Assembly (NCBI RefSeq): GCF_049969415.1
Contig: NZ_JBMFOX010000001.1
Span: 50,525 to 114,524 of the forward strand
Length of the DNA: 64,000 nucleotides
Direction of reading: 5' to 3'
Source: Candidatus Hadarchaeum sp.
Lineage (GTDB): Archaea; Hadarchaeota; Hadarchaeia; Hadarchaeales; Hadarchaeaceae
Within the stretch, counting starts at the first letter, position 1; the number at the start of each line of letters is the position of its first letter. The translations under genes were made by a program, and so were the position numbers. The notes beneath the pieces were generated by a model, which saw only the letters and a program-made list of their open reading frames with translations, had not been told where the DNA came from and did no database searches. This document shows, one piece after another, positions 1-64,000 of this stretch.

Positions 1-1655
1 TCGCCGTGAAGGGAATCGGAGGCATCCACATCGCTGCGAGGACCACCGACGACGGGGTGCTGGAGAGGTTGAGGAAGGAGTTCGATCACCCCCAGCAGCC
101 CTTTGCGGTGATGTCCAAGGACCTAGATACTGTGAGAACCTTCGCTGAGGTATCACTGGAAGAAGCGGAGCTGCTCACCTCCTACCGTAGACCAATCGTC
201 ATTCTGAAAAAATCACCGAATTATCATCTCTCCGAGCTGGTGGCCCCGGGACTTGACACCATCGGGGTGATGCTCCCCTACTCCGGAATCCATCATCTCC
301 TCCTGCACGCAGGAAGGGAGCCGGCTTATGTGATGACCAGCGCCAACGTGACCGGGCTTCCCATGATCGTGGACAACAACGAGGCCTTGGCGAGGCTGAA
401 AAACGTCGTCGATTACCTGCTGCTGCACAACCGCATCATCGTCAACAGGTGCGACGACTCGGTGGTCAAGATGATCGAGGGCAAGCCCGCCTTCCTGAGG
501 CGCTCCCGCGGCTTTGTCCCCGAGCCGATTCAGCTCGCCTTCAACAGTGACCGCAGCGTGCTGGCTCTGGGCGGGGACCTCAACGTCACCGCGTCGATTT
601 TAACCGGCAATCGCTGCTTTCTCAGCCAGCACATAGGGGATACCTCCAAGCTCGAAACTCTGGAGTATCTGCAGGAGGCGATTGCCAGGCTGAGGCACCT
701 GCTGAACCTGCAAAAAGTTGATTTCGTGGCTCATGACCTGCACCCAGAATATTCCACTTCCCGGATTGCTCCCCAAATGGCGGAGAAGTTCCAAGCCCGG
801 ACCGTTGCCGTCCAGCACCACCACGCCCACCTGTGCGCCCTCATGGCCGAACATGGGCTCGACGAACTAGTGGGAGTGGCCGCAGATGGTGTCGGCTACG
901 GGCCCGACGGGACGGCCTGGGGCGGGGAGATCATGGTGGCCAGATTGGACTCTTATGAACATCGCGGCGGTCTGGTGAAACAGCCGATGCCGGGCGGAGA
1001 TCTGGCCGCAATTTATCCGGCCAGGATGGTTGCTGGAATTCTCTGGGGACACCTTGAAACCGCCGAACTCGATCGCGTCCTTCGCGAGTACTGCCCGAAC
1101 GGTTTTAAATACGGGGAAAGTGAGCGGAAAATCGTCCTCCAACAGCTGGAAAGAAAATTAAATGTGTTCCCGAGCAGCAGCTGCGGCCGGGTTCTGGATG
1201 CCGTCTCCTGTCTCCTAGGAATCTGCTTCCAGCGGACCTACGAGGGCGAGCCTGCCATAAAGCTGGAGGCAGCTGCTGAAGGCGGGGAGGCCGATAAAGT
1301 CAACATTGAACCGGCTGTGGAAAACCTCGGCGGTAAGCTGATGCTAAACACCTCGAAGTTGCTCCTAGATGTCTTGGCCGCCAGAAAAAGGAATGTTCCG
1401 CGCAAGCACATTGCCGCCGCAGCCCAGCTGGCAATTGCCCGCGGACTAAGCCAGATGGCCATTGAAGTGGCCAAATCGGAGGGAATCGAGGTAATCGGCG
1501 CGTCCGGCGGCGTCTTCTGTAACTGGGCCATCACCGTTGCCGTGAGAAAGGAGGTGGAAGAGTCCGGACTAAAGTTCGTTCGGCACGAGCTGCTGCCTCC
1601 CGGGGATGGTTGCCTCTCGGTGGGACAAGCGGTGGTCGCTTCGCGGATGACCTGA
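1..1655 (+). CDS. hypF: Carbamoyltransferase HypF ([NiFe]-hydrogenase maturation), 5'-truncated by window edge
   Basis: KGIGGIH, MTSAN, DDSVV, RRSRGFVP, SQHIGD, HDLHP, QHHHAH, DGVGYG and PPGDGCLSVGQ motifs of the YrdC-like and Kae1-like HypF domains; the acylphosphatase and Zn-finger N-terminus lies upstream of the window. Confidence 0.95.
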   Translation, partial: AVKGIGGIHIAARTTDDGVLERLRKEFDHPQQPFAVMSKDLDTVRTFAEVSLEEAELLTSYRRPIVILKKSPNYHLSELVAPGLDTIGVMLPYSGIHHLLLHAGREPAYVMTSANVTGLPMIVDNNEALARLKNVVDYLLLHNRIIVNRCDDSVVKMIEGKPAFLRRSRGFVPEPIQLAFNSDRSVLALGGDLNVTASILTGNRCFLSQHIGDTSKLETLEYLQEAIARLRHLLNLQKVDFVAHDLHPEYSTSRIAPQMAEKFQARTVAVQHHHAHLCALMAEHGLDELVGVAADGVGYGPDGTAWGGEIMVARLDSYEHRGGLVKQPMPGGDLAAIYPARMVAGILWGHLETAELDRVLREYCPNGFKYGESERKIVLQQLERKLNVFPSSSCGRVLDAVSCLLGICFQRTYEGEPAIKLEAAAEGGEADKVNIEPAVENLGGKLMLNTSKLLLDVLAARKRNVPRKHIAAAAQLAIARGLSQMAIEVAKSEGIEVIGASGGVFCNWAITVAVRKEVEESGLKFVRHELLPPGDGCLSVGQAVVASRMT

Positions 1656-2547
1656 GTTGCCCTGCCAGACATTCGGGGGCTGCCTTCATTTTTTCCTCGC
1701 CCAACAGCTGCTCGGCCTCTGAAATCAGCACCATCAACCGCGTTTTGCTCAGCCCAATTCTGGTCAACTGGTTTGGGTCCGTGGTGAGCAACTGTCTGAC
1801 CAGAACCACGCCGGCGGAACTCAGTCTTTCCAGCGTCCCTTTATCAACCGATCTCAGCACGGTTACCGGGTACAGCCCCCTCCTCTCAATCATCTTCTCT
1901 AGTCCACAGCCCCGGGGGTACCTCCAGCAGATTAATTTTACTCCACGGCATTCGGCATACCTCGTGGCATCACCAGAGGCTTTGGTATTGGAAACCAGCC
2001 AAACCTCATCAAACCTTTCTCCCCCACCCTGCTCAGCGGCCTCGTTCAAATCCAAAAACCGCGCGTAGGTGTACATGACGTCCTTGAGTCCCACCGCGGT
2101 CCCGGGCAGGTTGTGAAACTTGCACTCGACCATGGCCCGAATAAAATCACCGTCGGTCTTCTCCGCGATCACATCAACCTCATGCCGCACGCATCTTCCC
2201 TTCACGATGCTCCTTAACCTCGTCTGGTATCCGTAGTACCTAAGCAGCTCGGCGATGTAGTTTTCAAAGGTGAAACCTGCCGGGCCAAGGCGCATTATCG
2301 CTTCTTTTAAGCCATAGCGCATCGCCACTGGCGGTTGCTGCTCGGAAATCATGGACTTGACGAGTTTCAGAATCTCCTTGGTGGTTATTCCGTCGTAGAC
2401 CCTGCACTCAATTTTCTTAACAATCGCCCCGGCCACCTCCCGGCTGGCGCCTGCTCGGCGCAGGGTCCGCAGTATCTTATCCGGGCGGAAATCCTCGACC
2501 TGACCATTAGATTTAACGACCCGGATTACCAATAGCGCCCCCTCCAT
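1531..2547 (-). CDS. ATP-cone domain + Mrr-like PD-(D/E)xK restriction-endonuclease-fold protein
   Basis: N-terminal ATP-cone (VVKSNGQVEDFRPDKILRTLRRAG...GITTKEI), then GPAGFTFENYIAELL, HEVDVIAEK and MVECKFH; start uncertain (ATG 2547 or TTG 2532); last ~40 codons overlap the hypF 3' end on the opposite strand. Confidence 0.8.
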   Translation of the reverse strand: MEGALLVIRVVKSNGQVEDFRPDKILRTLRRAGASREVAGAIVKKIECRVYDGITTKEILKLVKSMISEQQPPVAMRYGLKEAIMRLGPAGFTFENYIAELLRYYGYQTRLRSIVKGRCVRHEVDVIAEKTDGDFIRAMVECKFHNLPGTAVGLKDVMYTYARFLDLNEAAEQGGGERFDEVWLVSNTKASGDATRYAECRGVKLICWRYPRGCGLEKMIERRGLYPVTVLRSVDKGTLERLSSAGVVLVRQLLTTDPNQLTRIGLSKTRLMVLISEAEQLLGEEKMKAAPECLAGQLRSSAKRPPLVPPRGNHPREAAARAERTLVRTLPPPFSRQR

Positions 2548-2587
2548 TACTGAGACTCCAAAAGAATTTAAAGTGGTCATGCCGCCA

Positions 2588-3193
2588 CTAGGACAAAAAC
2601 CCGATCAAAACCAAGATGGTGTTGTAGGAATTATGGGCCAAAACCGCGCCACCGAGCCCAAAGTACAAATAAGCTACGGAAAGCAGCAGGCTGGCCGGCA
2701 ACATGGAAATGACGATTGCAGGATAGGTGCCGGGATTGGAAAGGTGAAAAGCCGAAAACAAAATGGCCGAGGTCAAGACCGCGAGAACTTTAGACCCGCG
2801 CCACCGAATCATCTCATCGATCAACACGCCGCGAAAGATCCATTCCTCGAATACGGGCAGCACATTGACCAACAATAAAGTCAACCAAGGATAGTCCTGC
2901 TCCAGCGACACAAAGGGATATTCCTCAGGAGAAACCGTCTCTATCCCTAAGTAAAACAGAACGGAACCAATCGCCATCGATAAGACCAGCGAGAGAAAAG
3001 CGACCGAAAGCGCTCCGGTAATTAGGACCAGCCACTGCTTGGCCTTCATCCTTTTGACTAGGCGGAACCACTGCTTGGGACGCAGCCTCTCCAAGTGGTA
3101 GGGCCGCTTCACTATTATCCGGCCCATGAAGACGCCGAGAGCCACCCCGGCAACGAGAATCCTGACCAAATCCAGCCAGTACAAAAAAATCAC
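2588..3193 (-). CDS. CPBP (CAAX/Abi) family intramembrane metalloprotease
   Basis: Hydrophobic helices with EEWIFRG, FSAFH and AHNSYN motifs. Confidence 0.9.
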   Translation of the reverse strand: MIFLYWLDLVRILVAGVALGVFMGRIIVKRPYHLERLRPKQWFRLVKRMKAKQWLVLITGALSVAFLSLVLSMAIGSVLFYLGIETVSPEEYPFVSLEQDYPWLTLLLVNVLPVFEEWIFRGVLIDEMIRWRGSKVLAVLTSAILFSAFHLSNPGTYPAIVISMLPASLLLSVAYLYFGLGGAVLAHNSYNTILVLIGFLS

Positions 3194-3208
3194 GCGGATA
3201 GCCGTGAC

Positions 3209-3415
3209 TCAGCGATGCTCGGGAAACGACCCCAGCTTTATCGTCCACACAGGAGTGTTCCCGCGCAGCCTCCGCTCCACCTTCCCCTCCTCAGAGAGGT
3301 GGTAAAGATCGACGCGCAGCCTCACGATGTCGATGCCCGTCATTCGGGACAGCTCCTCAGTGGTAACCGGCGTTCCCGCTTCCTTCAGCGCCCTCAGGAT
3401 CAACTCCTTTTTCAC
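3209..3415 (-). CDS. Small winged-helix DNA-binding protein (Z-alpha/FaeA-like)
   Basis: 68 aa; ILRALKEAG..VTTEELSRMTG...LYHLSEEGKV...TPVW wHTH pattern; GGTGA RBS; in series with flanking genes. Confidence 0.7.
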   Translation of the reverse strand: MKKELILRALKEAGTPVTTEELSRMTGIDIVRLRVDLYHLSEEGKVERRLRGNTPVWTIKLGSFPEHR

Positions 3416-3419
3416 CCCA

Positions 3420-3740
3420 TCACCCCTCCTTAAGCCTCTCCAGCGCCTCCAGGGCTGATTTTATTCTATCCAGCAGTTCTAAAGTCTTAGCGTGATCCGT
3501 CTCCTTGGCAAGCTGTTCAGCGAGGGCATCTATCTTTGCCTGCAGCGTCGCCCGGACCTTATCGAGCGCCTGGTCCTTGGTCTCAGCTACAGATTTCTTC
3601 GCCCGGCCACCGCAAACGGGACAAACCACCCTTCCCTGGTACTCAAACAGGGGACTCATGCAGCTGCCGCAGTGGACCGCCAACATCTTGCCTCCGGCCA
3701 TCAGCATCTCCACGACCTTGGGTATGTCCTCCTCCTTCAT
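3420..3740 (-). CDS. UPF0148 / SSSCA1 (autoantigen p27) family Zn-ribbon protein
   Basis: GGKMLAVHCGSCMSPLF...VVCPVC followed by a coiled-coil tail. Confidence 0.85.
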   Translation of the reverse strand: MKEEDIPKVVEMLMAGGKMLAVHCGSCMSPLFEYQGRVVCPVCGGRAKKSVAETKDQALDKVRATLQAKIDALAEQLAKETDHAKTLELLDRIKSALEALERLKEG

Positions 3741-3804
3741 GCTCTACCCCAAAACCCTTTATTTGGGCCCGGGATTAAAATTAGATGATTGAGCATGTGG
3801 CGGG

Positions 3805-4071
3805 GTGATGTCCGTGTCCTCAGAGGAAAAACTGAAGCAGGTTGCAGAGATGATGTCGCGTGTGGCCGAGGACACTACCGTTCCGCGGAACATCCGCAGG
3901 GCCGTTGGCGAGGCCAAGAATGCCCTTTTGAACAAAAGCAACGACGCCATGGTCAGGGCTTCAACTGCCATCTCGATCCTTGATGAGATAAGCAATGATC
4001 CCAACATGCCCGTTCACACCCGCACCCTGATCTGGAACGCCATCAGCATTCTAGAGACCATTCGCGAGTGA
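3805..4071 (+). CDS. UPF0147 family protein
   Basis: DTTVPRNIRRA...AISILDEISNDPNMPVHTRTLIW signature. Confidence 0.9.
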   Translation: MMSVSSEEKLKQVAEMMSRVAEDTTVPRNIRRAVGEAKNALLNKSNDAMVRASTAISILDEISNDPNMPVHTRTLIWNAISILETIRE

Positions 4072-4143
4072 GGATGAAATTTGACAGCCCTTATCTGCAC
4101 CTGCGAAAGAAGATAGGGCAAATGCCGCCTGAGGTGTTTAGTT

Positions 4144-4491
4144 ATGACCATCGACATCAAGCCGCTGGTAAAACTAATGAAAAAGAGGGACCTCAAAGGC
4201 GCCAGAGACTGGCTCGAGGCAAACCGAGGCAAAATCGATCCCAATGATGAGTTCGCTAGGGGCTACCTGCTGGCGCTGCAAGGAATGGTCTCCGCGCTGG
4301 AATCCGGTGGCGAGCTCGCCGCCATCAACAAGGTGCTGGAGAAGAAATATTCTGGCGAGCAAATAGCCGAAATCATAAGCGAGACGAGGAGTAGGATCGC
4401 GCAAAAGTTCCGGCCGGCTGACGAACGGGGTTTCAACACCGCCTGGGTAGATATCCTCAGCGAACTTTCGGTTAAAAACCCTGAGGACTAA
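4144..4491 (+). CDS. Hypothetical protein
   Basis: 115-aa ORF filling the gap, helical composition (RGYLLALQGM, ERGFNTAW); no family recognised. Confidence 0.6.
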   Translation: MTIDIKPLVKLMKKRDLKGARDWLEANRGKIDPNDEFARGYLLALQGMVSALESGGELAAINKVLEKKYSGEQIAEIISETRSRIAQKFRPADERGFNTAWVDILSELSVKNPED

Positions 4492-4496
4492 GTCCG

Positions 4497-5111
4497 CTAA
4501 TCCTCCGTGGATTTCTTAGCCGGAGGACGGACGAATATCCGGTATTTGTCGACGCCCTGCAGCTCCATCACGATCCTCTTGGCGATCAGCGATTTCACGT
4601 TCACCAGACCTTTAACCCGGTTCTCTATATCGGCAAAGTCGACGAAGGGGCTCTTCTTCCTCTCTTCGATTATCGCCCACATCAGCTTCTTACCTATCCC
4701 AGGAATCAGCTCCAGCTGGTGGAAGCGGGTTGTCAGCGGCCCCGCCCTGTTGAAGAACTCGACAAAACGCTCGGGGTTTTCCTCGAGTAGGCTTTCCACC
4801 GCCGGCTGGAGCTCGGCCTTGGCTGCGGCGGTTAAGTCCTCATAGCCGATCCGGCGTTTTATCCTCTCGACCTTGTCCCGCTCACCCTTGCCAATGGAAA
4901 CCCTTTCGTGCGGCACAAAGGTCACTCCCTTGAAGGGCACCACCTCCAGCAGCGTGAAGAAGGTGTCGCCGAGTATCTGGGCTATGGGCTCCCTCAGGTG
5001 AATGGGCCTGGGATCGTTAGGGTGGCCCTGAGGGAGAAAATCCAATACTATTCCCCGGTCCTCGTACTTTTTCTCCAAAAAACACGCCTCCGAGCCCGTT
5101 TCTTTAACCAC
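4497..5111 (-). CDS. DUF655 family putative RNA-binding protein
   Basis: VLDFLPQGHP, FFTLLE, FFNRAGPLTTRFHQLELIPGIGKK (HhH); typical position after rpo4. Confidence 0.9.
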   Translation of the reverse strand: MVKETGSEACFLEKKYEDRGIVLDFLPQGHPNDPRPIHLREPIAQILGDTFFTLLEVVPFKGVTFVPHERVSIGKGERDKVERIKRRIGYEDLTAAAKAELQPAVESLLEENPERFVEFFNRAGPLTTRFHQLELIPGIGKKLMWAIIEERKKSPFVDFADIENRVKGLVNVKSLIAKRIVMELQGVDKYRIFVRPPAKKSTED

Positions 5112-5442
5112 TATACTTCTTAACTAGCTCGAGAACCTTGTTCGCTTCGTCGTCTTCGAGTTTAACCCTCTCCTTGGAAAAAATCAGCTCCAAATCCTCC
5201 TTGGTCTCCGGCATCAGGTCAACGATCGCCACGGCCAAGTGCTCCTTGATTTTATCCATCTTCAGAAGCTCCTCCTTAAGCTCTTGGGCCTCTTTCGGCT
5301 TGAGTTTGGCGAACTTTTGAGCATAATCATAGGTGAGCCTCTGCCAGTACTCCAGCTCTCCCTCCTTCTTGACCTTCTCCAGAATGCCAAGGACCTCAGG
5401 AAGGGACACCGGTTTCTCCTTCACCACACGTTTGCCGATCAT
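5104..5442 (-). CDS. rpo4: RNA polymerase subunit Rpo4 (RpoF)
   Basis: MIGKRVV...ELEYWQRLTYDYAQKF...AIVDLMPET; between rpl21e and DUF655. Confidence 0.93.
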   Translation of the reverse strand: MIGKRVVKEKPVSLPEVLGILEKVKKEGELEYWQRLTYDYAQKFAKLKPKEAQELKEELLKMDKIKEHLAVAIVDLMPETKEDLELIFSKERVKLEDDEANKVLELVKKYSG

Positions 5443-5735
5443 GCCTCCACCAACCTAAGGTGTTCGGGACGGGAAATAATCTTTTTTATTGAGCCACCGT
5501 CGCGGACGTCCACAACATAGGCCCGGCCCCGCCTCTCGCTGATAACTCCAGTCCTGCCGTGGTAGCGCGGATGCGGCTGTCCCTTGACCACGCCGGGGTC
5601 CAAAATTATGGAAACCTTGCTGCCCACGGGAAGGTCCTGAACTGCACGGCTGACAGGAGATAGCCCCTTCTCACGGGGGTGTTTGGTCAGCTTCTTCCGA
5701 CTCTTGCTTCTCAATCCCTTGGAACGCCCGGACAT
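5439..5735 (-). CDS. rpl21e: 50S ribosomal protein L21e
   Basis: SKGLRSKSRKKL...KGQPHPRYHGRTG...RPEHL. Confidence 0.97.
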   Translation of the reverse strand: MSGRSKGLRSKSRKKLTKHPREKGLSPVSRAVQDLPVGSKVSIILDPGVVKGQPHPRYHGRTGVISERRGRAYVVDVRDGGSIKKIISRPEHLRLVEA

Positions 5736-5791
5736 CTTCAATCACATAAGACGATTTTTTCCTGTCTAATTAAGTTGATTGTCTCGCCCGT

Positions 5792-7171
5792 TTAAGAGCC
5801 TTTTCCAGGGCCCTTCTCACCCGGCCCGTAACCAGACCGGAACAGCTTCCCCAGCTGTCCCATCCTCGGACCCCGGCCCTTGGCAAAGGCCTTGAGGAAT
5901 CGCTTCATCAGCTCATACTGCTTCAAAAGCTCACGGACCTCGGTCTCGGTGGTTCCCGAGCCCCGCGCCACCCTGCGGATGCGGGAGGCATTCAGGATCT
6001 TGGGGTCCTCAAGCTCCTGCGGGGTCATCGACTGCATGATGTACTTAAACTTCTTCAGCTTCTCCTCCCCCACCCTCATCTGCTCCTCGGGCAGGGAGAC
6101 CCCTACTCCGGGAATCATCTGCATGATCTTTCTCAGCGGTCCCATCTTGCTCATCGCCTCCAGCTGTTCGTAGACGTCGCGGAGCGTTATCTTGCCCGCC
6201 ATCATCGCCTTCACGTCCGCTGGCTTCAGCTTTTCCTCCTTGGTCACCTCCTCGATTTTCTGCAGCAGGGTTTCAAGATCACCCATCCCGAGCAACCTAG
6301 CCACGAATTTCTCCGGCACGAATGGTTCGAGGTCTTCTATGTGCTCCCCGACGCCGATGAACTTTATCGGTGCCCCGGTGGCCGCGACGGCAGAGAGGGC
6401 GCCGCCGCCCTTGGCCGTGCCGTCCAGCTTGGTTACCAAGATAGACCCGATGGGAGTGGCCTGCTTGAACGCCGACGCCTGCTCCTTCGCCTGCTGTCCT
6501 ATGGTGCCGTCGATGACCAGCATTATCTCATCTGGTTCCACGGCACGGGCAATCTCCTGCATCTCCTGCATCAGCGCCTCCTCGCGGCGATGTCTGCCCG
6601 CGGTGTCGACGATGATGAGCTCCGAGCGCTCCTTCTTGAAGCGCCTGACTCCCTCCTTAGCCAAGACTATCGGATCCGTTGACTCCGGATCTCCGAAGAC
6701 CTCGACGCCTATCTGCTGGCCGAGCTGCCTCAGCTGCTCATAGGCCCCGGGGCGGTAGGTATCGGCACAGACTATCGCCGGCTTGTATCCGCGCTTCTTG
6801 AAGTAGGCAGCAAGCTTGGCAACGGATGTGGTCTTGCCGCTGCCCTGGAGGCCGACCATGAGGAGGACCTTCGACCTGCCCGCCTCAAGCTGGAGCGGCG
6901 CGGGTTTTCCCAAGAAGGCTGAGAGCTCCTCATAGACAATTTTGATAACGTGCTCCTTGCGGCTCATCCCTGGAGGCAGCTTTTCCTCAAGCGCCCTTTT
7001 CTCTATCCGCTTGGTGAGGTCCAACACCAATTCAACGTTGACGTCAGCTTGAAGCAATGCCCGCTGGATCTCTCTGACCAGCTCCTTAACCGCCCGCTCA
7101 TCCACATGCGCCGCGCGAGTTATCTTCTGCAGGGCGCCATGCAGTGCCTTTCCCAGCTGTTCCAGAACCAT
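5792..7171 (-). CDS. srp54: Signal recognition particle protein Srp54
   Basis: GLQGSGKTT, DTYRPGA, DTAGRH, TKLDGTAKGGGALS and M domain (SRIRRVARGSG). Confidence 0.98.
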   Translation of the reverse strand: MVLEQLGKALHGALQKITRAAHVDERAVKELVREIQRALLQADVNVELVLDLTKRIEKRALEEKLPPGMSRKEHVIKIVYEELSAFLGKPAPLQLEAGRSKVLLMVGLQGSGKTTSVAKLAAYFKKRGYKPAIVCADTYRPGAYEQLRQLGQQIGVEVFGDPESTDPIVLAKEGVRRFKKERSELIIVDTAGRHRREEALMQEMQEIARAVEPDEIMLVIDGTIGQQAKEQASAFKQATPIGSILVTKLDGTAKGGGALSAVAATGAPIKFIGVGEHIEDLEPFVPEKFVARLLGMGDLETLLQKIEEVTKEEKLKPADVKAMMAGKITLRDVYEQLEAMSKMGPLRKIMQMIPGVGVSLPEEQMRVGEEKLKKFKYIMQSMTPQELEDPKILNASRIRRVARGSGTTETEVRELLKQYELMKRFLKAFAKGRGPRMGQLGKLFRSGYGPGEKGPGKGS

Positions 7172-7223
7172 CGGCTCACTTCTCTAAATTCTCTCATGAA
7201 AGATAAATAAACATAGCAACTAA

Positions 7224-8258
7224 ATGTTTCCCGGTGATGGCACGAAGGCGCTGATCCTCGCCGGCGGTTTTGCCAAAAGGCTGGGTACCATTGGAGAGCT
7301 GATGCCAAAGGCGATGATCATTGAGAAAGGGGACACCATCCTGAACCATTTGGTCAATAAAATCCGCGCCGTGAATCTGGAACCGATTATCTCGACCAAC
7401 AAAAAATTTGAGAAGTTTTTCTCCGGGTACCAGAACGTCATCGTCGAGGATGCCATGGCCGAGGAGCAAAAACTCGGGGCCGTCTCCGCAATCTGGAACG
7501 CGATTGAAAAGATGAAGATTGAGGAGGACCTCATGGTGGTCTGTGCTGACAACTACTTCTCCTCCAGCTTCGAGGGCTTCGTCTCTAGCTATACAGGAGA
7601 GCCACTCGTGGGCATTTACTACGTGGGGCGGAACCCGGAGATGAAGCCTGAAGAAATGGCCACGGTAAAATTCAATGGCAGTGAAAATTACCCACCGCCT
7701 GCGTCCAGCTTTTTCTTCACCGATTTTAAGGAAAAGGTCACCCCGCCCCTCAGCAGTTACGTTAGCACGGGTGCCTATATCTTTCCCAAGCGCGTCTTTC
7801 CCGTCCTCCGCGAGTTCTGCCGGAGCGCCAAACAGGACGCACCAGGATTCTTCATCCAGCACCTGATGCAACGAGGGGAGAGGGTCAGGGGCTATCTGTT
7901 CGGGGGCGAGTGGTATGATGTTTCCCACAAGAGCTACCTGCAGGCATTTCGCGAGGCGAGGGTGGTGAAAAACGACGACCGCTACATCGTCTGCGACCGG
8001 CCGCTCGGAGGCAATCTGGTGCTCTCGATTACCATTCTCCACGCCGGCAAACAGACGACGGGCCACTCCCATCCCGTGGGTGAGGTTTACTTCTTCATCG
8101 AGGGTGAGGGGGAGCTAGAAACCAACGGAAACAGACGGCGGGTGAGAGAAAAAGATGTGGCGACCATTGCCCCGAATGAGTTCCACCGTGTCTACAACAC
8201 GCGGGACAAGGACCTCGTTTTCATCTCGGTTTTTGAGAAATACGGTGAAAGAGGATAA
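7224..8258 (+). CDS. Sugar-phosphate nucleotidyltransferase with C-terminal cupin domain
   Basis: ILAGGFAKRLG...PK, FKEK and WYDV motifs, then cupin GHSHPVGEVYFFIEGEG...PNEFHRVYN. Confidence 0.8.
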   Translation: MFPGDGTKALILAGGFAKRLGTIGELMPKAMIIEKGDTILNHLVNKIRAVNLEPIISTNKKFEKFFSGYQNVIVEDAMAEEQKLGAVSAIWNAIEKMKIEEDLMVVCADNYFSSSFEGFVSSYTGEPLVGIYYVGRNPEMKPEEMATVKFNGSENYPPPASSFFFTDFKEKVTPPLSSYVSTGAYIFPKRVFPVLREFCRSAKQDAPGFFIQHLMQRGERVRGYLFGGEWYDVSHKSYLQAFREARVVKNDDRYIVCDRPLGGNLVLSITILHAGKQTTGHSHPVGEVYFFIEGEGELETNGNRRRVREKDVATIAPNEFHRVYNTRDKDLVFISVFEKYGERG

Positions 8259-8497
8259 AATTGTCTGTGGCAAAAATATCTTTTGAAAAATGGTCTGAAA
8301 ATCTCGAAGATCCGTAGGAAGGGCTTTGGCCCATCTGCCAGGTGATGGAATTAAAAAGGATTCCTTGGTCGAAAAGAAATTATTTCCTTAACCTAATGTG
8401 TGCAGAATCCGACTTAACTATTTTTAAATCGGAACAACCGGCCCCGCTCAAGTTCTCACAGATAGCTAAATAGCTCCAGCAATAGAGAGAATTTCAT

Positions 8498-9802
8498 ATG
8501 ATGATCAAGTACATCCGGGACCCGATACACGGTTACATCGGCATAACTGATGTGGAACGCCGGATAATTGACACCTGGCCTGTCCAGCGTCTCCGCGGGA
8601 TAAAGCAGCTCTCAATCGCATCGCTCGTCTATCCCGGCGGCGAACACACCAGGTTTTCTCACTCGCTGGGCGCCATGCATGTGGCGGGCCTGATCGCTGA
8701 CTCGCTGAAAAAAAGCGTTGAAATCTCAGAAAATGATTGGCAGCTTGTCAGGCTCGCCAGCCTTCTTCATGACGTTGGTCACGGTCCCTTCTCGCATTCC
8801 TACGAAGAACTGATTGCGGAAAAGCGCGGCCTCAATCACGAGCAGATGGGAGCAAGAATCGTGAAGGAGAGCGAACTCGCCGACGTGCTGAAGGACTGCG
8901 GCTACAGCCCGGATGAAATCGTCGATCTCGCCTTTGGCAAGGCGAGGAAGCGAAGCGACTATCTGCACCAGATAACGGCCAGCCAGGTTGATTCTGACAA
9001 GCTCGACTTTCTGGTCCGGGACTCCTACTACACCGGCGTCGAATACGGTCGCATCGACATCAACCGGCTGATTCAGGCGATGGACGTCTACGGCAACGAC
9101 ATCGCCATTGACCTAAAGGCGCTCTATGCGCTCGAGGCATTCATGATAGCAAGATACGAGATGTTCCTCGCCGTCTACTACCACCACGCCGTAAGATCCG
9201 CGGAGATCATGCTCCACAAGGCGATGGGCCACGCTGATGAAATCATCGGGCTGACTTCATTCACCGATGTTAACGAGTTCCTGAAGATGGACGACGGCTA
9301 TGTGGCAACCAAACTGAGGGAGCTTAACCCCGCCGACTTTAACGATCCTGAAAAAAGACGGCAGGTCGAAAAGGCCAAGGAGATAATGAGGATGCTGGAC
9401 AACCGAAAGCTCCTCAAGGTAGCCTACCAGCGAGATGTTCACGTCAAGGACGCCTACGTGGCAAAATTGCTGAGCGACAAAAACGTGAGGCGGCAGAAGG
9501 AGCAGGAGATTGCGAGGCTGGCTGGCGTCGAGAACGATGATGTGGTGGTGGACGTGCCAACGCTGGACTCCATTCCTTATTATCCTCGTGAAATCGATCC
9601 TATGGAAATCCCTGTTTTCACCTACATCGGCGGAAACAAGGAACTAGTGCAGCTCTCAAGGTACTCGCGGTTGATCAACGTGCTGAAGGGATACGTCGAC
9701 ATAATCCGGGTCTACACGAGCCCCAGCCACAGAAATAACGTTGAAAAAGCCGCTGGCGAGGTCTTCAAGACGCTGCCCTTTTCCGCCCAGATAAACATGT
9801 AG
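8498..9802 (+). CDS. HD-domain phosphohydrolase (dNTP triphosphohydrolase/SAMHD1-like)
   Basis: IRDPIHG, QRLRGIKQL, HTRFSHSLG, LLHDVGHGPFSH, DSDKLDFLVRDS and VYYHH motifs. Confidence 0.92.
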   Translation: MMIKYIRDPIHGYIGITDVERRIIDTWPVQRLRGIKQLSIASLVYPGGEHTRFSHSLGAMHVAGLIADSLKKSVEISENDWQLVRLASLLHDVGHGPFSHSYEELIAEKRGLNHEQMGARIVKESELADVLKDCGYSPDEIVDLAFGKARKRSDYLHQITASQVDSDKLDFLVRDSYYTGVEYGRIDINRLIQAMDVYGNDIAIDLKALYALEAFMIARYEMFLAVYYHHAVRSAEIMLHKAMGHADEIIGLTSFTDVNEFLKMDDGYVATKLRELNPADFNDPEKRRQVEKAKEIMRMLDNRKLLKVAYQRDVHVKDAYVAKLLSDKNVRRQKEQEIARLAGVENDDVVVDVPTLDSIPYYPREIDPMEIPVFTYIGGNKELVQLSRYSRLINVLKGYVDIIRVYTSPSHRNNVEKAAGEVFKTLPFSAQINM

Positions 9803-9817
9803 TTTGTCTGAAAAAGG

Positions 9818-10408
9818 TCAAAGCAGATTTTCCACCAATTTTCTAATTTCCGCCTGGACCTCCCCGACGGGGCGGTTGCCATCGACCACCTTCATCCGGT
9901 ATAACTTAGCGATGCTCAGATAGGCCTGCCGGACCCTTCGCTGGAGCTCAAGGTTGCTTTCAAATTCATCGAGCCTGCGCGAACGATTAATTCTCTGACT
10001 CGAAACCTCCGGTGGAACGTCTATCAGTATCATCAGGTCCGGATCCGGGGCCATCTCGTTTATCTTCATTACCCACCTGAGGGGAAGCCCACGGGCCGAC
10101 TGATAGGCCAGCGAAGAGGCCTTGTATCTATCGGAAATAACAATCTTGCCCGAATTCACAGCCGGAGCTATAACCTGCTCCACATGCTGCAACCGGTCGG
10201 CGGCGAAGAGAAGGGCCTCAGCGGCCACGGGCAACTTAAGATTCCCTCGCAGGGCCAACTTTATTATTTTCCCGATCGGGCCTCGAGTGGGCTCTTCGGT
10301 GACCAAGACCCCATGACCCATTCTTCGCAACCAGCTGGCGAGCAATCTTGCCTGGATGCTCTTACCGCTTCCGTCCAAGCCCTCGAGGCAAATGAACTTC
10401 CCCTTCAC
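9818..10408 (-). CDS. tmk: Thymidylate kinase
   Basis: EGLDGSGKS P-loop, LLFAADR, SDRYKASSLAYQ. Confidence 0.95.
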   Translation of the reverse strand: MKGKFICLEGLDGSGKSIQARLLASWLRRMGHGVLVTEEPTRGPIGKIIKLALRGNLKLPVAAEALLFAADRLQHVEQVIAPAVNSGKIVISDRYKASSLAYQSARGLPLRWVMKINEMAPDPDLMILIDVPPEVSSQRINRSRRLDEFESNLELQRRVRQAYLSIAKLYRMKVVDGNRPVGEVQAEIRKLVENLL

Positions 10409-10454
10409 CCAAGCACCAGAGCAAAGTCTTCTCCGAGGGATATGTATTTATCGC

Positions 10455-11645
10455 CTAAGCCACGGGCAGAGGCAGGCAGAGGACAAACACCACCAATGCC
10501 GCCGCCGCTAAAATTTTATGGCGCGTCGACAGCGGCGAAACATCGTCCAGGGCCCCGGGATGATAGCCCCGGAAGAAAACCAGAATCAACAGACCCCAGA
10601 CGAAAAAGATCGGCATCTCAGGGAAGGCCAGTCCGAGCAGCATCAGCAAAAACCCCAGCATCCGGGTCAGTATATAGTGGCGCTGCCCGCCCAGGAGCGC
10701 CCGGGCGATGTGCCCTCCATCAAGCTGTCCCACCGGAATCATGTTAAACATCGTGAGGAGCATTACCACCCAGCCGGAGAAGGTCAGCGGGTTGAGCTCA
10801 AAGGCGCTGGTGAACCTGCCCAGGGTTACCAGCTGCAGCAGGCCGAACATTACCGGAACAAACGGCAGCGGATTTTCCAGTGAACTCGGGGTTGAAAGCG
10901 ATAGGCCGATGAAGGTTATTATCGCCGAAAGAACAAAGCCAGTGATGGGCCCTGAGGCGCCCATCTCAACCAGCGCCTCCTTAGTTGGTATGGGGCTCTT
11001 GATGTTGATAACCGCTCCAAATGTCCCCAGCGGGAACGGTGGCGGAGCGGGAATGAAGTAGGGCAGTGTTGAAGCAACCCTGTTGTGCCAGGCCGAGAGC
11101 TTATGGCCCATCTCATGAGCCACCAGCATGGCCAAAAGGGAAGCGGAGAAGAGAGCTGCGCTTCCAAGGGAGCTCTCAAAGAGATAGTATCCCGCAACAA
11201 AGGTCGATGCCACCGTGGCGGCGAAAAGGGCCAAATTGACCACGGGGCTGCCGCCGCGGACAGGAGGGCTCCTCACCAGCGCCAGCTTTAGTTCGCCCTC
11301 CTGCACACGCATCACTGGGAGGTAATTTTCCTTTTTCAGAACCCGCAACAGATAGCGAAAGCCGCTGCGGGGATTACGCGATGACACCTCCATTTCAATC
11401 CTGTCCCTCCGCCCCACCATGTCCAAGATCTCAAATTTCTTTGTAACCTGTTCCAGCATCCTGACCAGCCAATCAGGCGCTTCCTCAGCAACAACCTTGA
11501 AACTGCCGCCGCACCTAGGACAGCCCCCCGGAATTATCTCACCGACTTTGCGGGCCGACATCCGATAATCGCTATACTGGCACTCCGTGCACTCAAATCT
11601 CTTTATCGGGGGCAGTTTCCCCATTTCATCACCCGCATCGATCAC
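10455..11645 (-). CDS. Site-2 protease (M50) with N-terminal CxxC...CxxC Zn-ribbon
   Basis: AHEMGH, GTFGAVI and NMIPVGQLDGGH; N-terminal CTEC...CPRC. Confidence 0.9.
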   Translation of the reverse strand: MIDAGDEMGKLPPIKRFECTECQYSDYRMSARKVGEIIPGGCPRCGGSFKVVAEEAPDWLVRMLEQVTKKFEILDMVGRRDRIEMEVSSRNPRSGFRYLLRVLKKENYLPVMRVQEGELKLALVRSPPVRGGSPVVNLALFAATVASTFVAGYYLFESSLGSAALFSASLLAMLVAHEMGHKLSAWHNRVASTLPYFIPAPPPFPLGTFGAVINIKSPIPTKEALVEMGASGPITGFVLSAIITFIGLSLSTPSSLENPLPFVPVMFGLLQLVTLGRFTSAFELNPLTFSGWVVMLLTMFNMIPVGQLDGGHIARALLGGQRHYILTRMLGFLLMLLGLAFPEMPIFFVWGLLILVFFRGYHPGALDDVSPLSTRHKILAAAALVVFVLCLPLPVA

Positions 11646-12205
11646 TCGCCGGCACCGGACCAGCGAGGATACAGCCCGTGATCGATGCCAAACATCTCCA
11701 AAACTCTTCCTACGATGAAGTCCACGAGGTCCGATATCTCCTTGGGTCGAATGTAAAAGGCCGGAGCTGCGGGCAGGATAACGGCCCCCGCCTGCCTGAG
11801 CTTTACCATGTTTTCCAGATGAATCAGGTTAAGAGGAGTCTCCCGCGGAACCAGCACCAGTCTCCGGTTCTGCTTGAGGGTCACGTCGGCCGCACGGGTG
11901 ATCAAATCGTGGGAAATGCCGTTGGCGATTTCACCCAGTGTTTTCATGCTGCACGGAATCACCACCATGCCGTCGACCTGATAAGACCCGCTTGAAGGAG
12001 GCGCCTCCAGGTCATCCGGAGAATAGCTCCGTGCGGAAATTTTACAAAGATCTGCAGCAGTTTTTCCCGTCTCCATCTCCAGAATTTTTTCCGCGTTTCT
12101 TGAAATGATGAGCTCCGTCTCTATCTCCAGATTTTTACACGCCTCGAGAAATCTCAACCCGTACAGGGCACCGCTCGCCCCAGTCAAAGCGACAATTAAA
12201 CGCAT
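11642..12205 (-). CDS. ubiX: Flavin prenyltransferase UbiX
   Basis: ALTGASG, SSGS, PCSMKTL, RAADVTLK, VPRETPL and PAFY. Confidence 0.95.
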   Translation of the reverse strand: MRLIVALTGASGALYGLRFLEACKNLEIETELIISRNAEKILEMETGKTAADLCKISARSYSPDDLEAPPSSGSYQVDGMVVIPCSMKTLGEIANGISHDLITRAADVTLKQNRRLVLVPRETPLNLIHLENMVKLRQAGAVILPAAPAFYIRPKEISDLVDFIVGRVLEMFGIDHGLYPRWSGAGE

Positions 12206-12253
12206 ATTTTCACCACTAATATCTTTACTGAACTAATATAACCGCCACCTGCG

Positions 12254-13396
12254 TCAATGCTGGGCGACCACCTGTTCAACCTTTCGCACCACTTCATCGC
12301 CAACTTCAGAAGTGCTCGATTTTCCACCAAGATCATAAGTCCTGACCTTCCCCTCCTGAAGCACTTTGACGACGGCCGCCTCGATGACGTCCGCGAGGCT
12401 CTGCTCACCCAGCTCCTCAAGCATCATCTGTCCGGCTAAAATCGTGGCTATCGGGTTGGCCACATTTTTCCCTGCATGCTTGGGTGCCGAACCGTGAATG
12501 GGCTCGAACATGCTGACGCCGTCGGGATTGATGTTACCGCCCGGCGCCAAGCCCAAGCCCCCCTGAATCATGGCGCCGAGATCGGTGATGATGTCTCCGA
12601 ACATGTTTGGGGTCACCACCACCTGATACCATTCGGGATTCTTCACGAACCACATGGTGATGGCATCCACAAAGGCCAACTCGGTTTCAATCTCGGGATA
12701 ATCCTTAGCCACCGCCTCGAAGACCTCTCGCCAGAGCCCGTAAACATTGGTGAGCACATTGGCCTTGTCTACTGAGGTTACGCGCTTTTTCCCCTTCCGC
12801 CGTGCCAGCTCAAAGGAATAGCGGATAACTCTCTCCGTCCCCCTCCGGCTAATGACCCCGAGCTGATAGGCAATCTCATCCCGATCCACATCGATGTCCA
12901 GATTAAATTTCGCCTCATAGAGCGACCTGATGAGGTCTAGCTCGGCCTTGGACTTGCCCCAGGCCCTTCCGCCCAGAGCCACGTAAAAGTCCTCGGTGTT
13001 CTCCCTGACGACAAAGAAATTCACGTGCTCAGGGCCCTTCCCCACCAGCGGGCACGGGACTCCCGGATAGAGCTTAACCGGGCGCAGATTTACATACTGG
13101 TCGAAGTAAAAACGGAGCCGCAGCAGTATCCCCTGCTCCAAGATTCCAGTCGGTACCCTAGGATCGCCCAAGGCCCCGAGGTAAACCGCGTCCATCTGAG
13201 ACAGTTCCCTCAGCGCTTCTTCAGGGATCAACTCCTTAGTTCTGAGGTAGTGTTCGGCACCGTAGGGGAACTCCACAAAATCAAACTCGACTCCGCCAAC
13301 CACATCGGCCGCGGCACGAAGGACCTTCACGCCCTCCCGAATGACCTCGGGGCCAACGCCGTCGCCCGGAATGACCGCGATTTTGTATTTCCTCAA
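12254..13396 (-). CDS. leuB: 3-isopropylmalate dehydrogenase (isocitrate/isopropylmalate dehydrogenase family)
   Basis: [32 protein letters not shown] and EPIHGSAP; follows leuCD; probable TTG start at 13396 with GGTGA RBS. Confidence 0.88.
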
Positions 13397-13436
13397 AACC
13401 TTCACCGGAACAATTTCAATGCGGGACCTCTTAAGC

Positions 13437-13952
13437 TTAAACCGCAGATTTTTTCCCCATGTTGCCGCTTTTCCGTCCCATCCTTTTGAGGTAAGGCAAC
13501 AGGCCCCCGGCCCGAAGGATTTCCATGAGAAAATCAGGGAGCGGCTCGGCCTTGAATTTCTTGCCCGTTCGGGTGTTGAGCACCTCACCCTTGCTGATGT
13601 TCACCTTGATACCATCGCCCGTCTTGAAGCCCCGCCGCGCCTCCCGGGAGACCAGAACCGGCAATCCTTGATTTATCGCGTTCCGGAAAAATATCCGGGC
13701 AAATGACTCCGCGACCACGGCGGCAATTCCCGCTCCCCGCAACGCGATGGGTGCGTGCTCCCGGCTCGAGCCACAGCCAAAGTTCTTTCCAGCCACGATG
13801 ACATCTCCTTTTCTGACCTTGGCGGCGAACTCGGGATCCACCGCCTCCATCACGTGCTTCGCCAGCTCCTTTGGATCCCGCTGGACCAAATAGCGCCCAG
13901 CGATGATGTCATCGGTTGAGATGTTGTCCCCAAAGACCCAAGCCCTGACCAT
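13437..13952 (-). CDS. leuD: 3-isopropylmalate dehydratase small subunit
   Basis: [21 protein letters not shown] and [12 protein letters not shown]. Confidence 0.92.
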
Positions 13953-15208
13953 CACACATCCCTCGGATCAGTTATCTCCCCCTTCAGGGCCGAGGCGGCC
14001 ACCGTCGCCGGCGAGCCGAGATAGACTTGGGCCTCGGGGCTGCCCATGCGTCCCCGGAAATTCCTGTTGGAAGAGGAGATGCAGACCTCACCGGGCCCGA
14101 GAATTCCTATGTGTCCGCCCATGCAGGCTGCGCAGGAAGGCGATCCCACCATGGCACCGGCCCCGACGAACTTTTGCAGCAACCCCTTTTCCAGCGCCTC
14201 AAGGTAAACCTCGCGCGAGGCGGGTACGACCAACATCCTCACTCCCCGGGCTATTTTTCTACCCTTCAAAATTCTGGCGGCCTCGATCAGGTCTTCAAGC
14301 CGGCCGTTGGTGCAGCTGCCTAAAAACGCCTGATCCACCTTTACCCCGGCCACCTCGCGCACAGGGCGCACCTTATCCACGTGGTGAGGTATGGCCACCT
14401 GAGGTTCGATTCGAGACAAATCGTAATCTCTCTCCTCCACATAGCTCGCGCCCGGATCGCTGTAAATTGCTTGATAATCCCATTTGGCCCTGCCTGCCAA
14501 ATATCTGGCTGTAATCTCATCCGCCGGGACAATCGCGGTCTTCGCCCCCATTTCCACCCCCATATTGCACATCGTCATCCTTCCACCAACGCTAATGCCC
14601 TTCAGACCATTGCCGGCAAACTCGATGGCGCGGTAATTGGCGCCGTCCGCCCCGACATCACCCACCAGCCTCAGCACCACGTCCTTCGGGAGGACCCGGT
14701 CTCTAAGCCTCCCTTCAACTTTTATGAGCATACTCTCGGGCACCCGGAACCAAAGTTTCCCTGTGGCAAACACCGCGGCCATGTCCGTGGAACCTATTCC
14801 CGTGGCAAAACAGCCAAAGGCACCATAGGTACAGGTGTGGGAATCGGCTCCGACGATAAGTTCACCAGGAAGCGCGAAACCGTGTTCCGGCAGCACCTGA
14901 TGGCAAACGCCCTCATTAACATCAAAGAAGTTCTGGATGTTATTCTTCGCCGCAAACCTGCGCAGCCTGATGTGCTCCTTTGACGCCTCAATGGATATCG
15001 ATGGCGCCTGGTGATCCAAAACGATTACCACCCTTGAGGGATCCCAGACGCCCTCGACTCCAATCTGCTCCAAGGCCTCAATCGTGATGGGTCCGGTAAT
15101 ATCATTAATCATGGCCACGTCGACCCGGGCCTCAACTATCTCGCCCGGAGAAACACTTTGACGCCCTGACGCCCGGGCCAGTATTTTCTCGGCAATCGTC
15201 ATCGGCAT
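13952..15208 (-). CDS. leuC: 3-isopropylmalate dehydratase large subunit
   Basis: GADSHTCTYG, GSCTNGR, CAACMG and SNRNFRGRMG; aconitase family inside the BCAA cluster. Confidence 0.92.
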   Translation of the reverse strand: MPMTIAEKILARASGRQSVSPGEIVEARVDVAMINDITGPITIEALEQIGVEGVWDPSRVVIVLDHQAPSISIEASKEHIRLRRFAAKNNIQNFFDVNEGVCHQVLPEHGFALPGELIVGADSHTCTYGAFGCFATGIGSTDMAAVFATGKLWFRVPESMLIKVEGRLRDRVLPKDVVLRLVGDVGADGANYRAIEFAGNGLKGISVGGRMTMCNMGVEMGAKTAIVPADEITARYLAGRAKWDYQAIYSDPGASYVEERDYDLSRIEPQVAIPHHVDKVRPVREVAGVKVDQAFLGSCTNGRLEDLIEAARILKGRKIARGVRMLVVPASREVYLEALEKGLLQKFVGAGAMVGSPSCAACMGGHIGILGPGEVCISSSNRNFRGRMGSPEAQVYLGSPATVAASALKGEITDPRDV

Positions 15209-15284
15209 AAAGTTCCAACCAGATTAAGTGGCTCAAACTTTAAGTTTTATTGTAGTTATCACACAACGACAATATTTTCCAAAA

Positions 15285-16943
15285 TCAGATTCTTATGGCC
15301 CCCTCTGCAGCCGAAGTGACCACCTGGGAGTAATGGCCCAAATATCCCGTCTTTATTTTAGGCGGACGCAACTTTACCTTGGCCAGCCTTTCCTGAAGCT
15401 CTTCTTCTGGAACCAGTACCTCCAGCCGGCGGCGCGGGATGTCGATCAAGATCTTATCCCCTTCGGCAACGGTCGCAATCGGACCCCGCTCGGCAGCCTC
15501 GGGCGAGACATGCCCCACCGCCGCTCCACGTGTGCCTCCGGAGAATCTACCATCAGTCACCAGAGCCACTGAGTCAATTAATCCCAGTCCGGCTAGGGCG
15601 GAAGTGGCCGCAAGCATCTCACGCATTCCCGGACCTCCCTTGGGGCCCTCGTACCGAATAACAACCACATCACCGCGCCTGATCTTGCCGGACAGTATCG
15701 CCCTCACGGCGTCCTCCTCGCAATCGAACACCCGGGCCGGCCCCGTATGCCGAATCATTTTCGGGCTCACGCCAGCATACTTTATCACGGCTCCACGGGG
15801 GGCCAAACTGCCGAACAAAATCGCGATGCCGCCCTCGCGATGGTAGGGTTTTTTCAGCGGCCTGATTACCCCATTGTTCGGCATCCTGACGAACTTCAAG
15901 TTATCTCGGACACTCCTGCCGGTGACGGTGAGCGGTGAGCCCCGGACGAGATTACTGAGCCTCTTCAGGACTGCAGGTATTCCCCCAGCCCGATCCAGAT
16001 CCAGCATCGTGTTGGGACCGCTGGGCCTCAGGCTGCAGATGTGTGGCGTCCTTCGGCTCAATCGGTCAAAGAGATCCAAGTCCAGCTTGATCCCGGCCTC
16101 GTGGGCGATTGCCGGAAGATGGAGCACGGTATTCGTCGAGCCACCAATGGCCATGTCCACTATCACCGCATTCTCAAAGGCAGGCTTGGTCATTATTTTT
16201 CTTGGAGTTATCCCAAGACGAAGCAAAGTCAAAACTTGAGAACCGCTTTTCTTAGCCAAGATGAATTTTCTGGAGTCGACGGCGTGGGTGGTGGCCATTC
16301 CGGGAAGAGACATGCCCATCGCCTCGGTGAGACAGGCCATGGTGTTGGCTGTGAACAGTCCGGCGCAGGAACCGCAACCAGGACAACAGCGTTCCTCAAT
16401 CAACCGGGCCTCTCTTTCACTCATCTTGCCAGATTTAACCGCACCGACGGCCTCGAAGGCGCTGATCACATCCAGCTTCTGGCCCTGCCACTCTCCCGGC
16501 AGCATCGGTCCACCGGTGACCATTATCCCGGGGATGTTCACCCGCGCCATGGCCATAAGCATCCCGGGGACGATCTTGTCGCAGCTGGCCACGCAAACCA
16601 CGGCATCAAATCGGTGGGCCTCAAGCATCAGCTCCACGCTGTCGGCGATTATCTCCCGCGAAGGCAGCGAATAGCACATGCCGCGGGTGCCCATCGAGAT
16701 ACCGTCACAGATAGCAATCGTGTTAAACTCAAATGGGGTCCCGCCGGCCTCCCGAATCCCTGCCGCCACAGCCTCCCCCAGCTGTCGCAGGTGCAGATGT
16801 CCCGGAACGATGTTGGTGTAAGAGTTGGCTATGGCGACAAACGGTCTTTCAAAATCACTATCACTCAGCCCATCCGCCCGCAAAAGAGCTCTACGAGGAA
16901 GGCTCTCTAAACCGGTCACCACCTCTCGGCTGCGCAGCTTCAT
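15285..16943 (-). CDS. ilvD: Dihydroxy-acid dehydratase
   Basis: [38 protein letters not shown] and TDGRFSGGT. Confidence 0.97.
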
Positions 16944-17015
16944 CGGTCCTGCCTCCGAGTAGGCTTCACGTTCTCAATATAAATTTCTGGCGGTTCAGTA
17001 ACTGGGGATAAAGGA

Positions 17016-18002
17016 TTACTTCTCGATTCCAGCCCACTTTCTCAGCTCTCTTCCGACCTTCTCGACCAGATGCTTCTTGCCTTCCTCCCGCATCCTTCGC
17101 AGGTTCGGCAGGCCCGCCTTGCTCTCCGCAATCCATTCCTTGGCAAACTTTCCGCTCTTTATCTCCTCAAGCATTCTCTTCATCGTTTTCCGCGCTCTCT
17201 CGTCGATTATCCACTTGCCCCTGGTGCGGCCGCCGTATTCCGCGGTGTTGCTGACGGCCTTCATCATGCCCTCAATACCGTGCTCGTAGACTAGGTCGAC
17301 AATCAGCTTCAGCTCGTTGATGCATTCGAAATAGGCTATCTCCGGCTGATAGCCCGCCTCGACCAAGGTCTCAAAACCGGCGATCATCAGTTCGGAAACT
17401 CCGCCCACCAACACAGCCTGCTCACCGAAAAGGTCCGTCTCCACCTCCTCCTTGAACGTGGTTTCAACCACACCGATTCTAGTCAGACCCGCCCCTTTTG
17501 CCATTGCCAAAGCTATCTTCTTTGCCTTTCCGCTGGCGTCCTGCTCCACGGCCAGCAATCCCGGCGTTCCGGAACCGCGCTCGTACATCTGCCGCAACAT
17601 TGCCCCCGGCGCCTTTGGGGCGATCATGATTACATCCACGTCCTTGGGCGGCACTATCTGCTTGAAGTGGATGTTGAATCCATGGCTAAAGCAAAGGACC
17701 TTGCCCGGGCTTAGGTGCTGCTGGATATGCTCTCGATAGACGTCCGCCTGATATTCATCCGGGATTAAAATGTGGACGATGTCGGCACGTTTGGCAGCTT
17801 CTGGGATGTCGTAGACCTCAAAGCCATCCTGCTTGGCCTGCTCATAGCTGGCGTCCTTGATGTTGCCGATGATCACCTTGCAACCGGAATCCCTGAGGTT
17901 CTTGGCCTGTGCCTGACCCTGATTTCCATAACCAATGATGGCTATCGTCTTCCCCTTCAACGGAGAAATATCCGCATCCTTGTCATAGTAAATTTTCGCC
18001 AT
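17016..18002 (-). CDS. ilvC: Ketol-acid reductoisomerase
   Basis: [29 protein letters not shown] and SNTAEYG. Confidence 0.97.
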
Positions 18003-18012
18003 GTTATCCCTC

Positions 18013-18495
18013 TTAAGTTGTCTCTCGGGATATAAGAACCTGACCGGAACGGGCGACTTCCTTCAAAATCTCTGGCCCCAGCTCCTTGACCACCTTCTCA
18101 ATGTGCTCATGAGTGCCGCTGAGCTCGATAATCAAGACGTTTCCCTTGTTCTCCAACACCTTACCACCGGCGCTCTCAACCTGCTGTACCACCTTCCAGA
18201 GCTGGTCCTCGTCGAGCTTTCTCGTCTTCAACAACGCGATTTCCCGAGCAATGCTACGCTCAGGATCGATCACCTCGACGTCGATTATCGGCTCGGCTCG
18301 AAGAAGGATTCTGCGCATGAACTCAGCCATGCGATCGTCGGCTTGAAAGGTCAAAATAACTCTGGCTAAGCCGGTGGGTTCGATTCCTACCGTGATTGAG
18401 TCGAGGTTAATCTGTCGCCTGGTAAAGGATCGGGATATCCTCATCATGACCCCGGGGACATTCTGACAGAGCACGGAAAACATTCGCGTCTTCAT
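18013..18495 (-). CDS. ilvN: Acetolactate synthase small (regulatory, ACT) subunit
   Basis: [32 protein letters not shown] and EVARSG; between ilvB and ilvC. Confidence 0.9.
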
Positions 18496-18504
18496 CACTA
18501 ACAC

Positions 18505-20193
18505 CTATGTCAATATTGGTTCATCAAGCCTTCCCCCGGCTGGTACCATGGGCAACACGTGCTCATCGGGGTCAATCGGGATATCCAGAATAGCCGGCTT
18601 TCCGCAACTCAGCGCCTCCCGCAGCTTCGGTGCTATCTCGCTGGGCCTCGAGGCGCGATCACCCCAAGCGCCGTAGGCCTTGGCAAGCTTCACGAAATCA
18701 GGCACCCTACCCAAACAAACTGCCGAACGCCGTTTCTGGTAAAAAAGGTCCTGCCACTGCTTGACCATGCCCAGATAGCGGTTGTTGAAGATGCAGGAAA
18801 CTACATTTATCTTGTTTTCCACAACAGTAGCCAGCTCTTGGGAATTCATGAGGAAACTGCCGTCGCCGGCTATATTTACCACATCACATTCGGGTCGCGC
18901 AATTTTGACGCCCATCGAGGCGGGAAATCCGAACCCCATCGTCCCCAACCCTCCGGAGGAGATGAAATGCCGCGGTTTTTTGACAACGTAAAAGTGAGCC
19001 GCCCACATCTGACACTGCCCCACCTCGGTAACGATTATCGCGTCATCGCTGAGCACGCTCATGATCTCCTTAATAACCCGCTGCGGCTTGGTGGGAACTT
19101 CATCATAATCCATCCTCGGGGCTAGCTCCTCCCGCATCTTCTTCATCTTTTGCAACCAATCACTGGTCCTTCCCCGCTTCACCTGCAATTTGAGACCTTT
19201 GATTATCTCGGTGAGCGTGCGCTTAGCATCACCGATGATCGGCAAGTCCACGCGAACGTTCTTCCCCAGCTCAACCTGATCGATGTCGATGTGAATAATC
19301 TTGGCCCGTGGAGCAAAGTGACGGACATCACCGGTGGCGCGATCGCTGAACCTGACGCCCACACCCAGCAGGACATCGCATTCGCTCACGGCGAGGTTGG
19401 CCGCCATCCGGCCGTGCATGCCGAGCATTCCCAGCGCCAGTGGGTGGTCCTCGGGAATCACGCCCTTACCCATCAGCGATGTCACCACCGGAGCTCCCAA
19501 CAGCTCGGCCAAAGCGACAACCTCTGCCGACGCCGAAGACCAGATGACGCCGCCGCCGGCATAAATCACCGGCTGCTCGGCTTCTACCAACAGTTTAACC
19601 GCCTTCCGAACGTCTTCAGGATCTGGATCCAACTTTATCAACTTGGGATAATCCACTTGGGCGGGAATATTCAGGTCCGCCTCGCTCACCTGAACATCCT
19701 TGGGCAGGTCAATATGCACCGGACCCGGCCTTCCCGTGGTGGCTGTTTTGAAAGCGAGGCGGATAATGGTGGGAAGGTCGACGATGTTGCGAATGATGAA
19801 GTTGTGTTTGGTTATCGGCAGCATGATGCTCAGCATGTCGGCCTCCTGAAAAGCGTCACTGCCCAGCACGGAGTTCGGCATCTGCCCTGAGATGGCGACC
19901 ACGGGGGAGCTGTCCATGTAAGCGTTGAGAATTCCGGTGGTCAGATTGGTTGCCCCGGGGCCAGAAGTGGTCAGACAAACCCCTGGCCTACCTATGGCGC
20001 GGGCATAGCCATCTGCAGCGTGCGCTGCCGCCTGCTCGTGCCTAGTCAGGATATGGCGAATTTCGGTCTCATCATACAGGGCATCATAGGCCGGGATGAT
20101 AGCACCGCCTGGGATGCCAAAGATATCCCGCACGCCCTCCGCCTTCAAGGCTTCAAACAGCGCCTTGGCACCAGTCATTTTGGCCATAGACAC
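18505..20193 (-). CDS. ilvB: Acetolactate synthase large subunit
   Basis: GIPGG, RHEQAAAHAADGYAR, TSGPGATN, DAFQE and TPP motif GDGSFLMN. Confidence 0.97.
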   Translation of the reverse strand: MSMAKMTGAKALFEALKAEGVRDIFGIPGGAIIPAYDALYDETEIRHILTRHEQAAAHAADGYARAIGRPGVCLTTSGPGATNLTTGILNAYMDSSPVVAISGQMPNSVLGSDAFQEADMLSIMLPITKHNFIIRNIVDLPTIIRLAFKTATTGRPGPVHIDLPKDVQVSEADLNIPAQVDYPKLIKLDPDPEDVRKAVKLLVEAEQPVIYAGGGVIWSSASAEVVALAELLGAPVVTSLMGKGVIPEDHPLALGMLGMHGRMAANLAVSECDVLLGVGVRFSDRATGDVRHFAPRAKIIHIDIDQVELGKNVRVDLPIIGDAKRTLTEIIKGLKLQVKRGRTSDWLQKMKKMREELAPRMDYDEVPTKPQRVIKEIMSVLSDDAIIVTEVGQCQMWAAHFYVVKKPRHFISSGGLGTMGFGFPASMGVKIARPECDVVNIAGDGSFLMNSQELATVVENKINVVSCIFNNRYLGMVKQWQDLFYQKRRSAVCLGRVPDFVKLAKAYGAWGDRASRPSEIAPKLREALSCGKPAILDIPIDPDEHVLPMVPAGGRLDEPILT

Positions 20194-20229
20194 CAGCTAT
20201 AAAGTTATTATTCAATTGTTTATAAACAA

Positions 20230-20991
20230 CTACATAAATCTAGCTAAAAAGGAAACGCGATATTTTTTCCGCCCGTCCCTAGTCTGTCCGATGAGCTTCG
20301 CGCTTTCGGTGATGGTGATACCAAACTTCTCCTTCAGCTGGGAGGCTATCCTTCTTCCCAGATTTACGGTACTGAGGTAAAAGTCAATTCCGCCGGGCTG
20401 TTCCTTGATGTCGGCGATAAAGTTCATTGGGTCAACTTTAGCCGACTGAACAACGATTTTTTTCACCTCTTCCCGAACCGCCATTTTCATTGCTTGGGAA
20501 GGGAAATCACGCAGCTGCAAAATTGCCTCATGATGCTTGGCTCTTTTCAACCGGCAGGTGTCGCAAGTGGTGTATTCCAGGTTCAGTTTTAGGGCGAGCT
20601 CCTCAAGCTTGGTTTCCCTCTGCTGGGAGTGAACCCTGCCTGCGGCACGGATCTTCACGAGGCCAGATTCCAAAAGTGGTTCTACCTCAATCTGGACCTC
20701 CGGCACCTCAACAGGTCTTAGAAGGCGCTTCCCTGAATCGGTATAGCTAATCACGCGAATGGCATCAATTACCGCCTCCTGCACCGCTTTTTTAACCTCC
20801 CCGTAGTCCAGAGGATGCCATCTTCCCCTGAGCCGGTAGGCCCCACAATCTCTGCAGACTACCACCCCAACTTCAGCCGGCGCCTGCAGCAACGGGAGGT
20901 CTAAAAAACAGCGCTGGCACAGGCCCAGCAGCAATGGCCCGGCATCTTCCTCCAGAGCACCGCATTTGTAACAAAATCTCTTCATAGACAC
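20230..20991 (-). CDS. nmd3: NMD3-family ribosome biogenesis protein (short form)
   Basis: Four CxxC pairs (CYKC, CQRC, CRDC, CDTC), EAILQLR, GGIDFY and GKKYRV-like C-terminus. Confidence 0.85.
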   Translation of the reverse strand: MSMKRFCYKCGALEEDAGPLLLGLCQRCFLDLPLLQAPAEVGVVVCRDCGAYRLRGRWHPLDYGEVKKAVQEAVIDAIRVISYTDSGKRLLRPVEVPEVQIEVEPLLESGLVKIRAAGRVHSQQRETKLEELALKLNLEYTTCDTCRLKRAKHHEAILQLRDFPSQAMKMAVREEVKKIVVQSAKVDPMNFIADIKEQPGGIDFYLSTVNLGRRIASQLKEKFGITITESAKLIGQTRDGRKKYRVSFLARFM

Positions 20992-21087
20992 CGATTCAAC
21001 TCTGTGTCCTCAAACATTAAACGCTGCCTCAGCGGCTAAAAACGATAAATTATTAAATTTACAAAATCAAGTTCCCGCGGTGTTGGT

Positions 21088-22947
21088 TTGCAGCTACTGC
21101 TAATCCACGCAGACTACCTTAAGTTCGAGGTGAAACAGCCGACGCCTGCTGCCGAGGAGATCAGGCCCGAACAGCGCTCGGGAGAAATTAAAGACGTGCT
21201 TGTCGTCTTCTCGGCCGCAGAGGAAGCCGATGAGGCCCACGTCGAGCAGGTGGCTAAAAAAGCTGCGGAGGAGGTCTTTAACATTGCCCAAAAGGTTGAA
21301 GCCCAGCGGGTCGCCATTTATCCCTACGCCCACCTGAGCTCCTCCCTCGCCTCGCCAAAGCTGGCCATCCGTTTGCTTGATGCCACTGCCGAGCAACTCC
21401 GGAGCCGCGGGCTCGAGGTCCACCGCCTGCCCTTCGGCTGGTACAAGGCATTTACCCTCAGCTGCAAGGGGCACCCGCTGTCGGAACTATCGCGAACCAT
21501 CACCGCTGAAGTCCAGGAAGTCGCAGAAGCCGCTGCCGAAGAGGCAAAAAGCAAATGGTTGGTCCTGACACCGGAGGGCAAGGAGTACCCGTTAAACCTT
21601 TCCGAAATAGAAGCCTGCCCGCCGCTGACGAACAGCCCGTTGCTCAAACAGTACCTGGTAAGCGAAGAGCTGGGGCAAAAGCCAGGAGGCGAACCCGCGC
21701 ATATCAAGCTAATGCGGCGGCTGGAACTCGTAGACTACGAGCCAGCCAGCGACACCGGCCACTTTCGCTTCTACCCCAACGGTGCCTTGGTAAAGGGGCT
21801 GCTGGAGGACTTCGCCGCACAGATCGCGGCTGAAATCGGTGCCGTCAGGATTGAGACCCCGGTGCTCTACCGGGCAGACGAGCCGGATATAGCTGAACAG
21901 GCGGCCAAGTTCTTGCAGAAGGACTACAAAATCAAGCTGCCCAACCGGACCTTAATACTGAGGTTCTCCGGAGACTTCGGACTTTTCCGGATGATGAAAA
22001 CCACACTGATGACCTACAAACAGATGCCGGTGCGGATCTTCGAGCTCTCTCCCTCCTACCGACTGGAACAGAGTGGAGAGACCGTGGGGCTGAAGCGGCT
22101 CAGGGCCTTCACCATGCCCGACATCCACTGCTTCTGTCTCGACCTGAAACAAGGTCTGGAGGAGTACGAACGCCTCTTTGAAATTTATGTTAAGATGGTC
22201 AGATCAATCGGGATTGAGTACGCGGTCATCTTTCGTGTGGTCGAGGATTTCTATCACCAGAACCGAAAGTTCATCGCCCGTCTGCTTCGGCTGGTCAGTC
22301 AGCCAGCTTTGATCGAGCTGCTCGCCGAAAGAAAGCACTACTGGGTCCTGAAGCATGAATTCCAGATGATCGACTCTGTAGGTGGGAATGCCCAGCTCTC
22401 CACCATCCAGCTCGATCTAGAGGACTCGGAGAGATATGGCATCCGCTATGTTGACGAAAAAGGGGAAAAACGGGGTTGTGTAATCCTGCATTCCTCCATC
22501 GGTTCCATCGAGAGGTGGATTTACGCGATACTTGAGGAGGCCGCCAAGGATCAAATGGCTGGAAAGGCGCCCTGCCTGCCACTCTGGCTCTCGCCCACGC
22601 AGGTGAGGCTGGTGCCGCTCGCCAGCCGCCACCTTGATTTCTGCCAAAAAATCGCCGGGGAGCTGGAAAAGCTCCAGATAAGAGCTGACATCGACGACCG
22701 GGATGAGTCCGTTTCAAAGAAGGTGAGGGACGCCGAGAGGGAGTGGGTGCCCTATGTTATCGTCATCGGCGACAAAGAGCTGGAGGCGGAGAAAATCCCG
22801 GTCAGGGCCCGCGGGCAGAAGGAACTGAAGTGGCTGGCGGTGGCGGAACTTGCAGCCGAAATCAAGCAACTGACCAAGGGGATGCCATTTAGACCACTCG
22901 CGACGAACCGGCTGCTGTCGCTGCGGCCCATCTTCTTTGGCGGATGA
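21088..22947 (+). CDS. thrS: Threonine--tRNA ligase, archaeal type with N-terminal editing domain
   Basis: LLIHAD, YPYAHLS, PFGWYKAF..SCKGHPLSE, RLRAFTMPDIH and HSSIGSIER. Confidence 0.97.
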   Translation: MQLLLIHADYLKFEVKQPTPAAEEIRPEQRSGEIKDVLVVFSAAEEADEAHVEQVAKKAAEEVFNIAQKVEAQRVAIYPYAHLSSSLASPKLAIRLLDATAEQLRSRGLEVHRLPFGWYKAFTLSCKGHPLSELSRTITAEVQEVAEAAAEEAKSKWLVLTPEGKEYPLNLSEIEACPPLTNSPLLKQYLVSEELGQKPGGEPAHIKLMRRLELVDYEPASDTGHFRFYPNGALVKGLLEDFAAQIAAEIGAVRIETPVLYRADEPDIAEQAAKFLQKDYKIKLPNRTLILRFSGDFGLFRMMKTTLMTYKQMPVRIFELSPSYRLEQSGETVGLKRLRAFTMPDIHCFCLDLKQGLEEYERLFEIYVKMVRSIGIEYAVIFRVVEDFYHQNRKFIARLLRLVSQPALIELLAERKHYWVLKHEFQMIDSVGGNAQLSTIQLDLEDSERYGIRYVDEKGEKRGCVILHSSIGSIERWIYAILEEAAKDQMAGKAPCLPLWLSPTQVRLVPLASRHLDFCQKIAGELEKLQIRADIDDRDESVSKKVRDAEREWVPYVIVIGDKELEAEKIPVRARGQKELKWLAVAELAAEIKQLTKGMPFRPLATNRLLSLRPIFFGG

Positions 22948-24134
22948 TTATGCAATCTGGGCGAGTCGCCGCCATCAGTATAATCACCTTCGGCCTCATC
23001 AGCCTTTTCGGAGATATCATCTACGAAGGCTCGAGAAGCATCATCTCGCCGTTTTTGCTTGGCTTCGGCGCCTCCGCCTTCATCGTCGGGGTCGTCTTGG
23101 GGTTGGGAGAGTTCCTCGGCTATGCTCTCAGGATTGTTTTCGGTGTCCTCTCTGACAAGACCAGATCCTACTGGACAATCTTCATAGCCGGTTACTCGCT
23201 GCTGATAGCCGTGCCGCTGCTGGCATTCGCAGGGAGCTGGCCCTTGGCGATGTTTCTAATCCTAGTAGAAAGGTTATCCAAGGCAGTGCGGTCGCCGGCC
23301 CGGGATACTGTGTTCTCCTACGCCACTAGAGGGGTGGGCAGCGGCAAGGCCTTTGGCATTCACGAACTTCTGGACCAGATTGGGGCGGTAACGGGACCGG
23401 CTATCGTCGCCGCAGTGCTCTTCACGACCGGCCAGAACTTCAACTCGGCCTTCTCCATCCTTTTCTTGCCCTACCTCCTCATGATCATCGTGGCCCTCTA
23501 CGCCTATGTCAAACTGAGGCCGCTGGTGGGGATACCGATCGCAACGAAAAAAAGAGCTGCCCTCAGGGGACTTCCTCAGGAATTTATCATCTACGCGGTG
23601 GCGGTGGCGCTGAATGCAATGGGCCTGGTTTCAATCGGGCTTATCCTCTACCGGGTTTCGCCGGAGGTCTTGCCCTGGCTCGTGGCGCTCATCTACCTGC
23701 TCGCACAAGCCGTCGATGCCGTGGCAGCACCGCTTGCCGGATATCTCTACGACCGGATGGGAAGAAAGCTGCTCTATCTTCCCTTCGCGCTTTCAGTGGC
23801 CCCTTCCACCTTAATCTTCATGCCCGGTCTTGAGTTCGTGCTGCTGGCCGCGATTTTATTCGGTGCCATCTTCGGCATGCATGAGTCCATTTACCGGGCC
23901 GCGGTGGCGGACCTCACCCCGATGGAGCTGAGGGGATCGGCCTACGGGGTCTTCCACACCTTTTACGGGTTGGGCCTTCTCATCAGCGGGGCCGTCTTCG
24001 GCTTTTTAATGGACAACGATTTGGCCCAGGTGGCGATCCTGTTTTCCGTCCTGACCCAAGCCTCAGCGATGTTCCTGCTCCGAAAAACGCTCAGGGCGTC
24101 GGCGCAGAACCAAACGACAAAAACAACTTCATGA
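22944..24134 (+). CDS. MFS transporter
   Basis: About 12 hydrophobic segments; GVLSDKT, GKAFGIHELLDQIGA and GYLYDRMGRK. Confidence 0.92.
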   Translation: MIMQSGRVAAISIITFGLISLFGDIIYEGSRSIISPFLLGFGASAFIVGVVLGLGEFLGYALRIVFGVLSDKTRSYWTIFIAGYSLLIAVPLLAFAGSWPLAMFLILVERLSKAVRSPARDTVFSYATRGVGSGKAFGIHELLDQIGAVTGPAIVAAVLFTTGQNFNSAFSILFLPYLLMIIVALYAYVKLRPLVGIPIATKKRAALRGLPQEFIIYAVAVALNAMGLVSIGLILYRVSPEVLPWLVALIYLLAQAVDAVAAPLAGYLYDRMGRKLLYLPFALSVAPSTLIFMPGLEFVLLAAILFGAIFGMHESIYRAAVADLTPMELRGSAYGVFHTFYGLGLLISGAVFGFLMDNDLAQVAILFSVLTQASAMFLLRKTLRASAQNQTTKTTS

Positions 24135-25296
24135 AATTTTTGCCCTCAATCAAACCAAGAGACCCCTTTCTAGCATCCGCCTCGGTGAACCTCAGCCCGT
24201 CGCCCTCGAGACCAGAAGCGAGTATGGTGAACGGGACCGGATCGGAGGTATGGGTTCGAACCTTGATGGGTGTGGGATGATCCGGCAGAACCGCAACGAC
24301 GATGTCTCTGCCCTTCTTGAGAATCCTTCCCACAAGCCTCCGGTCCAGGTCCTCGATGGCCTTTATCTTCTTCTCGGCGTCGCCCGCATGGCCAGCCTCG
24401 TCGGGCGCCTCAACGTGAACAAAAACCAAATCCGCACTCTTCAGGGCTTTCAGCGCGTAATCGGCTTTACCTTCATAATTGGTATCATAGTAGCCCGTCG
24501 CACCAGGAACCTTGATGATCTCCATGCCTGCCCAAGCCCCGATGCCGTTGATCACATTCACCGCCGAAATAATGGCGCCCTTCACCCCGTATTTTTTCTC
24601 AAAGGGCTCCAGATCGGGGCGTTTACCGGGGCTCCAGAGCCAGACCATGTTGGCAGGTTTCTGGCCCATTCTGACCCTCTTTAAGTTTACCGGGTGGTTG
24701 GCCAAGATGTCCCTTGAAGCCAGCATAAGCTTGTTCAACTCTCGAGAAACTTTGTCCCGAGATCTGATGAGATGCTTCGAAATCGGTTCACCGACGATGT
24801 CATGAGGTGGAGAACACCCTCCTGTTGCCTTGGCATTGCGAAGGACGAAGATGTGTCGATAGCTCACCCCCAAATGGAACTCTCCTAGACCAAGCTTTTG
24901 CAACTCGCGCAGCAGCTGCGCGGCCTCATCGGTGGTGATGCAACCTCCGGAATAATCGATAAGCCTGCCGTCCTTCTCCGTCACCAAATTGCATCGGAAG
25001 GCGACGTCGTTGGGCCCGAGGTCGAAGCCCATAGAACCGGCTACGAGGGGACCACGCCCGGTGAAGTATCTTTTCGGATCGTAACCCAAAATGGACAGGG
25101 CGGCCACCGCAGAATCCTTGGACATCCCCGGAGGAATCGTGCTGACCAGACCCACTTTGCCCTCGCTGGCCAAACGATCCAGGTTGGGTTTCTCGGCCAC
25201 CTCCAATGGCGTCCTACCGCCGAGCTCCTCCACCGGATAGTCGGCCATGCCATCTCCGACGACTATAATGAACTTTTTCTTCACCAACCGGTTCAC
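24091..25296 (-). CDS. apgM: Cofactor-independent phosphoglycerate mutase (ApgM family)
   Basis: GDGMAD, GRTPLE, TGRGPL, HVEAPDEAGH and PDHPTP...HTSDPVP. Confidence 0.92.
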   Translation of the reverse strand: MNRLVKKKFIIVVGDGMADYPVEELGGRTPLEVAEKPNLDRLASEGKVGLVSTIPPGMSKDSAVAALSILGYDPKRYFTGRGPLVAGSMGFDLGPNDVAFRCNLVTEKDGRLIDYSGGCITTDEAAQLLRELQKLGLGEFHLGVSYRHIFVLRNAKATGGCSPPHDIVGEPISKHLIRSRDKVSRELNKLMLASRDILANHPVNLKRVRMGQKPANMVWLWSPGKRPDLEPFEKKYGVKGAIISAVNVINGIGAWAGMEIIKVPGATGYYDTNYEGKADYALKALKSADLVFVHVEAPDEAGHAGDAEKKIKAIEDLDRRLVGRILKKGRDIVVAVLPDHPTPIKVRTHTSDPVPFTILASGLEGDGLRFTEADARKGSLGLIEGKNFMKLFLSFGSAPTP

Positions 25297-26147
25297 CTAA
25301 AGACCAGCAGTTCCTCCTCGTAACGTCTGCCGTCGTAATAGCTGCCCTTGGAAAGCCGCAGCAGCTTCTTTCCGGAAAGGTATTCCACCAAAAGCCGGTC
25401 AACCTCTTCCAAGGGCTGATCACCCTTTAACCAGCTAAGCGGGACGTTGACGTTGACCGGGCGCGCTGGCAGCGTGTGCCGGGTCGTTTTTGGGGGAAAA
25501 ACGGTGCCCGCCAAGGCCGTTCTGACCACCTCCTCTTTGGTCGTCCGTGGAACCAGCAGGGCGGCAGGGCACTTTCCCGAGCGGACCTGCCACTCAGCAT
25601 CATGCTCAATCTCATATCCTATGTGAAGTCCCTGTGCTTCGGCGGCGGATTCAAAGCGTTTGACCCAGCGGTAGCTCTCCAAGATGTCGGTGTTCGGCAC
25701 CCGGATCAAATAGCAGTTCCTCGCCGTGAACAGGGCGGCGGTGGCCTTTCGGGCCTCAAGCTCCTTTAAAGCCGATTCAAGCGAGGAGAGTTCGATGCCA
25801 AGCCCAAGAGACCTAAAAATTTCCAAAAGTCTCGAGTCACTCACCCAGTCCCGAATAACTCGGTACCAGCAGCCGACCTGAATCACCGGGCTGCGGTAAT
25901 CGACCAAACATGCGGGCAGATAGCGGCAACCCAGCTCCTTCAGAGCGGCAACTCGATGCATGCCGTCGAGCACTACCGAAGTATTCCGGTCAACGATGAC
26001 GGGGCTCCTCACCTCGGCGTTTTGCCTTATGTCCTGAACCAGCTGATCCAGCATCCGAGGAATTATCTCCTCGTGGATGTAGACTCCATTGACAGGACTA
26101 ACACCAATCTCGATTTCCAGACCCTGAGCCTCAATCCTGAATCCCAA
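25293..26147 (-). CDS. ParB/Srx-fold protein, SerK-like (ADP-dependent free-serine kinase family)
   Basis: HEE, LDGMHR, DY...V..WY and C-terminal TKEEV...G..FPPKTTRH motifs as in Thermococcus SerK; probable TTG start at 26147 with GGTGA RBS; stop overlaps the apgM start. Confidence 0.7.
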   Translation of the reverse strand: MGFRIEAQGLEIEIGVSPVNGVYIHEEIIPRMLDQLVQDIRQNAEVRSPVIVDRNTSVVLDGMHRVAALKELGCRYLPACLVDYRSPVIQVGCWYRVIRDWVSDSRLLEIFRSLGLGIELSSLESALKELEARKATAALFTARNCYLIRVPNTDILESYRWVKRFESAAEAQGLHIGYEIEHDAEWQVRSGKCPAALLVPRTTKEEVVRTALAGTVFPPKTTRHTLPARPVNVNVPLSWLKGDQPLEEVDRLLVEYLSGKKLLRLSKGSYYDGRRYEEELLVFR

Positions 26148-26235
26148 CTCATCACCAATAGCATAGAAGTCTCCCCTTTCAAAAAGATAATGGAAAGAAA
26201 TTGCTGCCGAAATGGCGCCTGAGATCGGCAAAATT

Positions 26236-27177
26236 TTAGTCCCTTATTCCAGCCTCAGTTATCTGGAAGGTTGCACTCTCCGGAGGCAGGCCAGGATGAT
26301 CTATCAGCTGCGCCGTTCTCATGTTGGCCTTGCTCTTCCTGAGGTAAACTCGAGCGGTGACTGCGTGGCCCAGCACGTGACCGCCAACCGGTTTTGTGGG
26401 GTCGCCGAAGAAAACGTCCGGCCGCGCCTGCACCTGGTTGGTCACGAAGACCGCCATGTCGTTGAGCTCGGCCAGTTTGTGCAGCTCCGCGATGTGGCGT
26501 CCCAACTTCTGCTGCCGCTCCGCAAGCGCCCCTCTCCCGCAATATTCGGTGCGGAAAAGTGCCGTGAGTGAATCTATCACCAGCAATCTCACACCGTCCT
26601 TCTTGGCAATTTCGGCGGCTTTCTCGGCCAAGAGCATCTGGTGATCCGTCGTGTGTGCCCGAGCCACGTAGATTCCGTCAAGTATCTTTTGAGGATCCTC
26701 GCCCAGAGCCATCGCCATCTGGGAAATTCTCTCCGGCCTGAAGGTGTTCTCAGTATCTATATAAACCGCCTTTCCACCAAGACCTCCCTGCTCCGGCGAA
26801 AGCTGCACGTTGACGCAGAGCTGGTGAGCTACCTGTGACTTCCCAGAACCAAACTCGCCGAAAAACTCCGTCACTCCCTGCGTCTCGATTCCTCCGCCAA
26901 TTATCCTGTCAAGGCACTGGCTGCCCGTGGTGACGCGGCCGAGGTGCTTTCTTCTCTCCAAAACTTCTATGGCCTTTTCGTAACCCATCTTAGACGCGTC
27001 CCGCGCCGAGTTGATTACCTTCATCGCCACCCTCAGCCCTATCTCGGCGGCCTCCATCAGGTCCCCGGCGGTTGCCACGGCGATGCTCTCAATGGAGTCG
27101 TAGCCGGCCGAGCGCAGTTTTTCCGCAATCGCGGGACCTACTCCGTCAAGTTCCTCAAGTTCAACCATCTTGGTCAC
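26236..27177 (-). CDS. radA: DNA repair and recombination protein RadA
   Basis: HhH N-terminus ([12 protein letters not shown]), [34 protein letters not shown] and GGHVLGH. Confidence 0.96.
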
Positions 27178-27304
27178 CCTAGTTCAATCCCTCACCTTCC
27201 CATTCAAGCGGCTTTCGAGGAGAGGGGTCGCCGAAAGTATTGCCAAAGGACCTGGAAAAGACAAAGTTTTAGAAGGTGCTGATATCATTACCTTAGGGGC
27301 ATTC

Positions 27305-27541
27305 ATGGAAGGAGAGGCCGAATCCCAGGAAGTCGAAACCATCGCCGGCATTGAAAAGCTGCTCAACTCGGTAATCTTGATTACGGCGAAGGATGGACGA
27401 AAATTCCGCGGCAGGTTAACGAACTACGACGAACATATGAACATGGTTCTGGAGGATGCCGAGGAGCTGACGGAAAAGGGGCCGGTAAAACACCAGTTCG
27501 TCCTGCTAAAGGGTGGAAACATCTCGGAAATATCGACCTAA
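27305..27541 (+). CDS. Sm-like (Lsm/SmAP) RNA-binding protein
   Basis: Sm1 motif DGRKFRGRLTNYDEHMNMVLEDAEE; Sm2-like LLKGGNI. Confidence 0.88.
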   Translation: MEGEAESQEVETIAGIEKLLNSVILITAKDGRKFRGRLTNYDEHMNMVLEDAEELTEKGPVKHQFVLLKGGNISEIST

Positions 27542-27807
27542 ACTGCCTTGACGACCTCCATCGCCCTGAAGCTCTCTAACACCCTTTTGCCGTTATCGGT
27601 CAGCTGGTAAATGCCCTCGGTCTCCATCACCAATCCCCGAACCATCAAAGCGTTGAGGTGCGCCTTCACCGGCCACCAGTCCTCGGAACCGTAAAGCTCC
27701 TTAAGCTCCCGAAGCTTTAGGCCTCCCTTATTAGCGATGATGGTGAAAACCTTGCCAACGCCTGCCTCGTCGGCCTTCAGCCAGTTAATGTCCTCGGCAA
27801 CTCCCAT
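27538..27807 (-). CDS. Small hypothetical protein, probable winged helix
   Basis: 89 aa; LRELKEL...HLNALMVRGLV....YQLTDNGK wHTH-like; follows ABCE1. Confidence 0.65.
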   Translation of the reverse strand: MGVAEDINWLKADEAGVGKVFTIIANKGGLKLRELKELYGSEDWWPVKAHLNALMVRGLVMETEGIYQLTDNGKRVLESFRAMEVVKAV

Positions 27808-27825
27808 ACCACCACCTTAACTTTA

Positions 27826-29595
27826 TCAATGAAGATAAAAGTACTCGCCCTTGGCCCTCTGTTCTCGATCCAAGGCGCTGCCAAACTTGTTGGCCCTCGG
27901 TCTCCCGGTCTGGGGATCCCTCCGGAAGGTCACGCCAACCTCCTTCAAAAACAGGTTCATGCCCTCGCGCATCTCCATCGGGCCGTGGGTGTGCCCCTGG
28001 TTGCTGGGCTCACCGGTGAATACCAGCAGCCGATCCGAGATATAATCAATGCTGAGGACATCGTGGTCGACGACGAAAGCTGCCGCCTCCCTCCTCTCCA
28101 TGGTCCTTCTGATGCACTTGGACATGTTCAGACGCTGTTCAACATCAAGATAGGCGCTGGGCTCGTCAAGCAGGTAAAGGTCGGCCTGCCTTCCCAGACA
28201 GGCGGCTATCGAGACCCGCTGGAGTTCGCCTCCGCTCAGGCTTTTCATCTCCCTTTCCAACAACGGCTCAACTTCCAAAGGCTGCAGGATGTCGGGGCCA
28301 AACGAGGGGTCAAAGCCACCAAGTTGCTTGTGCAGCCATTCCCCCACTGTGCCCTCAAAATCCGCCTTCAGGTACTGGGGCTTATGTGAAACGGAGAGGT
28401 TTATGTCAATCTTGCCGGAGGTGGGTTTGACTTCGCCCGCCAGAATGCGGACAAAGGTGGTCTTTCCCACCGCGTTCGGCCCCACGATGCCGATCACCTC
28501 GCCCGAATAAACATCGCCCGGCGAAACCTCGAGCCGGAATCCCTTGAAGACCTTGAACATTCTAGGAAAGCTGAACAACAATTTGCCGCTTGGCCGCGCC
28601 TTCGAAAGCGGCCTCAGCTCAAATTTTATGGGCTCTCGTCTGAACATTACATTCTCCTCATGAAGATAGCCGTCGAGGAAAACATTTATCCCGACCCTGA
28701 CGCCCCGCGGTGACGAGACGACGCCGTAAACTCCGGGCCTGCCGTAGAGGACATGAACATAATCAGAAACATAGTCCAACATCGCCAAATCATGCTCCAC
28801 AACCATGACCGCCTTGCCGGCTTCGGCCAGAGACCGGATCACCATCGCCGCCTTGAGACGCTGGTAAACGTCGAGATGTGAGCTGGGCTCGTCAAAGAAA
28901 TAGATGTCGGCATCGCGTGCAGCCGCTGCCGCTATCGCCAGCCGCTGCATTTCCCCGCCGCTCAACGTCCTCAGCTCCCGGCCGAGGAAATCCTCGAGCT
29001 CCAAGGCACGAATTAGGTCCTTCATCACGTCGCGTTCGTCAATCCTCTCCAGCAGCTCCAACGGCTTTCCCTTAACGGCCTTGGGCAGATCGTCAACCGC
29101 CTGAGGTTTGTAGATCATCTTGATTTTATCGATCCTTTTGAAATGGTTCTGAAGTTCCGATCCCTTGAAGAACTCAATCACTTCATCCAGCGCCGCCGCC
29201 TCCCTGCCGAGGTTGGGCCGCAGACGCCCGGCCAGAATCTGAAGCGCCGTGGTCTTGCCCACCCCGTTCTGGCCGACCAGACCGGTGACGCTGCCGGCGC
29301 GCGGAATCGGCAGCTCAAAGAGGGCAAAGCCGTTGGGCAGGTAACGGTGGACGCAACGCCCCTCCAGCTGGCTCGGCAGGTTGATGATGTAAATCGCCTT
29401 CAGCGGGCACTTGTGCACGCAGATCCCGCAGCCGGTGCACAGCTGCTCCGATATCTCCGGCCGGCCCGTCTTTTCATCGATTACTATCGTCTCGTCGCCG
29501 GTCCTGACGCCGGGACAGTAGCGATGGCATTCCAGCGAGCACTTCTTAGGCTGACAGAAATCCTGTCTAATCACCGCCAATCTGGGCATGGCCAA
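27826..29595 (-). CDS. Ribosome recycling ATPase ABCE1 (Rli1)
   Basis: N-terminal Fe-S Cys cluster (CQPKKC...C...CP, CTGCGICVHKCP) and two ABC domains (GQNGVGKTT, GPNAVGKTT, LSGGE). Confidence 0.97.
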   Translation of the reverse strand: MAMPRLAVIRQDFCQPKKCSLECHRYCPGVRTGDETIVIDEKTGRPEISEQLCTGCGICVHKCPLKAIYIINLPSQLEGRCVHRYLPNGFALFELPIPRAGSVTGLVGQNGVGKTTALQILAGRLRPNLGREAAALDEVIEFFKGSELQNHFKRIDKIKMIYKPQAVDDLPKAVKGKPLELLERIDERDVMKDLIRALELEDFLGRELRTLSGGEMQRLAIAAAAARDADIYFFDEPSSHLDVYQRLKAAMVIRSLAEAGKAVMVVEHDLAMLDYVSDYVHVLYGRPGVYGVVSSPRGVRVGINVFLDGYLHEENVMFRREPIKFELRPLSKARPSGKLLFSFPRMFKVFKGFRLEVSPGDVYSGEVIGIVGPNAVGKTTFVRILAGEVKPTSGKIDINLSVSHKPQYLKADFEGTVGEWLHKQLGGFDPSFGPDILQPLEVEPLLEREMKSLSGGELQRVSIAACLGRQADLYLLDEPSAYLDVEQRLNMSKCIRRTMERREAAAFVVDHDVLSIDYISDRLLVFTGEPSNQGHTHGPMEMREGMNLFLKEVGVTFRRDPQTGRPRANKFGSALDREQRAKGEYFYLH

Positions 29596-29638
29596 CCCCT
29601 AATGGTATTGCACTAACTTTTAAAAGAATCACGCCTTA

Positions 29639-29926
29639 ATGAGCATTGGTGAAAAATTGCGGACGACGTACCTGCTGGGAATCATCATTTTCCTCGTCGT
29701 CGTGCTGCCGCTGGTCGGATTGATATTCGGTGTTGGATGGATCCGGCTGGCCGCTCAAATTATCCTGACAATCGTGCTGGTGGTGGTCATCGGTGCCACC
29801 GGAGTCTTCGGCTACATCTGCATCAAGGCCCAAGCGAGAAAGTGGGGTGCGGGGCTGATCTTAGTCGCCATCATCTGCCTGTTGCTCATCTTCTGGCTCT
29901 GGACGGGGAAGCCGCTTTTAATTTAA
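29639..29926 (+). CDS. Small membrane protein (about 3 TM)
   Basis: 95 aa, three hydrophobic segments; AT-rich promoter-like region upstream. Confidence 0.7.
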   Translation: MSIGEKLRTTYLLGIIIFLVVVLPLVGLIFGVGWIRLAAQIILTIVLVVVIGATGVFGYICIKAQARKWGAGLILVAIICLLLIFWLWTGKPLLI

Positions 29927-29992
29927 ATCAAATCTGCCTCGCACATTGGGCTTGTTCTCCGGCCCAACGCTGCGGTAATTAATGGCAACTGT

Positions 29993-30256
29993 TTACTCCG
30001 TCTTATTCCAAAATTCGGCGTTGAGCTGTTTGGCCCTGTCGTTGAGCTTCATCATGATGATGTCGCGCGCCTGGGTCCGCTCCAAGTCGCTTTCAAACGA
30101 TGAGCTCAGGCTCTCGAGCCTAGGCCTAGCAAAGATCTCAAATGCCAAGTTAATGTCCCGGTCGGTGAGGGGACCGTCCTTGACCTTGTCGGCGAGGAAC
30201 TCCGCCGTCTTCTGAACTATCCAGTCCAGTTCGGAGGACTCAATCATCAAATTCAC
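29993..30256 (-). CDS. Hypothetical protein
   Basis: 87-aa ORF with GGTGA-type RBS, divergent from the nitroreductase gene. Confidence 0.65.
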   Translation of the reverse strand: MNLMIESSELDWIVQKTAEFLADKVKDGPLTDRDINLAFEIFARPRLESLSSSFESDLERTQARDIIMMKLNDRAKQLNAEFWNKTE

Positions 30257-30302
30257 CCAAAGAAATTTTAACGTCTTTTTATAAAATTACTTCGGCGATT
30301 GA

Positions 30303-30824
30303 ATGGACGTCTTCGAGGCAATTAAAGGGCGCCGGAGCATCCGCAGCTTTAAACCGGATCCCGTCAGTGACGCTGACCTGGAGAAAATTCTGGAGGCCGG
30401 AATCTCCGCCCCCAGCGCAGGAAACTGCCAGCCGTGGGAATTCGTCATCGTGAAGGACCCAAAGAACAAGCAGAAGCTGGTCCAAGCCGCCCGGGGTCAG
30501 AGCTTCTTGGCCGAGGCATCCGTCGTGATAGTGATCTGCGCGGACATCAACCGAACCGCCAGCCGCTACGGCGAGCGGGGTAGGAACCTATACTGCATTC
30601 AGGACACCGCGGCTGTAGCCCAGAATATCCACCTCGCGGCCTATGCGCTGGGCTACGGCACTTGCTGGGTCGGTGCTTTCGATGAAAACGCGGTTGCCGC
30701 GGCCATAAAGGCTCCACCGGGGGTCAGACCGCTGATCATGATTCCGATTGGCAAACCTGGGGAAACGCCGAAGCCGACGCCACGGGTACCTTGGAAGGAA
30801 AGAGTACACCGGGAAACTTTCTGA
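30303..30824 (+). CDS. Nitroreductase family protein
   Basis: RRSIRSF, APSAGNCQPWEF and GYGTCWVG. Confidence 0.95.
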   Translation: MDVFEAIKGRRSIRSFKPDPVSDADLEKILEAGISAPSAGNCQPWEFVIVKDPKNKQKLVQAARGQSFLAEASVVIVICADINRTASRYGERGRNLYCIQDTAAVAQNIHLAAYALGYGTCWVGAFDENAVAAAIKAPPGVRPLIMIPIGKPGETPKPTPRVPWKERVHRETF

Positions 30825-30831
30825 AAGTGGT

Positions 30832-31782
30832 TCAGCCATCAAGATAAATATCGGCGACCATGACGGATTCCGGAGCCAGCGCCTCTGAAAAGGACCTGCG
30901 GACGAGATCGACGTTTTCACCGCGGGCGAGGGCAAAGACCGCGCGGCCAATCATAACCTGACTGGCTCCGACGGCTCCCGACTTCTCCGCTGTTCTAATC
31001 AAGTCCATCAGCTCACCATCGAGGAGTCCCAGATTCTCGGCGAATTCCTTCGAGGCGGAGATGAAGGTAAGGATATCCGGACGCGCTAGAACTTTATTTA
31101 AGGCCAGAGTTCCCTTTTCTCGGGCGCGACTTCTGAATTCGGCTTCGCTCAAAAGATCCTTTGAGGGGATGGGGCCCAACGTGGCGCAGACAACTTTAAC
31201 CCCGCGAGGCACCCTTATCCTCCTCCATCTTCCAAAGGGAGGCGCTCCGGGCTCAATTCCGATGACCAGCCCTCCGAAAGCCTGCGCGCCAACATCACCC
31301 AGCCCCGTGTAGCAGAGGACCTCGGCCACGTGGGCCGCGGCTACCAGCTGGGCCCTAGAAAACCGCAACCCCAAGGCCTGGGCTAGGGAAAAGGCGGTTC
31401 CTAAGGCCCCGGCCCCGCTCGCCCCATATCCTGCGCCCACCGGGACCTGGCAGCGATGTTCTACCTTGACTCGAAAGTTGCCTGCAACCCGGTTCAGAAT
31501 TTGCTTGACCACCGCCAGCGTAGTCTGGGCGTTTGGCGCTGGCCGGCCGTCGATGAACACCCTCACTTCAGTCCGGTCTGAGTTTTCAACTTCAACTTTG
31601 GTCATCACCCCGAGATTCAAACAGGGGCCACAGTTCCTGGATCCGGTTCTCTCCGGCGTGCCGGCGTCACAGGGCTGAAAAAAACCGGAAATGTGCGCCG
31701 GGACAAAAACTGACGCGCTTGAATTCTGCTTTCGTGATTTCAATCCTGCCAGCTCGATCACCAGCATCTCAGGATTTGGCAA
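30832..31782 (-). CDS. Pantoate kinase (GHMP family)
   Basis: FVPAHISGFF, TGS..CG, PVGAGYGASGA, AHVAEV..TGLGDV and SQVMIG; next to coaBC; start uncertain. Confidence 0.9.
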   Translation of the reverse strand: MPNPEMLVIELAGLKSRKQNSSASVFVPAHISGFFQPCDAGTPERTGSRNCGPCLNLGVMTKVEVENSDRTEVRVFIDGRPAPNAQTTLAVVKQILNRVAGNFRVKVEHRCQVPVGAGYGASGAGALGTAFSLAQALGLRFSRAQLVAAAHVAEVLCYTGLGDVGAQAFGGLVIGIEPGAPPFGRWRRIRVPRGVKVVCATLGPIPSKDLLSEAEFRSRAREKGTLALNKVLARPDILTFISASKEFAENLGLLDGELMDLIRTAEKSGAVGASQVMIGRAVFALARGENVDLVRRSFSEALAPESVMVADIYLDG

Positions 31783-32974
31783 TGGCTAGATCCAAGATTA
31801 CGCCCGCAATCTCCACCTTCGTCGCCTTCATCTTTCTCCAGCCCGACTTCGTGACGATCAAGACCTCATTGGTGTCGGTGCCGAAGCCCGCGCCCGGCCG
31901 ACCAACGTCATTTGCCACCACCAAATCAAGTCCCTCGCTCAGCTTGGCCTCGGCGGCGCGAAGGAGCTCCTCATCGCTGACGTTGTGCTCCGTCTTGAAA
32001 CCAACCACGAAGGAGTGAGGAGATCGCTCTCGGACTCCCGAGAGGACCCGGGGGGCGGGTACCAGTCTCAGCGTCACTGGCTCGGTGTGCCTGAGCTTGC
32101 GCCCTGATGGACTCTCCACGACGAAATCCTGAGGTGCCGCCGCGGAAACCACGATGTCAGGCTGCAGCTCCAGCTCCCTGATAAAGGCGTCTCGCATCTC
32201 CTGAGTCGTCTCCACCCGAATCACCCTCACTCCTGCCGGCGGGACTTCGGTTCCCGGGCCATAAATGAGGACCACGTCGGCCCCCCGCGCTGCCGCCGCG
32301 CGGGCCACGGCCAGGCCCATTTTTCCCGAGCTCCTGTTGGCGATGACTTTGACGGGATCTATCGGCTCGAAGGTGGGTCCCGCCGTGACCAAAACCCTCC
32401 GGCCGAATAGGTCTCGAGGCCCCAGTGCTCCAATGACAAACTGAACTATCTCGGCAACTTCGGCTATCTTCGCCCGGCCCTCCTCAATTCTGGGACCGAG
32501 AACTTGAACTCCAACTGAGCGAAGCCGCGCCAAGTTCTGCTGGAGGAGCTCATGGGCAAACATCGAGGCATGCATGGCGGGAACCACCACCACGGGCTTT
32601 TTCAACCCAAGGGCCACCGAGACGACGGAGGTCACGGTGGTGTCGTCGATGGCAGAGTAGATCTTGCTGATGGTGTTGGCGGTGGCGGGAGCGACCAAAA
32701 TCAGATCCGCCCACTCCGCCAGCTCCACGTGTTCCAGCCTGCCGGTCAGCTTGACGACGACCTCGTTACCGGTGGCCCAGTGCATCAGCTCCGGGGTTAT
32801 CAGCTCGGTGGCCTGCGGAGACATGCAGGCACGCACCTCGGCCCCGTGGCGCATCAGCTCCCGGGCCAGCTCAGGGCACTTCACGGCGGCGACGCTGCCC
32901 GTGATGCAGAGGGCAATCCTTTTGCCCTTGAGCTCGAAGCCCTTTGTGCCTAAAATATCCTTTGAGGGGTGCAT
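31769..32974 (-). CDS. coaBC: Phosphopantothenoylcysteine decarboxylase/synthetase CoaBC
   Basis: ITGSVAA, APATANT, PAMH, TAGPTFEPIDPV, NRSSGKMG and VVANDV. Confidence 0.96.
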   Translation of the reverse strand: MHPSKDILGTKGFELKGKRIALCITGSVAAVKCPELARELMRHGAEVRACMSPQATELITPELMHWATGNEVVVKLTGRLEHVELAEWADLILVAPATANTISKIYSAIDDTTVTSVVSVALGLKKPVVVVPAMHASMFAHELLQQNLARLRSVGVQVLGPRIEEGRAKIAEVAEIVQFVIGALGPRDLFGRRVLVTAGPTFEPIDPVKVIANRSSGKMGLAVARAAAARGADVVLIYGPGTEVPPAGVRVIRVETTQEMRDAFIRELELQPDIVVSAAAPQDFVVESPSGRKLRHTEPVTLRLVPAPRVLSGVRERSPHSFVVGFKTEHNVSDEELLRAAEAKLSEGLDLVVANDVGRPGAGFGTDTNEVLIVTKSGWRKMKATKVEIAGVILDLAIAKS

Positions 32975-33037
32975 GAGTTCACCGCTACATTCCCTCGCGG
33001 TTAAACGTTGTTTGGTCCGCAATTTAAAGCTTAGTCG

Positions 33038-33520
33038 CTAAATTGTGGAGTGGTTCAGCCTTTTGCCGTGCGGGTCGATTTCACCGTAGCGGATCCTCAG
33101 GGATGAGATCGGCTTGCCGTCCTCGGCTAGGACGAAGGGCACCTCCACTATCTCCAAGGGATTCAGGCCCTTCGAAATCCTGATCCTGTTTATCTCCTCG
33201 GCCCTCTTCCGCGTTTCCGGGCTGACGACTATCGCGTCAATGTTCCGGTCACTGACCGCGGTTCCGTAGGGGTCCGACAGGATGGTGATCTCCGTGCGCC
33301 CCAGCCAGCCCCGACTATGCAGTTCATTCAGAAGCCTCCACAGCCTGATGGCCAGTGGCTGGACGCCGGCGGAATCCTTCTGGAGCAGCTGCCGCATCTC
33401 ATCAGAGCAGATGCCTACGGTGACCTGCTCCCCAACCTCGTAGGCCTTGGAGATGATGGCGAGGTGTCCATTGTGCAAGTAGTCAAATGTACCGCCCACC
33501 ACGACCTTTCGGAACTTCAA
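33038..33520 (-). CDS. coaD: Phosphopantetheine adenylyltransferase (archaeal CoaD)
   Basis: VGGTFDYLHNGH, IVVSPET and KPISSLRIR..EID; TTG start at 33520 with GGTGA RBS. Confidence 0.93.
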   Translation of the reverse strand: MKFRKVVVGGTFDYLHNGHLAIISKAYEVGEQVTVGICSDEMRQLLQKDSAGVQPLAIRLWRLLNELHSRGWLGRTEITILSDPYGTAVSDRNIDAIVVSPETRKRAEEINRIRISKGLNPLEIVEVPFVLAEDGKPISSLRIRYGEIDPHGKRLNHSTI

Positions 33521-33534
33521 GCGATCACCGGCCT

Positions 33535-34872
33535 CTAGAACTTCTGCACCACATCGAGCCATCTTTTTTTCAACGGACGGTGGGTAAAAGGCTTGGCCTT
33601 CGCCCCCACATAATCGGCGACCACATGGCCCTCGCCGAGCAGGTAGTATTTCCAAGTGGTCAGTCCCTCCAGTCCCACCGGGCCGCGGGCGTGGATTTTG
33701 CCGGTGGAAATGCCGACCTCGGCCCCGAGTCCGTAGCGGTAGCCATCGCTGAACCTGGTCGAGGCGTTGAGCATTACGCTGGAGGAGTCGACCTCGGTGA
33801 GAAAGCGCAGGGCATTTTTCCCGTTCTCAGTCACGATGGCATCGGTGTGCTTGGAGCCGTAGGTGTTGATGTGATCGATGGCCTCCTGGATGCTGTCGAC
33901 GATTTTAATCGAGATGATCAGATCCAGATACTCGGTACGCCAGTCCTTCTCCGTGGCGCGTTTGGCCTGGGGAAGGATCTTTCTCACCCTTTCATCACCT
34001 CTGATCTCCACCCCGGCCTCAGCGTAACGTTTACCCAGCAGCTTCAGAAACGGCTCGGCGATGGCACGGTGAACCAGTATCGTCTCCACCGCGTTGCAGA
34101 CGGCCGGATACTGGACCTTGGCATCGTAGCAGATCTTCACCGCCTTCTCGAGGTCGGCGTCGGCGTCCACGTAGATGTGGCAGAGCCCCTCGGCGTGACC
34201 CAGCACGGGGATGCGGGTGTTGGCCTGGATGTACTTGATGAACTCCTTGCTCCCCCGGGGCACCAGCAGGTCGATGTACTCATCCAGCTTCAGCAGTTCT
34301 CTGACCTCGCTTCTGGCCTCAATCAGCTGCACCCATCCCTCCGGAATCCCGGCACTCTCGCTGGCTTCCCGGATGACCCTGAAGAAGGCCTCGTTCGAAC
34401 GCCGGGCCTCACTGCCCCCCTTGAGCACCACCGCGTTTCCGGATTTCAGGCAAAGCGCTGATATCTGCGGCAGCACATCGGGCCTGGACTCAAATATCGC
34501 CCCGATGACGCCGATGGGGCAGGAAACCTTGTAGAGCTCCAGGCCTTGATCCAGTTCAACCGCATAAAGGGTTCGGCCCACCGGATCCTCCAGCTTGGCG
34601 ACGCTCTGAACCATCTTGGAGATGTCCCGCAGCTTTTCTTCGGAAAGCTTGAGCCGCTGGACTAACGCCATCGAAATGCGGCCGCTCTTCAGAAGATCCT
34701 CGGCCTCCCTCAGGTCCACGGCATTGGCCCGCAACAGCTCCTCTCTGTTCTCCCAGATGGCCGAGGCGATCCCGAGCAGGGCCTCGTTCTTGACCTCGGT
34801 GGCGATGTTGGCCAGCTGCAGCGCCGCCCTTCTGGCCGCGGCCGCTTTTTTGATGACCTCACCCATCTTCAT
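33535..34872 (-). CDS. proA: Glutamate-5-semialdehyde dehydrogenase
   Basis: FESRP, KSGNAVVLKGG, VCNAVET, NASTRFSDG and GISTGKIHARGPVG. Confidence 0.96.
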   Translation of the reverse strand: MKMGEVIKKAAAARRAALQLANIATEVKNEALLGIASAIWENREELLRANAVDLREAEDLLKSGRISMALVQRLKLSEEKLRDISKMVQSVAKLEDPVGRTLYAVELDQGLELYKVSCPIGVIGAIFESRPDVLPQISALCLKSGNAVVLKGGSEARRSNEAFFRVIREASESAGIPEGWVQLIEARSEVRELLKLDEYIDLLVPRGSKEFIKYIQANTRIPVLGHAEGLCHIYVDADADLEKAVKICYDAKVQYPAVCNAVETILVHRAIAEPFLKLLGKRYAEAGVEIRGDERVRKILPQAKRATEKDWRTEYLDLIISIKIVDSIQEAIDHINTYGSKHTDAIVTENGKNALRFLTEVDSSSVMLNASTRFSDGYRYGLGAEVGISTGKIHARGPVGLEGLTTWKYYLLGEGHVVADYVGAKAKPFTHRPLKKRWLDVVQKF

Positions 34873-35666
34873 CTCACCGGAAGAAACAGGGTTCCAATTT
34901 CCTCCCCATCCAAAATCCGCTCCAGAGCCTTATCCTCGCTGCTGCTGGCGATTACCACGGGGATGCCCTTCGCGGTCGCCATTCGGGCCGCCTTGATCTT
35001 GGTGAGCATGCCGCCGAAGCCACGGGAGGACCTGGCCACGTACCGCTCCACGTCCGCGGTTCCGTCAACTGTAGTAATCAGCTTGCCGCGGTTGCCCTTC
35101 CCGGAGTAGCCCATATAAAGGCCATCGACATCGGTTAGTATCACGAGCAGGTCGGCCGAAGCACCTATCGCAACATAGGCGGAGAGGATGTCGTTGTCAC
35201 CCAGCCTGATCTCATCTGAGGCCACGCTGTCGTTTTCGTTGACTATCGGGACCACGCCCCACTTCATCAGGGTGGAGAGCATGTTTCTAAAGTTCCGGTA
35301 GCGCCTGGGGTCGTTGAAGTCCTCCGCCGTCAGCAGAATCTGGGCGACCGGCTGCTGATATTCGCCAAAGTACTTGGAGTAGACCTGCATCAGCATACCT
35401 TGACCCACCGCCGCGGTCGCCTGCAACGCGGGGATTCCCTTGGGCCGGCCGTTGAGGTTGAGGCGCCCGATGCCGGCTCCGATGGCTCCGGAAGAGACTA
35501 GGATGACCTCCTTACCCCGCGTCCGCAGCCCCATCACGTTGGAGACCAGACGGCCAATCTTTTCCGGGTCCAACCGGTGCTTCTCATCAGTGATGCTGCT
35601 GGTGCCTATCTTGACCACAATCCTCTTCGCCTTGGCCAGTAGCTCCCTCGCCGATCTTCCGTCCAT
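34869..35666 (-). CDS. proB: Glutamate 5-kinase (no PUA domain)
   Basis: VVKIGTS, VSSGAI, NENDSV, GDNDILS and GGMLTK. Confidence 0.95.
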   Translation of the reverse strand: MDGRSARELLAKAKRIVVKIGTSSITDEKHRLDPEKIGRLVSNVMGLRTRGKEVILVSSGAIGAGIGRLNLNGRPKGIPALQATAAVGQGMLMQVYSKYFGEYQQPVAQILLTAEDFNDPRRYRNFRNMLSTLMKWGVVPIVNENDSVASDEIRLGDNDILSAYVAIGASADLLVILTDVDGLYMGYSGKGNRGKLITTVDGTADVERYVARSSRGFGGMLTKIKAARMATAKGIPVVIASSSEDKALERILDGEEIGTLFLPVR

Positions 35667-36863
35667 TTAATCCACCATTGGGATTCTATTTAGCTGCGAC
35701 AGCACATAAGACCTTATCTTGTCGACCGATTCCTCTCCAGCGACGATCTTCCCTTTCTTTATCAGCGGTTGCAGCAGCGGTGAAGTTTTACCGTCGCAAA
35801 CGGGACAACGCGGTGGCCGTGCCCCGGCGGGGAGAACCACGTCCTCCAGACATTTACGGCATCTCCACACCTGCTTTCTCCCACCCAGCTTTCCCCGCTT
35901 GGCCACGGGCCTTCCATTTATCTCGACGATGTCCATCGCGAAATCTATCGTCGGGGCATTGCTCAGGGAAGTTCCAATTCCAAAGCCGTCCACCCCGGCT
36001 TTCACCAGCTCGGTGATGTTCCGGTCGTTTATCCCGCCCGAGGCCAATATCTTCACGTGGCGATAGCCGCGAAGGTCAAGCTCCCATCTGACCTCCCGGA
36101 TAATCTCGGCGAAATTTCCTCTCCTTGAACCCGGCGTATCCAACCTGACTCCCCAGAGGTTTTTGCCCAGGGCCTCCGCGGCCATGATGGCCTCGGCCTT
36201 CTCGTCAAAGTAGGTGTCCACCAGCGCCACCCGGTTCACCTGGCGCGGGATCACCTCGTCAAAGGCCTTCCACGCCTTCACCTGATCGCCGAAGACAATG
36301 ATGAGTGCATGGGGCATGGTGCCCATCGGTTCCTTCCCGATCCTCTTGGCGCCGGAGAGGCTGGAGACCCCGTCGAAGCCACCGATGTAAGCGGCCCGGT
36401 CTATCATCGGTGACAGCGCGGGATGCACGCGCCTGATGCCGAAGGAAACCAGCAGCTTTCCCCAGGCCAGCTTTCGCAGCCGGGCGGCCATGGTGGCCAC
36501 GCCCGACGCCTGACAGATCAGACCCAGCATCGGCGTTTCCAGCTCACAGAAATTTCCGTAAGGGCCCTCGATGACGATGACCGGCAACCTGTTCCCGTAA
36601 TGGTCATGCGGATGAAAAATGGTTCCCTCGGGTATCGCTTGGACATCGACTGGACAGCCCTCGAAGAGGGTGGCCACCTCATCCAAGCCGCAGATGACGC
36701 CCCAAGGCCAGTTCTCGGGTAGACCACCCGCCGTCACCTCGGCCACGACCCTCGTTCCTTCCAAGCCCTTTGCCTTCAAGACCTGGCTCGTCCGGACGAA
36801 GTAGATGTCGGTGGTCGCGCCCTTTTTTATCTCCTCATCCGAGGCCACGTTGAAGGTCCTCAT
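35667..36863 (-). CDS. pncB: Nicotinate phosphoribosyltransferase
   Basis: TDIYF, FGIRRVHP, GTMPHA, VRLDTP, ASGG and FGIGT; C-terminal CxxC...CxxC. Confidence 0.92.
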   Translation of the reverse strand: MRTFNVASDEEIKKGATTDIYFVRTSQVLKAKGLEGTRVVAEVTAGGLPENWPWGVICGLDEVATLFEGCPVDVQAIPEGTIFHPHDHYGNRLPVIVIEGPYGNFCELETPMLGLICQASGVATMAARLRKLAWGKLLVSFGIRRVHPALSPMIDRAAYIGGFDGVSSLSGAKRIGKEPMGTMPHALIIVFGDQVKAWKAFDEVIPRQVNRVALVDTYFDEKAEAIMAAEALGKNLWGVRLDTPGSRRGNFAEIIREVRWELDLRGYRHVKILASGGINDRNITELVKAGVDGFGIGTSLSNAPTIDFAMDIVEINGRPVAKRGKLGGRKQVWRCRKCLEDVVLPAGARPPRCPVCDGKTSPLLQPLIKKGKIVAGEESVDKIRSYVLSQLNRIPMVD

Positions 36864-37402
36864 CTTTCCCACCCCTTGATTATCTCCTGGGAATTTGTGA
36901 TTTTCGCGCCGTAGATCTTTCGCATGTAATCCAGAGAGCGTTCTTTGGCTCGTCTGTCCGGGGAGGCCACGCCGTCCTCAGAAATCACCACCTTGTAGCC
37001 GTTGAAGAAGGCCCCGGCGGCGGAGTGCTGGATGCAGATCTCGGTGACCACTCCGGTGAGCACCAGCACCTCCACACCCTTTTCCCGGAGCAGCTTTCTC
37101 AGCCTCGGGACCTGAAAGACATCGTAGGTGTGTTTGGAGATGATGGGTTCGCCCTTGATCGGCTTCAGTTCCGGAATTATCTCCGAGCCCTTGCTGCCAG
37201 CCATCGCGTGTTCTCCCCAGATGCGGAGCTCGGGATCTCCGGGTCGATGGGCGTCGCGCGCGTGAATCACGAGGACCCCCCGCGCCCGGGCGGAGGCGAG
37301 GAGCTGCTGTATCCGGGGCACGATCTCCAGCGCGCCCTTGAAGCCAAACTTCCCCGTCACGAAGTCGTGGATCATATCGATTACGATCAATGCCGCCTTC
37401 AA
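36860..37402 (-). CDS. pncA: Isochorismatase-family cysteine hydrolase, probable nicotinamidase
   Basis: VIDM..DF, DAH, WGEHA and TGVVTEICIQH; ATGA overlap with pncB. Confidence 0.8.
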   Translation of the reverse strand: MKAALIVIDMIHDFVTGKFGFKGALEIVPRIQQLLASARARGVLVIHARDAHRPGDPELRIWGEHAMAGSKGSEIIPELKPIKGEPIISKHTYDVFQVPRLRKLLREKGVEVLVLTGVVTEICIQHSAAGAFFNGYKVVISEDGVASPDRRAKERSLDYMRKIYGAKITNSQEIIKGWER

Positions 37403-37471
37403 AAATTATCCCCAATAATGATAGTCTCGCTAAATAAATAGCACAGATTATTAGCCAGAGCAAGAGGGAAA

Positions 37472-37675
37472 TTACAACTTTCGATCAACCCGTTTGGAGA
37501 ACTCCAGCACCGTGAGGCCGACGATCCGGCGCTTGCGATACCTGATTATGATGTCCTTTCCCGTCAGCTCTGAATCATCCGCCGTGGAGATGCCGCCGAA
37601 GCTGAGGTAGAGGACATCCTGGGCGCGGTCGTAAAGGACATCGATGTCCTCAACGTTTTTTATTACCGCTTCCAC
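37472..37675 (-). CDS. DUF2283-family protein (putative antitoxin)
   Basis: YDRAQDVLYLSF...DIIIRY...IVGLTVL; GTG start at 37675 with GGAGG RBS, overlapping the upstream stop. Confidence 0.8.
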   Translation of the reverse strand: MEAVIKNVEDIDVLYDRAQDVLYLSFGGISTADDSELTGKDIIIRYRKRRIVGLTVLEFSKRVDRKL

Positions 37676-37992
37676 AGAATTAGCCTCCGTTCCAACATTT
37701 TCTCCATTCTCTTCGTCACAAAGACCGTGCTGACGCCTTCGCCCTCGCGGTAGGGGACCACCAGCCATCCGCCGCGGGAGGGTCCATCACCCGTTCTCTT
37801 GACTGCGAGGTTCTCACCATATCTCCCCGCGAGGACGAAATCCGGCTCGGCGACCGCGGCGACCACGGCCTGATCCAGCCGCTCCAGCCTAGCCATCTCC
37901 GGATGCCTGCTGAGGACAACCCGAAGCGTGACGAGGTCCAGATTGACGTCGTTGTCGAACACGGATTGAACTGTTACCAAGCGACCCGCCAA
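37663..37992 (-). CDS. Putative toxin partner of DUF2283 (RelE/DUF4258-like small protein)
   Basis: RHPEM, PDFVLAG, WLVVPY...VSTVF and LILWKR pattern; overlaps the DUF2283 gene. Confidence 0.6.
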   Translation of the reverse strand: MAGRLVTVQSVFDNDVNLDLVTLRVVLSRHPEMARLERLDQAVVAAVAEPDFVLAGRYGENLAVKRTGDGPSRGGWLVVPYREGEGVSTVFVTKRMEKMLERRLILWKR

Positions 37993-38074
37993 TGATTTTG
38001 GCGCCGGTCATTTATAAGCCACGAGCAACCGCTCATTATTTTATCGGGAAAACTGACTCATTGATGGGTCTGGT

Positions 38075-39139
38075 GTGAAAAAAATTGAGAGGCTAAGGGA
38101 AGAACTCGGCAGGCGCGGGCTGGACGCCTACCTCGCCATCAGCAACACCCGCTACCTGGCTGCTACCACTGCTGCCAAGGCGGTGATCGTGCCGGCCGAC
38201 GCTGAACCGGTTTTGGTGTGCAGCCGGCTGGAGCTGGAGCGGGCCCGGCGCGAGAGCCGAATCAGGGACATTCGGGCCTTTTCCAGCTGGAGGGCGCCGC
38301 TGCAGCGCGGCGAGAGGGTCTACTTCCTGGAACTGTGGCAACTCTTGGCCGAGGTTCTTGAGGAAATCGGTGCCCGGGCGGTGGGGTACGACAGCGGGGA
38401 GAGGAACTTTATCCGGAAAATCCGCCGCTGCCACGAGGCCAGCTATCTGTGGTCTCCCGAGGTCATGCAAGAGCTGCGGATGATAAAATCCCCTGAGGAG
38501 CTGAAACTGCTGCGGCGGTCAGCGGAAATAGCGGTGCTGGGGATGAACCGGGCCGCGGAACTGATCGAGCCCGGTGTAACTGAGCTGGAGATTGCTGCCG
38601 AGGTGGAGTACAGGATGAGGCGGGCGGGATCCGAGGGCACACCCTTCCCGACCATCGTGGCCTCGGGAGACAATTCTTGGCTGCCCCACTCAACCGCGAC
38701 CTCGAGAAAGCTGAAGGAGGGGGAACTCGTCGTCGTGGACTTGGGCGCGATATTTAACGGCTATACTTCCGACATGACGCGGACCTTTGCGATTTCACCG
38801 AACCGAAGGCAGCTCCGGATTCTGGAGACGGTCAAGGCGGCCCAGCGCGCCGCATTGAGGAAAATCAAGGATGGCGTGAAGGCGAAGCTGGTTGATGCCG
38901 CGGCCCGAGAAACAATCCGCCGGGCGGGCTACGCCAAATTCTTCAATCACGGCACCGGGCATGGGGTGGGGCTGGAGATACATGAAGCTCCGAGCCTGTA
39001 TCCCTCCTCGCGGGACATCCTCCGCAAGGGGATGGTCCTCACCGTCGAGCCCGGCATCTACATCCCTGGAGTCGGCGGGGCCCGCTGGGAGGACACGGTG
39101 CTGGTGAAGGCCGAAGGGCACGAAACGCTGACCTGTTGA
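38075..39139 (+). CDS. Xaa-Pro dipeptidase/aminopeptidase (M24B)
   Basis: RMIKSPEE, YTSDMTRT, HGTGHGVGLEIHE, TVEPGIY and RWED. Confidence 0.95.
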   Translation: MKKIERLREELGRRGLDAYLAISNTRYLAATTAAKAVIVPADAEPVLVCSRLELERARRESRIRDIRAFSSWRAPLQRGERVYFLELWQLLAEVLEEIGARAVGYDSGERNFIRKIRRCHEASYLWSPEVMQELRMIKSPEELKLLRRSAEIAVLGMNRAAELIEPGVTELEIAAEVEYRMRRAGSEGTPFPTIVASGDNSWLPHSTATSRKLKEGELVVVDLGAIFNGYTSDMTRTFAISPNRRQLRILETVKAAQRAALRKIKDGVKAKLVDAAARETIRRAGYAKFFNHGTGHGVGLEIHEAPSLYPSSRDILRKGMVLTVEPGIYIPGVGGARWEDTVLVKAEGHETLTC

Positions 39140-39191
39140 CCCGGGCCGACAAAATTTTAATCCCGAAAATCGGTTTACTTTTGTGAGCCCC

Positions 39192-39398
39192 ATGAAGAGG
39201 CCTTGCAACTTGGAGAAGAACAAACAGGACTGCAGCTGCACCTACGAACCCTGCCCGAGAAAGGGCATCTGCTGCGAGTGCCTCAGGTATCACTGGGAGA
39301 TGCAGGAGCTACCCGCCTGCCTCTTCCCACCGGAGATCGAGCGGACCTATGACCGGTCGCTGAAGACATTTCTGGAGTACTACAAAGAGCGAGTTTAA
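39192..39398 (+). CDS. Small Cys-rich protein (DUF6485-like)
   Basis: CSCTYEPCPRKGICCECLRYH...LPACLF..ERTYDRS. Confidence 0.8.
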   Translation: MKRPCNLEKNKQDCSCTYEPCPRKGICCECLRYHWEMQELPACLFPPEIERTYDRSLKTFLEYYKERV

Positions 39399-39447
39399 GT
39401 AATCCTAAGACGATAAAGACAATGGGCTTTTGGAGGATGGTGATGGG

Positions 39448-39873
39448 ATGAGAGAGGTTGTGGGTAATGCTAGAGCTCCTAATATCGGCACGGTCCCGGT
39501 TGAGGAAATCATGACCAAAAATGTCATCACCGTTGAAACCGAGGAGCCCGTCTTCAGCATGGTCAAGAAGATGATAAACAAAAACGTTGAGTGCCTTCCC
39601 GTGACCAAGGCGGGCAAGCTGAAGGGACTGATCACCTTCCGCGATGTTATCAGGAAGGTCGTCTACGAGGGGAAGGACCCTAAGAAGATCAAGGCCAAGG
39701 ATGTGATGACCAAGTCGGTGGTGACCTGCTACAACGACGCCACGGTGCTGGACGTGGTAAAGCTGATGAAAAACAAACGGCTGCGGAGAATACCGGTCAT
39801 CGACAGGGAGGGGAACCTGGTCGGGCTGGTCACCAACTTCGATCTAGCTATCATCGGCTGGGACGTGGATTAG
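39448..39873 (+). CDS. CBS-domain pair protein
   Basis: Two CBS repeats (VEEIMTKNV...LPV...GLIT..D; AKDVMTKSV...IPV...GLVT..D). Confidence 0.9.
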   Translation: MREVVGNARAPNIGTVPVEEIMTKNVITVETEEPVFSMVKKMINKNVECLPVTKAGKLKGLITFRDVIRKVVYEGKDPKKIKAKDVMTKSVVTCYNDATVLDVVKLMKNKRLRRIPVIDREGNLVGLVTNFDLAIIGWDVD

Positions 39874-39954
39874 AATTCTGCGGCGGGATTTTTCCCACCC
39901 GGTGGCCTCAATAATTACTTAAAGCTCAGACGGCGATTATCGGAGGGTGGTGGC

Positions 39955-41388
39955 TTGGTGAGGAGGGAGCGCTGGCGGCAGGATTTCAGCGGTTGGTTCA
40001 GCGACATCCTGCAGGAGGCGGACATCATGGACACCCGCTATCCGGTGAAGGGGCTGTACGTCTGGAGGCCCTACGGGATGAAGCTCCGCAATCTGGTTTT
40101 TTCGCTCCTGAGGCGGCTCCATGAGGATTCCGGACACGAGGAAGTGCTCTTCCCGCTGCTGATCCCGGAGACGCTGTTCCAGAAGGAGGCCGAACACATC
40201 CGGGGCTTCGGGGGACAGGTCTACTGGGTGACTCACGGCGGACACCAGAAGCTGGACGTCAGGCTGGCCCTGCGCCCGACCTCGGAGACCTCCATGTATC
40301 CAATGTTCGCCCTCTGGATCCGGACCCACGCCGACCTCCCGATCAAGGTCTACCAAGTCGTCAACGTCTTTCGCTATGAGACCAAGATGACCAAGCCACT
40401 GATCCGGCTGCGCGAGGTCACCACCTTCAAGGAGGCCCATACCGCCCACGCCACCGCCGAGGAGGCCGAGGCCCAGGTCAGAGAGGCCATCGAAATTTAC
40501 CGGAGATTCTACGAGGAACTCGGCGTCCCCTACGTGATCAGCAAGAGGCCGCCCTGGGACACATTTGCGGGCGCCGTTTACTCCATCGCCTTCGACACCG
40601 TCACCCCGGACGGGAAGGCGCTGCAGATCGGCACCATTCACAACCTGGGGCAGAACTTTGCCAAGGTCTACGGGCTGAAGTATGAGGGGGTGGACGGCAA
40701 GCACCACCACGTCTACCAGACCTGCTACGGCATCTCGGAGCGAGCGGTAGCGGCGACGATCATGGCCCACGGCGATGACGGCGGCCTCTGCCTGCCGCCG
40801 CACGTGGCCCCGATCCAGGTGGTGGTCATACCAATCCCGTTCAAGGAAAAGGAAACTCCGGTGGAGAGGGTTGCTGCCGAGGTGAAGGAAGAGCTCACGG
40901 CCGCGGGCATCCGGGCCCACCTCGACGATCGCGACCTCCGCCCGGGCAACAAGTTCTACCACTGGGAGCGGCGGGGGGTGCCGCTCAGGCTCGAGATCGG
41001 GCCCAAGGATGTGGAGAAGGAGCAGGTCACCGCCGTGCGCCGCGACACGGGTGAGAAGATCACCGTCGCCAGAAGTTCACTGCAAACTCAGGTGGAGGAG
41101 ATTTTGCAGCAGATTGCCGAACACCTCCGCGGGCGGGCCAAAAAAATGCTCGAGGAATCGGTCCGTGTTGCCGCGGACCTGAAATCGGCCAAGGAGCTGC
41201 TGAAAAAACAGGGGGGCATCGTCAGGGTCCCGTGGTGCGGTCGCGAATCTTGCGGCAAACAGTTGGCGGAAAAGGTCGAGGCGGAGATGCTCGGGGAGGA
41301 GATCGACAACAGGCCGGCGCAGGATGCCAGATGCCCGATCTGCGACCATCCGGCCACCGGGAACGCGCTTTTGGCTAAAACTTACTAA
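39955..41388 (+). CDS. proS: Proline--tRNA ligase (archaeal/eukaryotic type)
   Basis: YPVKG, LRPTSET, VFRYETK..PLIR.RE, QTCYGISER, C-terminal Zn Cys residues and terminal AKTY. Confidence 0.97.
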   Translation: MVRRERWRQDFSGWFSDILQEADIMDTRYPVKGLYVWRPYGMKLRNLVFSLLRRLHEDSGHEEVLFPLLIPETLFQKEAEHIRGFGGQVYWVTHGGHQKLDVRLALRPTSETSMYPMFALWIRTHADLPIKVYQVVNVFRYETKMTKPLIRLREVTTFKEAHTAHATAEEAEAQVREAIEIYRRFYEELGVPYVISKRPPWDTFAGAVYSIAFDTVTPDGKALQIGTIHNLGQNFAKVYGLKYEGVDGKHHHVYQTCYGISERAVAATIMAHGDDGGLCLPPHVAPIQVVVIPIPFKEKETPVERVAAEVKEELTAAGIRAHLDDRDLRPGNKFYHWERRGVPLRLEIGPKDVEKEQVTAVRRDTGEKITVARSSLQTQVEEILQQIAEHLRGRAKKMLEESVRVAADLKSAKELLKKQGGIVRVPWCGRESCGKQLAEKVEAEMLGEEIDNRPAQDARCPICDHPATGNALLAKTY

Positions 41389-41402
41389 GAATTTTTGGCA
41401 GG

Positions 41403-41487
41403 GGGTGGACGTATATGCGTCGCTCACCCCTGGGTGGACGTATATGCGTCGCTCACCCCTGGGTGGACGTATATGCGTCGCTCACCC
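41403..41487. repeat. Perfect tandem repeat, 29-bp period, about 2.9 copies of a palindromic unit (GGGTGGACGTATATGCGTCGCTCACCCCT)
   Basis: Copies start at 41403, 41432 and 41461 and are identical; the third lacks the final CT; internal symmetry GGGTG/CACCC and GACG/CGTC. Confidence 0.97.
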
Positions 41488-41534
41488 AACTTCGCCAATA
41501 TTCCTCAAAATTCCACAAAGCCGTTGAAACTGGC

Positions 41535-41557
41535 CAGAATTTGCGTCGAAAATTCTG
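41535..41557. other. Inverted repeat / hairpin CAGAATTT-N7-AAATTCTG
   Basis: Perfect 8-bp arms between the tandem repeat and the Cas2-like gene promoter. Confidence 0.6.
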
Positions 41558-41584
41558 AACCAGCCAGCGAATGTTTCGTTCCTG

Positions 41585-41591
41585 TTTATAA
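41585..41591 (+). promoter_or_regulatory. Putative TATA box (TTTATAA) of the Cas2-like gene
   Basis: TTTATAA ends 30 nt upstream of ATG 41621, typical archaeal spacing. Confidence 0.55.
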
Positions 41592-41620
41592 CGCCTCCAC
41601 CAAAATCACGGCGGAGCGCT

Positions 41621-41866
41621 ATGCGTCTTGATAAAATAAAATACCTGGTCATCTGGGACAAACCCGGCATCAGATCGGAACCGGGCAGATTTTACCGGAG
41701 GATAAAAACCGAGGGAGCAACTTTCATCCAGCGAAGCGTCTACGGCACGAAAACTCTCGAGAAAGCGCTGAACCTGGCCGTTCTCCTCCAGCGCCGTAAA
41801 GTCAACGTCCTGATTTTTCAGGCGAGGTGGATTAACCTCAGTCCTCACCATCAACCCAAGCGCTGA
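41621..41866 (+). CDS. Stand-alone Cas2/VapD-like small ferredoxin-fold protein
   Basis: YLVIWD (conserved Asp after beta1) and GATFIQRSVY match the Cas2 Y-L-x-x-Y-D and G-x-x-x-Q-x-S-V-F motifs; 81 aa; no other cas gene in the window. Confidence 0.7.
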   Translation: MRLDKIKYLVIWDKPGIRSEPGRFYRRIKTEGATFIQRSVYGTKTLEKALNLAVLLQRRKVNVLIFQARWINLSPHHQPKR

Positions 41867-42738
41867 ACGGCCTCCAGAATCTCCGGCTCGGTGGGAAAGC
41901 CCGTGGGCCCCTTGTACCTGATCTTCAACCCTGCGGCTGCGGTAGCAAATTTCGCCGCATCCATAACGTCCCGCGTGGCCAAGTACCGGGTGAGAAAAGC
42001 CGCCCCGAATACATCACCCGCCCCCGTCATGTCCCTGACCCCGACCTTGAGCGGGTCAATCCTGGTAAAGCCCTCGCCGCTCAGGACCAACGTGGGCTCG
42101 CCACCCCGAGTGACGATCACGATCCCCGGCCCCATCTCCTGAACGCTGCGCATGCCCTCCTCGACGTTCCCACGGAGAACCACCGCCTCCTCCCTCCCCA
42201 GCTTGACGATGTCAACGTGCCTGAGGAACTCGGAAAGGTCCCTAGGCCTGACCCCAACCCGGCCATCGGCTCCGATAACCCGCAGAATCCCCTGCGGGTC
42301 AAGCATCACGAAGTTGGACTCCCTCTTGATGAACCTCAACAGCTCCGGAGTGATCTCGTTGGCGATCGGTGAAACGTAAAAGGCCTTCGCATCCAGGTAG
42401 CTGCCCGGGACATCCGCAGGGGTTATCGGCGGGGCCACATGCTTGCAGACCTGGGTCCGGTTACCCTGCTCATCGTACGTGTTCTCAAAGGTGGTCGTGT
42501 GCTCTCCGGCGACGTAGATCCCCTCGGTGTCCAGTCCGAGCTTGCGGTAGATGGGCGGGAACTTCTCGGTGAAGTCGATGCCCACCTTGGAGACGAGGCC
42601 CACCTCCAGCTTCAGGGCGGCGAACTGCAGCCCGGAGTAGGTCGGTGCGCCGCCGAGGACGTTCTCCACCACACCCCAGGGAAAGACGTTCACGTCCAGC
42701 GCCACATGTCCCACAACCACAACATCCGGTGCCATCAA
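41851..42738 (-). CDS. PfkB/ribokinase-family carbohydrate kinase (possible myo-inositol kinase)
   Basis: VGHVALD, LGGAPTY, LDPQG and DMTGAGDVF; coupled to ino1. Confidence 0.88.
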
Positions 42739-43808
42739 TTATCCCTCCTTCCCGCGATGAAATCCTCCACCGCCTGCCTCGCCCGTTCGTCGGGTATCTG
42801 GACCGGCGGGTGCTTGAAGAAGTAGGCGGAGACCCCGATCAGCGGCCCGGCGATGCCGCGGTCGAGCGCCAGCTTCACCGCCCTGATGGCGTCGATGACC
42901 ACGCCGGCGGAGTTGGGCGAGTCCTCGACCGAAAGCTTGACGTCGATCGTCAGCGGGATGTCACCGAACTTGCGCCCGCGCAGGTAGATGTAGCAGACCT
43001 TGTTGTCCTTGAGGAAGGGGACGTAGTCGCTGGGCCCGATCCGGAGCGGCACCTCGTAGGGGACCTGGCTGGAAACCGCCTCGGTCTTGCTCACCCGCTT
43101 CGAGCTCAGCCGCTCCTCCTCGAGCATGTTCAGGAAGTCCGTATTGCCACCGATGTTCAGCTGGTAGCTCTCCTCCAGCTTGACCCCGCGATCGATCAGG
43201 AGCTTGGCCAGGACCCGGTGCAGTATCGTCGCCCCCACCTGCGACTTGATATCGTCGCCGGCGCAGGGCAGCCCGGCCTTCTTAAAGCGCTCACCCCATT
43301 CCTTTCCGGAAACGATGAACTCAGGGATACAGTTGATGAAGCCGCAGCCTGCCTCGATCGCCTGCCGGGCGTAGTGGCGCGAGGCCTCATAGCTACCCAC
43401 AGGGAGATAGCTCACCAAGATGTCGGCTTTGGCCCTCCTGAGTTCCTCGGCCACGTCCACGGGCTCCTGCGTTGGGTCCACGGGAACAACCGGCTTTAGG
43501 TACTTGCCGAGACCGTCCAAAACCGGACCACGCTTGACCTCCACGCCCAGCCTCGGCACCTCGGAGAATTTTTTGGTGCAGTTGGGTGGAGCAAAGATGG
43601 CCTCAGAGAGGTCCCGACCCACCTTATTGGCATCGACATCGAAGGCGGCGACGGGTTTGATGTCGCGGATGTGGTAGCCACCGAAGTTCACGTGCATCAG
43701 TCCGGGGACAAACTGGTCCTCCTTGGCATGCTTGTAGTACTCCAAACCCTGGATCAGCGACGAGGCGCAGTTGCCCACGCCCACAATGGCCAACCTTATC
43801 TCCGCCAC
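42735..43808 (-). CDS. ino1: myo-inositol-1-phosphate synthase
   Basis: [50 protein letters not shown] and DSPNSAG; GTG start at 43808. Confidence 0.96.
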
Positions 43809-43812
43809 ACCA

Positions 43813-44193
43813 TCACCCCAGCACCTCAACCAACTTGAAGAGGTAGAACTTCCCGCCCCTCTCCAGCGCCAGGCCCACCTCGGCGTTCCCCCCACGGTGC
43901 CGGAGCAGCTCCTCCAGCTGGGTGCCCCTGATGAGGTAGTTCTCCCCCGACTTGACATCGAGGAACAGCCGCTTCCCCTCCCTCTCCACGAGGACGTCGA
44001 TCGGCCTTCCCTCGGGGCCCCCGGGCCGCCAGCCGCGGGAGGCCAGGAGCTGCGTCAACCGTCTCCCGGCGAGCTTCCACCGGCGGGCCTTCGTCTCCCC
44101 CAGCCGGGAATGGCAGGAGGGACAGCGCAGCGGCGACCCGCGCGGCCGCCACTCGTAGCCGCAGTTCTCGCAATGTAAATTTGTTACAACCAT
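43813..44193 (-). CDS. Zn-ribbon + PD-(D/E)xK (Hjc-like) fold small protein
   Basis: CENCGYEW...CPSC, then PIDVLV...LFLDVKS; ends 5 nt before ino1. Confidence 0.65.
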
Positions 44194-44212
44194 ATTTCAA
44201 CCTCTGAAATAT
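44192..44212. promoter_or_regulatory. Candidate operator: inverted repeat ATATTTCA-N5-TGAAATAT in the divergent promoter region
   Basis: Perfect 8-bp arms in the AT-rich 73-bp gap between padR and the ino1 operon. Confidence 0.45.
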
Positions 44213-44266
44213 ATCTAAAAAATTAACTATTTAAGGGTTGCTGACCATTTAATTCTGGTCCTTCCT

Positions 44267-44584
44267 ATGGCCATGGCGAGGATAAAGCGCAAGACCACGA
44301 CCGAGATGATCTGGCCCTATTTCCTCAAGTTGCTCAAGGAGCGGCCCATGTACGGCTATGAGCTGCGCCAGGAGGCCCAGAAAAGGTTCGGCTGGAAACC
44401 GCCCACGGTGACCTCCTACCTCGTCCTCTACAGCCTGGAGAAGGGCGGCTACGTGACGGTGTCCTGGAAGGAGCAGCGGGGCAAGCCGGCGCGGAAGTAC
44501 TACAAGATCACCAAGAAGGGGGAAGAGCTCCTCCAGGAAGCGATAGACTACTTCAAGGAGACCTACACTAAGCTCGCCGCCTAG
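44267..44584 (+). CDS. PadR-family transcriptional regulator
   Basis: LLKERPMYGYEL...YLVLYSLEKGGYV...RKYYKITKKG. Confidence 0.92.
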   Translation: MAMARIKRKTTTEMIWPYFLKLLKERPMYGYELRQEAQKRFGWKPPTVTSYLVLYSLEKGGYVTVSWKEQRGKPARKYYKITKKGEELLQEAIDYFKETYTKLAA

Positions 44585-45177
44585 TGCAGCCGCTGCCGCG
44601 TCACCCACAGCCGCTGCACGACGGTCAGGTTCGCGATCACCGCGATAACGACCACCGCGTAGGGGGTCAATCCCAGCAGCGCTCCGATCGCCAGGATGAT
44701 CATCCGTTCCGCCCGTTCGGCAAACCCCACGTCCAGCCGCCCCGAGCCCGCGGCCTCGGCCCGGGCCCGGGTGTAGCTGACCATGAAGCTGCCCGCAATC
44801 GCCAGCAGACACCAGGCCCAGCCCCAGCCCAGCAGGATCTCAGGCTCGGCAATCCGGTGGTTGATCAACGCGTAGCTGATGCCGGCGTAGAGGAGGAAGT
44901 CCACGTAGCGGTCGACGACGGAGTCCAGCACTCCACCAAAGGCGGTCTCCTTCTGCAGCAGCCGGGCCACGGCGCCGTCGATGACGTCGAAAAATCCCGC
45001 CACCAGCAGCAGCACTCCGGCAAGCAGCTGCTCGCCCCAGGCGAAGAGGAGGGCCGCGACGACGCCGAAGATCAGCCCCACCATCGTGAGCATATTCGGG
45101 GTCAGGCCGCTGCGGGCGAAAACCCTGGCCAAGGGAGTTATCCAGCCCTTCGCCCTCTCGCGGATCCGGCTCAGCAT
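44581..45177 (-). CDS. CDP-alcohol phosphatidyltransferase (probable archaetidylinositol phosphate synthase)
   Basis: TPNMLT, DVIDGAVAR...FGGVLDSVVDRYVD, SYTRARAE and ERAER; near ino1. Confidence 0.9.
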   Translation of the reverse strand: MLSRIRERAKGWITPLARVFARSGLTPNMLTMVGLIFGVVAALLFAWGEQLLAGVLLLVAGFFDVIDGAVARLLQKETAFGGVLDSVVDRYVDFLLYAGISYALINHRIAEPEILLGWGWAWCLLAIAGSFMVSYTRARAEAAGSGRLDVGFAERAERMIILAIGALLGLTPYAVVVIAVIANLTVVQRLWVTRQRLH

Positions 45178-45232
45178 CCCGACGCCACCAGCGGAAGCTT
45201 TTTTCTCCGCCGCCATAAGGGTTTTGGAGACC

Positions 45233-46066
45233 ATGATATATTTAGGCCCCGCCGGAGTTCCAATCTCGAGCAAGGACCGCAGCACCCTCGGCGGCCTGAG
45301 GCGGGTCGCCGAGCTGAAGCTGAACGCGATGGAGATCGAGTTCGTCCGCGGCGTGGCGATGAGCAACCAGACCGCGGAGGAGGTGGGCCGGCTCGCCCGG
45401 GAGCTGAAGGTCGAGCTCTCCGTCCACTGCCCCTACTTCATCAACCTCTGCTCGACCGACAAGAGGAAGCTCGAGGCCTCGAAAAAGCGCATCCTCGACT
45501 CCGTGGAGCGCTGCTACCACATGGGCGCCCGGATCGCGGTCTTTCACCCGGGCTTCTACGGGTCGCTCACCCCGGAGGCGGCCTACGAGATGGTGAAGGA
45601 AGCCGATCGAGACATGCTGGATAGGATGAAGTCGATGGGCATCAAGGGGGTGGCGCTGGGCCATGAGACCACGGGCAAGGTCAGCGCCTTCGGCTCCCTC
45701 GAGGAGCTGGTGAGGCTCTGCAAGGAAATCCGCGGCTGCGAGCCCGTCGTCGACTTCGCCCACCTCTGGGCCAGGAACGCGGGGAAAATAGACTACGGCA
45801 GGATCTTTGACCAGCTCGAGCCGTTAAAGCTGAAGCACCTGCACACCCACTTCACCAGCATGGAGTGGACGCCGGCGAAAGTTCCCGGGGCGGGGAACGA
45901 GCGGCGCCACCTGCCGATCTCCTTCGACCAGCCGCCCGTGGACCCGCTGGTCCGGGAGGTCCTGAGGAGAAACCTCGACATCACGATCATCTCGGAGTCA
46001 CCGGTGCTGGAGCAGGACTCGCTGGTGCTGAAGCAAAAGTTCGAGAAATTAGGCTTCAGATTTTAG
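45233..46066 (+). CDS. Endonuclease IV-like TIM-barrel protein (archaeal)
   Basis: GPAG, EIEFVRGV, SVHCPYFINL, VFHPGFY, ETTGK, DFAHLWAR and ISESP. Confidence 0.9.
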   Translation: MIYLGPAGVPISSKDRSTLGGLRRVAELKLNAMEIEFVRGVAMSNQTAEEVGRLARELKVELSVHCPYFINLCSTDKRKLEASKKRILDSVERCYHMGARIAVFHPGFYGSLTPEAAYEMVKEADRDMLDRMKSMGIKGVALGHETTGKVSAFGSLEELVRLCKEIRGCEPVVDFAHLWARNAGKIDYGRIFDQLEPLKLKHLHTHFTSMEWTPAKVPGAGNERRHLPISFDQPPVDPLVREVLRRNLDITIISESPVLEQDSLVLKQKFEKLGFRF

Positions 46067-47323
46067 TGCTCGCGGCAGCTCCTCGCGGGGGACAACCTCC
46101 TGTTCCCCGGTGATCATGTCCTTGAGGATGACCCGGCCCTGCTTCAGCTCCTTGGGCCCAACGACGACGACCCGCTTCACCCCGATGGCGTTGGCATATT
46201 CCATCGCCTTGGTGAACTTCCGCCCTACGAGGTCGATGTCCGCCGCCAGCCCGGCGCGGCGCAGCTCGGTGACCACCCTCATCGCCTCGGCGCGGACCTC
46301 CTCGTTCACCGGCAGGACCAGGCAGTCCAGGCGGTCCCGGAGCGGAACCATGCCGCGCTCCAGCAAAGTTTGCGCGATCCTGTCGATTCCGAAGGCGACC
46401 CCAACCGCGGGCGTGGGCTCACCCCCGAGCTGCTCCACCAGCTCGTCGTAGCGGCCGCCGCCCGCGACCTGGACCCCGCCCAGGTAGGCCTCGAAGACGA
46501 AATCGGTGTAGTAATCGAGGCCGCGGGCGATGCCCAGATCCAGGGAGAAGTTTTTGACGCCCAGCGAGGGGAGGTAGCCGATGATGGCCCGGAGGTTCTG
46601 CAGCGCCGCCGTGGCCCTTGGGATCTTCCGGAGCAGCGGTGCCGCCTGCTCCAGAATCGAAACCTCACCGCGCAGGGAAATGAGCTCCCGGAACAGTTTT
46701 TCCTCCGCGGGCTTGATCCCGGCCCTTCCGATCTCCTCGCTGATCCGCTTCTCCTCTTTGGAATCCACCGCCCTGAGGATGGGGTCCTGAGCTTCACCCT
46801 TCACCCCGGCGTGGGAGAGGAGCTCGCGCAACAGGCGGATGTGGCCCAGCCTGAGTTCGAAATCCGCGAAGCCGAGATCCTCCATGACGTGACCGGTCAG
46901 CGCGGCGATCTCGGCGTCGGCGGCGGGGTCGGCGGTGCCCAAGATCTCCGCGCCGGACTGGAGGAACTGGCGCCAGCGCTTCGACTGCGGCTCCTCGTAG
47001 CGGAAGCAGCTGCCGAAGTAGTAGAGCTTCACCGGCTTCGGCCGCGACCGGAGCCGCTGGATGTAGACCCGGGCCACAGGGGCGGTGATCTCGGGCCGCA
47101 GGGCGAGGTCGCGCGACGACTTGTCCTTGAAGGCGTAGAGCTGCCTCACCACGCTGGAGCCGCTTTTCTTGGTGAAGAGCTCGAGGTGCTCGAAGATCGG
47201 CGTCTCAATCTCCTCGTAGCCGTAGCGCTTGAAGACCTCCTCCATCCGGCGCATGACGTGGCGGATGCTCTGGAGCTCCTCTCCGAAGAGATCCCGGGTG
47301 CCGCGCGGCGCCTGCACGCTCAA
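46049..47323 (-). CDS. hisS: Histidine--tRNA ligase
   Basis: PRGTRD, LRPEITAP, FRYEEPQ, RGLDYY, GGGRYD and anticodon-binding domain. Confidence 0.97.
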   Translation of the reverse strand: MSVQAPRGTRDLFGEELQSIRHVMRRMEEVFKRYGYEEIETPIFEHLELFTKKSGSSVVRQLYAFKDKSSRDLALRPEITAPVARVYIQRLRSRPKPVKLYYFGSCFRYEEPQSKRWRQFLQSGAEILGTADPAADAEIAALTGHVMEDLGFADFELRLGHIRLLRELLSHAGVKGEAQDPILRAVDSKEEKRISEEIGRAGIKPAEEKLFRELISLRGEVSILEQAAPLLRKIPRATAALQNLRAIIGYLPSLGVKNFSLDLGIARGLDYYTDFVFEAYLGGVQVAGGGRYDELVEQLGGEPTPAVGVAFGIDRIAQTLLERGMVPLRDRLDCLVLPVNEEVRAEAMRVVTELRRAGLAADIDLVGRKFTKAMEYANAIGVKRVVVVGPKELKQGRVILKDMITGEQEVVPREELPRALKSEA

Positions 47324-48445
47324 CCGCCTCCAACGGTGAGGGTCCAGACCGGAGAGGCGTTCTCGTTCCCGGCCTGGTCCAAGGCATACACCTTCCAGTA
47401 GTAGCTCCCCGGGGATAAATCAAACGGCAGGGTGAGGCTCGTGGCGCTGGTCAGGTTGTCCAGCATCGGCGAACTGAAGTCCTGATCGTTGTCCAGAACC
47501 AGCCGGTAGCTGGCGGCGCCCAGGACACTGGACCAGGAGAAAGTGGGGCGGTTCTCCGTCAGCGTGGCGTGGTTCGATGGGGCCAGCGGTTCCGGCGCCT
47601 CAGGGGGGATGGTGTCGATGGTTAAGGTCCAGACGGGGGATGAGGCCAGCTGCGAGCCCACGACCGAGACCACCTTCCAGTGATAGGTGCCGTCAGGCAG
47701 GGGCTCGGGCGCCGTGTAGCTCCGGACGAGGCCGAGGGTAAAGAAGATCTCGGGTGAGCCAAAGTTGGGGTCATCGTCGACCACAATCCGGAAGTTGTCG
47801 GCCACGCCTCCCGACCACCGGAAGGTGGGCTGGGCGGTGTTGACGCTCCCGTCCTTCTCCGGCGAGACCAGCGTCGGCGGCTGCGGCGGCAACCTGATGG
47901 TGAACCGGCCCTGGGACCAGCTGCTCTGATTTCCGGCGGAGTCGATAGCCCGCACCCGCCAGACGTAAACCCCGTTGTTCTGGAAGGTGAAGGCGAGGTT
48001 CTCCGCCTCCAGCAGGTTGTCGACCAACAGCTGCCCGGGATCGGCCTCGTTGTAGACCTGTACCTGATACCTCGCCCCGGGCTCGGACGGGGACCAGCGG
48101 AAGGTGAGCTCAAACTGGGAGAAGACCGCGCCCTCCTGCGGTTCGATGAGCTGCGGGGCTACGGGCGGTGCCGTGTCCAAGGTGAAGCTGGCGGCCTCCG
48201 ACCAGCCCAGCAGCTTTTCTTCCTTGTAGGCGGCGACGCGCCACCAGTAGCTGCCGTCGGCCAAAACAACCGCGGGCGTGTAGCTCGGCTGCGTGGTCTC
48301 GGCCTGAACGACGACGGAGCTGAAATTCTCGTCCCGGGCGAGGACGAACTCATACCTCGTGGCGCCTATTCCCGAGGTCCAGCGGAACTCCGGGGTGCTG
48401 TCGTTGATCAGGGAACCGCCGGTGGGGTAAATGGGTGAAGCGGTG
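47320..48445 (-). repeat. Four tandem ~93-aa Ig-like/FN3-like protein domains in the AglB-like C-terminus
   Basis: Units begin TASPIYP, PPVAPQLIEP, PPQPPTLVSP and PPEAPEPLAP, each with FxW and GxYxWxV. Confidence 0.8.
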
Positions 48446-50598
48446 TGGTTAACCTTGAGCACCGCCACGATGCCGTTGCCGCTCAGGTAGGCCAGGCTCA
48501 GGTAATCGGGCAGCGGGGCATAGCCGCCGTAGACGCGCGCGTACAGCGGCGGGCTGGTGTAATAGGGCTCGCCGAGGAAGGCGAGGATCTGGTCCAGCGA
48601 GGGGGTGTTGGTCCAGCTGGGCAGGTAGATCCGCAGCACCCGGGGGATCTGGACGTTCTCCCAGAAGTTGAAGCGGAAGTTGGTCAGGTCCCCGGTCTGG
48701 CTATAGTAGAAGATGACGACGCCGGCGCAGTAGCGGTTCTCGCCGTCGCCGCGGGCAAAGGCCTTGAAATCATCGAAGCTGAAGAGGATGTTCTCGCTGG
48801 CGAAGTGGAAGACGAGGTAGTTGTCTTCAAGCGTGACCCGCTGGCTTTTCTCACCGCTGTCACCAGCCACCGTGTCCAGCATGCTGAGGTACTGGTAGGC
48901 GTGGAGGATGAGGTAGTCTATCCTCACGCCGTAGTTGTCGCGGTAGGTCTCCAGATAAAAGGCGAGTTCACTGGCGTCGAGGCCCGGGAACCGCTGGATG
49001 TCGGTCCTGCGGCCGTTGATGGTATAGTGCTGCCGGAGGAAGGTGCCCGTGGAGTCATTCACCGTATAGATGTAGTCCGGGGGCTTCACTCCCAGCTCGT
49101 TCTCCCACTTTCCCATCTCTCCCAAAATCTCCGCACCATCTACAACTGTGGGCCTCCTAGCAGCAGCCGCAACTAAGTGGCCATAAGACCATTCCACCGC
49201 CACCACCGAGTTCTCCGCGGTGTTGGTCTTTAACCAGCTGGAGGCTTCTATAAGACCTTGATCCAGACCCTGCTGACCATACCACTCGGGCGGGGGGACC
49301 GTGGCCCCCGCATAGTTGTAGGCGTTAACGACAAAAGGTGAAACAAAGACGACGACCAAAGCACCCACGAGGATGGGATTTTCAGCCTCCTTTAGCCAGC
49401 GGCCGACAGAGGGGTAGAAATAGGCTCTCTGAATTAGCTTGAGGAGGGCTGCAAAACCGACGCCGGTGAGGACCGGGACCAGCGGCCACCACTGGCGAAC
49501 GAACCTGGCCGGGCCCACCCCGGGGTAGACCATTGCCACCAGAACTACCAGCCAAGCGATGACCAGGATCTCCCAATTTTTCCTCGACCAGAAAAACTTC
49601 GCCAGAGCCAGCGCAAACATGAGAACCATAAAAACGGTCAGGATGCCATTGTTATAGAAAACGCTCAGCGTCTCGGTGATAGGCCCTGCGGCTCGAGCCT
49701 CGGTGGCATAAGTTGGCAGAGTCACGCCGCTGCTCCCTCCGATCTTAAGATATCCCAGCAGCATCTGGAAATAACCGACCCAGAAATCGGGCCTCTGTTT
49801 TCCCAGGATCACGTAGATTACGCTCATCACCGACAGCATGATGATCACCCCGACTATCGGCCAGAGGTGATCCCGGAGGGTGGACTTGAACGCCCCGAAG
49901 ACATCCGAAAATCTGCGAACCAGCCTCTCAAAAAATCTGAACAAGAGAAGGAGGATGACTCCACCGAGGGGGACGGCGGCGAAGTAGAGGGATCCTGCCC
50001 ACGCTAGGGAAAAAAGGCCAAAGGAAAGACCGGCAAGAACGGCCTGCTTGAGAAAGTCCCCCTTTGAGGCCTTGAAGACCTTGATGGTGAAGAAGGCCGC
50101 GGTCAGGGTGAGAAGATTCACTAAGCAATCGCGGTCGAAAGAGCCCACCTTCATCCAGTAGATGGTGTCGGTCATCGTCGCGGCGAAGAAGACCGCGGCG
50201 GCTCCGGCAACGTCCCCTCCCAGCTCCCTGCCGATGAGGAAGACGGGGATCAGCGAAAGGGCGAACATCAGCGGCCCCCAGAACTTGACCACATCCATCA
50301 GGGTTACGCTCGGGTCAACCGCGTGGACGCCTTGGTAGAGCATCACCGCGAGCAAGGGTTGCAGCTGCTCGTTGAATGAAACGGGTAAGCCGTAGGGGGC
50401 ATGGGAAAGCGGGTTGTTGTCGACGAGTGTGCCCTTATTTAAGATCTCAACGGCGACATTGTAGACCCAGCCGCTGTCGGAGGTGGTGAGGGTGTCATGC
50501 TTCTCCCCGGGAACCATGAGTATCGTGACGGAGAGGACCATCATCGAAACCAGATAGGCAACGATGAGCCATCTGCGATAGTTCAAATTGACACCCAA
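47320..50598 (-). CDS. AglB/STT3-like GT-C membrane protein with non-canonical EWSYG motif and four C-terminal Ig/FN3-like repeats
   Basis: About 13 TM segments; DNNPLSHAPYG, GSFDRD, ATE (TIxE-like), RF and WLKTNT...VVAVEWSYGH...RRPTVVDG; repeated P..L..P...PTFxW...YxWxV units. Confidence 0.8.
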   Translation of the reverse strand: MGVNLNYRRWLIVAYLVSMMVLSVTILMVPGEKHDTLTTSDSGWVYNVAVEILNKGTLVDNNPLSHAPYGLPVSFNEQLQPLLAVMLYQGVHAVDPSVTLMDVVKFWGPLMFALSLIPVFLIGRELGGDVAGAAAVFFAATMTDTIYWMKVGSFDRDCLVNLLTLTAAFFTIKVFKASKGDFLKQAVLAGLSFGLFSLAWAGSLYFAAVPLGGVILLLLFRFFERLVRRFSDVFGAFKSTLRDHLWPIVGVIIMLSVMSVIYVILGKQRPDFWVGYFQMLLGYLKIGGSSGVTLPTYATEARAAGPITETLSVFYNNGILTVFMVLMFALALAKFFWSRKNWEILVIAWLVVLVAMVYPGVGPARFVRQWWPLVPVLTGVGFAALLKLIQRAYFYPSVGRWLKEAENPILVGALVVVFVSPFVVNAYNYAGATVPPPEWYGQQGLDQGLIEASSWLKTNTAENSVVAVEWSYGHLVAAAARRPTVVDGAEILGEMGKWENELGVKPPDYIYTVNDSTGTFLRQHYTINGRRTDIQRFPGLDASELAFYLETYRDNYGVRIDYLILHAYQYLSMLDTVAGDSGEKSQRVTLEDNYLVFHFASENILFSFDDFKAFARGDGENRYCAGVVIFYYSQTGDLTNFRFNFWENVQIPRVLRIYLPSWTNTPSLDQILAFLGEPYYTSPPLYARVYGGYAPLPDYLSLAYLSGNGIVAVLKVNHTASPIYPTGGSLINDSTPEFRWTSGIGATRYEFVLARDENFSSVVVQAETTQPSYTPAVVLADGSYWWRVAAYKEEKLLGWSEAASFTLDTAPPVAPQLIEPQEGAVFSQFELTFRWSPSEPGARYQVQVYNEADPGQLLVDNLLEAENLAFTFQNNGVYVWRVRAIDSAGNQSSWSQGRFTIRLPPQPPTLVSPEKDGSVNTAQPTFRWSGGVADNFRIVVDDDPNFGSPEIFFTLGLVRSYTAPEPLPDGTYHWKVVSVVGSQLASSPVWTLTIDTIPPEAPEPLAPSNHATLTENRPTFSWSSVLGAASYRLVLDNDQDFSSPMLDNLTSATSLTLPFDLSPGSYYWKVYALDQAGNENASPVWTLTVGGG

Positions 50599-50644
50599 TA
50601 AGTTTAGAAGGAACAGCGCTTAAAGGCTACGAGTCGTGGACCGT

Positions 50645-50905
50645 TCACTCGGCTTTCTCGGGCTGACTCTCCTCGGATGTCTTCGGCGCGGGCGGGGCCT
50701 CCTTGGTGGTCACCATGATCCAGCCCAGCCAGAATCCCAAACCGCAGACCACGAGGATGCCCGCGGTCACCGGCAGCGCGAAGGCCAACGCGCTACGCGC
50801 CCAAGCACTTGGCCCACCGCTGATGTAGCCGAAGTAAATGTGCGCAATCGCCACCACAACCGTAGCGATACAAAGCAAGGCTCCTAAGGGTCTAGTCGCT
50901 GCCAC
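50645..50905 (-). CDS. Small 2-TM membrane protein
   Basis: Two hydrophobic helices, GLGFWLGWIMVTTKE, charged tail; GGTGG RBS. Confidence 0.7.
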   Translation of the reverse strand: MAATRPLGALLCIATVVVAIAHIYFGYISGGPSAWARSALAFALPVTAGILVVCGLGFWLGWIMVTTKEAPPAPKTSEESQPEKAE

Positions 50906-50990
50906 TCAACCACCACTTCAAACATCATTTAAATGCTCCTTTTAAATAACTTTCTAACGGATTCATAAGCAGCGGCGACAGAATCTCAGC

Positions 50991-51065
50991 GGGCCCGTGG
51001 CCTAGCTAGGATAGGGCGGCAGCGTCCTAAGCTGTAGATCGTGGGTTCGAATCCCACCGGGCCCG
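50991..51065 (+). tRNA. tRNA-Arg (anticodon CCT), intronless
   Basis: Acceptor GGGCCCG/CGGGCCC, D arm GCCT..GGGC, anticodon stem GCAGC/GCTGT with loop GTCCTAA, T arm GTGGG-TTCGAAT-CCCAC; TATA-like TTTAAATA upstream. Confidence 0.96.
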
Positions 51066-51399
51066 CCTTTCCGATTACCCCATTTCTCACCTCTTCTGAC
51101 TAAGCGCGCTATTTCTCTAATCCCGATCTCTGACGCTTTGGCCTCCTGGGCCTCATTCCCGGCGATGAAAAATCCAACTGGTATGGGTCGGTCGTGAGTC
51201 CCTTGCTCGGCTGTAGAGGAGGATTCGAGCTGCATTAGAAAAAACAACGGGATGAAGCTGCCCATCTCGCTCCGAAGATTGAAATAAGTTGTGGAGGGAT
51301 AAAGATTTGTATAAAAGTTTCCCCCATACTAAACTACTCGGCGTTAAATTGTCGCTAAAAAAGCCTTGAGGACAAGGAGAGGCTAACTGGGTTCCCGCT

Positions 51400-51790
51400 G
51401 GTCAAGAACTTTCTGCGTTATCGGCCGGAGTAGAGCCGGCAAAACTTATTTCTTAGATGATCTGATCCGGAACAAAAAACCCTCAGCGATGAGGATGATC
51501 TCTTCATCAACTTTGAGGACTATCCAGTTTCCTCCCTGGAAATCGGAGACGTATTCAACGCGCTGGGGCTCCACGAAGAGATGTACGGCAAAGAGCCAGA
51601 GTTCATCTTTTTAGATGAGGTTCAGGAGGCTGAAAAAATGGGAAACTCTGGTTTACTCCCTGTTCGAGAAAAAGAGATACTTCATCTTCATAACCGGTTC
51701 CTCTTCAAGCCCCTGGGTAGGGAAATCGCTACCCAAAACAGAGACAGAGGCGTTTCAACCGGCGTCTTCCCACCGTCCTTTTGGAGCTCC
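51400..51790 (+). pseudogene. Frameshifted AAA_14/DUF4143-type ATPase remnant
   Basis: VIGRSRAGKT (Walker A), FINFED, IFLDEVQ (Walker B), W...FITGSSS and REIATQ found in successive different frames; truncated. Confidence 0.8.
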
Positions 51791-51967
51791 CGGCAGACAA
51801 AGGCGAGATGCCCCAGGAACCGCTTTCGACCGAACGCTCAATAAAGGGGTTGGGTGAAAATTGCCCCTATCCGCGACGCTTTCCCACAGATTTAAAAACG
51901 CGATATTCTCTCCAGATACGCGGGATTGAACGGCGCTGAACCCCATCATGCTGGAGCGCTCCGGAGC

Positions 51968-52612
51968 TCACGGCCAGGAAAGCACCCAGATTTCAGACTG
52001 TGCGGGTAGATTCTCCGGCTTGATCTCGAACTGGCTCGACTTAACCTGCCTTACGTTTTTCTTCCCCTTCAAAAACTCCTCCACCCCGTGAATTCCTACC
52101 TTCAGGCCCGGGATCCGGTAGTGCATCGGCACCGCTATTCTGGGGGAGATTTTCTCCAGAGTTTCCGTGGCTCCGCGGGCATCGATCGTGTAGACGCCGC
52201 CCACGGGAACGAAGAGCAGGTCCACTCCGCCGATTTCCTTCACCTGCCGGTCCGTGGGCACATGTCCAAGGTCACCCAGATGGCAGATCCTGAGCCCTCC
52301 CATCTCCACGACATAGAGGGTGTTCTCGCCTCTGAGCTTTCCGCCCTTCTCATCGTGATACGTCCGAACGCCCCGGACTCTGACTTCCCCCACCGTCCTA
52401 ACCCCTGAATCCTTCGCCACAATTCCGCCCGGCCTGAGAACCAGATTGGCACCGTCGGCATGGTCAAAATGATCGTGCGAAATCAGTACCAGGTCCGCCT
52501 TGACCTGCGGGGGCTCGAGACCGATGCCCGTGCCGTTGTGCGGATCGAAAACTACCGTTTTACCATCGCTGACCTCAAAACAGGCGTGACCCCACCACTT
52601 CACCTTCACCAT
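51968..52612 (-). CDS. MBL-fold metallo-hydrolase (UlaG/Lactamase_B_3-like)
   Basis: WWGHACF, SHDHFDH, HLGDLGH and VPMHY. Confidence 0.92.
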   Translation of the reverse strand: MVKVKWWGHACFEVSDGKTVVFDPHNGTGIGLEPPQVKADLVLISHDHFDHADGANLVLRPGGIVAKDSGVRTVGEVRVRGVRTYHDEKGGKLRGENTLYVVEMGGLRICHLGDLGHVPTDRQVKEIGGVDLLFVPVGGVYTIDARGATETLEKISPRIAVPMHYRIPGLKVGIHGVEEFLKGKKNVRQVKSSQFEIKPENLPAQSEIWVLSWP

Positions 52613-52759
52613 CGAGACACCGCATACATTGTGGGTTTATGGAAAAATAAAAATTACTGATATTAGGGGCAAAGTATGAATTAACTGGTGTTCCCAATAA
52701 TGCCGCTATGCCACGGCCTCAATGGCTCCGGCCTTGACCTCAGCGTTTTTTGATGTCGG

Positions 52760-53320
52760 TCACTTTATGACCACGCGCTCTCCAGACGGGCCTTTTTCCT
52801 CCGCTCGTTTCAGGATGACGTCGAGCAGACCGTTGATGTAGCTCGCCTCGGCGCTCTTCGGGTCGACCCTGCCGGGCAGCTCCACCTCCTTGAAATACTT
52901 GACCTCGCCACGCGCTGCCGAAACGGTGAGCCGGTCCTCGCTGACGCGCAGGTCGATGTCCTCCTTCCTCACTCCGGGAAGCTCGATGGCCACCCGGATC
53001 TCCTCCTTGGAGGGGATTACCTCGACCAGCGGTTCACGGTAAGCGCTGGGCGCCGGGTAGGGAAGACCCCGCCTCAGGTTGCCGAAGGTCCTGATCTGGG
53101 GCTTGCCATCCGGTCCCACGGTCATCGAGTACCCGTAGATGACGGGGCCGAAGACCCTCTCCACGGAACCGTCGGGGAGCTTCTTCTCCTTGATGAACTC
53201 CTTGGGCATCGCCGCCGAGAACTCCCGGAACATCTCCTCGATGGCCCGGTCGATTTCCCGGAAGAATCTGGAGAAAGGCCGCCGTTCGAACCAATCCTCA
53301 AACCAGTCCATCGAGACCAC
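52760..53320 (-). CDS. Archaeal small heat-shock protein Hsp20
   Basis: GPVIYGYSMTVGPDGKP..FGN, REPLVEV, ELPGVRKEDI and YINGLLDV. Confidence 0.93.
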   Translation of the reverse strand: MVSMDWFEDWFERRPFSRFFREIDRAIEEMFREFSAAMPKEFIKEKKLPDGSVERVFGPVIYGYSMTVGPDGKPQIRTFGNLRRGLPYPAPSAYREPLVEVIPSKEEIRVAIELPGVRKEDIDLRVSEDRLTVSAARGEVKYFKEVELPGRVDPKSAEASYINGLLDVILKRAEEKGPSGERVVIK

Positions 53321-53478
53321 CCAATTTATGATCTTCCTTTTCCCACTTTATCTTTTTCTCCGGTATGCCAAGCATCTGATAAAACGAATTCGATTGATAC
53401 CAAATTGGGGATCCAATTTATCGCACTGAGGAAAGCTATTAAAACAGCTGAACTAATTGCGTCTGGAAGTGAGATTGA

Positions 53479-54576
53479 ATGATACCTGTATGCGAACCCA
53501 AGTTGGGAACGAAAGAGCTTGAGTATGTTATCGATTGTATAAAGACCAACTGGATTTCCTCCAAGGGGAAGTACATAGACGAGTTCGAGCGCAGGTTCAG
53601 CGAGTACTGCGGGGCTAAGTACGGAATTGCGACCTGTAACGGAACCGCCGCTCTCCACCTTGCCCTTGCCAGCATCGGCGTTGGCCCGAGTGACGAGGTA
53701 ATCTGCCCTTCATTTACGATGATCGCGACCGCCAACTCGATAACCTATACCGGAGCGAAGCCGGTCCTCGTTGATTCCGAACCCATGACGTGGAACATTG
53801 ACCCCTCCAAGATTGAGGAAAAGATAACGGACCGAACCAAGGCAATCATGGTGATGCACACCTATGGCCACCCGGTCGACATGGACCCTATCCTCGAGAT
53901 CGCGAAAAACCACGATTTATATGTAATCGAGGATGCTGCCGAAGCCCACGGTGCCGAGTATAAAGGTAAAAAAGTGGGTGCACTTGGTGATGCCGGTTGC
54001 TTCAGCTTTTACGCCAACAAAATCATCACCACGGGGGAGGGGGGGATGGTGGTCACCAATAACGAAGAGATAGCCAAGATGTGCCGGCTGCTCCGTGACC
54101 AAGCTTTTGAGCCCAAGCGCTTTGTCCACCGCTATATAGGTTTCAACTACCGCATGACTAACCTGCAGGCTGCAATCGGGGTGGGCCAGATGGACCTCAT
54201 AGACGAGTCCGTCGCCACGCGCCGGCGCAACGCCATGCTCTACAATTCGCTACTGAAGGATGTTGAAGGGATAATCCTGCCTCCCGAGGCTCCTTGGGCA
54301 AAAAACGTGTACTGGATGTACACGGTACTTGTGGACGACTCCTTCGGCATGAGCAGGGATGACCTCATGGTCTACCTGAAGGAGAAGGGAATCGACACCC
54401 GCTCGGCCTTTCATCCGATCCACCTACAGCCGGTCTACGAGAAGCAGTATGCGGGGGAGAGGTACCCGGTGGCCGAAGAGCTGGGAAGAAAGGGGATAAA
54501 CCTGCCCTCTGGAAACACGCTGACCAAGGACCAGATCAAGTACATTGCGGAGACCATTGCATCTGCCAGAAGGTGA
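53479..54576 (+). CDS. DegT/DnrJ/EryC1/StrS aminotransferase (perosamine-synthase-like)
   Basis: NWISSKG, NGTAALHLAL, EDAAEAHG, SFYANKIITTGEGG and FNYRMTN. Confidence 0.93.
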   Translation: MIPVCEPKLGTKELEYVIDCIKTNWISSKGKYIDEFERRFSEYCGAKYGIATCNGTAALHLALASIGVGPSDEVICPSFTMIATANSITYTGAKPVLVDSEPMTWNIDPSKIEEKITDRTKAIMVMHTYGHPVDMDPILEIAKNHDLYVIEDAAEAHGAEYKGKKVGALGDAGCFSFYANKIITTGEGGMVVTNNEEIAKMCRLLRDQAFEPKRFVHRYIGFNYRMTNLQAAIGVGQMDLIDESVATRRRNAMLYNSLLKDVEGIILPPEAPWAKNVYWMYTVLVDDSFGMSRDDLMVYLKEKGIDTRSAFHPIHLQPVYEKQYAGERYPVAEELGRKGINLPSGNTLTKDQIKYIAETIASARR

Positions 54577-54580
54577 AAAT

Positions 54581-55597
54581 GTGACCGACCTGTCCTTTGC
54601 CGTCATCGGCTGCGGGAGCTTCGGGTCGCGTAGGGTGAACGCGCTAAGGAAAATCGGTGCAAGGATTGTCTGCTTAGTAGATATCAATGAGGAGATGGTA
54701 TCAAAGATGGCCCGAGACGTGGGTTGCGAGTATCACACTGACTACCGGGAAGCTCTGAAGAGGAAGAATCTCGACTGCGTGGTGGTGGCAACACCAAACA
54801 AGTTCCATGCCCCCATATCGGTTGCCGCGATGGACGCCGGAAAGCACGTGCTCTGCGAAAAGCCCCTCGCTAGGAACCCTGAAGAGGCGCGGGCGATGGT
54901 CGAGGCCGCAAAGAAAAACGGTGTGTTTCTTAAAACGGGATCAAACCTCAGGTATTTCTCAAACGTGAGGAAGGCCAAAGAACTCGTGGAAAGTGGGACG
55001 ATAGGAAAACCTCTCTTCGTAAGAGGATGGATCGGACACGACGGAAAGAAGGTCCTGCACACCTGGAACGTGGACAGGGAGATGGCGGGAGGAGGGACGG
55101 TGCTCGACAACGGCGCCCATATTCTCGACCTCTTCCGATGGTTCATGGGCGACTTCTCGGTGTGCACCGGTCACGTCGCGACGCTCCACATGCCCATCGA
55201 AGTGGAGGACAACGGCATGGGAATCTTTAGGGCCGAGGACGGGAGGATGGCGTTCATCCAGTCTTCGTGGACAGAGTGGTCGGGGTACATGTACATGGAG
55301 ATGTACGGAAGCGAGGGATCCGTGATCATAGACAACAGAGGGGAGAAAGCAGTGAACAGTGGTAAATGGGTAGTGACCAGCACGACAGTCCTCACGGCGA
55401 AGGACGGGTCGCGCCAGATCTTCGACTACTCCGCCGAGCCGCCGCAGTCCTACGAGCTGGAGCTGAAGGATTTCATCTCATGCGTGGAAGGCGGACATCA
55501 GCCCATGGCGAGCGGCCACGACGGGATGAAGGTCGTTGAGATGGTCCAGGCGATATACGAGTCCTCCAGGCTTGGGCGCGCGGTGAAATTGCGATAG
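54581..55597 (+). CDS. Gfo/Idh/MocA family oxidoreductase
   Basis: IGCGSFG, ATPN..H, GKHVLCEKP and GGGTVLDNGAH; GTG start at 54581. Confidence 0.93.
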   Translation: MTDLSFAVIGCGSFGSRRVNALRKIGARIVCLVDINEEMVSKMARDVGCEYHTDYREALKRKNLDCVVVATPNKFHAPISVAAMDAGKHVLCEKPLARNPEEARAMVEAAKKNGVFLKTGSNLRYFSNVRKAKELVESGTIGKPLFVRGWIGHDGKKVLHTWNVDREMAGGGTVLDNGAHILDLFRWFMGDFSVCTGHVATLHMPIEVEDNGMGIFRAEDGRMAFIQSSWTEWSGYMYMEMYGSEGSVIIDNRGEKAVNSGKWVVTSTTVLTAKDGSRQIFDYSAEPPQSYELELKDFISCVEGGHQPMASGHDGMKVVEMVQAIYESSRLGRAVKLR

Positions 55598-55809
55598 GTG
55601 TGAATTTTAACTTTGCCTGCTAGAAAACTCCCCAAGCAATGGAGCCGACGTGAAATAAAGCCTGTGAAGACAGGAGTTCCTACACCATTTTTGCCCCTGA
55701 TGAAAGCAGGATTGGTCCGCGAGTTAAGTTGCAAGTTGCGGGGGAATGCTAACTTCGTTGCAGACGCCACTATGCCCTCGATGCAGTTTACTCTTTTATA
55801 TCTGGCTCT

Positions 55810-56580
55810 TCAAGACAACGCATCTAGTATTTGGCGGATGTTCCTTCTCACTAACCCGGATTTTAGGCCGCTGCCAAAGAGAGTTTCCGCTATAAATTCC
55901 GAGGTCTCCTCCTCAAGCAACCCCTCGATACCTCGGCTTGCGAGTTCAACCTTCCAAGCCTCCTTTTTTAGTAGTTCCAAAATTTTTGCTGAGGAGTAGA
56001 AAAGCAGACCGTAGATGTCGCACGCATCCTTCATCCTCTTTTCCTTGGTCTCCCTTTTCAGGAAGGAATCCAACTTCAAAAGTAGCAGAAAGTCCTCCTC
56101 CGGAACAAAAACTTTCAACCCCTCAATTGTCATGGGCCTCGTCGCTTTTCTTTTTATCATTTTTGCGACGATTTCATTCGGCCACACTCCGACCGCATCA
56201 CTTTCCCCATTACCCAACACATCGAGGAACACATAAATCAGCTCAAACGAATGTTTCCTTCCTGCCTCGTCTTCGCTCAGTTTTCTCATGGAATCCCTTT
56301 CTAAGATCAGCGTGTACCTGAACCTATATTCGCCAGGGATGAAGCCGATCTTCCTTATGGCGCGCGCAAACTGTAACGGAAAATTGCCCCTGCAGTCGAG
56401 AAAGACATCTATGTCGCGCGATCCCAAAAAATCCCGCCCAGTGGCTCTAACAAAATTCTCATTTATCGTAAAGTGTACCGCCCACCCGCCCACAGGACCG
56501 AACTTTGGGGTTGGTCCGAGTTCGCCAAGAAGTTCTAGCAGGATCTTTTTTGAAGCCCAAGTCTCCATGGGATCGTACAT
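55810..56580 (-). CDS. Nucleotidyltransferase, AbiEii-like putative toxin
   Basis: VGGWAV...GSRDIDV, LLKLDS and KRMKDACDIY; TGATG-coupled to the upstream HTH gene. Confidence 0.75.
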   Translation of the reverse strand: MYDPMETWASKKILLELLGELGPTPKFGPVGGWAVHFTINENFVRATGRDFLGSRDIDVFLDCRGNFPLQFARAIRKIGFIPGEYRFRYTLILERDSMRKLSEDEAGRKHSFELIYVFLDVLGNGESDAVGVWPNEIVAKMIKRKATRPMTIEGLKVFVPEEDFLLLLKLDSFLKRETKEKRMKDACDIYGLLFYSSAKILELLKKEAWKVELASRGIEGLLEEETSEFIAETLFGSGLKSGLVRRNIRQILDALS

Positions 56581-57197
56581 CAGACCCCCAGCCCTACAAC
56601 TTTTGCCAAGTACTTGGCGGCCTCGCGCTCCCTCCCCCCGCAACTGTAAAGGTCTGAAAAAAGCAGAAAATTTGAAACCACCTTGATTCCCCTTATCTCT
56701 TGCATGCCGTAAAAAGGATTTAGGTCGGAAAAGATTAGGTGGATGGTACCTTTTTGGGATGGGTGTATCTGATTTCTCTCTAAGATCTCGTTCCATCTCT
56801 CTATCTGCTCCTCCGCGACATACACGTAGACCTCGTTTGGCACTACGTAAGGTGCTATGAGCTCCGCCCCGGCTAGGTGCGTGTACGCATACGAGAGCTC
56901 GTCAGCTGCTAACTCGGCTATTTTCTTGATCAGGTACTCAGGCCTTTCTAAGGCCTCAAAGTTAACCATCTTCAAGGACTTCAGAGGGCGCGCGTACGCG
57001 ATGAGATATACCATCTCCTCGTTTATCACCTTAATCCTCGGTCTCCTCCGCACGTAGCCCAGTCTCTCCAATTCATTGATGTACCTAGAGCATCTAGACA
57101 GGGAAACCTGTGCTTCCCTAGAAAATTCGCGCAGGGAAAGACTTTTTTTGGTGTTAAGCAGAACGTGGATAACGTTCAATGCTGAAGTAGGCAACAT
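56580..57197 (-). CDS. HTH + AbiEi-like putative antitoxin
   Basis: N-terminal HTH (LREFSREAQVSLS...LERLGYV), YAYTHLAGAELIAPY and VVSNFLLFSDLY..GGREREAA. Confidence 0.75.
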   Translation of the reverse strand: MLPTSALNVIHVLLNTKKSLSLREFSREAQVSLSRCSRYINELERLGYVRRRPRIKVINEEMVYLIAYARPLKSLKMVNFEALERPEYLIKKIAELAADELSYAYTHLAGAELIAPYVVPNEVYVYVAEEQIERWNEILERNQIHPSQKGTIHLIFSDLNPFYGMQEIRGIKVVSNFLLFSDLYSCGGREREAAKYLAKVVGLGV

Positions 57198-57400
57198 TTT
57201 CTTCCTTTTTTTTATTTGCCTTATATATGTTCTAATTACTTTAAATATGTTCCTCTTAATTTAAAAAATTTAAAAAAAATGGAAAGAGAATTTCAAGGAG
57301 GTGGATTGAGTCAATTTCATTTCCTTCTGGAGATTGTTGCTCGGTAGATAGGCTGAGAAAATTTATGAGTATACACAGCGGCTAAGATAAATGGTAGCAA

Positions 57401-58093
57401 ATGATCGAAAGCCTAAGAAGAGTGGCCAGCAAAACGCTTTACGTCAACATGCAGAAAATTCTTTCGCTCGCTGAAGAGAAGAAAGGCTGCAATTTTCTAG
57501 ACATCGGATGCGGGGGGGGAGAATTTACCCTGGACTTTGCCCGCAAAATAGGAGCATCAAATATATACGGCGTGGAAATCTCAAAAACAAAGATTATAGA
57601 GGCTAAGAAAAGGGGAATAATAACAAAAAGAGCGGACGCGAACAAAAAGTTGCCCTTCAAGGACAAATTTTTCGATGTGATTCTCTGCAATCAAGTGGCT
57701 GAGCACTTGTTTGACCCTGACACTCTTTTTGAAGAGATTTACAGGATAATGAAAGATAATGGATATGCGATAGTTTCAGTTCCAAACTTGGCCTCGCTAC
57801 ACAACCGTATTCTTCTGCTTTTGGGCTTTCATCCAACCTCGATATCGCCCAGCACAAGGTTTGCATTCGGTAACCCGGACCGTGGCAGGATAATTTATCC
57901 TTTCGAGCGCCATATCACCGCATTTTCACCGCGGGCGCTGAAGGAGATGCTGGAACATTACGGGTTCAGGGTCGAGATGCACGGGTCGGGTTTTTATCCC
58001 TTTAGCGGAGGCATATCCTGTTCTTTATCAAGGATCCATCCCACCCTGTCCGTTCTCCTAATAGCAAAGGTTAGAAAGAGATCTCCGGCATAG
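57401..58093 (+). CDS. Class I SAM-dependent methyltransferase
   Basis: LDIGCGGG, LPFKDKFFDVI...EHL and VPN. Confidence 0.9.
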   Translation: MIESLRRVASKTLYVNMQKILSLAEEKKGCNFLDIGCGGGEFTLDFARKIGASNIYGVEISKTKIIEAKKRGIITKRADANKKLPFKDKFFDVILCNQVAEHLFDPDTLFEEIYRIMKDNGYAIVSVPNLASLHNRILLLLGFHPTSISPSTRFAFGNPDRGRIIYPFERHITAFSPRALKEMLEHYGFRVEMHGSGFYPFSGGISCSLSRIHPTLSVLLIAKVRKRSPA

Positions 58094-58475
58094 GTAGAAA
58101 AGAAATTCCGAATTAGAAGTATGACGTTTACCTCGAAGAGGCTTTTTCATAACGATATGCTTAATCCCCAGCCAATTTAAGTTCCACTCCTAAAACCATT
58201 CAACAAGAGGTGGTAAAAAGGCATGGTCATGTACGTAGGTTTGGGCGGGTTAGATTCAAGGATAAGATCCGCGCTGAACTCGCCAGAGATTGATCCATGC
58301 TTTCAAAAACCCATTCACTAGGAAGGTAAGCGTCTAGCTGGAGAAGCCCGGGATAAAGGCGATAGACGAATGCCACGCAAAGGTCGGTGCCCTCAATAAA
58401 AAATTTTGAGCTTCCAAAATGTGCTTAAACTAGGCGAATATAATTTTCCTCGATGTTGTTTGAATGGATGATGGC

Positions 58476-59621
58476 ATGAGGATTGCCTATATCCACGACG
58501 CAGTTTACCCGTTCGTCAAGGGTGGCGCCGAAAGAAGGCTTTACGAGCTCTCGCGAAGGCTTGCCCGGCGCGGCCATGAGGTCCACATCTTCGGGATGAG
58601 GTGGTGGGGCAGAGAGCCGGAGATGGAGCTCGAAGGCGTCCACCTTCACGGGGTCTGCAGGGCGGTGCCGCTCTACTCTAGGGGGCGGAGGTCGATCAGG
58701 GCCGCGGTGACGTTCGCGCGGAGCGTCCTGCCACACCTCGCAAGGGAGAAATTCGACGTGATAGACTGCTACCAGGCCCCCTACCTCCACGCCTTCCCGG
58801 CAAAGTTCGGAGCGCTTCTGAAGGGCACGCCCCTAGCGGTCACTTGGCATGAGGTCTGGCGCGGGTACTGGGGGGAGTACCTCGGGTCGCTGGGGGTTGT
58901 GGGCAGGGCCATGGAGAGGGCAATTTTGCTCGGGCTGGCGGACAGGGTCATCGCGGTCTCGGAGCAGACGAGGGATGATCTGGTCTCCCTCGGGGTGGAC
59001 GCGGACAGGATAAGCGTGGTCCCCAACGGAATAGATTTTGATGCGATCTCGAAGGTTTCGCCTTCACAGGAGAGACTCGATGTCGTCTACCTGGGGAGGC
59101 TCATCAGGCCGAAGAATGTGGACGTGCTGCTCAGGGCCGCCGCGATCCTGAAGGAGGAGTTTCCGGAGCTCAGGGTCGGGGTGATAGGGGACGGGCCGGA
59201 GAGGGGGAACCTTGAGAAGCTGGCAGACGAACTCGGCATCCGGAAGAACGTGGAGTTCTTCGGGTTCGTGGAGGACTTCAACGAGGTCGTGGCGCTCATG
59301 AAATCATCTAAGGTCTTCGTGATACCTTCAACACAGGAGGGCGGGGCGAGCATCGTCACCTTGGAGGCTAACGCGTGCGGGCTCCCCGTGATAGCCGTGG
59401 ATCACCCCCTAGGAATAGACAAGAGGCTCATCTTGGAGGGTAAAACGGGTTTCTTCGTCAAACTATCACCTGAAAACATGGCGGAAAAAATCCAGCTACT
59501 TTTGAGGGATGAAAGGCTCAGAAGCGGCATGGGCGCAGATGCTGTAAAGTTCTCACAAACCTACGACTGGGAGAGAATTGCAGGTCTGCTTGAGCAAGCA
59601 TACTCCAACATCTGCAGGTAG
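58476..59621 (+). CDS. Glycosyltransferase family 4
   Basis: YPFVKGGAERR, GRLIRPKNVD, GDGPER and PSTQEG...LEANACGLPVI. Confidence 0.93.
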   Translation: MRIAYIHDAVYPFVKGGAERRLYELSRRLARRGHEVHIFGMRWWGREPEMELEGVHLHGVCRAVPLYSRGRRSIRAAVTFARSVLPHLAREKFDVIDCYQAPYLHAFPAKFGALLKGTPLAVTWHEVWRGYWGEYLGSLGVVGRAMERAILLGLADRVIAVSEQTRDDLVSLGVDADRISVVPNGIDFDAISKVSPSQERLDVVYLGRLIRPKNVDVLLRAAAILKEEFPELRVGVIGDGPERGNLEKLADELGIRKNVEFFGFVEDFNEVVALMKSSKVFVIPSTQEGGASIVTLEANACGLPVIAVDHPLGIDKRLILEGKTGFFVKLSPENMAEKIQLLLRDERLRSGMGADAVKFSQTYDWERIAGLLEQAYSNICR

Positions 59622-59696
59622 AACGAAAGTTTATTTCCCCCATCCCATATTTTTAGCTGTACGTTGATATCATCGTTGCATGAGGAGGATGAACGG

Positions 59697-61235
59697 GTGC
59701 CCGACGCAAAGGAATACGCAAAACGGTTGATAAAGGGAAGCGCCATAGTTTTCGTTGCGCTCATCGGGTCGCAGCTCGTCGCGTTCCTGCTTCGCATGTT
59801 CCTCGCCCGGTCGCTTACCGTTGCCGAGTACGGGCTTTTCTACGCCGTGTTCACGTTCGTCTCTTTCTTCGGGCTGTTCCGGGACCTCGGGTTCGGGAGC
59901 GCGCTGGCCAAGTACATCCCCGAGTTCAACGTCAAGAAGAGGTTCGGCGAGCTGAAATCCTCCATAGCCTTCACGCTGGCGTTCGAGGCCGCACTTTCGC
60001 TCCTCATCGTGGCGTTGCTGTACATATTCTCTGGTCAGCTCGCTTCAGGCTTCTTCAAGGCTGAAGCCGCCGCGCCGATCATCCAAGTTCTGGCTGTGTG
60101 GTTTTTTGTGTTGACCTTTACACTCTTCCTCAGCGTCTTTCAGGGTTTTCAGGACATGCCCGTGTACGCCCTGCTCCAGTTCCTCAGAAACTTCCTCGTT
60201 CTGATCCTCGCGGTCATTATGGTTGGCTATTTTGGGTTCGGGGTGACCGGGGTGGCACTCGCCTACCTGATCGAACTTTCAGTGGTTGTGGTCCTGGCGT
60301 TCCTCCTCCTGAGGCGCAGGTATCCCTTCATATTCAGGGCCAAGACCTCCGTTACCAAGCCGCTCATTAAGAAGCTGTCCTTTTTTGCCCTTCCCGTGTT
60401 TCTGGGCGGGCTGGGGGGACTTATCATAGGCTACATGGACACTCTCATGATAACCGGATTCCGGACGCTATCGGAGGTCGGGTTCTACCAGGTGGCCCAG
60501 CCGGTGTCCCACTTCCTGTGGTACTTCCCGACCGCTCTGGTGACAGTATTCTTCCCCATGGTTTCTGAGTTCTGGGCGAGGCGCGAGGAAAAACTGCTGA
60601 GCGGGGCGTTGCGCCTCCTCGTGAAGTTCTCCTTCATCGCCATCATCCCCGGGGCCCTTGTCTTCATAGCTTTCCCGGAAATAGTGATAAACCTCCTCTT
60701 TGGGCCGAGATATCTGGCCGGTGCAACGGCCCTGCAGATACTCAGCGCAACCGCGGTCCCCTACACCCTCTTCATGATCATGTCGTCCACCATGCAGGGG
60801 ATCGGTAAACCCATCGTGAGCACTAAGGTGGTCGGGGCAATGGCCATCCTCAACTTCTTTGGAAACTGGGCCCTGATCCCCCTGTACGGGATTGAGGGGG
60901 CTGCTGCGACCACACTCGTCTCTTATGTGCTGGGGACCGGGCTTCTGTTCTATTATTCAAAAAGGATTATGAGGTTCACGGCACCGGCCTCCTCCCTCGC
61001 GAAGACGATCCTCGGTGGCATCCTCACGCTGTTTCTGATTTTTGGGCTGAAATCCGTCATCGAACTGTCTCCGTGGGTTGAGGCGTTTGTTGTAATCGTG
61101 CCCAGCTTAGTGTTTTACATCGTGTGGATTCTGGCGACAAAAGCGGTAACTAGGGAAGATCTTGAGCTCATAGCGCGAATAGTGCCGATGCCAAGGTGGC
61201 TGGTCAGGGCAGCCGGGAAAGTTGTTGGAAAATAG
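59697..61235 (+). CDS. Oligosaccharide flippase (Wzx/MOP family)
   Basis: About 14 TM segments; LARSLTVAEYG, DLGF, DTLMI...VGFYQVA and LIPLYGIEGAA. Confidence 0.92.
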   Translation: MPDAKEYAKRLIKGSAIVFVALIGSQLVAFLLRMFLARSLTVAEYGLFYAVFTFVSFFGLFRDLGFGSALAKYIPEFNVKKRFGELKSSIAFTLAFEAALSLLIVALLYIFSGQLASGFFKAEAAAPIIQVLAVWFFVLTFTLFLSVFQGFQDMPVYALLQFLRNFLVLILAVIMVGYFGFGVTGVALAYLIELSVVVVLAFLLLRRRYPFIFRAKTSVTKPLIKKLSFFALPVFLGGLGGLIIGYMDTLMITGFRTLSEVGFYQVAQPVSHFLWYFPTALVTVFFPMVSEFWARREEKLLSGALRLLVKFSFIAIIPGALVFIAFPEIVINLLFGPRYLAGATALQILSATAVPYTLFMIMSSTMQGIGKPIVSTKVVGAMAILNFFGNWALIPLYGIEGAAATTLVSYVLGTGLLFYYSKRIMRFTAPASSLAKTILGGILTLFLIFGLKSVIELSPWVEAFVVIVPSLVFYIVWILATKAVTREDLELIARIVPMPRWLVRAAGKVVGK

Positions 61236-61251
61236 ATTTTGACTGTAATTT

Positions 61252-62307
61252 TTATTGAAGGATGTTGCATTCCCTTAGTAATTTTTTTATCTCATGTTTG
61301 TTCAGCAGCCGGGCATCCTTCGATGTCAGTCTCATTCTTTTCGCCGAGAGGTATTCTTCCGTTAAGGGTTTGCGCAGTATCTCTCCCGGCTTTTTGAGCA
61401 TGACATCCGGCAGTTCTACAGGGGGCCTCACAATAAACATGTCCTCGGTTTCCTGAGCCCACACAGATTCCTCCTCCGTCATTAATTCTTCGTGGAATTT
61501 CTCACCCGGTCGTATTCCAATGATCTCCCTCCTCACCTCGCTGGGTCTGTGCCCGTATCTCGGGGCGAGTTCTTCAATCATCACCTCTGCCAAGTCACCT
61601 ATGCGCACGGCCGGCATTTTGAAGATGAAGATTTCACCACCAGCGGACAGCTGAGTGGCTTTCAGGACCAGCTCCACTGCCCTTTCTATCGTCATCACAA
61701 ATCTCGTCATGTTCGGTTCTGTAATGGTCACGGACTCGCCCCTGCTTATCTGCTTTGCAAAGACTGTAACCACGGAGCCGCTTGACCCCAGCACATTTCC
61801 GAACCTCACGCAGGAGATGGCCGTTTTTCTAGGTCCCTTGTAGTAATTTGCGGATATCGTAAGCTTCTCCGCAAGCAGTTTTGTGGCCCCCATCACATTG
61901 ATCGGGTTCACGGCCTTGTCCGTGCTTATCGTTATGAATTTCTCAACCTCTTCTTCTATCGCCGCCTCTATTACATTTTGAGTCCCCAGCACGTTGGTTT
62001 TCACGGCCTCGAAAGGATTGTACTCGCAGGATGGAACATGCTTTAGAGCTGCGACGTGAAAAACGATGTCTATATCCTCCATAGCGCGTTTTATCCTCTC
62101 CTTGTCTCGCACATCCCCTATGAGGAACCGGACGTTCGAGCGGGACCTCAATTCCTGCGACAGCTCGAACTGGGCCTCCTCGTCTATATCAAGCACTCTC
62201 ACCACCCCAACCCTGTAGCTCAGGAGCTTTCTGGCGATCTCGCTGCCGATGGACCCCGCGCCACCAGTGATGAGCACATTCTTGCCCTTGAAAAAATCAC
62301 CAGGCAT
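61252..62307 (-). CDS. UDP-N-acetylglucosamine 4,6-dehydratase family (Polysacc_synt_2)
   Basis: ITGGAGSIG, AALKHVP..EYNP, STDKAVNP..MGATK, RFGNVLGS, MTRF and IRPGEK. Confidence 0.93.
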   Translation of the reverse strand: MPGDFFKGKNVLITGGAGSIGSEIARKLLSYRVGVVRVLDIDEEAQFELSQELRSRSNVRFLIGDVRDKERIKRAMEDIDIVFHVAALKHVPSCEYNPFEAVKTNVLGTQNVIEAAIEEEVEKFITISTDKAVNPINVMGATKLLAEKLTISANYYKGPRKTAISCVRFGNVLGSSGSVVTVFAKQISRGESVTITEPNMTRFVMTIERAVELVLKATQLSAGGEIFIFKMPAVRIGDLAEVMIEELAPRYGHRPSEVRREIIGIRPGEKFHEELMTEEESVWAQETEDMFIVRPPVELPDVMLKKPGEILRKPLTEEYLSAKRMRLTSKDARLLNKHEIKKLLRECNILQ

Positions 62308-63437
62308 CAACACACCTCAAAGAAGCTTTCCACGGCTTCTATTATATAATCCAGCTCCTCCCCGGACAGGTTGGGATACATCGGAAGAGTCAGGACCTGT
62401 TTCGATACCTCCTCGGTCACGGGAAGTTTGGTCTTGTAGCCCAATTTTTTCCTGTAGAAATACGTCAGGTGAACCGGATGGAAAAATACTTTGGTCATTA
62501 TGCCCTTTTTGGTTAAGTGGCAGGAGAGGTCATCCCTGTTTCCGCTTTTTACCCTGATCGTGTACATCTGATAGACGTGAAAGTAACCCTCAGGCGGAGA
62601 GGGGGTAACCACCTCATTTATTTTCGCTAATTTTTTGGTTAGGTACTCCGCGTTTTTTCTCCTCAGTTCAATTATCCTGTTAACCTTCTTGAGTTGTGCG
62701 ACACCAAGTGCTGCTGCGATGTTAGACATTCTAAAATTGTAGCCCAGATCAACATAATCCATCCGCTTAGGTGAGGTGAAGTACTCGCCGTCCTCAGCCC
62801 TGCCGTGCGACCGGATTAACTTCAACTTTTCATAAATTTTTCTTGAGTCTGTCACTATAGCCCCACCTTCCCCTGTGGTTATCACTTTGTTCTGGCAGAA
62901 GCTGAACATGGCAGAATCCCCGAAACTTCCCACCTTTTTCCCGCTGACGCTCGCGCCGAACGCCTCTGCCGCATCCTCAATTAGGAAGAGACCACGGTCC
63001 TCGGCTATCTCCTTCAGCTCTTGTATCTTGCATGGGCAACCTCCGTAATGAACTGGAATGATGGCCTTCGTTTTTCGGTTGATTTTCTCTTTCACGTCTT
63101 CCGGATCCAGCCCATACGTTTTCTCCTCGATATCTGCGAACACGGGCCTAGCACCAACAAATAGAGGAGCGTTTGCCGTCGCGATAAATGTGAAGGAGGG
63201 AACGATCACCTCATCTCCTCTTTTGATACCGTGAGCAAGTAGGGCCGCATGAAGGGCCGAGGTTCCGGAGTTGAAAACCAGGGAATACTTCCTTCGTATG
63301 TACTCGGAGATCGCCTTCTCAAACTCTTCCACTTGGGGCCCAGCAGCCCAGTACATTCCCTTCTCTAGGCTCTGCCTCACCGATTTGACATCTTCTTTGT
63401 CCCAATATATTCTGAAAAGCGGGATTTTCCAGGTCAT
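62307..63437 (-). CDS. DegT/DnrJ/EryC1/StrS aminotransferase
   Basis: NSGTSALH, EDAAEA, SFCQNKVITTGEGG and GYNFRM. Confidence 0.93.
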   Translation of the reverse strand: MTWKIPLFRIYWDKEDVKSVRQSLEKGMYWAAGPQVEEFEKAISEYIRRKYSLVFNSGTSALHAALLAHGIKRGDEVIVPSFTFIATANAPLFVGARPVFADIEEKTYGLDPEDVKEKINRKTKAIIPVHYGGCPCKIQELKEIAEDRGLFLIEDAAEAFGASVSGKKVGSFGDSAMFSFCQNKVITTGEGGAIVTDSRKIYEKLKLIRSHGRAEDGEYFTSPKRMDYVDLGYNFRMSNIAAALGVAQLKKVNRIIELRRKNAEYLTKKLAKINEVVTPSPPEGYFHVYQMYTIRVKSGNRDDLSCHLTKKGIMTKVFFHPVHLTYFYRKKLGYKTKLPVTEEVSKQVLTLPMYPNLSGEELDYIIEAVESFFEVC

Positions 63438-63484
63438 TTAACTCCTACTCTGATAATCTCCGTACATTCAAATACAGTTAACCA

Positions 63485-63895
63485 TCAGGAGGATTTTCGC
63501 TTTATTGGCCTTGCTGGGACCCCCCCCACCACGGCACCATCTGGGACATCTCTATTAACGAAAGAACATGCGGCAACGGTTGCGTTTTCACCAATGGTTA
63601 CGCCGGGCATTATCACCGTGTGGGCCCCGATCTTTGCGTTTCTTTTTATAATGACTTTCCCCTTTTTTCCGTCAATCGTTGACTCCGAGTATATCGAACA
63701 GTGGGATCCTATCTGAACGTTCTCCTGGATCTCAACCCCCTGCTTTGCGTTGATGTACGTGAAAGCACCTATGTCCGTGTTTTTCTCGAGCTTCAGGTTT
63801 TCATGGTACTGGCACATCCAGTTCCACTTGGTTAGCCCCCTTTCGTCGAACTCTGGAGGTTTCCAGTTTCTGAAACGCTTGCCCATAATAACCAT
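63485..63895 (-). CDS. Hexapeptide-repeat sugar N/O-acetyltransferase
   Basis: Left-handed beta-helix repeats (IGAF, IGSH, IGAH, IGEN) and GVPARPIK. Confidence 0.9.
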   Translation of the reverse strand: MVIMGKRFRNWKPPEFDERGLTKWNWMCQYHENLKLEKNTDIGAFTYINAKQGVEIQENVQIGSHCSIYSESTIDGKKGKVIIKRNAKIGAHTVIMPGVTIGENATVAACSFVNRDVPDGAVVGGVPARPIKRKSS

Positions 63896-64000
63896 CAATA
63901 AGTAATTTTCTTTTGCAATAAAGATGGAGTGATTTCAATTTCAGCCAGTATTTTCGCTATCCTCCCCGCCGCTTTGCCGTCGCCATATGGATTTTTACAC
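63895..64000 (-). CDS. C-terminal fragment of UDP-GlcNAc 2-epimerase (NeuC-like), truncated by window edge
   Basis: Minus strand reads CKNPYGDGKAAGRIAKILAEIEITPSLLQKKITY*; stop overlaps the acetyltransferase ATG (TGATG). Confidence 0.7.
   Translation of the reverse strand, partial: CKNPYGDGKAAGRIAKILAEIEITPSLLQKKITY

Follow-up and report, generated by a model that had tools for sequence, protein, structure and literature searches.

A stand-alone Cas2-fold protein family of Hadarchaeota that is accompanied by clade-specific palindromes and probably regulates its own genes

The Cas2 fold is found in proteins with different roles. Some Cas2 and VapD proteins are ribonucleases, and repressors of the PaaX type, which are tied to palindromic operators, combine a winged helix with a Cas2-like middle domain (PaaX_M). 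Other known systems contain a gene next to repeated sequences: in the type III toxin-antitoxin system ToxIN, tandem RNA repeats and a terminator accompany an endoribonuclease gene, and RAYT transposase genes are flanked by cognate REP palindromes, which typically number hundreds per genome. VapD, a component of the VapXD pair, and BPSL1038 of Burkholderia pseudomallei have the Cas2 fold and a conserved Asp outside CRISPR loci; BPSL1038 is reported to cut double-stranded DNA (PMC10491678). Neither protein is known to have cognate palindromes. A description of a family in which a Cas2-fold protein goes together with palindromes, as presented here, was not found in the literature covered, which consisted largely of sources other than subscription journals.

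The locus is situated in a window of 64,000 nucleotides of Candidatus Hadarchaeum sp. DNA, that is, the whole stretch that was analysed, and consists of a tandem array, a promoter region and a gene for an 81-aa protein (Table 1). The ProRS gene is located upstream, and downstream are a convergent PfkB kinase gene, whose 3' end is overlapped by the final 16 nt of the 81-aa gene, and the gene for myo-inositol-1-phosphate synthase, in agreement with an earlier note on this DNA that placed the locus between proS and the inositol genes. The note described three identical 29-bp palindromic units without spacers. Units following each other head to tail with a 29-nt period are indeed present, but the identity holds for the 29-mers at 41403-41431 and 41432-41460, whereas the third unit (41461-41489) matches at 27 of 29 positions, and the palindrome is imperfect: its inner 14-mer, GACGTATATGCGTC, contains one mismatched pair, and a further pair outside it, GGGTG/CACCC, is shifted by 3 nt. 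Tandem Repeats Finder reported the array with 2.9 copies, 100% matches and a score of 170, by far the top of 27 rows for the window, and the 27-nt core of the unit occurs three times in the 1.47-Mb genome, all at this array (reversed control, 0). The 8-bp hairpin proposed for 41535-41557 exists as an inverted repeat, but with longer arms of 11 nt, which have a 1-nt gap and 91% complementarity. The TATA box and the two motifs of the ORF, YLVIWD and GATFIQRSVY, are found as described. The palindrome copy over the start codon agrees with the core at 10 of 14 positions, its right half (TATGCGTC) being intact; the intact core sites of the window lie 130-215 bp upstream of the ATG.

Table 1. Features of the array, the promoter region and the gene in the window
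Feature	Position	Strand	Remark
Tandem array, 2.9 copies of 29-nt unit GGGTGGACGTATATGCGTCGCTCACCCCT	41403..41489	+	Putative amplified operator array
Core palindrome copy 1, GACGTATATGCGTC, 14 bp, one mismatched pair	41408..41421	.	
Core palindrome copy 2	41437..41450	.	29 bp from copy 1
Core palindrome copy 3	41466..41479	.	29 bp from copy 2
Inverted repeat, 11-nt arms CAGAATTTGCG / CGAAAATTCTG	41535..41557	.	Particular to the window genome
TATA-like box TTTATAA	41585..41591	+	About 30 nt 5' of the ATG
Conserved leader CCAAAATCACGGCGGA	41600..41615	+	Counterpart in other clades: CAAAGCCTCGGCGGGA
Degenerate promoter-proximal palindrome GAGCGCTATGCGTC over the start codon	41614..41627	.	By comparison with the intact core of relatives
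Stand-alone Cas2-fold gene, 81 aa, pI 11.3	41621..41866	+	

The proS-cassette-PfkB arrangement is common to three species of the genus. At the same site after proS, an independent genome of the genus (G034) carries four copies of the unit with three substitutions, and because such a near-identical unit is found at the same place in an independent genome, it is unlikely that the window array is an assembly artefact. In another genome (G035), the syntenic site contains a single degenerate unit. The TATA box is kept in both (ATTTATAAAG in G034 and ATTTACAAAA in G035), a TATA-like box is present at a similar distance in other clades too, and the inverted repeat at 41535-41557 is conserved in neither of the two syntenic genomes. 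The synteny in three species, and the lack of mobile-element genes nearby, speak against the earlier suggestion that the locus is the remnant of an integrated element, although the cassette itself may have some mobility.

The 81-aa protein belongs to a stand-alone branch of the Cas2 superfamily that is diverged and strongly basic. It has no Pfam or NCBIfam match at E values up to 10; of ten close relatives, one gave a weak match to Pfam Cas2 (E 0.072), and members of a more distant clade scored 23.4-23.6 bits against this model, for which the cut-off is 23.8. The window protein thus falls below the Cas2 family threshold, and its homology is visible at profile level only. An AlphaFold2 model based on an 86-sequence alignment (pLDDT 86.6, pTM 0.75) has the order b1-a1-b2-b3-a2-b4, which is the strand-helix order of Cas2, and forms a single domain with every secondary-structure element within the ferredoxin-like core. 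This model replaced a first one from a 10-sequence alignment (pLDDT 59.8, parallel strand order), whose Foldseek matches (phosphatases, Argonaute) were meaningless. In a Foldseek search of the PDB, each of the top ten rows belongs to a Cas2 chain (E 2.2e-3 to 8.6e-3, prob 0.91-1.0) and VapD first appears at rank 26. When PDB sequences were searched with the family profile, the best match was Cas2 chain 7cr6_E (E 5e-4), and 9 of the 23 matches are named Cas2; a further 5 we take to be Cas2 as well. HHalign comparison of the family with 15 real Cas2 proteins of the same phylum gave a probability of 95.7% (E 9.7e-9), pairing D13 with the Asp that ends strand 1 of Cas2, and Q37/S39 with its Q-x-S motif. 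These results support the earlier view of a stand-alone Cas2-fold protein. A wide VIA-align search returned generic ferredoxin-like folds only (RRM, ACT, PII-like and GHMP-kinase C-terminal, Z 6-7.8); Cas2 is absent from the 50 rows shown, and this search says nothing about the family. Similarly, an ESM Atlas feature search gave ChrB_N/PaaX_M clusters among the neighbours, with a best score of 0.85 that is below the meaningful level.

The family thus resembles Cas2 (PF09827) in fold, in detectable homology, in its similar size, in the Q-x-S motif and in the strand-1 Asp, the residue D13 being invariant in 86 of 86 family sequences. Unlike Cas2, it lacks the second Asp that is conserved in the Cas2 proteins of the phylum, and it is basic, with a median pI of 9.7 (62 of 86 above 9), whereas Cas2 is acidic to neutral (median 5.7 for the Cas2 segments, with 1 of 15 above 9). 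It is moreover encoded away from cas1 and CRISPR arrays, and its genes are flanked by clade-specific palindromes, which characterise 0 of 11 real Cas2 loci. These differences bear on the earlier proposal of a collapsed CRISPR relic, and on the related idea of a proto-CRISPR array with an orphan cas2. A CRISPR-sized repeat of 29 nt that is partly palindromic and adjoins a Cas2-fold gene does invite this interpretation. However, spacers are absent from the array, and the CRISPR repeat of the genome is an unrelated 37-mer, GTTGCTGTTCCCTATCCCTCGTTTGAGCTACTGAAAC, located on contigs C53 and C135. The Pfam models of Cas1 and Cas2 match the genome once each, both on contig C59, consistent with the earlier remark that the 64 kb contain no cas1. 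Furthermore, relatives repeat a 14-bp core and not a 29-nt unit, a strong Cas2 match is present in only 5 of the 19 family-positive genomes, and a tree, although a quick one, puts the family across one branch from the 15 real Cas2 proteins (SH-aLRT 95). We consider a CRISPR relic to be almost certainly the wrong explanation.

The family spans Hadarchaeota and metagenome relatives, one of them labelled Bathyarchaeia, and is present in 19 of the 66 genomes of the phylum; the name Cas2 is carried by 2 of 85 database relatives. A search of 1.84 billion representatives with the single protein gave four matches, one of which (P0011) is a low-complexity artefact. Three DNA sequencing runs each contained a small share of the sequence words (0.04-0.06), and no RNA run was among those listed.

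Each clade has its own palindrome of 12-18 bp, one copy of which is located at the promoter or start codon, with the others upstream or just past the stop codon. At least eight different palindromes were found, each tied to one protein clade as delimited by the tree, and the sequence is identical among the copies of one locus. The core GACGTATATGCGTC is found again at the homologous loci L006, L008 and L015, and the loci of close homologs contain 3-9 copies of it or of its clade variant, with one overlapping the start codon. An intact core covers the ATG at L006, L008, L018, L034, L025, L027 and L033, and in relatives of this kind ATGCGTCGC encodes Met-Arg-Arg. Homologs are thus associated with repeats of the same core, as predicted by the view that repeat and gene form one module. 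Since the relatives repeat the core only, the 29-nt unit appears to matter just for its 14-bp core palindrome. Other clades show the same layout with CTACGTAGGTACGTAG, TTGCGCACGTGCGCAA, TGTCTCATATGAGACA, TGTCAAACGTTTGACA, TGGCGAACGTTCGCCA, CTACGAAGGTTCGTAG and TAGTAATTACTA. A subgroup of 93-aa proteins, represented by 10 complete metagenome loci, has the core GTAATTAC at -18 in 10/10 loci, at about -49 in 8/10, and 8-12 nt past the stop codon in 9/10. The TATA box is flanked by sites in this subgroup and at two paralogs of the window genome, C10 and C15. Tandem units are found in the window, in G034 and at the C4 paralog only, and the spacing elsewhere is irregular.

To quantify the association we used a 12-mer palindrome with at most one mismatched pair that is present in at least three copies within the gene ±450 bp. 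This was found at 14 of 17 loci of the discovery set, at none of 11 real Cas2 loci and in none of 500 random 1100-bp windows of this genome, 26 of which held two copies. The 17 loci do not include L011-L014, which are duplicates of L007, L008, L006 and the window, nor L016 and L022, which have broken genes, nor L028, L029 and L031, which are cut by contig ends; the control comprises 11 of the 18 fetched strong-Cas2 loci, in which the gene was located by the family profile. Among nine test loci, found independently via weak Pfam-Cas2 matches, four gave such a palindrome and five did not, and it was likewise missing at 5 of the 10 loci of the 93-aa subgroup, with one more having two copies only. 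It should be noted that AT-rich and imperfect sites are undercounted by this strict statistic: when the G+C filter was set to at least 4, none of the loci of the 93-aa subgroup was retained, and with a relaxed filter at least three copies were found in 4/10, after which the cores of this subgroup were counted by the position of the 8-mer core.

Gene and palindrome are thus linked, in statistical excess, the palindrome changes with the protein clade, and its positions are set relative to TATA box, ATG and stop codon. The linkage is independent of cas genes and of any neighbour; neither cas genes nor a recurring partner occur among 42 scanned neighbouring ORFs of family loci, which are unrelated housekeeping genes. 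As each relative has a palindrome of this sort in a version of its own, we consider an undescribed self-regulating binder the most likely reading, and a reasonably probable one: the protein would be a dimeric, sequence-specific DNA binder, and the tandem repeat of the window an amplified operator array. That the protein recognises the palindrome is suggested by co-occurrence and co-variation; binding as a dimer on DNA, with autorepression as the result, would follow from this reading. Most likely, a twofold-symmetric dimer reads the 12-18 bp palindrome, a dimer being expected by analogy with Cas2; a homodimer prediction (two copies, alignment A3) scored 0.32, with a mark of 0.42 and a value of 0.30 for one control, and speaks neither for nor against a dimer. 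PaaX-type repressors are similar in that a protein with a Cas2-like domain is associated with palindromic operators, but the window protein has no winged-helix domain and the Cas2-like domain makes up the whole 81 aa, and thus any reading of DNA must be by the Cas2 fold itself. No known DNA-binding motif is present in the protein, which counts against a self-regulating binder and would agree with an explanation in which another, trans-encoded factor binds the palindromes, or in which these act as DNA structures only, the small protein having an unrelated job. However, such a factor would have to follow a palindrome that differs per protein clade and is identical among the copies at one locus, and, as no second gene travels with the cassette, the gene for such a reader, unlinked to the cassette, would have to diversify in step with it. 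We give this explanation a slim chance.

In the usual layout of the family, one site either covers the start codon or lies between it and the TATA box, often with a second site just upstream of the TATA box and others further upstream or a few bases past the stop codon. According to the self-regulating reading, the bound protein would block TBP, TFB and RNA polymerase and so repress its own gene. In the window, the promoter-proximal site would have decayed to a half-site, and the core palindrome would have been amplified instead, by tandem duplication of the 29-bp unit to give three copies. With a spacing of 29 bp, slightly less than three turns of the helix, these would lie near the same helix face, favouring cooperative binding, such that the array may serve as the operator or loading array of the cassette. 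Two aspects of the layout count against this reading: in the window, the promoter-proximal site is degenerate and the intact sites are too far from the ATG for simple promoter occlusion, and in the B clade (C4 of the window genome and G033) most copies are located after the gene and not before it.

The layout is also informative as to whether DNA or RNA is the target. A Cas2/VapD-like endoribonuclease might recognise RNA hairpins formed by the palindromes, at the 5' end and in the 3' UTR of its own transcript or in RNA read through from proS, either limiting its own mRNA or being held in check by the repeat RNA, as proposed earlier in the form of a type III toxin-antitoxin system. The catalytic Asp of Cas2 and VapD is invariant in the family, and PDB entry titles call SSO8090 an RNase and HP0315 an endoribonuclease. 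In addition, several clades have a site over the start codon together with sites past the stop codon, which places both in the mRNA, and the region 41395-41625 folds strongly as RNA (z = -4.8), although this is explained by the region consisting of palindromes. However, the sites just 5' of the TATA box (at -49 in the 93-aa subgroup, and at C10 and C15) and the arrays 5' of the conserved TATA box (window, L006 and L008) lie outside the gene's own transcript. Most palindromes are self-complementary at the centre, where the middle 4 bases are palindromic for 5 of 7 motif classes, a property not needed for a hairpin loop. Moreover, imperfect copies are present in both orientations, and a U-G pair becomes a C-A mismatch in one of them. 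Palindromic centres, sites outside the transcript and the occurrence of both orientations thus point to DNA rather than RNA as the target. The resemblance to ToxIN, namely tandem repeats followed by an inverted repeat and a small gene for a nuclease-fold protein, is limited to this window. In relatives this layout is absent, tandem arrays being the exception (window, G034 and C4) and irregular spacing the rule: their palindromes are scattered, lying before and after the TATA box, across the start codon and past the stop codon. A conserved TATA box separates repeats and gene, the protein fold is another, and the hairpin that was to act as the terminator is not conserved. Unlike VapD, the family has no VapX-like partner or conserved neighbour at the loci examined, as the earlier note had observed for the window, where the gene lies between the array and the convergent kinase gene. 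An RNA-level function is in our view rather improbable, but it should be noted that a pure repressor has no obvious need for an invariant Asp. This counts against the self-regulating binder, and the protein may have nuclease activity.

The distribution of the cassette has to be considered as well. The window genome contains three more cassettes (C4, C15 and C10), each with its own palindrome; the C4 cassette has three 31-nt tandem units after the gene, and the C10 paralog heads a cdc48 operon, an indication that the family may include transcription factors of the ordinary kind. The presence of the family in 19/66 genomes is patchy, and genomic contexts vary among housekeeping genes. Genome G033 has three copies that are mutually about 95% identical, decayed copies are found in G035, G037 and G015:C196, and at G023:C9 an array and a promoter remnant remain but the gene is gone. 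Some genomes contain solitary full-length palindromes elsewhere, at 1-6 per genome, several of which are inside real genes (CofH-like, aminotransferase and PQQ-propeller); those of 16-18 bp are far too long for chance. Together with the fast diversification of specificity and the invariant Asp, these observations would fit a selfish or mobile cassette encoding a site-specific nuclease or recombination factor, for which the palindromes would be cleavage or recombination sites, and which would spread or persist selfishly, in a loose parallel to RAYT genes and their REP palindromes. In both cases one gene has palindromes on either side whose sequence changes with the protein clade, and solitary copies occur elsewhere in the genome. 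Nevertheless, the family protein is half the size and has no HUH motif or conserved catalytic Tyr, and its solitary sites amount to a handful per genome, whereas REPs typically number in the hundreds. In G033, the ends of the duplicated segments vary from copy to copy and do not fall at the palindromes, no target-site duplications were seen, and the proS-cassette-PfkB arrangement in three species fits vertical descent with decay. In addition, two subfamily profiles (alignments A5 and A1) found no relatives in a viral contig collection, and the paralog that heads the cdc48 operon is placed like an ordinary regulator. We regard a selfish cassette as unlikely, though deserving consideration. The gene-internal solitary palindromes are explained by neither autoregulation nor a simple regulon, and a regulon for the clade of the window was considered and rejected, the solitary sites being few and mixed among promoter regions, gene interiors and decayed cassettes.

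In summary, the self-regulating DNA binder is the reading that we favour for this family. If it holds, these proteins would be sequence-specific binders built on the Cas2 fold only, without helix-turn-helix, ribbon-helix-helix or zinc motif, that is, a new DNA-reading scaffold in archaea. They would then provide dozens of natural protein-site pairs for working out the recognition code, and would explain genes that pipelines have left as "hypothetical" or mislabelled as Cas2. They would also bear on the long-standing question of the origin of Cas2 and of its role in the CRISPR adaptation complex. A more far-reaching view, which we put forward as speculation and give little chance of being correct, is that the family is a free-living sister group of Cas2 in which the Cas2 fold alone reads DNA, that it retains an older job, the recognition of short palindromes prone to tandem multiplication beside the gene, and that Cas2 was recruited to CRISPR because it bound repeats, rather than as a nuclease derived from a toxin. 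If true, no living system would come closer than these cassettes to a pre-spacer stage of "repeat plus reader". For annotation, the lesson is that a CRISPR-sized repeat adjoining a Cas2-like gene need not be CRISPR.

The interval between proS and the PfkB kinase gene, after which comes the gene for myo-inositol-1-phosphate synthase (Pfam), holds a repeat array, an inverted repeat, a TATA box and an 81-aa ORF, as the earlier note had reported. The repeat units are palindromic, but imperfectly so, in that the 14-mer within each 29-nt unit (GACGTATATGCGTC) has one mismatched pair; likewise, the hairpin is present, but its arms span 11 nt rather than 8. The array has the highest Tandem Repeats Finder score (170) among the 27 rows for the window, and the 27-nt core of its unit is confined to this array in the whole 1.47-Mb, 138-contig genome. 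The proximal site has decayed (GAGCGCTATGCGTC, matching the core at 10 of 14 positions, with the right half intact), and three tandem copies farther upstream remain as the intact sites; their 29-bp spacing is slightly less than three helical turns.

Elements of the window locus and of other loci discussed (window positions unless a contig, C, or a locus of a relative or paralog, L, is named; contigs are those of the same genome unless another genome, G, is given)
Feature	Position	Remarks
Prolyl-tRNA synthetase gene	39955-41388	Pfam; array begins 14 nt past its stop
Tandem array	41403-41489	2.9 head-to-tail copies of the 29-nt unit; two identical, third 27/29
Inverted repeat	41535-41557	Downstream of array
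TTTATAA (TATA-like box)	41585-41591	
Leader CCAAAATCACGGCGGA		Between TTTATAA and ORF
81-aa ORF	41621-41866	3' end overlaps convergent PfkB kinase gene
AT-rich tandem repeat	57221-57277	2.2 copies of a 20-nt unit; overlaps a 9-nt repeat; window otherwise G+C-rich
Cassette on C4	C4:7446-7800 (L030 1492-1860)	Paralog (YLVIFDKAG...WIQRSAI), then three 31-nt tandem units with the core CTACGCATATACGTAG; the units share the same 12-nt core
Cassette on C15	L097 1400-1800, minus strand	71-aa gene; two upstream copies of GTTCACGGCCGTGCAC flank a TATA-like box, one lies past the stop; NTPase (PF03266) gene downstream
Cassette on C10	L098 1778-2160, minus strand	~90-aa family-like gene (LLVWDVKS...FINRSTL); three copies of 20-bp AT-rich palindrome TTTGTTATAAATATAACAAA around a TATA-like box
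Cassette remnant, G023:C9	L073 1380-1700	Decaying array, promoter and leader; small gene absent
Palindromes inside genes	L066 1583, L074 1548, L077 1516	CofH-like radical SAM, PQQ beta-propeller and aminotransferase genes

The encoded protein is a diverged, stand-alone relative of Cas2. On its own, it had no sequence match in Pfam, NCBIfam or the PDB, and the first sequence searches returned some ten close relatives, 68-88 aa long. A six-frame search of the phylum gave matches in 19 of 66 genomes (6 of 26 among those of high quality) and also exposed several more distant clades, and a profile search of a large protein collection yielded 85 proteins, one labelled Bathyarchaeia and two named Cas2 by their source. 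The structure, PDB profile and HHalign results are based on an 86-sequence alignment of the window protein and its relatives, hereafter the family. The AlphaFold2 model (pLDDT 86.6, pTM 0.75) has the element order b1-a1-b2-b3-a2-b4; the top ten Foldseek rows are all Cas2 chains, with VapD from rank 26 on. The best PDB match of the family profile is Cas2 (7cr6_E, E 5e-4), and nine of the 23 matches are named Cas2, while another five we take to be Cas2 structures. Against 15 real Cas2 proteins of the same phylum, HHalign gave a probability of 95.7% (E 9.7e-9); in this alignment the invariant D13 lines up with the Asp of Cas2, and Q37/S39 with its Q-x-S. These four lines of evidence bear out the Cas2 fold that had been proposed from two motifs. 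The distant clades were needed for this call, because the close relatives alone gave an HHalign probability of just 30% and a poor structure model. One branch (SH-aLRT 95) separates the 15 Cas2 proteins from the 86 family members in a quick maximum-likelihood tree; this tree is short, and its resolution within the groups is poor. Family proteins are basic (median pI 9.7, 62 of 86 above 9, window protein 11.3), compared with a median of 5.7 for the Cas2 segments.

Although the family shares its fold and the conserved Asp with Cas2 proper, it falls below the Pfam threshold and lacks a cas1/CRISPR context, which rules out that it is Cas2 proper. In the genome of the window, Cas1 and Cas2 matches occur only on contig C59, CRISPR arrays lie on contigs C53 and C135 and have a 37-nt repeat unrelated to the window unit, and only 5 of the 19 family-positive genomes have a strong Cas2 match. 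The cassette, that is, the family gene with its palindromes, is unconnected with the CRISPR system of the genome. Contig C59 itself (L004/L005) carries cas2 and cas1 together with further ORFs on 3.8 kb, and its G+C content (45.8% versus 53.9% for the genome) could reflect a horizontal origin or a binning error.

No recurring partner gene was found by Pfam annotation among 42 neighbouring ORFs, which include MoeA, CinA, Ogt, RtcA, PhoU/PHO4, ProRS, HerA, a YgjP-like peptidase, Topo VI-A and IF-2. The cassette is a one-gene module, and a VapD-VapX system is ruled out by the missing partner. The order proS-cassette-PfkB is common to three species of the genus: the window has three units, G034 has four, identical to one another and different from those of the window at three positions, and G035 has a single degenerate unit, and its gene has decayed. 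The shared order and the varying units argue for vertical descent and for a copy number that is dynamic, and they speak against an artefact of assembly. The TATA box and the leader are conserved in these two other species, but the inverted repeat is not. None of the mechanisms proposed earlier (a type III-like toxin with an RNA antitoxin, a collapsed CRISPR relic, an integrated-element remnant) is supported; a type III system does not fit, as the layout is not conserved and the fold is another one, and the CRISPR repeat is unrelated.

The key result is that each clade has a palindrome of its own. Among close relatives, the 14-bp core but not the 29-nt unit is conserved, and the core recurs beside their genes, which upholds the suggested linkage between repeat and gene. 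Core copies lie upstream of the gene at irregular distances of ~35-60 nt, one of them over the start codon, where ATGCGTCGC codes for Met-Arg-Arg; L006 has four copies, L008 nine, L007 three of the compensated variant GTCGTATATACGAC, and L017 about eight GACGAATATTCGAC-like sites. Further clades have different palindromes in a layout of the same kind: CTACGTAGGTACGTAG (one at the start, three past the stop), TTGCGCACGTGCGCAA (some ten copies), TGTCTCATATGAGACA (on either side of the gene), TGTCAAACGTTTGACA, CTACGAAGGTTCGTAG (six copies) and TGGCGAACGTTCGCCA, in whose clade ATGGCGAACGTTCGCCAC codes for Met-Ala-Asn-Val-Arg-His. All these clades have a TATA-like box ~30-50 nt before the coding start, and several share a CAAAGCCTCGGCGGGA-like leader. 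We searched the gene and 450 bp on either side of it for 12-mers that have no more than one mismatched pair and occur in at least three copies (at most one mismatch each). These were found at 14 of 17 discovery loci (two others have two copies and one has one) and at four of nine previously uninspected loci obtained independently from weak Pfam-Cas2 matches (one copy at the other five), compared with none of 11 real Cas2 loci and none of 500 random 1100-bp windows of the same genome, 26 of which had two copies. In the large 93-aa subgroup, examined at ten complete metagenome loci of 16 found, just four of the ten pass this strict threshold; the core GTAATTAC stands at -18 in all ten, at about -49 in eight and 8-12 nt past the stop in nine, with a TATA-like box between the two upstream sites. 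At L088 (~805-825), a divergent member of this subgroup, the after-stop site GACGTATATACGTAC resembles the palindrome of the window clade and not that of its own subgroup.

Four facts taken together would have their simplest explanation in a palindrome that is read by the encoded protein itself: copies are alike within a locus but not from one clade to another, the cassette is accompanied by no second gene, the sites lie at or around the promoter, and the protein is strongly basic. DNA is favoured over RNA as the form that is recognised, because the central four bases are self-complementary in five of seven motif classes, sites upstream of the TATA box fall outside the transcript of the gene, and imperfect copies occur in both orientations. 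Cas2 forms dimers lying along duplex DNA in Cas1-Cas2 complexes, with which the titles of the Foldseek entries agree, and a twofold-symmetric dimer on the palindrome is therefore a natural model. Bound between the TATA box and the start, such a dimer would block polymerase recruitment and repress its own gene, as known archaeal repressors do from such promoter sites. The invariant Cas2-type Asp leaves room for nuclease activity, and for that reason two rivals are kept, one in which the protein would act at the level of RNA, contrary to the three features that favour DNA, and one in which it would be a selfish nuclease.

Self-regulation by DNA binding may extend to neighbouring genes, as suggested by the C10 cassette, which lies directly before cdc48, so that some members may control an operon. 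The C15 gene is a weak family match (E 0.038) without the conserved Gln. The C4 cassette lies between the genes for a YgjP-like peptidase (Pfam) and topoisomerase VI subunit A, and the ORF preceding the former resembles, by eye, the C-terminal part of the type I restriction enzyme HsdR. The 12-mer core of the window occurs in its own genome only in the two arrays and once inside a gene, coding for GTYMR. Elsewhere among the genomes, the cassette accounts for most copies, with one to six solitary full-length palindromes at other places. Some of these are decayed cassettes (G015:C196 and G023:C9, the latter ~100 nt upstream of a gene for a staphylococcal-nuclease-like secreted nuclease with a lamin-tail domain), others are intergenic or in promoters (upstream of an S15 gene; between divergent RFC and PfkB genes), and others lie inside real genes, where they are too long for chance to account for them. 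G033 has three cassette copies (L018, L031 and L034, on contigs C104, C30 and C160) that are ~95% identical to one another; the left ends of the shared segments differ, a sign of recent duplication or movement, and none of these ends coincides with a palindrome.

Among known systems, PaaX is ruled out because the family protein lacks a winged helix; the Cas2-like domain, only a part of PaaX, is here the entire protein. The closest working likeness is an autoregulated repressor-operator cassette. Two reports concern a viral Cas2 homolog (PMC10848311) and BPSL1038, a stand-alone nuclease (PMC10491678). No description of such a family, including under stand-alone, solo or orphan Cas2, was found in the literature searched, a scope that excludes most subscription journals. 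The window locus thus belongs to an apparently undescribed, lineage-expanded Cas2-fold family, each protein of which is paired with its own palindrome. Judged by comparison among relatives, its members most likely bind DNA in a sequence-specific manner and thereby control their own genes and, in some cases, an operon.
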